Shown one piece after another: positions 1-32,000 of a stretch of DNA of 32,000 nt; the stretch's first letter is position 1, and every line of letters begins with the position of its first letter. The translations under genes were made by a program, and so were the position numbers. The notes under the pieces are model-generated. The model was not told where the DNA came from and ran no database searches. It saw only the letters and a program-made list of their open reading frames with translations. The stretch is from Psychrobacter sp. DM4 (lineage in GTDB: Bacteria > Pseudomonadota > Gammaproteobacteria > Pseudomonadales > Moraxellaceae). Location: positions 2,730,001 through 2,762,000 of the forward strand of contig NZ_CP195536.1 of assembly GCF_051307035.1 (NCBI RefSeq). The letters run 5' to 3'.

Positions 1-17
1 TTGCTCCTTTGACGAAT

Positions 18-1199
18 ATGGTCGACAAGATCTTTAGCTTTATTCCTAATATCTTGATCGCAGCGGTCGTCTTTGTGGTGGGTTATATCATTGCTAAAGT
101 CGTACGCGGTATCGTAACCAATCTTGTCTCTACTTTTGATGTACAAAAACTGGCGTCAAAAGCAGGTTTGAGCGAAGAGAACAGCCTACCTAACATCGCA
201 GGTTCTTTAGCGTTTTTAGTTGTCATCATCCCAACGATTATCGCTGCACTTAACGCGCTAAAAGTTGAAGTGATTGCTCGTCCAGCAACAAACATGTTGA
301 ACAAAATCATGGAAGCTTTGCCAAATATCTTTATGGCAGCAGCGATCTTGATCGTAACTTTCTATGTTATTCGCATGGTTGCTAACATCATCAAAGGGTT
401 AATCGAAAACACGCAGATTAATCAATTGCCAGCCAAAGTCGGTCTACAAGAGACAATGGGCGACAAGCGAGTATCTGACGTTGTAGGTTATGCAATTATC
501 TTCTTCGCTATGTTGTTCGCTGCTGTTGCCGCCGCTGACTTATTAGGCTTTGAGCCTATCTCAGCGATCATCACGATGTTCATCGCTTTTGGTGCCAACA
601 TCATCTTGGGCGCAATCATCCTATTCATCGGTTTTTGGCTTGCCAATATCATTGCCGGTGTCGTTGAGCGCTCTGAGCAAGGATCACAGTTTTTAGCAAA
701 TATCGTACGTGTATTGATTATGGGCTTAGTACTAGCCATGGGTCTAAAAGCGATGGGTATCGCTGACTCTATCGTCAACTTAGCATTCGGTCTAACGTTA
801 GGCGCGGTTGCGGTTGCCTTTGCCCTCTCATTTGGTCTTGGTGGTCAAGAAGCTGCTGCTCGCTTCTTACGTAAGATGCAAGACAAAATGGACAAAGAGC
901 GCGAACAAGCCAAAGCCAAATCAGCGCTTACGCCTAATCGTAGTACGCAAGACAAAGTAGCGGACGCGGTGCGCGAAAACACGCCAAGCGCTGCTACTGC
1001 TGATGCGACTAACACTACGGTTGCATCGACTACAGGTACTACTAATACAGCAACTTCTGCTACTGATTTTAGTACAGATACTGTTGATACTAGCAAGCTT
1101 GGGTCTGACTCTGTTGACACCACTGATGTCGAAAACAACACTCGTTCAAACTTGTTGTCTGATCAAGGTCTTAATAACCTAAACGATGACAACAAGTAA
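18..1199 (+). CDS. Multi-pass membrane protein of the conserved-TM-helix-repeat type (CmpX-like putative mechanosensitive channel) with a Thr/Ser/Asp-rich C-terminal tail
   Basis: Long ORF (track 9..1199 from TTG; the first ATG is at 18). It has repeated hydrophobic helices separated by short charged loops. The last ~95 aa are low complexity (T/S/D/N rich). A strong terminator follows. The family call is from overall architecture only. Confidence 0.65.
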   Translation: MVDKIFSFIPNILIAAVVFVVGYIIAKVVRGIVTNLVSTFDVQKLASKAGLSEENSLPNIAGSLAFLVVIIPTIIAALNALKVEVIARPATNMLNKIMEALPNIFMAAAILIVTFYVIRMVANIIKGLIENTQINQLPAKVGLQETMGDKRVSDVVGYAIIFFAMLFAAVAAADLLGFEPISAIITMFIAFGANIILGAIILFIGFWLANIIAGVVERSEQGSQFLANIVRVLIMGLVLAMGLKAMGIADSIVNLAFGLTLGAVAVAFALSFGLGGQEAAARFLRKMQDKMDKEREQAKAKSALTPNRSTQDKVADAVRENTPSAATADATNTTVASTTGTTNTATSATDFSTDTVDTSKLGSDSVDTTDVENNTRSNLLSDQGLNNLNDDNK

Positions 1200-1222
1200 G
1201 ATTGACTAATTTAAAGTAAAAA

Positions 1223-1247
1223 AGACAGCCTAGGCTGTCTTTTTTTT
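1223..1247 (+). terminator. Rho-independent terminator
   Basis: AGACAGCC-TA-GGCTGTCT inverted repeat, followed by a T run (TTTTTTT) immediately after the stop at 1199. Confidence 0.8.
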
Positions 1248-1320
1248 GGTGACTGTTTTGAGAACTATTTTGAGAGTAGCGTTTAGAAAACATAGACAAG
1301 TGATTGTTTACTGTCTCAAA

Positions 1321-2835
1321 CTAGGGTTTGTCCTTACGGGCTGGAATAGAGAGATTCAATTGCATACTAGGTAGCGTTTTGAGCTTATCTCTTGGGCTTA
1401 GCTGAGTATTTTCACTACCCAAAGGAGTCGGTAATTCAGGCTCAGACGCATCTTTGCTATGAGTTTGGCGTGTCGTTGAAGGCTGATTGCTCTCTTCTTG
1501 CTCAAGAATTTTTGGTTTAAGATTTTGAATCTGTTTGGTCAGTTGTCGCTCTTTTTGGGTAGTCGCATCAATAGGCTGTATCCATAGATCAATATCCATA
1601 AAAGTGTCTTCGTTTTCAGTAATAAAATCGATACCTAGTACGATGACATGATGTAGCTCTGCGAGTGGCAACCGTGTTGCCACTTCTAGTGCGATGTCTC
1701 CAAGCTTAGGTTGAATCACTGCTTTGATCTGCTGTCCGCCTTCAACTTCACCATAAAATATCAGAACATAATGTCGACCCAAATGCTCGTATGAATGCTG
1801 ATGCACGACGTAACCACTTCGTTTAAGCGCTTGGTCTTGTTTGGGATGCCTATACAAGGTACGAACCAACTCATGACGCGAAAACAACGACTCATCCAAT
1901 AATTGTTTTTGCCATTGTATAGACCTTGGTTCTAGACGATAGCCTCTTTTGTCAGTTGACGGTTTGGCATCAACCGTCATTAGCATCTGCATGATGAGCT
2001 GTGACCATAGGGTCGCAGCTTGCTGCATATGACCTCGATACATAGGCAATGTCTTACTTTTGGTTTTTTGCGCAAGCTTCATACTGATCAGCGCTGAGTT
2101 GGGCTTGTCTTGCATGTCATAATTTATTAAAGCATTGTCAATAGCGATGGCTTGCGTGAACAAAATATCATCACTCATAAAGTTATCGAGTACTTTTTGC
2201 TCTGAATCAAAATCTACAGTGTCATCTAGCGCTGAGCGTTGCATATGTGCCAGATAGTAATTCAAAAATCGCCATAGCTCACAAGGAGTCTGTAACGTTG
2301 ATACCATAGCGTACCAGTCCTGCTGACTAAAAACTTGTAACTGCTGGACATCTTCGCTCATATCGACAACTAAATCCTCCATGAAGTAGCGCGCGCCAAA
2401 ACTGTGCTCAAAAGAGGTCTTCTGATGAGTCTGCATGCTTTGAAGATCTGTTGCATTAGCATGGTCGTCATGAGTATAAAGCTGAATATCAAAAGTTAGT
2501 AAATTATGACTGTCTAAACTATCATCAGTAGATTGCATCAAAAATAGCTTATGCCATACCAAGGCAGCTTTTATCATAGCCATGCGCTTGCTTTTGATCA
2601 CACTGACACGGCTTTGTAGGGGCAAATACAGAGTAAGCTCTACTACATTCATTTTGCCTAATGGCAACTGATAGCGGTGTAGCACAGCGTGATAAGGCAC
2701 GGTATCCACTTCGGTAACAGGTAGGGTAATCTCAACAGGCTTAGCCGCCAAATAACAGAGCAGATCTTTGGCCAAAGATGGACGTTTAAGTAGTGGGTTT
2801 TTAGACAAAATAAGACCCTTATAATAGTAGATCAA
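1321..2835 (-). CDS. Hypothetical protein, 504 aa, no recognisable domain
   Basis: Uninterrupted 1.5 kb ORF with host-like composition. The track start is TTG, so the true start is uncertain (an internal Met lies at residue 62). I could identify no catalytic or nucleotide-binding motif. The C-terminal ~60 aa are polar and disordered-looking. Confidence 0.55.
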   Translation of the reverse strand: MIYYYKGLILSKNPLLKRPSLAKDLLCYLAAKPVEITLPVTEVDTVPYHAVLHRYQLPLGKMNVVELTLYLPLQSRVSVIKSKRMAMIKAALVWHKLFLMQSTDDSLDSHNLLTFDIQLYTHDDHANATDLQSMQTHQKTSFEHSFGARYFMEDLVVDMSEDVQQLQVFSQQDWYAMVSTLQTPCELWRFLNYYLAHMQRSALDDTVDFDSEQKVLDNFMSDDILFTQAIAIDNALINYDMQDKPNSALISMKLAQKTKSKTLPMYRGHMQQAATLWSQLIMQMLMTVDAKPSTDKRGYRLEPRSIQWQKQLLDESLFSRHELVRTLYRHPKQDQALKRSGYVVHQHSYEHLGRHYVLIFYGEVEGGQQIKAVIQPKLGDIALEVATRLPLAELHHVIVLGIDFITENEDTFMDIDLWIQPIDATTQKERQLTKQIQNLKPKILEQEESNQPSTTRQTHSKDASEPELPTPLGSENTQLSPRDKLKTLPSMQLNLSIPARKDKP

Positions 2836-3122
2836 AATGACTGATGGTAAGCACTCTTGGTAGTCAGTACAACTGTTTTGCTGCCTTGTACTAGAAGTAT
2901 ATTATGGCAAAAAACACTATACATAAGAACCATTATACATAGTCGCTTTCAGAGCAATGACTTGCTATGATGAACAAAAATGACTGTGCACCACGCAGCA
3001 ATACTTTCGATATAACAGTCTTGATATAACCATATGGCTTGATACAACAGTCTTGGTAAACCCTTTATACTTATAAATAATAGTACTGACTTATCTGCTC
3101 ATCATAACAAGGATTTTAGATT

Positions 3123-3905
3123 ATGAAACGTTTTAAAGAAAAAACCGTCATCGTAACTGGCGCAGGCTCTGGTATGGGTCGAGCGACGGCTATCCGTTTC
3201 GCCAACGAAGGCGCCAGCGTTGTTCTAGTGGGGCGTACCGCTGAGACTTTAGAGAAGACAGCAGAAGAGTTTCCACAAGATAATACCTGGATTCATTCAG
3301 ATAACTATATGGTTATCATCTGCGATATTAGCGATCAAAGCCAAGTGCAAGAGATGGTAAAACGTACGATAGATAAGTTTGGACAGCTAGATATCTTAGT
3401 GAACAACGCGGGTAAAGCGACTTCAGGTAAAATTACAGAGCTCTCAGCAGAGGAATGGCAGTCATCAATTAATGTCAATTTAAACGGCACTTTTTATGTC
3501 TGTAAAGCCGCTATGCCGCATCTCATCAAGACAAAAGGCAACATCATCAATGTCTCATCGCTATCTGGTATGGGTGGCGACTGGAACATGGCAGCCTACA
3601 ATGCTGCCAAAGCTGGCGTGACCAACTTAACTCGTACATTAGCACTCGATCATGGCCCTGACGGTGTACGTGTCAATGCGGTCAATCCTAGTGTCACTAA
3701 GACAGGTATGACCAGCGCTATCCAAAACAGTGATGATAAGACCAATCAGTTTTTGGCACGTTGTCCATTAGGCCGGCTAGCAACACCTGAAGATATTGCA
3801 GGTGCCATTACCTTTTTGGCAAGTGAAGATGCATCAATGATTACTGGCGTTAACTTGCCAGTCGATGGCGGCGTTAGTGCTTCAAATGGACAACCGCACT
3901 TTTGA
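3123..3905 (+). CDS. Short-chain dehydrogenase/reductase (FabG-like SDR oxidoreductase)
   Basis: Classical SDR motifs are present: TGAGSGMG (TGxxxGxG cofactor site), NNAG, a catalytic Ser and YNAAK (YxxxK). An AAGGA Shine-Dalgarno lies upstream of the ATG. Confidence 0.9.
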
Positions 3906-3986
3906 CAAAGTAAGTCGATAAGCAACTGATAGTGTCAAAAATCACAGTATCAGAGCTTATTATTTAGAATATACAGAGTCAAAAAA

Positions 3987-4013
3987 AGATAGCATCGATC
4001 GGTGCTATCTTTT
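3987..4013. terminator. Bidirectional rho-independent terminator between convergent genes
   Basis: AGATAGCA-(8 nt loop)-TGCTATCT stem, preceded by an A run and followed by TTT. It lies between the SDR stop (3905) and the acyltransferase stop (4025). Confidence 0.7.
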
Positions 4014-4024
4014 AGTTTTAAGGG

Positions 4025-4696
4025 TTATAAATCTTCGTTATTCACATCTTGTAGCGGCTTAGACAAGCGTTCAGGATGTCTTGGCATAACCCCTCGATAC
4101 TGCTCATATATCTTTGGCAGATCAGCGTCGATATCTCCGGTGGGATATACAGGAGACAAGAATCGAACTTGTTTTGTCTTATAATCTAACGCTACCGGTA
4201 GAATTGGTACATTAGCGCCTAGTGCCAAATAATAAAACCCTGTTTTCCATTTATCCGTATAATCGCGCGTACCCTCTGGTGATAAACCCAAAAACAACGG
4301 CTCGCCACTTTTAAACTTGTCGATGCTCGCTTGCAAAACGGAGCCTTTATTGCTGCGGTCGATAGGGATAATACCCATCCAGCGTAATAGTTGCGCCAAT
4401 ACTGGTACTTTAAATAAAGTGTGCTTGCCCATAATGCTGATTTTTATATCTAGTGCAAACAGATTAGGCAGGGCATAGACACCGTCGACATTGGACGTGT
4501 GCGGCAGTGCCAACACCACTGCTTGTGAGATATCGGGAATCTCACCAACCGTACGCCACCCCATAGCATTTGTTAATGCTGAAGCAATAACTGGCGTTAA
4601 CTTATTGCCACGTTTAGGGATTTTACTACCCAAGTCCTGCCGACTCAGTTTCGGTAACTTGGTAGATTTTTTTGGCTTTGATGGGTCAGATTTCAT
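4025..4696 (-). CDS. Lysophospholipid (1-acyl-sn-glycerol-3-phosphate) acyltransferase family protein
   Basis: PlsC-family block I HTSNVD (HxxxxD) and block III SPEGTR (PEGTR) motifs. Confidence 0.85.
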   Translation of the reverse strand: MKSDPSKPKKSTKLPKLSRQDLGSKIPKRGNKLTPVIASALTNAMGWRTVGEIPDISQAVVLALPHTSNVDGVYALPNLFALDIKISIMGKHTLFKVPVLAQLLRWMGIIPIDRSNKGSVLQASIDKFKSGEPLFLGLSPEGTRDYTDKWKTGFYYLALGANVPILPVALDYKTKQVRFLSPVYPTGDIDADLPKIYEQYRGVMPRHPERLSKPLQDVNNEDL

Positions 4697-4812
4697 GAGG
4701 GCACCGCATAATAAAGAATAGACTCATCATACCATTAACCCAAGACTACCGAGCCGACTTTTATAGACACTTATCACCGCAAAGCTGACCTAAAAACGAC
4801 TCATGACGGCTA

Positions 4813-6702
4813 CTAAACGGGGATATCTGCTAAGTTGCCTTTGTCCTCAAGCCACACTTTGCGATCAGAAGAGCGTTTTTTGGCGAGTAGCATGTCCATA
4901 ATACTATTGGTCAATGCCATATCGTCCATATCGAGCTGTACTAGACGACGCGTATCACGGTTCATAGTAGTCTCACGTAACTGTTCGGCACTCATTTCAC
5001 CTAAACCTTTAAAGCGGGTAATCTGCGCCTTTTTATTGCCCGGCACGCCTGCCAAGATATGCTGAAGCTCAGGCTCATCGAGCGCGTAATGCACATCTTT
5101 ACCGACATCAACGCGATATAGTGGCGGCATCGCTACAAATAGATGACCAGCGTCTACCAAAGCTGGAAAATGCTTCACAAACAAAGCGCAGATCAAAGTG
5201 GCGATGTGTAAACCATCAGAGTCGGCATCGGCTAGAATACAAACCTTATCATAACGCAGCTCAGAGAGATCATCAGAGGCAGGATCAACACCGATAGCGA
5301 TAGCAATGTCATGAATCTCTTGGCTCGATAGTACAGTGTCGGAGGACACCTCCCACGTGTTCAGAATCTTACCACGCAGTGGCAGTATCGCCTGATAGTG
5401 ACGATCGCGCGCTTGCTTCGCACTACCGCCAGCAGAGTCACCCTCTACCAAGAACAGCTCTGCCCCATCCCGCAAATCACCACGACAATCAGCCAGTTTC
5501 CCTGGCAAGGCTGGACCTTGAGTGATCTTTTTACGGGCGACTTTTTTGGCAGACTTTAGGCGACGTCCTGCTTTGTTAATGGCCAGCTCTGCAATCTGCG
5601 CACCTAAGTCTGCGTGCTGATTGAGCCACAAGCTAAAAGCATCTTTGGCAAGCGTTTGTACCGCGCCAGCCGCTTCTCGGCTCGATAGCCGCTCTTTGGT
5701 CTGACCTGAGAACTGCGGCTCAGAAAATTTGAGCGATAGAATATAATTAATACCGTCCCACACATCTTCGCCTGTGAGTTTGACATTACGTGGCAATAAG
5801 TTATGAATGTCGCAAAACTCGCGCAGCGCCTCCAAAATACCCGTACGCAAGCCATTGACGTGCGTGCCGCCTTGCGCCGTTGGAATGAGATTGACGTAGC
5901 TCTCTTGAATCGGCGTACCACCCTCAGGCAACCAAGATAACGCAAAGGTAATAGCAGCACGTTCGCCGTTCTGGGCGTCATGATTATAATAAAAAGGTAT
6001 AGACGGCAGCGTCTCTAGACCATCTAGCTGCTCGGTCAGATACTCAACGACACCGTCAGTGAACTGCCAAACGATTTTTTCATTATTGATGCTATCAGTA
6101 AATTCGATAGTCAGACCTGCTGCCAATACCGCTTTTGCCTTTAGGTTATGCTTGAGCTGCTTTACATTGAACTTCGGCGTATCAAAGAAGCTACCATCGA
6201 CCCAGAACCGCACTCTAGTACCGCGTTTACGCTTATTCGGACTAACTGATTCGACTAACTGGGTTACTGGCGCGCCATTCTCTAACGCCATATCAAATTG
6301 AGTCGCATCACGCCAAACGGTGACTTCAACGCGAGTAGATAATGCATTCACAACCGAAATACCGACGCCATGCAAGCCACCTGAGACCTCATAGTTGGAG
6401 GTAGAGAACTTACCGCCCGCATGCAGGCGCGTCAAAATAAGCTCAATGCCCGTCTGATTGAATTCAGGGTGTACGTCAGTCGGCATACCACGGCCATCAT
6501 CTTCTACAGATAACGAGCCGTCTTCATGCAATTGAACTTTGATGGTTTTGGCAAAGCCTGCCAATGCCTCATCGACCGAATTATCGATGACTTCCTGCGC
6601 CAAATGGTTGGGACGCGTGGTGTCGGTATACATACCAGGACGACGACGTACGGGTTCAAGACCTTCTAATACTTCTAACGATTGCGCATTATATTGACTC
6701 AC
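4813..6702 (-). CDS. parE: DNA topoisomerase IV subunit B
   Basis: 629 aa with a GVG (GHKL ATPase) region, an EGDSAGG Toprim motif and a PLRGKILN motif. The N-terminus (SLEVLEGLEPVRRRPGMY) and the length are typical of ParE rather than GyrB. GTG start with an AAGGA Shine-Dalgarno. yqiA-like/parE synteny matches E. coli. Confidence 0.95.
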   Translation of the reverse strand: MSQYNAQSLEVLEGLEPVRRRPGMYTDTTRPNHLAQEVIDNSVDEALAGFAKTIKVQLHEDGSLSVEDDGRGMPTDVHPEFNQTGIELILTRLHAGGKFSTSNYEVSGGLHGVGISVVNALSTRVEVTVWRDATQFDMALENGAPVTQLVESVSPNKRKRGTRVRFWVDGSFFDTPKFNVKQLKHNLKAKAVLAAGLTIEFTDSINNEKIVWQFTDGVVEYLTEQLDGLETLPSIPFYYNHDAQNGERAAITFALSWLPEGGTPIQESYVNLIPTAQGGTHVNGLRTGILEALREFCDIHNLLPRNVKLTGEDVWDGINYILSLKFSEPQFSGQTKERLSSREAAGAVQTLAKDAFSLWLNQHADLGAQIAELAINKAGRRLKSAKKVARKKITQGPALPGKLADCRGDLRDGAELFLVEGDSAGGSAKQARDRHYQAILPLRGKILNTWEVSSDTVLSSQEIHDIAIAIGVDPASDDLSELRYDKVCILADADSDGLHIATLICALFVKHFPALVDAGHLFVAMPPLYRVDVGKDVHYALDEPELQHILAGVPGNKKAQITRFKGLGEMSAEQLRETTMNRDTRRLVQLDMDDMALTNSIMDMLLAKKRSSDRKVWLEDKGNLADIPV

Positions 6703-6842
6703 AAATGCATCCTTTATTATTCGTATATGATTAATTCTATTGTTCTATTATAACCAAAAATAGAGCGCTAAAGGCCTATAGTTATGAGCTTGCGTCAGAT
6801 AATGTCGTCTATTACTACTATCAGTCAAGCGAGCTGAAATCA

Positions 6843-7463
6843 TTACAATTGCTTCAACGTTTCAATAACTAATGGTAAGTGTTTAGAGAAGTCACTAAAG
6901 CGATGATCACCGCCTTGTTGAATAGTTACCGTTGCGCCTTGCTGACGATAGAACGCTGCTGATAAATTAGCATCGAGTAATTCATCGCTTTGTTTGAGCA
7001 TCACCGCCACTTGGCTTGGATTGTCCACAGTCAGTAGTTGATGATCGGCAAACCATTGCAAATCTGCTTTGGTAACGGCCCAACCACCTGACGTCGTATG
7101 TAGCACCTTTTGATTACCATCATCGGTCTTCAAAGTATCAGCCCCTTTATCTTCTTCAAAGCGCTGCAAGGTAATATGTGGCTGCATACTTGGATTGATG
7201 AGTAGCGCAGGACAACCCGTCTCGTTGCTCACTAGAGTAGAGAAATAACCACCCAATGAGCTACCGACTAGCACGACTTTATCATTACCGCTTACGCTAT
7301 TTATCATACTTACCAATTTATCAAATACTACTTGCGGTGATTGATTTAGATCAGGACGATGAATAGTGATATCAGGATGATGCTTTTCGCAGTAGCCTTC
7401 TAGCAAGAGACCTTTGGTAGAATTGGCATCGCTATCTAAGCCATGGACATAAATCACATTCAT
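6843..7463 (-). CDS. yqiA: YqiA-like alpha/beta-hydrolase esterase
   Basis: Starts MNVIYVHGL like E. coli YqiA (LLYLHGF), has the nucleophile elbow GSSLGGYF, and lies upstream of parE as in enterics. The ORF track extends to 7484; I chose the third ATG by homology, so the start is uncertain. Confidence 0.75.
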   Translation of the reverse strand: MNVIYVHGLDSDANSTKGLLLEGYCEKHHPDITIHRPDLNQSPQVVFDKLVSMINSVSGNDKVVLVGSSLGGYFSTLVSNETGCPALLINPSMQPHITLQRFEEDKGADTLKTDDGNQKVLHTTSGGWAVTKADLQWFADHQLLTVDNPSQVAVMLKQSDELLDANLSAAFYRQQGATVTIQQGGDHRFSDFSKHLPLVIETLKQL

Positions 7464-7656
7464 AACTGGTCTCATCCCTATCATTCGTTATACTATAAAA
7501 CTAAAATATCAAAATTATAAGCTGAGCATAGCATGAGCTGAGCGTCACGAGTAATGACAAACAAGCATATTACTAGTCACTTGCTAATAACTTGTTAGCT
7601 ATTGATAAAATTATTATTATGAAATAACAAATGACATCACTAATTAAGGAGGCGCT

Positions 7657-7917
7657 ATGACTCAACAGATTGAACTGTTTGACATTGCCAATCCCTGCGT
7701 TAGTGTGTGCGAGGTCAATAAAAAGGGCTATTGCTTCGGCTGCCTGCGCAGTCGTACTGAGCGTCAACTATGGCTAAGCATGAGTACGGAGCAGCGTCGT
7801 GAGGTATTAAGGCTAATCGTAGGACGTAAGCAGCGTATCGAGCAGATGCGACTGCTTAAAGGGCAACAGTTAGGCTTTGATTTTGAGGTAGTGGTCGAGG
7901 CTGGGGAGTTGTTTTAG
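7657..7917 (+). CDS. DUF1289-type small cysteine-rich protein (YdhL-like)
   Basis: N-terminal NPCVSVCEVNKKGYCFGCLRSRTE matches the Cys-x3-Cys...Cys-x2-Cys DUF1289 pattern. A strong AAGGAGG Shine-Dalgarno lies 7 nt upstream. Confidence 0.8.
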   Translation: MTQQIELFDIANPCVSVCEVNKKGYCFGCLRSRTERQLWLSMSTEQRREVLRLIVGRKQRIEQMRLLKGQQLGFDFEVVVEAGELF

Positions 7918-8154
7918 ATATGTAGACTTAAATAATCTACTAATAACTTAGTAGTTATCTTGGCTAGCTCAACTGTATTCAGTAATTTAGGCGTGTTAGC
8001 TAAAATACTAGGTTTAAGTGCTTTTAAAATAAAACTTTGCTTACAACATTTATTAAAGTGCTAACAGTACGCAGCGAACTTTTATCAAAAAGTGTAGCGT
8101 AGTCAAATGATAGCAAATAAATATAGCTCAGAATTGAGTTCTAGTTCAATTCGC

Positions 8155-9354
8155 TTATTGAGAAACTCTCCCAATCCACTCGTTATATATAAAATCAATC
8201 AAAAACTTCAACTTCTCGTAATCATAATTACCATTGTTATGATTGAACTTTAGGAACTTTCTTGTATGTCTATCTTTATCAATCAATTCACCTTGATAAG
8301 CATCCAATGATTTATTATATGAAGTCCATCTAATACAAGATTCCGTACTGTCAATGACTGAATGATCTAAGAAACATTCAATGGCTACAGCTGTACCGTT
8401 AATATTTTCGAAGCTTTCACCTTGTGGACCTATTGTCTTATAAGATTCAAAAGATGCGTGATTTGGTAGCTTGATAATATGCATATTGGATGGAACATCC
8501 ATTTCACTTAGCTGATTGTATTTAGCCACACCTGCTACGTCATTATCAAATATAACTAAAACATTTTTTTCAATGCCAATACTTATAAGCCCTTTACAGA
8601 AGTTATAAAGGTTCCCATCTCCCGTAAATGGATAATTATCCTCCATGTCGATAAATTTGAAAAAATCAGAGATATCTAAATATAATAACTGTATGGCTTT
8701 CTTTAGTATGTGAGTATCTGACGAACCTTCTGTAACAAATAAAATTTCCTGACCTACACCTACTTTTTCAAAAATTTCATCTCTACGAACCCAGCCATTA
8801 TTGACTATATCAGCATAACTCCAAAAAACATCAAGATCATTATTAGCCTGATTTTCAGCTAAAATACGTAATGTAATATAAGGATCAATATTCTCAAAGA
8901 CCAATCCAATATCTTTATCTACTATCTCTGACAAATTATGTATTTTATTAAATTCTGAGTGTTTAAATAAGTACTTGGAAAGGAACTCTCCAGGGTTATA
9001 ATCTTCCCACTCATCACCAAGCGTCATTTTAGAAATATCTAAATTAGATATAATTGAGTAGAAATCGTCAAATGGTAGAGGTATATCAGGATAATACTCT
9101 GGAACTTCATTTAAATGATCTTCATACTGCTTTTTAAGAGAATCTAGATTGTAGCCAAGAAGGTCTAAACGTCTTTTTGTTGATCCAAGTTTTCGACTTA
9201 AGCCTTCTTTATATTCAATAATATTATCCGAATAATAATAAGGGATATCTTTTACATCACTGAGCTGAAATAAAGAGCCATGATCGCTGTAATAGTTATT
9301 TTTACCCCAATCTAATTCTAGTTTCCCAATACCAAATGAAACCATTGAACCCAT
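8155..9354 (-). CDS. Orphan Toprim-domain (OLD/DUF4435-like) protein with an uncharacterised N-terminal domain; candidate single-gene defence nuclease
   Basis: 399-aa ORF in a conspicuously AT-rich stretch. Hand counts of two 60-nt lines gave about 32-35% G+C; one parE line was 60%, and flanking genes looked mid-40s by eye (not counted). The C-terminal half carries ILFVTEGSSDTHILKKAI (Glu209, codon 8728-8730) and VLVIFDNDVAG (Asp270-Asn-Asp272, 8539-8547). This is the acidic Glu plus DxD arrangement of Toprim. A GAGGAA Shine-Dalgarno precedes the ATG. There is no Walker A motif. Confidence 0.6.
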   Translation of the reverse strand: MGSMVSFGIGKLELDWGKNNYYSDHGSLFQLSDVKDIPYYYSDNIIEYKEGLSRKLGSTKRRLDLLGYNLDSLKKQYEDHLNEVPEYYPDIPLPFDDFYSIISNLDISKMTLGDEWEDYNPGEFLSKYLFKHSEFNKIHNLSEIVDKDIGLVFENIDPYITLRILAENQANNDLDVFWSYADIVNNGWVRRDEIFEKVGVGQEILFVTEGSSDTHILKKAIQLLYLDISDFFKFIDMEDNYPFTGDGNLYNFCKGLISIGIEKNVLVIFDNDVAGVAKYNQLSEMDVPSNMHIIKLPNHASFESYKTIGPQGESFENINGTAVAIECFLDHSVIDSTESCIRWTSYNKSLDAYQGELIDKDRHTRKFLKFNHNNGNYDYEKLKFLIDFIYNEWIGRVSQ

Positions 9355-9446
9355 ATATATTTCCTCGATTCACTAATAATTAGTTAACCAAGTTAGTTTA
9401 GCAGTTAATTTTTATATCATGAGTATCTTTTTAACCACGCACAAAG

Positions 9447-9479
9447 AAAAGCCCCCTCCGCGTTAGCGAAGGGGGCTTT
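9447..9479. terminator. Bidirectional rho-independent terminator (diverged copy of the rrn terminator)
   Basis: AAAGCCCCCTCCGC-GTTA-GCGAAGGGGGCTTT. It has the same architecture and loop as the terminator at 11029-11062. A compensated stem change (G-C here, A-T there) keeps it foldable. Confidence 0.75.
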
Positions 9480-9490
9480 ATCTAGAATAG

Positions 9491-9679
9491 AGAGCTAACG
9501 ATGACCTGAGCGCCGTAAAAATTGCATGTCAATTTTAGGCAGCGCAAGAGCCAATCCTTTAAATAGGATTGGCTGCGTAGATCACATGGGCGAACCACAC
9601 TACCATTGGCGCTACGATGTTTCACTTCTGAGTTCGGTAAGGGATCAGATGGTTTTGTCACGATATTGTCGCCGACTGA
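9491..9679 (-). pseudogene. Degenerate 5S rRNA copy interrupted by a ~74-nt insertion
   Basis: It aligns with the intact 5S at 11072-11189, including a 43-nt perfect block (9595-9637 = 11107-11149). The helix I strands no longer pair. 9508-9581 is an insertion replacing ACTC of the intact copy. Confidence 0.8.
9508..9572. repeat. ~65-nt two-hairpin repeat element, copy 1 (inside the 5S pseudogene)
   Basis: GAG..GTAAAAATTGCATGTCAATTTTAG..GCAAG..GCCAATCCT-TTAAAT-AGGATTGGC. It is homologous to 14560-14625. Confidence 0.7.
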
Positions 9680-9794
9680 AACAAATTAATCTTCTTTTAC
9701 ACATTACCAATATTTATCATAAATAACTTTAGCCAAACTTTTATAAAATAGTCGAGAATTTTACTTCACTCTACTAACGGTTAGGTAACTGACT

Positions 9795-10946
9795 ATGCTA
9801 AAGAAATTATTTAAACCAAAATTTGTCAAATACGATAATAAGTACATTACCTTAACCAAAGAAGATGACAAGATTATCGATACGATTACCGAAGATATTC
9901 GTCTGTTTGTCAAAAAGAGCAAAGCGTTAAACGATACTGATCATCATACCCGCGCCGTCCATGCCAAGAGCTATTGCGGCTTCAAAGCAAAGTTCGAAAT
10001 CTTAGACAACCTGCCTAAAGAATACGCTCAGGGTCTATACGCCAAACCCAGTATTCATGACGCGGCAATCAGATTCTCTAATTCATCATCGGCAATTGAT
10101 GCTGATAGGAGACTAGGGTTAGCGATTGGACTAGCGATAAAGATATTTGATGTTCCCGGTAAAAAGCTAGCACCAGGCGAAGAAGACAGCCAAAATGTGG
10201 ATTATGCGCTAGTAAATAGTCCTATCTTCTTTACCAATCAGCTCACAGATTATGCTTATTTATCCAAGCTTAACTTTGGACTTAATGGTTATCTAGGCGA
10301 AGGTTTGATAGGTAGAGGCAAGTTCGTCTTCAACTGGTTGACTCATTACGGCAAAGAGCTCCCTGATATCGAAGGGGTACGCACGCTCAATGCTTTTAGA
10401 AAGATACTCACTACTGCGCCGAAGAATCCACTACTTTATAGCTTCTTTTCACAAGGCGCGTTTCGTCATGGCGATTACATGGCAAAGGTAAGAGTGAAGC
10501 CTACCGAAGCTTCTAATGCCAAGGTCAAGCAGCGTACCATTCATCTATTCACCAAAGACGAAGCCATTCGTCCAACGATCATCGATGAAATCAGAGAGCA
10601 CGACTATCAGTTCGACATTCAAATTCAGCTTTGTCAAAATATTAAGAAGCAGCCTATTGAGGGGCTGACCAAAGAATGGAAGGAGTTGGATGCGCCATTT
10701 GTTACGGTGGCGACTTTGACCATACCTTGTCAGGATATTCCCGAGGACGGTAACGTAGCGGCGATAGAAGACGTGAGCTTTACCACGTTTCGCTGTTTAG
10801 AAGAGAATCGTCCAATCGGTAAGTTACAGCAGTCACGTTTGCGAGCTTATCAAGCGTCTTCTAAAGCCCGTCATGAGCATAACGCAGCTAAGCGCGAAGA
10901 GCCTACTAGCTTAAAGCAGATCTTTAATAAGTCAGCTGCGGAGTAA
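9795..10946 (+). CDS. Catalase-related heme protein (small 'mini-catalase' family)
   Basis: 383 aa with the distal-His motif RAVHAKS (His56). It also has a proximal-Tyr motif SRLRAYQASSKAR (Arg348, Tyr352) resembling catalase R..xY...R. It is much shorter than monofunctional catalases. Confidence 0.75.
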   Translation: MLKKLFKPKFVKYDNKYITLTKEDDKIIDTITEDIRLFVKKSKALNDTDHHTRAVHAKSYCGFKAKFEILDNLPKEYAQGLYAKPSIHDAAIRFSNSSSAIDADRRLGLAIGLAIKIFDVPGKKLAPGEEDSQNVDYALVNSPIFFTNQLTDYAYLSKLNFGLNGYLGEGLIGRGKFVFNWLTHYGKELPDIEGVRTLNAFRKILTTAPKNPLLYSFFSQGAFRHGDYMAKVRVKPTEASNAKVKQRTIHLFTKDEAIRPTIIDEIREHDYQFDIQIQLCQNIKKQPIEGLTKEWKELDAPFVTVATLTIPCQDIPEDGNVAAIEDVSFTTFRCLEENRPIGKLQQSRLRAYQASSKARHEHNAAKREEPTSLKQIFNKSAAE

Positions 10947-10978
10947 TTAGCTTGCTTACCATAAACGCTTAAAGTAAA

Positions 10979-11008
10979 ACCATCATTCTTACGAGTGATG
11001 GTCTTTTT
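10979..11008 (+). terminator. Rho-independent terminator of the catalase-related gene
   Basis: ACCATCATTC-TTAC-GAGTGATGGT: a 10-bp stem (one G-U pair) followed by TCTTTTT. Confidence 0.75.
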
Positions 11009-11028
11009 ATATAAACCCCTGACGAAAC

Positions 11029-11062
11029 AAAACCCCCTCACGCGTTAGCGTAAGGGGGTTTT
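11029..11062 (-). terminator. rrn operon terminator (bidirectional hairpin)
   Basis: AAAACCCCCTCACGC-GTTA-GCGTAAGGGGGTTTT, immediately downstream of 5S in the minus sense, with A/T runs on both sides. Confidence 0.85.
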
Positions 11063-11071
11063 GAGGAATAG

Positions 11072-11189
11072 AGCGCTGACGATGACCTACTCTCACATGG
11101 CCGGAGCCACACTACCATTGGCGCTACGATGTTTCACTTCTGAGTTCGGGAAGGGATCAGGTGGTGCCATCGTGCTATTGTCGTCAGCA
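11072..11189 (-). rRNA. rrf: 5S ribosomal RNA
   Basis: The reverse complement reads TGCTGACGACAATAGCACGATGGCACCACCTGATCCCTTCCCGAACTCAGAAGTGAAAC...GTAGGTCATCGTCAGCGCT, with complementary termini forming helix I. Ends are +/- a few nt. Confidence 0.9.
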
Positions 11190-11306
11190 AAGGGGTTAGA
11201 TATGAGTCTGTGTTGTTTTACTTATTTTGACTAAGTATCACTATTCCTGAATCAAGGATATAGGTGATATCGAAATAGTTGCTTGATACAAACCACTTGG
11301 GTGTTG

Positions 11307-14168
<2,862 letters not shown>

Positions 14169-14482
14169 TACAACCCCAAAGGGTCTTTGTCTCACAATTA
14201 TAACGATATCACCTATGTTTACGCTTGATTCAGTTCTCTTATTACTTTTTAATAACTCACCCCTGGGATAACAACTGATGTCGTTAAGAGGTGAGCTATT
14301 AAGGTTAAGATTAACGCGTGAACACGTTAGTCCTAACCCAGACTCATATCTATGTTTTTAAATAGTTCCTGTATCTTCGTCAGATTCCAGGTTCTGTATA
14401 AAACAGAAGTAAATAATCATCAACGATTACTTAATTCTGTTTATGCTCTCTATAATATTCTATCTAATCGCGCTGTTTATAA

Positions 14483-14558
14483 TGGTGGAGCCAAACGGAG
14501 TCGAACCGTTGACCTCCTGCGTGCAAGGCAGGCGCTCTACCAACTGAGCTATGGCCCC
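14483..14558 (-). tRNA. tRNA-Ala (anticodon UGC)
   Basis: The reverse complement GGGGCCATAGCTCAGTTGGTAGAGCGCCTGCCTTGCACGCAGGAGGTCAACGGTTCGACTCCGTTTGGCTCCACCA folds as a cloverleaf, with the G3:U70 identity pair and an encoded CCA. Confidence 0.97.
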
Positions 14559-14559
14559 T

Positions 14560-14625
14560 GAGAAGCGTGTAAAAATTGCACTGCAATTTTAGCTTCGCAA
14601 GGAAAATCCTTTAAATAGGATTTTC
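14560..14625. repeat. ~65-nt two-hairpin repeat element, copy 2 (tRNA-Ala/tRNA-Ile spacer)
   Basis: GAGAAGCGTGTAAAAATTGCACTGCAATTTTAGCTTCGCAAG-GAAAATCCT-TTAAAT-AGGATTTTC. It is homologous to 9508-9572. Confidence 0.7.
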
Positions 14626-14687
14626 AAAAAGCTTTAATTACTTTTAGCTCATGCAATGTAACGACTGTTCTAACTACCGCTTAATAA

Positions 14688-14764
14688 TGGTAGGCCTGGG
14701 CAGACTTGAACTGCCGACCCCCGCGTTATCAACACGGTGCTCTAACCAGCTGAGCTACAGGCCT
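14688..14764 (-). tRNA. tRNA-Ile (anticodon GAU)
   Basis: The reverse complement AGGCCTGTAGCTCAGCTGGTTAGAGCACCGTGTTGATAACGCGGGGGTCGGCAGTTCAAGTCTGCCCAGGCCTACCA is a canonical cloverleaf in the usual ITS position. Confidence 0.97.
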
Positions 14765-14802
14765 ATGTCTGCCTGTAAAGGCAAAGCTAATAAACTAGCT
14801 TA

Positions 14803-14821
14803 AAACTAAAGAACAACTTGT
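14803..14821 (-). other. 3' strand of the pre-16S processing (RNase III-type) stem
   Basis: This 19-nt segment is the perfect reverse complement of 16592-16610, so the two flank the 16S gene. Confidence 0.6.
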
Positions 14822-14852
14822 TGTGAATTCTTGCCAAGATGAATGCTGTCTA

Positions 14853-16392
<1,540 letters not shown>

Positions 16393-16591
16393 AATCTTGC
16401 TATGAAGCTCTTTAAAGAAGCTTCTAAACTTGGCTCATCTAATCTGGCAAAATCGCTTTAAATTATGTTCGTAATGAATTAACTTTGAGTTTTTCTGCTG
16501 ACTAAATGATAATTTTTATAGTTAATAACTCCTCCGAAAAGAAGAAGTAGTCAACTTTATTTTTAGCATTCTTGTCTCAGCAAAAATCCAC

Positions 16592-16610
16592 ACAAGTTGT
16601 TCTTTAGTTT
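16592..16610 (-). other. 5' strand of the pre-16S processing stem in the rrn leader
   Basis: Perfect 19-nt complement of 14803-14821. Confidence 0.6.
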
Positions 16611-16721
16611 CGCTTTTAAATAGTGTCTCACCTCTGTCGTCCAGTAGGTAAGTATATCCCTTCAATTTGAAGGTTGCTAATAACGAATCCCTTACAGGCT
16701 TTGCTATCTAGCGAGCCGACT

Positions 16722-16749
16722 ATCTTATCATAATGATTGATATTGTCAA
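16722..16749 (-). promoter_or_regulatory. Possible third (proximal) rrn promoter
   Basis: Minus strand TTGACA-N16-TAAGAT. The -35 is consensus but the -10 is weak. Confidence 0.35.
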
Positions 16750-16840
16750 GCTCTTTTATAATTTGTTTCATCCGATTCGCTGGTCGCTATCACTAAGTGT
16801 TCTTAGTGTTTAACCGCTAGCTTGTCTCGATGAGGTGCGT

Positions 16841-16868
16841 ATTATAGACGGTTAAATTGTGGTGTCAA
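16841..16868 (-). promoter_or_regulatory. rrn promoter (P2-like)
   Basis: Minus strand TTGACA-N16-TATAAT, followed by the GC-rich discriminator ACGCACC. An AT-rich UP-element-like tract lies upstream (16869-16900). Confidence 0.75.
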
Positions 16869-16999
16869 GAGGTTATTTAATTTAGTTTGAATGTTTTTAT
16901 TTGAACTACTAAGGTAGTTTGTTTTAACGTTCATTCTAATTATTGGTTCGCTCAATGATAATTCACTTCGCAATCCGCTTTCCCTTTCAACTGGGGCGC

Positions 17000-17027
17000 A
17001 TTATACGTAGATTTTAGATTCGGTCAA
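17000..17027 (-). promoter_or_regulatory. rrn promoter (P1-like)
   Basis: Minus strand TTGACC-N16-TATAAT, followed by the GC-rich discriminator GCGCCCC. Confidence 0.75.
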
Positions 17028-17501
17028 GCGGTTTGAGAGATTTATTTTATATGGTGAGATTTACTATGATTTTGGTGCGTTGGGCGCAGCCTACTGATTG
17101 TTCTTATTATGTGTCAACGACTTCTGGCTATTGATACCTATATAGAAGACTCTAATTCAGACTACTACATGTTAAAAGAACGCAATCTCGCCGTTAGCCT
17201 TGATATGAGTAAGGGAAAAGCAAATGTCTGGGAGACAGTTGCCCTGACGCAAGAGAACATTTACGATTTTCTGTATGTATAGATTTTACTAGGACTCCTT
17301 ATATACTGAGATACCTTGAAGTTTAGGCAGCAACCTACAGAGTGTACTAGATACAAGCAAATAGCGAGATTAGCTACAAAAAATCGTTTATAATAGCCGT
17401 CACCTAGACAACCTATATATGATAACTAGCACTATTGCTGGTTTTTCTGTTTTAATAGCCGTCAGTCATTGATAGCGTTTTAATAAATTTTGGATAAGAT
17501 T

Positions 17502-19436
17502 ATGGTAGCGATTACTTTACCCGATGGTAGCGTAAAAGAGTTTGAGGGCAACACCACGGTCATGGAAGTGGCGCAAAGCATTGGACCGGGCTTGGCAAAA
17601 GCCACCGTTGCTGGACGAGTAGATGGTCACTTAGTAGATACCTCCGACCCTATCGCTCATGATGCCAAAGTTCAAATCGTTACAGCAAAGGATGATGATG
17701 GCGTTGATATCATTCGTCACTCAGCCGCGCATTTGCTCGGTCATGCGGTCAAGCAGCTCTATCCTGACGTGAAGATGGTCATCGGTCCTGTCATTGAAGA
17801 TGGCTTTTATTATGACATCTTTAGCGAAACGCCGTTCACGCCTGAGCATATGGAAGCGATCGAAAAGCGCATGATAGCATTGATAAAACAGGACTATGAC
17901 GTCATAAAGAAGATAACGCCACGTGATGACGTAATCAAGATATTTGAAGCGCGCGGTGAAGACTATAAGCTAAAGCTCATTAATGACATGCCAGGCGAAG
18001 AAGCTTTTGGTCTGTATCATCATCAAGAATATGTTGATATGTGCCGTGGCCCGCATGTGCCAAATACTAGATTCTTAAAAGTATTTAAGCTAACTAAAAT
18101 GTCGGGTGCTTATTGGCGCGGCGATGCCAAAAATGAGCAGTTACAACGTATTTATGGCACGGCTTGGGCGGATAAAAAAGATCTAAAAGCCTATATTCAA
18201 CGTATTGAAGAAGCGGAAAAGCGTGACCACCGTAAGATTGGTAAGGCACTAAACCTATTTCATATGCAAGAGCAAGCGCCGGGTATGGTGTTTTGGCATG
18301 CTAATGGCTGGACGATTTATCAAGTACTTGAGCAATATATGCGTAAAGTGCAATATGATAATGGCTATGAAGAGATTAAAACACCGCAAATCGTCGATCG
18401 TAGCTTGTGGGAGCGCTCAGGGCATTGGGGCAATTATGGCTCTAATATGTTCACTACGTCTAGTGAAAACCGTGATTATGCGGTAAAACCGATGAACTGC
18501 CCTTGTCATGTGCAAGTGTTTAACCAAGGCCTCAAGTCTTACCGTGATTTGCCACTGCGTATGGCGGAGTTTGGCTCTTGTCACCGTAACGAGCCGTCAG
18601 GGTCGCTACATGGTTTGATGCGCGTACGGGGATTTACGCAAGATGATGCGCATATATTTTGTACGCAGGCACAGATTCAGCAAGAGGTGGCAGAATTCAT
18701 CAAGCTAACTCTGGCGGTTTATGAAGACTTTGGTTTTGATAACATTATTATGAAGCTCTCTACGCGTCCTGAGAAACGTGTCGGCTCTGATGAGTCTTGG
18801 GACTTTGCCGAAAAAGCTCTAGCAGATGCACTCGATAGCTCTGGTCTCGATTGGGATTATCTACCAGGAGAAGGCGCGTTTTATGGGCCTAAGATTGAGT
18901 TCAGTCTTAAAGATAGCTTAGGGCGCGTATGGCAATGCGGTACTATTCAGGTCGATCCGAATATGCCAGAGCGACTCGATGCTGAATTCGTCAATGAAGA
19001 AGGCGAGCGTGAAGTACCGATTATGCTTCATCGTGCCATACTAGGGTCGTTTGAGCGCTTTATCGGTATTTTGATCGAAAACTATGCTGGTTGGATGCCC
19101 GTTTGGCTTGCGCCGCAGCAAGTTGTCGTGATGAATATCACTCATAAACAGGCAGAAGTTTGCGAAAATGTAGTAAAAGAGCTCAAAAACGTAGGCTTGC
19201 GTGCTATTAGCGACTTGCGTAACGAAAAGATTGGATTTAAGATACGAGAGAAAACATTAGAACGCATTCCCTATATGCTAGTATTAGGGGATAAAGAAGT
19301 CGAAGCGGGCAACGTCAATGTCCGTACACGTGAAGGTGAGAACCTAGGCGTGATGAGTGTCAATGAATTTATCGCATTAGTACAGACCGCTGTTGGTGCA
19401 AAAGGCCGACAGACCCCAAAAACAGATGAGGAGTAA
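17502..19436 (+). CDS. thrS: Threonine--tRNA ligase
   Basis: Colinear with E. coli ThrRS from MVAITLPDG (MPVITLPDG in E. coli), through class II motifs (FRNEPSG-like [26 protein letters not shown]), to the anticodon-binding domain. The track's TTG at 17490 adds 4 unsupported residues. Confidence 0.95.
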
Positions 19437-19441
19437 TACCT

Positions 19442-19963
19442 ATTAAACAGTCAAACCGTTTAAACATTAACGAAGATATCAACGTCAAAGAAGTTCGTCT
19501 GGTTAAAGAAGATGGTGAACAGATGGGCGTCGTCGATATCGAAACCGCGATGAGAACGGCTCGTGAGGACAACTTAGATTTGGTTGAATTGGTCCCAGAT
19601 GCCAAGCCGCCAGTATGCAAGATCATGGATTATAAGCATTATCTCTATGATCAAAAGCAAAAGGCAAAAGAGGCGAAGAAGAACCAAAAACAAACTCAGT
19701 TGAAAGAGATGAAACTGCGTCCGAGCACTGACGAGGCCGATTATCAAGTCAAATTGCGCAAAATTGTCAGCTTCTTAGAGGATCAGGACAAAGTGAAAGT
19801 CAGTATTCGCTTCCGTGGTCGTGAAATGGCGCACCAAGATTTGGGTCGCAAGCAGCTTGAGCGTATTATCGAAGATACTGCTGAGTTATCCAATGTCGAG
19901 CAACATCCTAAGATGGAAGGTCGTCAGATGGGTATGCTACTTGGCCCCACTAGAAAAAAATAG
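19442..19963 (+). CDS. infC: Translation initiation factor IF-3, with non-canonical AUU start
   Basis: In-frame translation from ATT at 19442 gives [31 protein letters not shown], colinear with the E. coli IF3 N-terminus. A GAGGAG Shine-Dalgarno at 19428-19433 lies inside the thrS 3' end. The ORF track (19523) only starts at the first internal Met. Confidence 0.9.
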
Positions 19964-20013
19964 CTGAATACTTATTTAGATCTTTATATTCAAGCAACGT
20001 ATTTGTACTTTTT

Positions 20014-20049
20014 AACCATCAATATGCTGCGGGATATTGATGGTTTTTT
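20014..20049 (+). terminator. Rho-independent terminator after infC
   Basis: A 12-bp perfect stem AACCATCAATAT-(8 nt)-ATATTGATGGTT, followed by TTTT. Confidence 0.85.
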
Positions 20050-20172
20050 ACTTTAAAAGCCTATTATTTATTACCATCTATAACGACAAAGCACTACCCT
20101 TTATTAAGTTAAAATTATAATAATTAGAACCTACATTTGTATTTAAAGATATTAATAACTAAAGGAGATGTT

Positions 20173-21408
20173 ATGCAAGAATTAACCCCACCAGAAAACA
20201 CCTCTACGCCAAGTATTTCTTTGACGCCGCCTGAACCGGTAAAAGAGATTCAAAGAAGCGAAGCGGATCAGATGGTTAAGTTAGATGAGAGTCAAATTCC
20301 AGAGCTCGATGCCAAAGTCGATGCGTTCGTTGATCATGTGTTGACTAATTCTGTGCATAGCCCTGAGTTTCAACAAAACGTGCAATCTATTCATAATTTA
20401 GGTACCAAAGAGATCCGTGAGTCTGCACAGGTCTCTAATCGAATGCTGGACTTACCCGCTAAGAGCCTAAACGACGGTCTGTTTGATAATTCTCCCATTG
20501 CCAAATCGCTTACTGAACTGCGCGGCATCGTAGAAGACTTAGACCCTAGCAAAAAACAATTGACCAGCTCGCGCAAGTTGTTCGGTTTGATCCCCTTTGG
20601 CAATAAAGTGCAAGATTATTTTCGGCAGTATGAGTCAGCACAGTCGCACATTAATGCGGTCGTCACTAGCCTCTATAATGGTAAAGACGAGCTGCTAAAA
20701 GACAATGCCACTATTGAGCAGGAAAAAGTCAATATGTGGGAGCTGATGCAATCGATACGTCAATATGTCTACGTTGGCAAAAAGATCGATGAGCAGCTGG
20801 AGCAAAAAGTCTATGCGATAGAGGCGACAGATCCTGACAAAGCGCGCATCATCAAAGAAGAGATGCTATTTTATGTGCGTCAAAAGAATACGGACTTCCT
20901 AACGCAATTAGCAGTCAATGTGCAAGGTTACTTGGCACTCGATACCATTCGCAAAAATAATTTGGAGCTGATTAAAGGCGTTGATCGTGCGACGACGACT
21001 ACAGTTTCAGCATTACGTACCGCTGTTGTCGTTGCACAGGCAATGACCAATCAAAAACTCGTGCTCGATCAGATTACCGCACTTAATAAAACAACCAGCA
21101 GTTTAATTGAGTCGACCTCTGAGATGCTCAAACGTCAATCGGGTGAAATTCATGAGCAGGCAACCAGTAGCACCATTGAGCTTGATAAATTACAAAACGC
21201 CTTTAATAATGTCTATGACACCATGGACATGATTAGCAACTACAAAATTGAGGCGCTAGAGAATATGAAGCAAACGGTCAATACTTTGACGACTGAAGTG
21301 GATAAAGCTCAAAAGTATCTTGATAAGTCTAATCAGACAACAGTGATAGAGGTGTCAAAGGAGCTTGATAGTAAATCCATAACGGACAAATCTGGTATCG
21401 ACATCTAA
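20173..21408 (+). CDS. telA: TelA-family toxic anion resistance protein
   Basis: 411 aa, all-helical and coiled-coil-like, with TelA-type central blocks (LDPSK...LFGLIPFGNKVQDYFRQYESAQSHINAVVTSL). The ATG at 20173 has an AAGGAG Shine-Dalgarno; the track's upstream extension is rejected. Confidence 0.8.
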   Translation: MQELTPPENTSTPSISLTPPEPVKEIQRSEADQMVKLDESQIPELDAKVDAFVDHVLTNSVHSPEFQQNVQSIHNLGTKEIRESAQVSNRMLDLPAKSLNDGLFDNSPIAKSLTELRGIVEDLDPSKKQLTSSRKLFGLIPFGNKVQDYFRQYESAQSHINAVVTSLYNGKDELLKDNATIEQEKVNMWELMQSIRQYVYVGKKIDEQLEQKVYAIEATDPDKARIIKEEMLFYVRQKNTDFLTQLAVNVQGYLALDTIRKNNLELIKGVDRATTTTVSALRTAVVVAQAMTNQKLVLDQITALNKTTSSLIESTSEMLKRQSGEIHEQATSSTIELDKLQNAFNNVYDTMDMISNYKIEALENMKQTVNTLTTEVDKAQKYLDKSNQTTVIEVSKELDSKSITDKSGIDI

Positions 21409-21582
21409 AAGAGCTAAGTGTTATCAGCTCCTTTGGTTTGGCTCTATAGATTTGTAGGTATTTAAGTCTTAAGTGTTTGCCCCATTCGCCGCTTCGCTGC
21501 GAACAATAGACGTCAGATATTACATCGTCGTTCGTGGTAAGATAGCGCTTACTAATAATTTTAAAAATAGAAATGGTAATTT

Positions 21583-23838
21583 ATGAGTTGGAATGATCCA
21601 AACGCCTCAAGCGAGGCACAAAAATATGACAATCCTATTCCTAGTCGTGAGCTGATACTCAGCACGATTACTGAGCAGGGCGAAGCGACCCATCAGCAAT
21701 TGGCAAAAGCCTTTGGAATAGATGATCCTGATCAATTTGACGCGTTAGGCAACCGTCTAAAAGCCATGGCTCGTGATGGTCAAGTCAACCGTGATGGGCG
21801 TCCTTATCGTTATCGTACGGTCACGCAGCACGATGTGGTTGAGGGTACGGTCTCTGCACACGCCAAAGGTTTTGGTTTTGTACTGCTCAGTGATATGCCT
21901 GATTTGTTCTTGCATGAAAAGCAGATGCGCTGGGTCTTTAACGGCGACACTGTTGCGGCGGTTGCGACCTCTACAGATAATCGTGGTCGCACCGAAGGGC
22001 GTATCGTTGATGTGGTTGAGCGTCAACAAAATCAGTTCATCGGTACTCTGGCTCGTGATGAAGACGGCTACTGTGTTGAGCTGGGTAGTCCCAATAACCA
22101 TCAACCGATTACGGTTACTGATGACAATGTCAAAGCGCTAAATCTTAAGCAGGGTGCTCCTGTCAAAGTCAACATTATCGATTGGCCAAATCAGCATGAG
22201 TTCTCTACTGGTAAAATCATAGAAGTGCTATCCGATGAAAATGACCGCGAGCTCATCATTGAGACAACTTTGCTCAATTATGATATTCCATCAGAGTTTA
22301 GTGAGGCGACGCTTAAACAAGCGAATGATTATAAAGAGCCAACTGAGAAAGACATCAAAGGTCGTACAGATTTGCGTGATCTGCCCCTAGTCACTATCGA
22401 TGGCGAAGATGCTCGCGATTTTGATGACGCAGTATTCGCTGAAAAACGCTCTGGTGGCAATTACCGCGTCGTCGTGGCAATCGCTGATGTCAGTCATTAT
22501 GTGACGCCAAACTCTTCTTTGGATGTCGAGGCATATGAGCGCGGTACATCCGTTTACTTCCCGCATCGAGTCATTCCGATGTTACCTGAAGTACTGTCAA
22601 ACGGACTATGTTCACTGAACCCTGACGTCGATCGTCTGTGTATGGTTGCAGATATCAAAGTATCACGCGCTGGCAAAGTGACAGGATACGAGTTTTATCC
22701 TGCGGTGATTCATTCGCAAGCGCGTCTGACTTATAATCAAGTGAATGACTATTTCAAAAATCCGGAAGATGACAGCATTCCAAAGTCGCTCACAGGCAAT
22801 AAGGACGTCAAGAAGTCTATCGATACGCTACATCAGCTTTATGACTTGCTCATTCAAAAGCGTGAAGAGCGTCATGCGATGGAGTTTGAAACGGTTGAAA
22901 CTTATATCAAGTTCAACGAGACGGGCGGTATCGCAGCGATCGTACCGCGTACTCGCGGTGATGCTCATAAGCTGATCGAAGAGTGTATGCTTCTTGCTAA
23001 TACTTGTGCGGCGAACTTTGCGCTCAAACAAGAGCTACCTGTGCTGTATCGTAACCATGATAAGCCAGATGGCGAGAAGTCAATGCGCGTACATGAGTAT
23101 GCCAAAAACTTTGGCTTATCCTTCCCAGTAGAGAACCCAACGCAAGCGGATTATCAGCGCATTATCGAGGCGACCAAAGACCGTCCCGATGCCATTAGCG
23201 TGCATAGCATGTTGCTGCGCTCAATGATGCAGGCCAACTATGCGCCAGACAATATCGGTCATTTTGGTTTGGCTTACGATGAGTACAGCCATTTCACTTC
23301 ACCGATTCGCCGCTATCCAGATCTTATGCTCCATCGTGCGATTAAAGCAAAAGTGACAGGTAGCAAACAGCCCGTGATGGATTTCTCATTAGATGGTGCT
23401 GGCACGCAAACTTCAGATACTGAGCGCCGTGCGGAAAAAGCCTCACGCTATGTAGAGTCTTGGCTCAAATGTCATTACATGACTGATCATGTCGGCGAAG
23501 AGTTCGAAGGCGTGGTCACGAGTGTGACTAACTTTGGCCTGTTTGTGACCTTGACCGATCTGTACATCGATGGCCTCGTGCATATCTCAAACGTTGGCGA
23601 TGACTTCTTTGTTTATGATGAAAAGCAGCAGCAGCTCATCGGTAAAGACAAAGGCGGTTTGTTTGGACTTGGCGATACCGTAAAAGTAAAAGTCGCTGGC
23701 GTCAATATGGACCTGTTACAGATTGATTTTGATTTGACAGCCAAGGTAAAAGCCAGCGCTATGAACCAAAGCAAGAAAGAGCAGTCCAAAAAATCACCCG
23801 CTAAGAAAAGTAGCCGTGGCAGAAGTAAGAAAAACTAG
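21583..23838 (+). CDS. rnr: Ribonuclease R
   Basis: Colinear with E. coli RNase R. Matches include KYDNPIPSRE at the N-terminus and the RNB catalytic core DLRDLPLVTIDGEDARDFDDAV, plus GTSVYFPHRVIPMLPEVLSNGLCSLNP and HFGL...YSHFTSPIRRYPDL. It also has an S1 domain and a Lys-rich tail. Confidence 0.95.
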   Translation: MSWNDPNASSEAQKYDNPIPSRELILSTITEQGEATHQQLAKAFGIDDPDQFDALGNRLKAMARDGQVNRDGRPYRYRTVTQHDVVEGTVSAHAKGFGFVLLSDMPDLFLHEKQMRWVFNGDTVAAVATSTDNRGRTEGRIVDVVERQQNQFIGTLARDEDGYCVELGSPNNHQPITVTDDNVKALNLKQGAPVKVNIIDWPNQHEFSTGKIIEVLSDENDRELIIETTLLNYDIPSEFSEATLKQANDYKEPTEKDIKGRTDLRDLPLVTIDGEDARDFDDAVFAEKRSGGNYRVVVAIADVSHYVTPNSSLDVEAYERGTSVYFPHRVIPMLPEVLSNGLCSLNPDVDRLCMVADIKVSRAGKVTGYEFYPAVIHSQARLTYNQVNDYFKNPEDDSIPKSLTGNKDVKKSIDTLHQLYDLLIQKREERHAMEFETVETYIKFNETGGIAAIVPRTRGDAHKLIEECMLLANTCAANFALKQELPVLYRNHDKPDGEKSMRVHEYAKNFGLSFPVENPTQADYQRIIEATKDRPDAISVHSMLLRSMMQANYAPDNIGHFGLAYDEYSHFTSPIRRYPDLMLHRAIKAKVTGSKQPVMDFSLDGAGTQTSDTERRAEKASRYVESWLKCHYMTDHVGEEFEGVVTSVTNFGLFVTLTDLYIDGLVHISNVGDDFFVYDEKQQQLIGKDKGGLFGLGDTVKVKVAGVNMDLLQIDFDLTAKVKASAMNQSKKEQSKKSPAKKSSRGRSKKN

Positions 23839-23860
23839 TTTGGTATAGTTTCAATATATA

Positions 23861-23914
23861 CTACAAAACAATAAAAAGGCTAACGATAACGTTAGCCTTT
23901 TTATTGTTTTGTAG
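23861..23914. terminator. Bidirectional terminator: 25-bp perfect inverted repeat
   Basis: CTACAAAACAATAAAAAGGCTAACG-ATAA-CGTTAGCCTTTTTATTGTTTTGTAG. The GC core GGCTAACG/CGTTAGCC is flanked by A and T runs. It lies between convergent rnr and the small minus-strand gene. Confidence 0.8.
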
Positions 23915-23978
23915 TAAGGAAGATATAGTTCGCTCTTTTCACTAAGTTACATCTCCACAGGCACTATTCTATCCATGA

Positions 23979-24272
23979 CTATTGAACACTTTCTTGCATC
24001 TGCTCAAGACGTTGTTGTTCAGCCTGCTGTGCCTGCTTGATGTCAGCCGTCACGTTATCGATAATGGCTTTAGGTTGTTCGCCTAATGGCTGTTCTGCTC
24101 TATTATTATTCATCTCGTTATCACTTTTAGTCATTACTGGCGTATCATTATTTACTAGCGCTGCTCTGTTTTTTTCATGAAAATAATTGTTGATAATATT
24201 AAAGCCAAGCAGCATAAGTACAGTTGCAAGAGTAAAGACTATTAGATGTTTTCTTTGCATAGCTGTCACCAT
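23979..24272 (-). CDS. Small single-pass membrane protein, hypothetical
   Basis: One N-terminal TM helix (LIVFTLATVLMLLGFNIINNYF) and a Gln/Glu-rich C-terminus. It lies 40-90 nt downstream of the MscS gene on the same strand. The start is ambiguous (TTG 24311, ATG 24272 or ATG 24260). Confidence 0.5.
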   Translation of the reverse strand: MVTAMQRKHLIVFTLATVLMLLGFNIINNYFHEKNRAALVNNDTPVMTKSDNEMNNNRAEQPLGEQPKAIIDNVTADIKQAQQAEQQRLEQMQESVQ

Positions 24273-24352
24273 ATGTTGAATGTGTTTGATAATCTTTGAT
24301 AGCTGGAACAATCTGAGTCGTTGGATATATCCAGGTTGGTTTGTCTATCGAT

Positions 24353-25966
24353 TTACTCTTGCGGGCTATTATTGTTAAGCAAGTCCGTTTCGTCAGAGTT
24401 TTCAGCGATTTCTTGTTCAACTTTTTCCATGAGCTTGTCGTCAGGACGCGCGTTCAACACCTCATCCGCATTGCGACCTTGCAAAATATATTTGGCACGA
24501 GCCTTAGCACGCTTTTTGTCCTCATCGTCATTGTTGACGTCACTTAGCTTAATGTCTTTTGCAGGTTCTGGTGTCGTCGGGGTGATACTCATATCTGTAT
24601 TTTGACTGTTATCTTGCTCATGTAGAACTTGACCAAACTCTAGAGCTTTTTCTACCTTGTCATTAAAACGCAGGCGATAAATAGGCTCAGGCAGACTGAA
24701 ACCTTCGTTTTCTAGCGCATGTTTGGTTTCGCGAATCGCAATACTACGTGCTTTATAAAAGTCTGTTTCCGACTGATTGACCCAAACTTGAAACTCCAAA
24801 ATAATATTGGAGTCGCCCACATTGGTAATAATAGCAATGGATCTAGGGTTATCTAATACAAAATCTAAAGTATAGATTGCATCTAGACCCACCTTAATGG
24901 CAGCTAACGGATCGTCATTGGCATCGACGCCAAGCTCAAAAGTAAAGCGGCGTTCAGGGTTTTTGGTATAGTTCAAGATAGTGCCTTTGAACACCTCGGC
25001 GTTTGGAATACGTAATTGGTTACCATCTAAAGTCATCAAAATCGTCGCCCGTGAGGTTAATCTGACAACGATGCCCTCTTGACCATTGATGACGACTTGA
25101 TCGCGCGCGCGAAAAGGTTGGCGTATACTGAGCATAAGAGAGGCAATATAATTCTCAATGGTGTCTTTGACCGCAAAACCGACAGCGATACCGATAACGC
25201 CTGCGCCCCCAAGTAACGTACCAAGGACGGTTTCTGCACCAATTAAACTCAAAGCAAGTATCAGCCCAAAAATAATAAAAATGACTTTGACGGTTTGCGA
25301 TAGTAATTCTGCTACAAACGGATTGGGCGTCAGGCGTTGCCACATCTGTTTACGATTAGACAGCCAACTGCCAAACCAGGTAACTAGACCAAAGATGATA
25401 ATACCGACTAAGAGTAAAGGAATGGCTTTGAGTAAGTTTTTGCCTTGTGTCTTTAAACCTTGGTAGACTGTTGAGACGTTATCTTGTACGTCCAATGTGC
25501 GATCAATTTGGTCATCTACGGTGACGACATCCGTCAAGCGATTGGTCAAATTGATCGCTTGCTGCGCTTTTTTCTCGTTTGCAGTCTCACCGCTTAGTGT
25601 CACAACGCCTTGAGAGACACTAACGTTAATTGCTTGTAGACCGTCAATCTCCGAAAATATTCCATTAATACGCGTACGAATGTCGTTGTCTTTGAGCGGC
25701 GTTGGCGTGGTCTCTATTTGAGCATTGTTGGTACTTTGTCCATTGACAGCGGGCGGCGAATTTGGCGCTTCAGTCTCACTATCTGACGCTATCGCCTCGC
25801 TACCTTCCACGCCTAGGGCACTGGCTACCCCTGCTATATCCTCTGATGCGGCGTGACTAGGCACACCCAACATCACGCTGATTAGCAGCAAGCTGATTAT
25901 ATAGCTCGGTATCAGTTTTAGTATAGATAGCTCTTTGTGTATAGATAAGCTGGAGTTAGTCGTCAT
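24353..25966 (-). CDS. MscS-family mechanosensitive channel with N-terminal signal peptide and BON-like domain
   Basis: Signal-like N-terminus (...GVPSHAAS). BON-like segment (IRTRINGIFSEIDGLQAINVSVSQGVVTLSGETANEKKAQQAINL). TM helices, then the MscS beta-domain (RQPFRARDQVVINGQEGIVVRLTSRATILMTLDGNQLRIPNAEVF). Confidence 0.85.
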   Translation of the reverse strand: MTTNSSLSIHKELSILKLIPSYIISLLLISVMLGVPSHAASEDIAGVASALGVEGSEAIASDSETEAPNSPPAVNGQSTNNAQIETTPTPLKDNDIRTRINGIFSEIDGLQAINVSVSQGVVTLSGETANEKKAQQAINLTNRLTDVVTVDDQIDRTLDVQDNVSTVYQGLKTQGKNLLKAIPLLLVGIIIFGLVTWFGSWLSNRKQMWQRLTPNPFVAELLSQTVKVIFIIFGLILALSLIGAETVLGTLLGGAGVIGIAVGFAVKDTIENYIASLMLSIRQPFRARDQVVINGQEGIVVRLTSRATILMTLDGNQLRIPNAEVFKGTILNYTKNPERRFTFELGVDANDDPLAAIKVGLDAIYTLDFVLDNPRSIAIITNVGDSNIILEFQVWVNQSETDFYKARSIAIRETKHALENEGFSLPEPIYRLRFNDKVEKALEFGQVLHEQDNSQNTDMSITPTTPEPAKDIKLSDVNNDDEDKKRAKARAKYILQGRNADEVLNARPDDKLMEKVEQEIAENSDETDLLNNNSPQE

Positions 25967-26077
25967 AAATACTCTTAGTGAAATTGCCTCTTGTAATATT
26001 GCATCGTTTTGTCGATTTTTATGAGATGCGCAAACCTAAACCTCTAGTCCTTCTAATCCACTTACGCAGATTTGAGA

Positions 26078-26815
26078 CTAAATATCTAGATATTGTTGTG
26101 CTGCGCTTAAATCTAGTGTGCCCTCATAGATGGCACGGCCTGTAACAATCCCTTCGATACAATCGCCAAAAGGCTTTAGCAGCTCGATATCTTTCATATC
26201 AGTGACGCCACCTGAAGCGATTACAGGCAATCCGCCTTCTCGCGCTAAGTTTACCGTCTGTTCGACATTGACGCCTTGCATCATGCCATCACGGGCAATA
26301 TCAGTATAGACAATGGATGAGACGCCAACATCAGCGAAACGTTTGGCAAGCTCAGTCGCTTTGGTATCAGTAACGTTCGCCCAGCCATGAGTGGCAACCA
26401 TACCGTCTTTGGCATCGATACCGACGATAATATGACCTGCGAACTCGCGACAAGCTTCGGTCACAAATTTAGGGTCTTCAACCGCTTTGGTACCGATGAT
26501 AATGTACGTCAGACCTGCGGTAATGTATTGCTCGATAGTCTGCATGGTACGTACACCGCCACCCAGTTGGATAGGTAGATTGGGATAAGCTTTGGCAATG
26601 TCATGTACCACATCTTTGTGAACCGGTACGCCATCAAAAGCACCGTTCAAATCCACTAGATGCAAGCGTCTTGCACCTGCATCTACCCAGCGCGCTGCCA
26701 TGGCGACAGGATCATCAGAGAATACGGTATCATCCTCCATCCGGCCTTGTTTCAGACGTACACATTTACCATCTTTTAAGTCGATAGCAGGGATAATCAC
26801 TGGAGCAGAACACAT
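26078..26815 (-). CDS. hisA: ProFAR isomerase (histidine biosynthesis)
   Basis: [18 protein letters not shown] at the N-terminus, with GGGVR and ASGGV phosphate-binding motifs. At 245 aa the length is typical of HisA. Confidence 0.92.
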
Positions 26816-27519
26816 ATTTTATTCCTTATAAAAACATAACACTGATGTCATCAACAGTAGAACGTATTGTTTTGATGAGATAGTAGAGCCTGCTAAAAAT
26901 CGGCACTAATATCAAGTAAATTCAATTAGTAACTGGCAATTTTAGGTCAATTTAGCGTATAATCCTAGGTAAATTTGTATTTGTTTTTATAGAATAATCA
27001 TCAGACTTTTGGTTTTTGTAACTAAGTTTGATAGTTGTCAGATATAGGTTATCGAATGATTAAAAGCTAATGAGCTACGTCCTCTACTTTGGTAGGAGTG
27101 GCTCATTTGTCAATTCAACGACAGACTTGCTTGTCGAATCGTTTGGATTTATTTTTTTTGACACGACAAGTTTATTATTAATGGCATGACAGATTCACTC
27201 TTACGAAGTTTGAGCTACTAGTTTGACTATTGTTAGAGCACTCTATCTATCATGTATCTTGGTAGCCGGTCACTAATTGGTACAACGAATAAGATATTGA
27301 CGTGTTGTTAAGGAGTCTAAGGTCAGCGTTGATATTTTTGTTAGCAGTACAGCTTGAGCGTATGTTTTGAGACACTTTATTTTTATTCTTGATCGTTAGT
27401 ATAGATCTAAGAGTAGAGAATTTTAGAATAGAGTGTACTCAATAACCGTTTTGGCGCGCTGCCGTTATACCAAACAGGACGTCTGGTATCGTTTTGAACT
27501 ATGGACTAAGTTTTCGCTT

Positions 27520-28869
27520 ATGATTACCATCAAAAAAGGTTTGGATTTGCCCATCACAGGTGAACCCTCCCGCGAGATATCCGAGCATCACCCTAAGCAC
27601 GTGGCCCTTGTCGGTTACGATTATGTGGGTATGAAACCTACGATGAACGTTGCAGAAGGTGATGTCGTAGCCAAAGGCCAACCTATCTTTGAAGACAAAA
27701 AACGCGTGGGTGTCATCTACACAGCACCTGCTGCAGGTACTGTCGTTGCGATCAAGCGTGGCGAGCGCCGTGTGTTTGAGAGCTTGGTTATTCAAGTTGA
27801 TCCGAAGGGTAAAGAAGTCGAGTTTGAGAGCTTTGACTCCGCTCGCATTGCTACGCTCGATTCAGAAGTAGTTGAAAAGCAGCTACTGGCCTCTGGTGAA
27901 TGGACAGCGTTTCGTACTCGTCCTTATAGCCGTGCGCCTGAGATTGGTGCGCGACCTCAAGCTATCTTTGTCACGGCTATCGATACCAATCCTTTGGCGT
28001 TCGACCCTATGCTGCTCATCACTGAGCACATGCAAGCATTCAACGATGGTATAGCGGTATTATCGACCCTTAGCCCAAAAACCTTTGTCTGTCATCATGC
28101 CGATGCCAAACTACCAGCGGTTACTCAGACTGCTGGCAGCAATGTGACTGAATATCATGCTTTTGCAGGTAAGCATCCAGCGGGTCTTGCTGGCACGCAT
28201 ATTCATTTCTTGCATCCTATCATGCGCGGCGTCACTGTGTGGACGATTGGCTATCAAGACGTCATCGCTATTGGCAAGCTGTTTACTACAGGTCGCCTGT
28301 ATACTCGACGCCTGATAAGTCTGGCAGGTCCTGCGGTTAAGAGTCCGCACCTAATTGCGACTGAGCGCGGCGCTGATCTGACTGCGTTGACACAAGGCAA
28401 GCTAGTAGAGGGTGATAATCGTGTAATCTCAGGTTCGGTATTATCGGGTCGTAGAATCTTTGATAATATCGCCTACCTTGGCCGTTTTCACGATCAGGTT
28501 AGCTCCTTAGTAGAAGGCTATGAGCGCCCAGCGTTTCACTTCTTTAGCCCTGGTAAAAACCGTTTTTCTAAATTGCCTATTTATATCTCACAGTTCTTTA
28601 AAAAGAAATACAACTTTACGACGACGACTAATGGCTCACCAAGAGCAATGGTACCGATTGGTATCTACGAAGAGGTCATGCCACAAGACTATCTACCGAC
28701 GCAGCTACTACGTGCACTTATTATCGAAGATATGGTTACCGCTGTAGATCTAGGCGTACTTGAGCTGGACGAAGAAGACTTGGCACTATGCACCTTTGTC
28801 TCACCTGGTAAATATGAATATAGTGATATCTTGCGTGATAATTTGACGCGTATTGAGCTGGAGGGTTAA
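27520..28869 (+). CDS. nqrA: Na+-translocating NADH:quinone oxidoreductase subunit A
   Basis: [16 protein letters not shown] matches the Vibrio NqrA N-terminus ([14 protein letters not shown]). The track start at 27433 adds 29 unsupported residues. Confidence 0.93.
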
Positions 28870-28874
28870 TCACG

Positions 28875-30110
28875 ATGAAATTTTTATACAATATGTTCGA
28901 TCGTATGGAGCCATCCTTTACCAAAGGTGGTAAACATGAGAAATACTACGCCATCTTTGAGATGTTCGATACGTTTTTGCGTCAACCTAGCTCAACGACT
29001 TTTACCTCATCGCATGTACGTGATGGTATCGATCTCAAGCGCATTATGATTACCGTATGGCTATGCACGTTCCCTGCAATGTTTTGGGGCATGTATAACG
29101 TCGGTCATCAAGCACTAACGGCTATTGCCCAATTGGGACTACAGCCCGACGGCTGGCGCACGATGATTACCAGTATGGTCGGCTACAATCCAGATAGTAT
29201 TTGGGCAAGTTTCGTCTATGGGGCCATGCAGTTTTTGCCGATATATATCGTCACCTTTGCGGTCGGTATTACCTGTGAGATTATATTTGCGGTAGTGCGT
29301 GGTCACGAAGTCAACGAAGGCTTCTTTGTGACCTCAGTGCTCTATGCGCTCATCATGCCGCCTGATATTCCTTTATGGCAAGTCGCCTTGGGTATTATCT
29401 TCGGGGTTGTGGTCGCAAAAGAAGTCTTTGGCGGTACCGGTAAGAACTTCTTGAACCCTGCCCTATCGGGCCGGGCGTTCTTGTACTTTGCTTATCCTGC
29501 TTATATGTCAGGGGATTCTGTCTGGACCGCTGTCGATGGATTCTCAGGCGCGACGCCACTTGGCCTTGCAGCGTTAGGGGTAACTCCAGAGAACTTTGAA
29601 AACGTTTATGGTCAAGCGATTACTTGGAGTGATGCCTTTTTCGGTAATATCCAAGGTAGCGTCGGTGAAGTATCGACACTTGCTATCCTAATCGGTGCGG
29701 TGTTCTTGTTATGGGCGCGTATCGCGTCATGGCGTATTATGGCAGGCTGTGTATTAGGTTTAATTGCCACATCGTTAGTATTTAACTGGATAGGTTCTGA
29801 AGAGAATCTAATGATGAATATGCCGTTCTACTGGCATCTGGTGATTGGTGGCTTTGCTTTTGGTGCTGTGTTTATGGCAACCGATCCGGTATCAGCCGCT
29901 CATACCAATAAAGGTCGCTGGGCTTATGGTATTTTGATTGGCTTTATGACGATACTCATTCGTGTGGTCAATCCCGCCTTCCCAGAAGGTATTATGTTAG
30001 CTATCTTGTTTGCTAACTTATTTGCGCCTTTGTTTGACTATTTTGTGACGCAAGCCAATATCAAGCGTCAAACCGCACGGAGGGTTCGTTATGTCCAAGC
30101 CCAAAAGTAA
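28875..30110 (+). CDS. nqrB: Na+-NQR subunit B
   Basis: Colinear with Vibrio NqrB ([56 protein letters not shown]). The FMN-attachment SGAT motif is present (DGFSGATP). Confidence 0.95.
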
Positions 30111-30996
30111 TAATGCAAAAACCATCAGTGTCGCACTTACGCTATGTTTGGTGTGTTCGGTACTGGTCTCAGCAGTTGCTGTCGGTCTCAAGCCTGCACA
30201 AGTTGAAAACGCGCGCCTTGATCGTAACAAGAATATTTTGGTAGCAGCGGGTCTTTATAACGCTGAGTCTGACACTGCTGAAGACGTAGTTGAGCGCTTC
30301 AAAGAATTTGATGTCGAGATTGTTGACCTAACCAAAGGCAGCTATCTGGACGACAATGCACTTATAGATGTCGGTATCCCAGATCGTAATGCTTATGACG
30401 CCAGTCAAGCGACCAAAAACGCAGCGTTGAGCGAAGACTTAGGTAGCAATGACCCTGCAAGTATCGGCCGCGTGCCAAAATATGCCAAAGTCTATGTCAA
30501 AAATGACGAAGCGGGCAACCCTGAAATGGTTGTATTACCTATCCAAGGCTATGGCCTATGGGGCACTATCTATGGATTCTTGACGCTTGAGAGCGATATG
30601 AATACCATTAAGGGCATCAGCTTTTATGAGCATAAAGAAACTCCAGGACTTGGCGCTCGTATCGAAGAGGCTGATTGGCGTGCCAAATGGCAAGGCATTC
30701 ACTCTTATGATGAAAGTGGGAATGTCGCCACTGGCGTAACCAAAGCGGGTAATCCAAAAGAGAACTGGGTCGATGGTATTAGCGGTGCAACCCTTACCGG
30801 ACGCGGCGTGAGTAACATGATTCAGTTTTGGTTAGGTGAGCAAGGCTACAAGCCTTACTTAGACGCTTTGCGTCAAGAGAGCGGTGAAACTATCGATAAT
30901 ACTGAAGCGCAAGCTCAATTATCAGATGACAAAGCTGCACAACCCACCACCGATCTGGCAGCAAAGTCGCCAGTAGCAAACGGCAAGGAGGCATAA
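30091..30996 (+). CDS. nqrC: Na+-NQR subunit C, with an extra ~40-aa C-terminal tail
   Basis: N-terminal TM anchor and the ETPGLGA block. The FMN-attachment motif [12 protein letters not shown] is present. It overlaps nqrB by 20 nt. Confidence 0.93.
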
Positions 30997-30997
30997 C

Positions 30998-31669
30998 ATG
31001 GCTGACACAAAAGGTATTTTAACCTCGCCTATTTTTGATAATAACCCTATTGCCTTACAGATCTTAGGTATCTGTTCGGCGCTAGCGGTGACAACCAACA
31101 TGTCCAACGCATTGGTTATGTGTGTGGCATTGACACTGGTGACAGCGTTTTCTAGTTTCTTTATCTCTATAATTCGCAAAAATATTCCCTCAAGTATTCG
31201 TATTATCGTGCAGATGACGATCATTGCTTCGCTAGTCATCTTGGTTGATCAGGTGCTCAAAGCGGTCGCTTATGATATCAGTAAAGGACTATCGGTATTC
31301 GTCGGTCTAATCATTACCAACTGTATCGTCATGGGTCGAGCTGAAGCCTTTGCGATGAGCAACCCACCCGTACCGAGCTTTTTGGATGGTATTGGTAATG
31401 GCCTTGGTTACTCTGCGGTACTATTATTTGTCGCGACTATTCGTGAAATATTAGGCTCGGGAACTTGGTTTGGCATCACTATTTTGCAGCCAGTATCAGA
31501 CGGCGGATGGTACTTACCAAACGGTCTACTACTATTGCCGCCATCTGCTTTCTTTATTATCGGTCTGTTCATTGCCATCGTACGTATTTGGAAACCTGAA
31601 CAAATCGAAGAAGCTGACTTTGTTATGAAGCCGCAATCTAAAGGCATGGCACACGGAGGCGGTCACTGA
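30998..31669 (+). CDS. nqrD: Na+-NQR subunit D
   Basis: [20 protein letters not shown] and [17 protein letters not shown] match NqrD/RnfE family blocks. Confidence 0.95.
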
Positions 31670-32000
31670 TGGGACATTATGTTAGTTTATTTATAACCTC
31701 GGTCTTTATTGAGAATATGGCGCTAGCCTACTTCTTAGGTATGTGTACCTTTTTGGCCGTATCAAAAAAGGTCTCGACCGCTATTGGTCTTGGGGTTGCC
31801 GTCATCGTGGTTATGGTCATTACCGTACCGCTTAACAACTTGCTATTTCAGTTCATCCTAAAAGATGGTGCTCTAGGTTGGGCGGGCTTTCCCGGTATTG
31901 ATCTAAGTTTCTTAGGTTTACTGAGCTATATTGGTCTTATCGCTGCAACGGTTCAAATTCTAGAGATGTTTTTAGATAAGTTCGTACCCGCTCTCTACAA
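31669..32000 (+). CDS. nqrE: Na+-NQR subunit E (5' partial, runs off the window)
   Basis: Absent from the ORF track because it has no stop in the window. The ATG at 31669 overlaps the nqrD TGA (TGATG). Its translation [35 protein letters not shown] matches Vibrio NqrE ([35 protein letters not shown]). Confidence 0.9.

What the first reader, a model, noticed from the sequence alone, without database searches (positions are those of the whole stretch)
7918..9446. AT-rich single-gene islet encoding an orphan Toprim-signature protein: candidate uncharacterised defence nuclease
The 399-aa ORF at 8155-9354 (minus) lies in DNA visibly more AT-rich than its surroundings. Two hand-counted 60-nt lines gave about 32-35% G+C; one parE line was 60%, and other flanking genes looked mid-40s by eye (not counted). 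Core genes (DUF1289 gene, rrn operon) flank it, which is typical of horizontally acquired accessory cargo. The C-terminal half has a conserved Glu in a beta-strand context (ILFVTEGSSD, E209). About 60 residues later it has a hydrophobic strand ending in DxD (VLVIFDNDVAG, D270/D272). This is the metal-binding layout of Toprim domains in OLD-family nucleases, and also in the DUF4435 Toprim nuclease AriB of PARIS and in Gabija GajA. Unlike those systems, there is no ATPase domain or partner gene. Residues 1-200 (MGSMVSFGIGKLELDWGKNNYY...) form a domain I cannot assign. It is reminiscent of the N-terminal modules that comparative genomics found fused to either HEPN or Toprim effectors, as in the single-gene HEPN system ApeA. 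By inference, this could be a sensor plus Toprim-effector single-polypeptide immunity or abortive-infection protein. The gene sits directly behind a retained bidirectional terminator (9447-9479), which would insulate a potentially toxic nuclease from rrn read-through.
Basis: partly seen in the sequence, partly recalled or inferred. Interest (0 to 1): 0.8.

Follow-up and report, generated by a model that had tools for sequence, protein, structure and literature searches.

The report
Single-gene NTD1–Toprim defence-hotspot cassette
A 1.5-kb AT-rich cassette recently transferred between Psychrobacter species carries one gene for a two-domain protein (a predicted sensor domain fused to a Toprim-type nuclease) and sits in a chromosomal site where related species carry known anti-phage genes, so it is a credible but still untested single-protein immunity gene from a family predicted in 2013.

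Summary
The protein is not an orphan. Residues 1-198 match Pfam PF18871, "HEPN/Toprim N-terminal domain 1" (E=1.8e-38). The family has at least 1,382 clusters at 50% identity, and NCBI names its members "HEPN/Toprim-associated domain-containing protein". The C-terminal half is a divergent Toprim-clan domain. E209, D270, D272 and E326 are invariant in 122 diverse members. Between 7 and 47 of those members give in-register, sub-threshold hits to five Toprim Pfam families. A profile comparison with the P2 Old Toprim region beats every control. Foldseek searches were inconclusive. Across 42 other Psychrobacter species the ParE-YqiA-DUF1289-[variable]-rrn synteny is conserved. Only two of them carry this gene at that site, at 96-98% identity although flanking genes are 54-85% identical. 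Other species carry Shedu, a TIR effector with PIN, GmrSD, AbiJ-like, HEPN or RelA/SpoT-like genes there instead. There is no ATPase, partner gene or antitoxin RNA. The most likely reading is an NTD1-gated Toprim nuclease acting in abortive or direct defence. It is a new member of a family described computationally but never tested. ApeA is an analogue, not a relative.

The parts
7923..9433 (-). Horizontally transferred single-gene cassette (about 1.5 kb, GC 0.31)
   Evidence: It is 92-100% identical to locus L049 from about 9425 to about 7923. Identity falls to 67-85% inside DUF1289 and to about 75% in the terminator. The right border abuts the DUF1289 stop codon, and the left border follows the terminator T-tract. 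GC z = -4.8.
8155..9354 (-). 399-aa ORF encoding the NTD1-Toprim protein (stop codon 8155-8157)
   Evidence: There are 743 homologues, mostly 390-420 aa and full length. Against L049 there are 12 synonymous and 8 non-synonymous codon differences.
8761..9354 (-). Residues 1-198: HEPN/Toprim N-terminal domain 1 (predicted sensor or autoinhibitory module)
   Evidence: Pfam PF18871, E=1.8e-38, 133 bits against a cut-off of 25, profile positions 1-219 of 223. All 122 family members hit it. It is less conserved than the C-terminal half, with mean top-residue frequency 0.37 against 0.52.
8467..8745 (-). Residues 204-296: Toprim core (beta1 ending in E209, beta3 ending in D270-N271-D272)
   Evidence: The AF2 model has strands 204-208, 232-235, 264-269 and 291-295 alternating with helices. 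E209, G210, D270, D272 and G275 are present in 122 of 122 members. Weak Pfam Toprim and OLD-like_TOPRIM hits map to residues 205-272/285. hhalign pairs residues 205-270 with Old 394-455.
8158..8466 (-). Residues 297-399: conserved C-terminal extension of the nuclease domain (E326, D330, W343, Q354-G355, K360)
   Evidence: E326 is present in 122/122 members, K360 in 121/122, W343 in 121/122 and D330 in 117/122. The AF2 model has pLDDT of 77-97 here. Any role in a second metal site or in substrate binding is inferred.
9355..9447 (-). 5' leader with Shine-Dalgarno GAGGA (9362-9366) and a possible extended -10, TGATATAAA (9411-9419)
   Evidence: Sequence read. The stretch 9363-9422 is 100% identical to L049. 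The promoter call is by eye only, because the consensus scan listed no minus-strand promoter here.
9448..9479 (-). Intrinsic terminator T2, the second copy of the rrn 5S terminator, immediately upstream of the gene
   Evidence: 14-bp stem, 9 G-C pairs, T-tail, minus strand only. Homologous terminators follow 5S in the other Psychrobacter loci.
7918..8154 (-). AT-rich 3' untranslated or intergenic part of the cassette, converging on DUF1289
   Evidence: It is 92-97% identical to L049. There are no repeats, no credible ORF and no Rfam match. In L045 an IS256-family transposase is inserted here.
7657..7917 (+). DUF1289 gene: conserved core flank that forms the right border of the hotspot
   Evidence: PF06945, E=1.2e-16. 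It is present next to YqiA and ParE in all 42 Psychrobacter loci.
9485..9676 (-). Decayed second 5S rRNA copy (mutated 5' part, ~78-nt internal insertion at 9507-9584), part of the left flank of the hotspot
   Evidence: Rfam 5S match of 38.7 bits at 9585-9676. Alignments are, and coordinates.

Best explanation
WHAT IT IS
The gene encodes a stand-alone, two-domain conflict effector of the HEPN/Toprim-NTD1 + TOPRIM family. It was acquired as a 1.5-kb single-gene cassette in a Psychrobacter defence hotspot between the rrn terminator and DUF1289.

PROPOSED MECHANISM
- The variable N-terminal NTD1 domain holds the C-terminal Toprim nuclease inactive and acts as the sensor for an infection cue, such as a phage protein, a nucleic-acid structure or a small nucleotide product.
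- On activation, the Toprim site cleaves nucleic acid by metal-ion catalysis. The site comprises E209 and D270/D272, probably with D213/D236 and E326/D330 contributing further metal ligands and K360 contributing to catalysis or substrate binding.
- Cleavage stops phage replication, most likely through growth arrest or death of the infected cell (abortive infection).
- The substrate is unresolved. It could be tRNA or another RNA, as for AriB and P2 Old, or DNA, as reported for OLD and GajA.

SHOWN HERE
Domain identity of NTD1, clan-level Toprim signature, single-gene organisation, recent horizontal transfer, and location in a site that holds known defence genes in other species.

INFERRED
Nuclease activity, gating by NTD1, the trigger, the substrate and the abortive outcome.
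For: NTD1
- PF18871, E=1.8e-38.
- Anantharaman et al. 2013 (PMC3710099) describe this domain fused alternatively to two HEPN families, a TOPRIM nuclease and an Mrr REase. They propose that such N-terminal domains bind viral targets and restrain the C-terminal toxin.

Toprim
- Invariant E209, G210, D270, D272, G275 and E326 in 122 members at 30-50% identity.
- Recurrent in-register weak hits to five Toprim-clan Pfam families.
- hhalign against the P2 Old Toprim region scores 24.8 (P=0.0055) over the E..DxD stretch. Sixty column-shuffled controls gave 14.5 +/- 2.8 with a maximum of 23.5, and unrelated-domain pairs gave P=0.17-0.5.
- The model has alternating beta/alpha elements with the acidic residues at strand ends (pLDDT 82-84).
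- About 10 of the top 50 BFVD matches are annotated Toprim enzymes.

Defence context
- The equivalent interval in other Psychrobacter species carries Shedu SduA (PADLOC E=1.6e-165), a Pycsar/CBASS-type TIR effector (E=7e-47) with a PIN_12 protein, GmrSD/HEC-05-like, AbiJ_NTD4, HEPN_RiboL-PSP and RelA_SpoT/PDC-S33 genes.
- A Desulfosporosinus homologue sits among CD-NTase, EVE-HNH, PLD-nuclease and GIY-YIG genes.
- An E. coli IncX7 plasmid copy sits beside an AbiEii toxin gene.

Mobility
- 96-98% protein identity to L049 and L045, while YqiA is 54-58% and DUF1289 74-75% identical.
- Relatives at 71-73% identity occupy other loci.
- 50 plasmids carry the family, but there is only one partial hit among 50,697 phage records.

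Intact and constrained
- Good RBS, and 12 synonymous against 8 non-synonymous differences, none at conserved sites.

Precedent
- Toprim immune effectors use two-metal catalysis, and AriB and P2 Old cut tRNA (PMC12409363; PMC12445682 and the 2026 OLD preprint, titles and abstracts).
Against: - The window protein itself gives no Toprim-family hit at E<=1. All Toprim profile evidence is below the curated thresholds.
- Foldseek against PDB and BFVD gave no match at E<=1e-3. Generic Rossmann-like folds (RadA, glutamate racemase, PurE) rank above OLD 6njv.
- HMM searches of PDB sequences found nothing significant.
- PADLOC, PHROGs and NCBIfam gave no hit.
- No experimental paper on this architecture was found.
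- Some homologues sit among housekeeping genes with no defence neighbours.
- The argument from location is indirect.
- Nothing here shows the trigger, the substrate or toxicity.
Confidence: 0.6

Rival explanations
1. The protein is a nuclease effector used mainly in conflicts between mobile elements, such as plasmid or ICE exclusion, or addiction and stabilisation of the element that carries it. Anti-phage immunity would not be its main role.
For: The family is on 50 plasmids, of which 16 are conjugative and 8 mobilizable. Copies lie next to TA or Abi-type modules (AbiEii on the E. coli IncX7 plasmid; TacA/acetyltransferase and Fic near P0019) and next to integrase remnants.
Against: In this window the gene is chromosomal, with no integrase, replicon or antitoxin in the cassette. 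The alternative cargo at the same site is dominated by recognised anti-phage systems. A single toxic gene with no antitoxin is a poor addiction module.
Confidence: 0.15
2. The C-terminal domain is not a Toprim nuclease. It would be another Rossmann-like alpha/beta domain with conserved acidic residues, for example a nucleotide- or metal-binding hydrolase or a signalling domain, and the E/DxD resemblance would be convergent.
For: There is no significant fold match. The top Foldseek hits are RadA/Rad51, glutamate racemase, PurE, lipase and CheB-type folds. The window protein has no Toprim Pfam hit at E<=1. hhalign probability against Old is only 7-14%.
Against: Five different Toprim-clan families, and essentially no others, recur among weak hits across 122 members, always over the E..DxD stretch. 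The Old comparison beats 60 shuffles and all cross-domain controls. T7 primase Toprim chains are the only natural PDB sequence hits. The 2013 analysis classified the fusion partner as TOPRIM.
Confidence: 0.1
3. The protein is a housekeeping nucleic-acid enzyme linked to the neighbouring rrn operon or to DNA metabolism, for example an RNase M5-like 5S rRNA maturase or a primase- or RecR-like factor.
For: RNase M5, DnaG, RecR and topoisomerases all carry Toprim domains (PMC12409363). The gene lies just downstream of 5S sequences and is co-oriented with rrn.
Against: The gene is present at this site in only 2 of 42 other Psychrobacter species. It has foreign composition and was recently transferred. 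Homologues elsewhere are not next to rrn. There is no NCBIfam equivalog hit. NTD1 is otherwise fused to HEPN and REase toxins.
Confidence: 0.03
4. The gene is a silent or decaying passenger. It would be foreign AT-rich DNA that is not expressed, for example because it is xenogeneically silenced behind two terminators, and it would have no current function in this host.
For: It is very AT-rich and sits behind terminators T1 and T2. No promoter was called by the scan. Some relatives are split or truncated (P0019, P0015, P0070). The L045 copy has an IS256 inserted in its 3' region and carries substitutions.
Against: The 399-codon frame is intact in 31% G+C DNA, where stop codons are frequent. It has a canonical RBS. 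The substitution pattern is biased toward synonymous changes, and all family-invariant residues are retained.
Confidence: 0.07

Closest known systems
HEPN/Toprim-NTD1 + TOPRIM fusion proteins (Anantharaman, Makarova, Burroughs, Koonin & Aravind 2013, PMC3710099; Pfam PF18871; NCBI name 'HEPN/Toprim-associated domain-containing protein')
   Same: It has the same architecture and is a member. NTD1 scores far above the Pfam threshold. The C-terminal Toprim-like domain is shared with at least 1,382 clusters at 50% identity. Plasmid homologues carry the NCBI name. The 2013 paper predicted an Abi-like role, with the N-terminal domain as sensor or antitoxin and the C-terminal domain as toxin.
   Different: Nothing differs structurally. 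The family has no experimental characterisation in the searched literature and is absent from PADLOC v2. The Psychrobacter copy, its hotspot and its transfer history are new observations.
OLD-family nucleases (phage P2 Old, class 1/2 OLD, Gabija GajA)
   Same: It shares the Toprim E...DxD catalytic signature. The best profile alignment covers Old 394-455. OLD-like_TOPRIM weak hits occur in 17 of 122 members. Both have a defence or abortive-infection role.
   Different: It has no ABC ATPase domain. The N-terminal half is PF18871, and no AAA or SMC-type hits were found. Similarity is below family thresholds. There is no GajB-like helicase partner.
PARIS AriB (DUF4435 Toprim tRNase held by the AriA ATPase)
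   Same: Both are Toprim effectors kept inactive until an infection cue arrives. AriB is a two-metal ribonuclease, which offers a plausible substrate model (PMC12409363).
   Different: DUF4435 is not among the families matched by more than one of the 122 members. There is no AriA-like ATPase gene nearby. Sensing would have to reside in the fused NTD1.
ApeA (single-gene HEPN anticodon nuclease activated by deoxydinucleotides)
   Same: Both have the logic of one polypeptide with an N-terminal regulatory or ligand-binding module and a C-terminal nuclease that acts by abortive infection (bioRxiv 10.64898/2026.01.26.701840).
   Different: The effector differs (HEPN against Toprim). The N-terminal domain also differs: ApeA-NTD1 is about 300 aa and mostly beta, whereas HEPN/Toprim-NTD1 is about 240 aa and alpha+beta (PMC3710099). 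No PADLOC ApeA hit was found.
Retron-Eco2 (RT-Toprim fusion effector)
   Same: A Toprim effector is fused in one polypeptide to a non-ATPase sensing module (PMC12916289 and PMC12405507 abstracts).
   Different: The sensor there is a reverse transcriptase with msDNA. Here there is no RT and no ncRNA.

Membership tests
HEPN/Toprim-NTD1 proteins (Pfam PF18871) | An N-terminal domain of about 220-240 aa matching the PF18871 profile above its gathering score | tested here: met
   133.1 bits against a cut-off of 25, E=1.8e-38, residues 1-198 on profile positions 1-219 of 223. All 122 relatives also match.
HEPN/Toprim-NTD1 proteins (Pfam PF18871) | A C-terminal nuclease-type effector (HEPN, TOPRIM or Mrr REase) fused to NTD1, as defined by Anantharaman et al. 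2013 | tested here: met
   The C-terminal 200 aa carry a Toprim-clan signature. The paper lists the TOPRIM fusion explicitly.
Toprim superfamily | A conserved Glu at the end of the first beta-strand | tested here: met
   E209 follows strand 204-208 in the model. It is present in 122 of 122 members, within a T-E-G motif.
Toprim superfamily | A DxD motif at the end of the third beta-strand, about 60 residues after the Glu | tested here: met
   D270-N271-D272 follows strand 264-269. D270 and D272 are present in 122 of 122 members.
Toprim superfamily | A profile match to a curated Toprim family above its threshold | tested here: inconclusive
   The window protein has no hit at E<=1. Relatives give only sub-threshold hits, with best E=1.3e-4 for Toprim_2 and 9.5e-4 for OLD-like_TOPRIM. 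These hits recur in 7-47 of 122 members and are in register. hhalign against Old gives P=0.0055 and a probability of 7-14%.
Toprim superfamily | A Toprim fold, meaning a structural superposition on solved Toprim domains | tested here: inconclusive
OLD-family nucleases / Gabija GajA | An N-terminal ABC-type ATPase domain coupled to the Toprim domain | tested here: not met
   There are no ATPase family hits in the protein or in 122 relatives. The N-terminal half is PF18871. There is no PADLOC GajA or OLD-type hit.
PARIS (AriA/AriB) | A DUF4435-type Toprim protein together with an adjacent AriA ABC ATPase gene | tested here: not met
   DUF4435 is not among the families matched by more than one member. 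There is no PADLOC hit. The cassette holds a single ORF.
ApeA | A C-terminal HEPN domain with an Rx4-6H motif, plus ApeA-NTD1 | tested here: not met
   There is no HEPN or ApeA model hit in Pfam or PADLOC. The literature assigns ApeA a different N-terminal domain.
Anti-phage defence system (functional class) | Location in a variable hotspot or island enriched in known defence genes | tested here: met
   The same interval in other Psychrobacter species holds SduA, a TIR effector with PIN_12, GmrSD/HEC-05-like, AbiJ_NTD4, HEPN_RiboL-PSP and RelA_SpoT/PDC-S33 genes. The Desulfosporosinus homologue lies in a defence island.
Anti-phage defence system (functional class) | Protection against phage infection that depends on the catalytic residues | not testable with these tools
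   This needs a phage challenge of an expressing host, with E209A, D270A/D272A and E326A mutants.

The most novel reading that the evidence does not exclude
NTD1-Toprim proteins would be a widespread class of immune effector that needs no ATPase and no partner. In this reading the fused NTD1 domain directly senses an infection cue, either a small nucleotide product (as in ApeA) or a phage protein or nucleic acid. It then unleashes a Toprim nuclease, possibly a tRNase. This would be the first Toprim defence nuclease not gated by an ABC ATPase or a reverse transcriptase. The same sensor would be reused in front of HEPN and REase effectors. The rrn-terminator/DUF1289 site in Psychrobacter would be a natural cassette exchanger for such single-gene systems.
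Probability: 0.4. Interest if true: 0.65.

Novelty: new member of a known kind. Interest (0 to 1): 0.5.

Why it matters
Every Toprim nuclease shown so far to act in bacterial immunity is controlled by a separate or fused ABC ATPase (OLD, GajA, AriB, AbiL and retron-associated OLD proteins) or by a reverse transcriptase (Retron-Eco2). This family couples a Toprim domain to a different module, NTD1, which comparative genomics also found in front of HEPN RNases and an Mrr REase.

The family is large, with at least 1,382 clusters at 50% identity. It spans Firmicutes, Proteobacteria, Actinobacteria, Spirochaetes and Campylobacterota, including Lactobacillus iners and E. coli and Yersinia plasmids. 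It is missing from PADLOC v2 and from the searched experimental literature. One recent domain-centric screen explicitly excluded single-gene systems.

Demonstrating defence, and then finding what NTD1 senses, would add a new sensor-effector pairing and would explain three effector fusions at once.

The Psychrobacter locus also offers a clean natural experiment. One chromosomal site, bounded by an rrn terminator and a stop codon, has swapped about 30 different cargo families. That makes it useful for mining further single-gene systems.

Tried and rejected
1. Direct sequence search of PDB with the protein and with family profiles found nothing significant. The hits were chromodomain and designed-repeat noise, plus T7 primase at E=0.3-1.
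3. hhalign of the family profile against the single ParE Toprim sequence from this window was uninformative.
4. A profile search of 1.84 billion representatives was meant to bridge to distant Toprim families. The top 150 hits were saturated by the family itself, so it gave family size only.
5. PADLOC, PHROGs and NCBIfam scans of the protein gave no hits.
6. The P2 Old C-terminal fragment used as a homology query returned only 3 fragments. The full-length query worked.
7. Exact-sequence look-ups for the window's Toprim protein, ORF383, YqiA and DUF1289 found none on record, so strain-level presence or absence could not be tested.
8. A type III-like RNA antitoxin or a small partner ORF in the cassette was looked for and rejected. 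There are no repeat arrays, no Rfam match and only ORFs of 48 aa or fewer by chance.
9. A link to 5S rRNA processing (RNase M5 analogy) was rejected on distribution and context.
10. DARNA/PD-T7-3, the HEC systems, bacterial Schlafens and the domain-centric screens were checked as possible prior characterisations. None matches this architecture.
11. A shared border motif (att- or attC-like) among different cargo cassettes was looked for. None was seen beyond the terminator T-tract and the DUF1289 3' end.
Full report
**1. The observation**

The ORF is real. It runs 8155-9354 on the minus strand and encodes 399 aa with the quoted N-terminus. I checked the motif positions codon by codon:
- E209 is at 8728-8730, within ILFVTEGSSD.
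- D270 is at 8545-8547 and D272 at 8539-8541, within VLVIFDNDVAG.

The compositional anomaly is strong.
- The gene has 31.5% G+C, with GC3 of 24.7%.
- ParE has 49%, YqiA-like 43%, DUF1289 49% and ORF383 43%.
- The 1,503-bp cassette has 31.0% G+C. Non-overlapping windows of the same size average 44.9% (sd 2.9%, minimum 38.9%), so z = -4.8, and the cassette is the lowest stretch in the 32 kb.

The DUF1289 gene (7657-7917, +) and the hairpin at 9448-9479 are also real.

Three details need correcting.
- The rrn operon (16S 14853-16392, two tRNAs, 23S 11308-14167, 5S 11074-11188, all on the minus strand) is not the immediate neighbour. Between it and the gene lie a 383-aa ORF on the plus strand (9795-10946) and a decayed second 5S copy.
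- The terminator is detected only on the minus strand.
- The protein is not an orphan.

**2. What the protein is**

*N-terminal half.* Residues 1-198 match Pfam PF18871, "HEPN/Toprim N-terminal domain 1", at E=1.8e-38. That is 133 bits against a gathering score of 25, covering nearly the full profile. Anantharaman et al. 2013 (PMC3710099) define HEPN/Toprim-NTD1 as an alpha+beta domain of about 240 aa. They found it fused to two HEPN families (the text gives MAE_18760 and ERFG_01251; Table 2 writes the first as MAE_28990), to a TOPRIM nuclease and to an Mrr-type REase. The same paper gives ApeA a different N-terminal domain, ApeA-NTD1, which is about 300 aa and mostly beta. ApeA is therefore an architectural analogue, not a relative.

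*Family size and spread.*
- One homology search found 743 proteins at E<=1e-3. They are almost all 390-420 aa and align over the full length. Identity is still about 50% in Lactobacillus iners, Aerococcus, Desulfosporosinus and Caproicibacterium, and several are named "HEPN/Toprim-associated domain-containing protein" by NCBI.
- A profile of the C-terminal domain finds 1,382 clusters at 50% identity, 446 of them at E<=1e-30. Most of the top 150 are about 400 aa with the match in the C-terminal half, and the shorter ones look like fragments.

*C-terminal half.* This half is the more conserved one, with mean top-residue frequency 0.52 against 0.37 for NTD1. In 122 members at 30-50% identity to the window protein:
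- The strictly invariant residues are E209, G210, D270, D272, G275, P297, E326 and L329.
- T208, D213, D236, N271, D330, W343, Q354, G355 and K360 are at least 90% conserved.

*Structure.* The AlphaFold2 models are confident (full length: pLDDT 82, pTM 0.84; C-terminal domain alone: pLDDT 84). They show strand 204-208, helix, strand 232-235, helix, strand 264-269, helix, strand 291-295. E209 and the DND motif sit at the C-terminal ends of the first and third strands. This is the layout expected of a Toprim core, from my knowledge of Aravind 1998, which is cited in PMC12409363.

**3. Is it really Toprim?**

Direct tests were weak.
- The window protein gives no Toprim hit at E<=1.
- HMM searches of PDB sequences gave nothing significant.
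- Foldseek found only non-significant Rossmann-like matches. The OLD C-terminal region 6njv ranked 46th for the full model and 19th for the domain model.

Three indirect tests agree with one another.

(a) *Recurrent weak Pfam hits.* I scanned all 122 divergent members against Pfam at a lax threshold. Apart from PF18871, the recurrent families are all from the Toprim clan:

| Pfam family | Members hit (of 122) | Best E-value |
|---|---|---|
| Toprim_2 | 47 | 1.3e-4 |
| Toprim_4 | 34 | 4.7e-3 |
| Toprim | 30 | 2.7e-3 |
| OLD-like_TOPRIM | 17 | 9.5e-4 |
| Toprim_3 | 7 | 7.6e-3 |

No unrelated family recurs in more than 4 members. The matched stretches are in register. OLD-like_TOPRIM positions 6/7-67 of 67 map to window residues 205/206-272. 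Pfam Toprim positions 2-69/83 map to residues 205-275/285.

(b) *Profile comparison with a bona fide OLD family.* I built a 32-sequence profile from phage P2 Old and its homologues. Its invariant residues include E398, G399, D453 and D455. Local hhalign of our C-terminal domain against the Old Toprim region scores 24.8 (P=0.0055). It aligns exactly residues 205-270 with Old 394-455. The controls were all lower:
- Cross-domain controls gave P=0.39-0.5.
- A reversed profile gave P=0.17.
- Sixty column-shuffled profiles scored 14.5 +/- 2.8, with a maximum of 23.5.

The hhalign probability is low (7-14%), so this is modest support.

(c) *Other weak signals.* The only natural proteins hit by the 122-sequence profile in PDB are T7 primase-helicase chains, at their Toprim DxD segment (E=0.3-1). 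About 10 of the top 50 BFVD matches are annotated DnaG, twinkle, primase-helicase or topoisomerase Toprim proteins, at rmsd 4-6 Å over about 100 columns and probability up to 0.90.

I conclude that this is a divergent Toprim-clan domain. It cannot be assigned to OLD, DUF4435 or any other curated family at family thresholds. The conserved extension (residues 297-399, with E326, D330, W343, Q354-G355 and K360) has no assigned counterpart. The first, longer hhalign alignment placed W343, G355 and K360 within 0-2 positions of Old's invariant W537, G540 and K550, but that is only suggestive.

**4. Single-gene status**

- The cassette contains no second credible ORF. All others are 48 aa or shorter.
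- It has no direct-repeat array.
- It has no Rfam match other than the flanking 5S and terminator.
- No ATPase family appears in the protein or in its 122 relatives.
- Contexts of homologues show no conserved partner:
  - a lone gene among housekeeping genes (P0016);
  - a Desulfosporosinus defence island;
  - a split copy beside an integrase, a TacA-type TA module and Fic (P0019);
  - a copy between plsY and an ABC transporter (P0015);
  - an L. iners copy 12 bp downstream of an XRE-type HTH gene, within an integrase and methylase remnant;
  - an E. coli IncX7 plasmid copy beside an AbiEii toxin gene;
  - a Xanthomonas plasmid copy among hypothetical genes.

**5. How it got here, and what else lives at this site**

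I anchored on the adjacent YqiA-like gene and retrieved 42 loci, all from Psychrobacter. In every locus the order ParE-YqiA-DUF1289 is conserved. Where the contig continues, DUF1289 is followed by a variable interval, then the rrn terminator, 5S, 23S and 16S.

*Distribution of the Toprim gene.* It occupies this interval in only two loci:
- L049, a MAG, has a complete copy at 98% protein identity.
- L045, P. immobilis Liston1000, has a copy at 96% identity that is cut by the contig end.

In those same genomes YqiA is 54-58% and DUF1289 74-75% identical to the window's.

*Breakpoints.* Sliding identity between the window and L049 is 92-100% from about 9425 to about 7923. It drops to 67-85% inside DUF1289 and to about 75% in the terminator. 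The right border abuts the DUF1289 stop codon, and even the stop codon itself differs between cargo types. The left border follows the terminator T-tract. This pattern indicates recent horizontal transfer of a 1.5-kb cassette between species.

*The interval as a hotspot.* It ranges from 87 bp to 2.5 kb in the loci where the rrn side is seen. It has 30-35% G+C wherever rrn is seen, and up to 45% in three loci cut at the contig end. It holds about 30 unrelated protein clusters, nearly all co-oriented with rrn. The identifiable cargo is mostly recognised or candidate defence genes:

| Cargo | Loci | Evidence |
|---|---|---|
| Shedu SduA | L021 (split copy in L023) | PADLOC E=1.6e-165 |
| CAP12/Pycsar-type TIR effector | L050, L022, L040 | PADLOC E=6.8e-47 |
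| PIN_12 protein | L050, L022, alongside the TIR effector (truncated copy in L018) | Pfam E=7.2e-32 |
| GmrSD-like protein | L030 | PADLOC PDC-M55C and HEC-05 models |
| AbiJ N-terminal domain protein | L027 | Pfam AbiJ_NTD4, E=2.1e-15 |
| HEPN_RiboL-PSP protein | L020 | Pfam E=3.8e-6 (27.4 bits, just under the 28.4 cut-off) |
| RelA/SpoT-like protein | L025 | Pfam RelA_SpoT; PADLOC PDC-S33 |
| DUF3800 protein | L051 | Pfam E=1e-11 |
| IS256-family transposases | L022, L045, L015 | Pfam Transposase_mut, E=1.5e-117 |

This is independent evidence, from location, that the window's cassette is a defence gene.

*Occurrence on mobile elements.* The family is on 50 of 72,556 plasmids and is essentially absent from 50,697 phage records. 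The one phage hit is partial and covers only the C-terminal domain.

**6. State of the gene**

- The frame is intact.
- A GAGGA Shine-Dalgarno lies 7 nt upstream of the ATG (9362-9366).
- A possible extended -10, TGATATAAA, lies at 9411-9419. I read this by eye, and the consensus scan did not call it.
- Against L049 there are 12 synonymous and 8 non-synonymous codon differences, none at family-conserved positions. This is a rough sign of purifying selection.

**7. Mechanism (inference)**

The literature gives a consistent template.
- ApeA is activated by ligand binding in a pocket distinct from its HEPN active site.
- DARNA is a HEPN tRNase activated by ssDNA.
- AriB is a Toprim two-metal tRNase released from an ATPase sensor.
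- P2 Old has recently been reported to cut tRNA (titles and abstracts).

I therefore propose a protein gated by NTD1, with a metal-dependent Toprim nuclease that halts infection, probably through an abortive route. The substrate is open. Because NTD1 is found in front of both RNases (HEPN) and a DNase (Mrr), the sensor does not constrain the target.

**8. Comparison and novelty**

The gene is a member of the HEPN/Toprim-NTD1 + TOPRIM family, which was described computationally in 2013, is modelled by Pfam and is named by NCBI.
- It is not an OLD or GajA protein, because it has no ATPase.
- It is not AriB, because it has no DUF4435 and no AriA.
- It is not ApeA, because it has no HEPN domain and a different N-terminal domain.

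No paper in the searched library characterises the family. DARNA, the HEC systems, bacterial Schlafens and a domain-centric screen do not cover it, and that screen excluded single-gene systems. PADLOC v2 has no model for it.

My verdict is a new member of a known, predicted kind. It is of moderate interest as a well-supported, widespread and experimentally untested single-protein Toprim defence candidate, and it sits in a clean natural hotspot.

Noticed in passing
window 9485-9676 (-), 9448-9479 (-), 11029-11062 (-): The 5S-plus-terminator module is duplicated. The intact 5S (11074-11188) has its own terminator T1. A second copy is a pseudogene with a mutated 5' part and a ~78-nt internal insertion (9507-9584, containing the hairpin GCCAATCC..GGATTGGC), and it is followed by terminator T2. 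The pseudogene core carries the 'TTCGCC' variant seen in L049's 5S, not the 'CTCCGGCC' of this genome's own intact 5S. The same ~70-nt element recurs between 5S and a duplicated 5S 3' end in L030, L041 and L047, so it is an old feature of the locus.
   Followed up: partly
window 9795-10946 (+): A 383-aa ORF of host-like composition (GC 0.43) sits between the intact 5S and the 5S pseudogene. It has no Pfam, NCBIfam, PADLOC or PDB sequence hit, no exact copy on record, and no homologue in any of the 42 Psychrobacter loci. By eye it has an R..HAK motif reminiscent of catalase-like haem proteins, which I did not verify.
   Followed up: partly
loci L010-L051, interval between the rrn terminator and DUF1289: This is a hypervariable hotspot with about 30 unrelated cargo clusters across 42 Psychrobacter species. 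Many have no Pfam hit, for example L043 (456 aa), L024 (442 aa), L044 (301 aa), L032 (342 aa) and L034 (275 + 219 aa). They are candidate new single-gene or two-gene defence systems. A 178-aa ORF recurs next to DUF1289 with different upstream cargo (SduA, GmrSD, RelA_SpoT), and a 102-aa ORF fills the smallest intervals in 8 species.
   Followed up: partly
window ~7923 and ~9425-9433; L049 5912-7436: High identity with L049 stops exactly at the cassette borders (the DUF1289 stop codon and the terminator T-tract) and does not extend into the flanking core genes. Simple homologous recombination in the flanks would be expected to extend it. No shared att- or attC-like motif was seen among different cargo types. 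The exchange mechanism is unexplained.
   Followed up: partly
L045 1036-2400: In P. immobilis Liston1000 the same cassette carries an IS256-family transposase inserted in its 3' untranslated region, between the Toprim gene and the conserved right border.
   Followed up: partly
L007/L008/L009 7557-7988: In Lactobacillus iners the homologue is preceded, with a 12-bp gap, by a 143-aa XRE-type HTH gene. The pair lies next to a C5 DNA methylase and an integrase arm-binding fragment. This may be a transcriptional regulator of the system in that lineage. It is absent from the Psychrobacter cassette.
   Followed up: no
phage record MT836369.1 1024-1530 (hit H1): An unannotated 10.8-kb 'Bacteriophage sp.' contig from human faeces encodes a homologue of the C-terminal domain only (residues 204-368, 36% identity). 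It could be a phage-borne stand-alone Toprim domain or a fragment.
   Followed up: no
L005 2441-3628 (P0019); P0015; P0070: Several close relatives (71-77% identity) are split or truncated. P0019, for example, appears as 65 aa plus 303 aa next to an integrase. This suggests frequent pseudogenisation, as expected for a costly or toxic gene.
   Followed up: no
window residues 341-360 (8275-8334): The conserved RW...YQG...K hairpin gave weak, non-significant HMM matches to chromodomains (E=0.3-1). This is probably chance.
   Followed up: no
window 16401-17200, 20001-20400, 26801-27200: Other short low-GC stretches (0.32-0.37) occur in the window. The first lies just upstream of the 16S gene. None was examined.
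   Followed up: no
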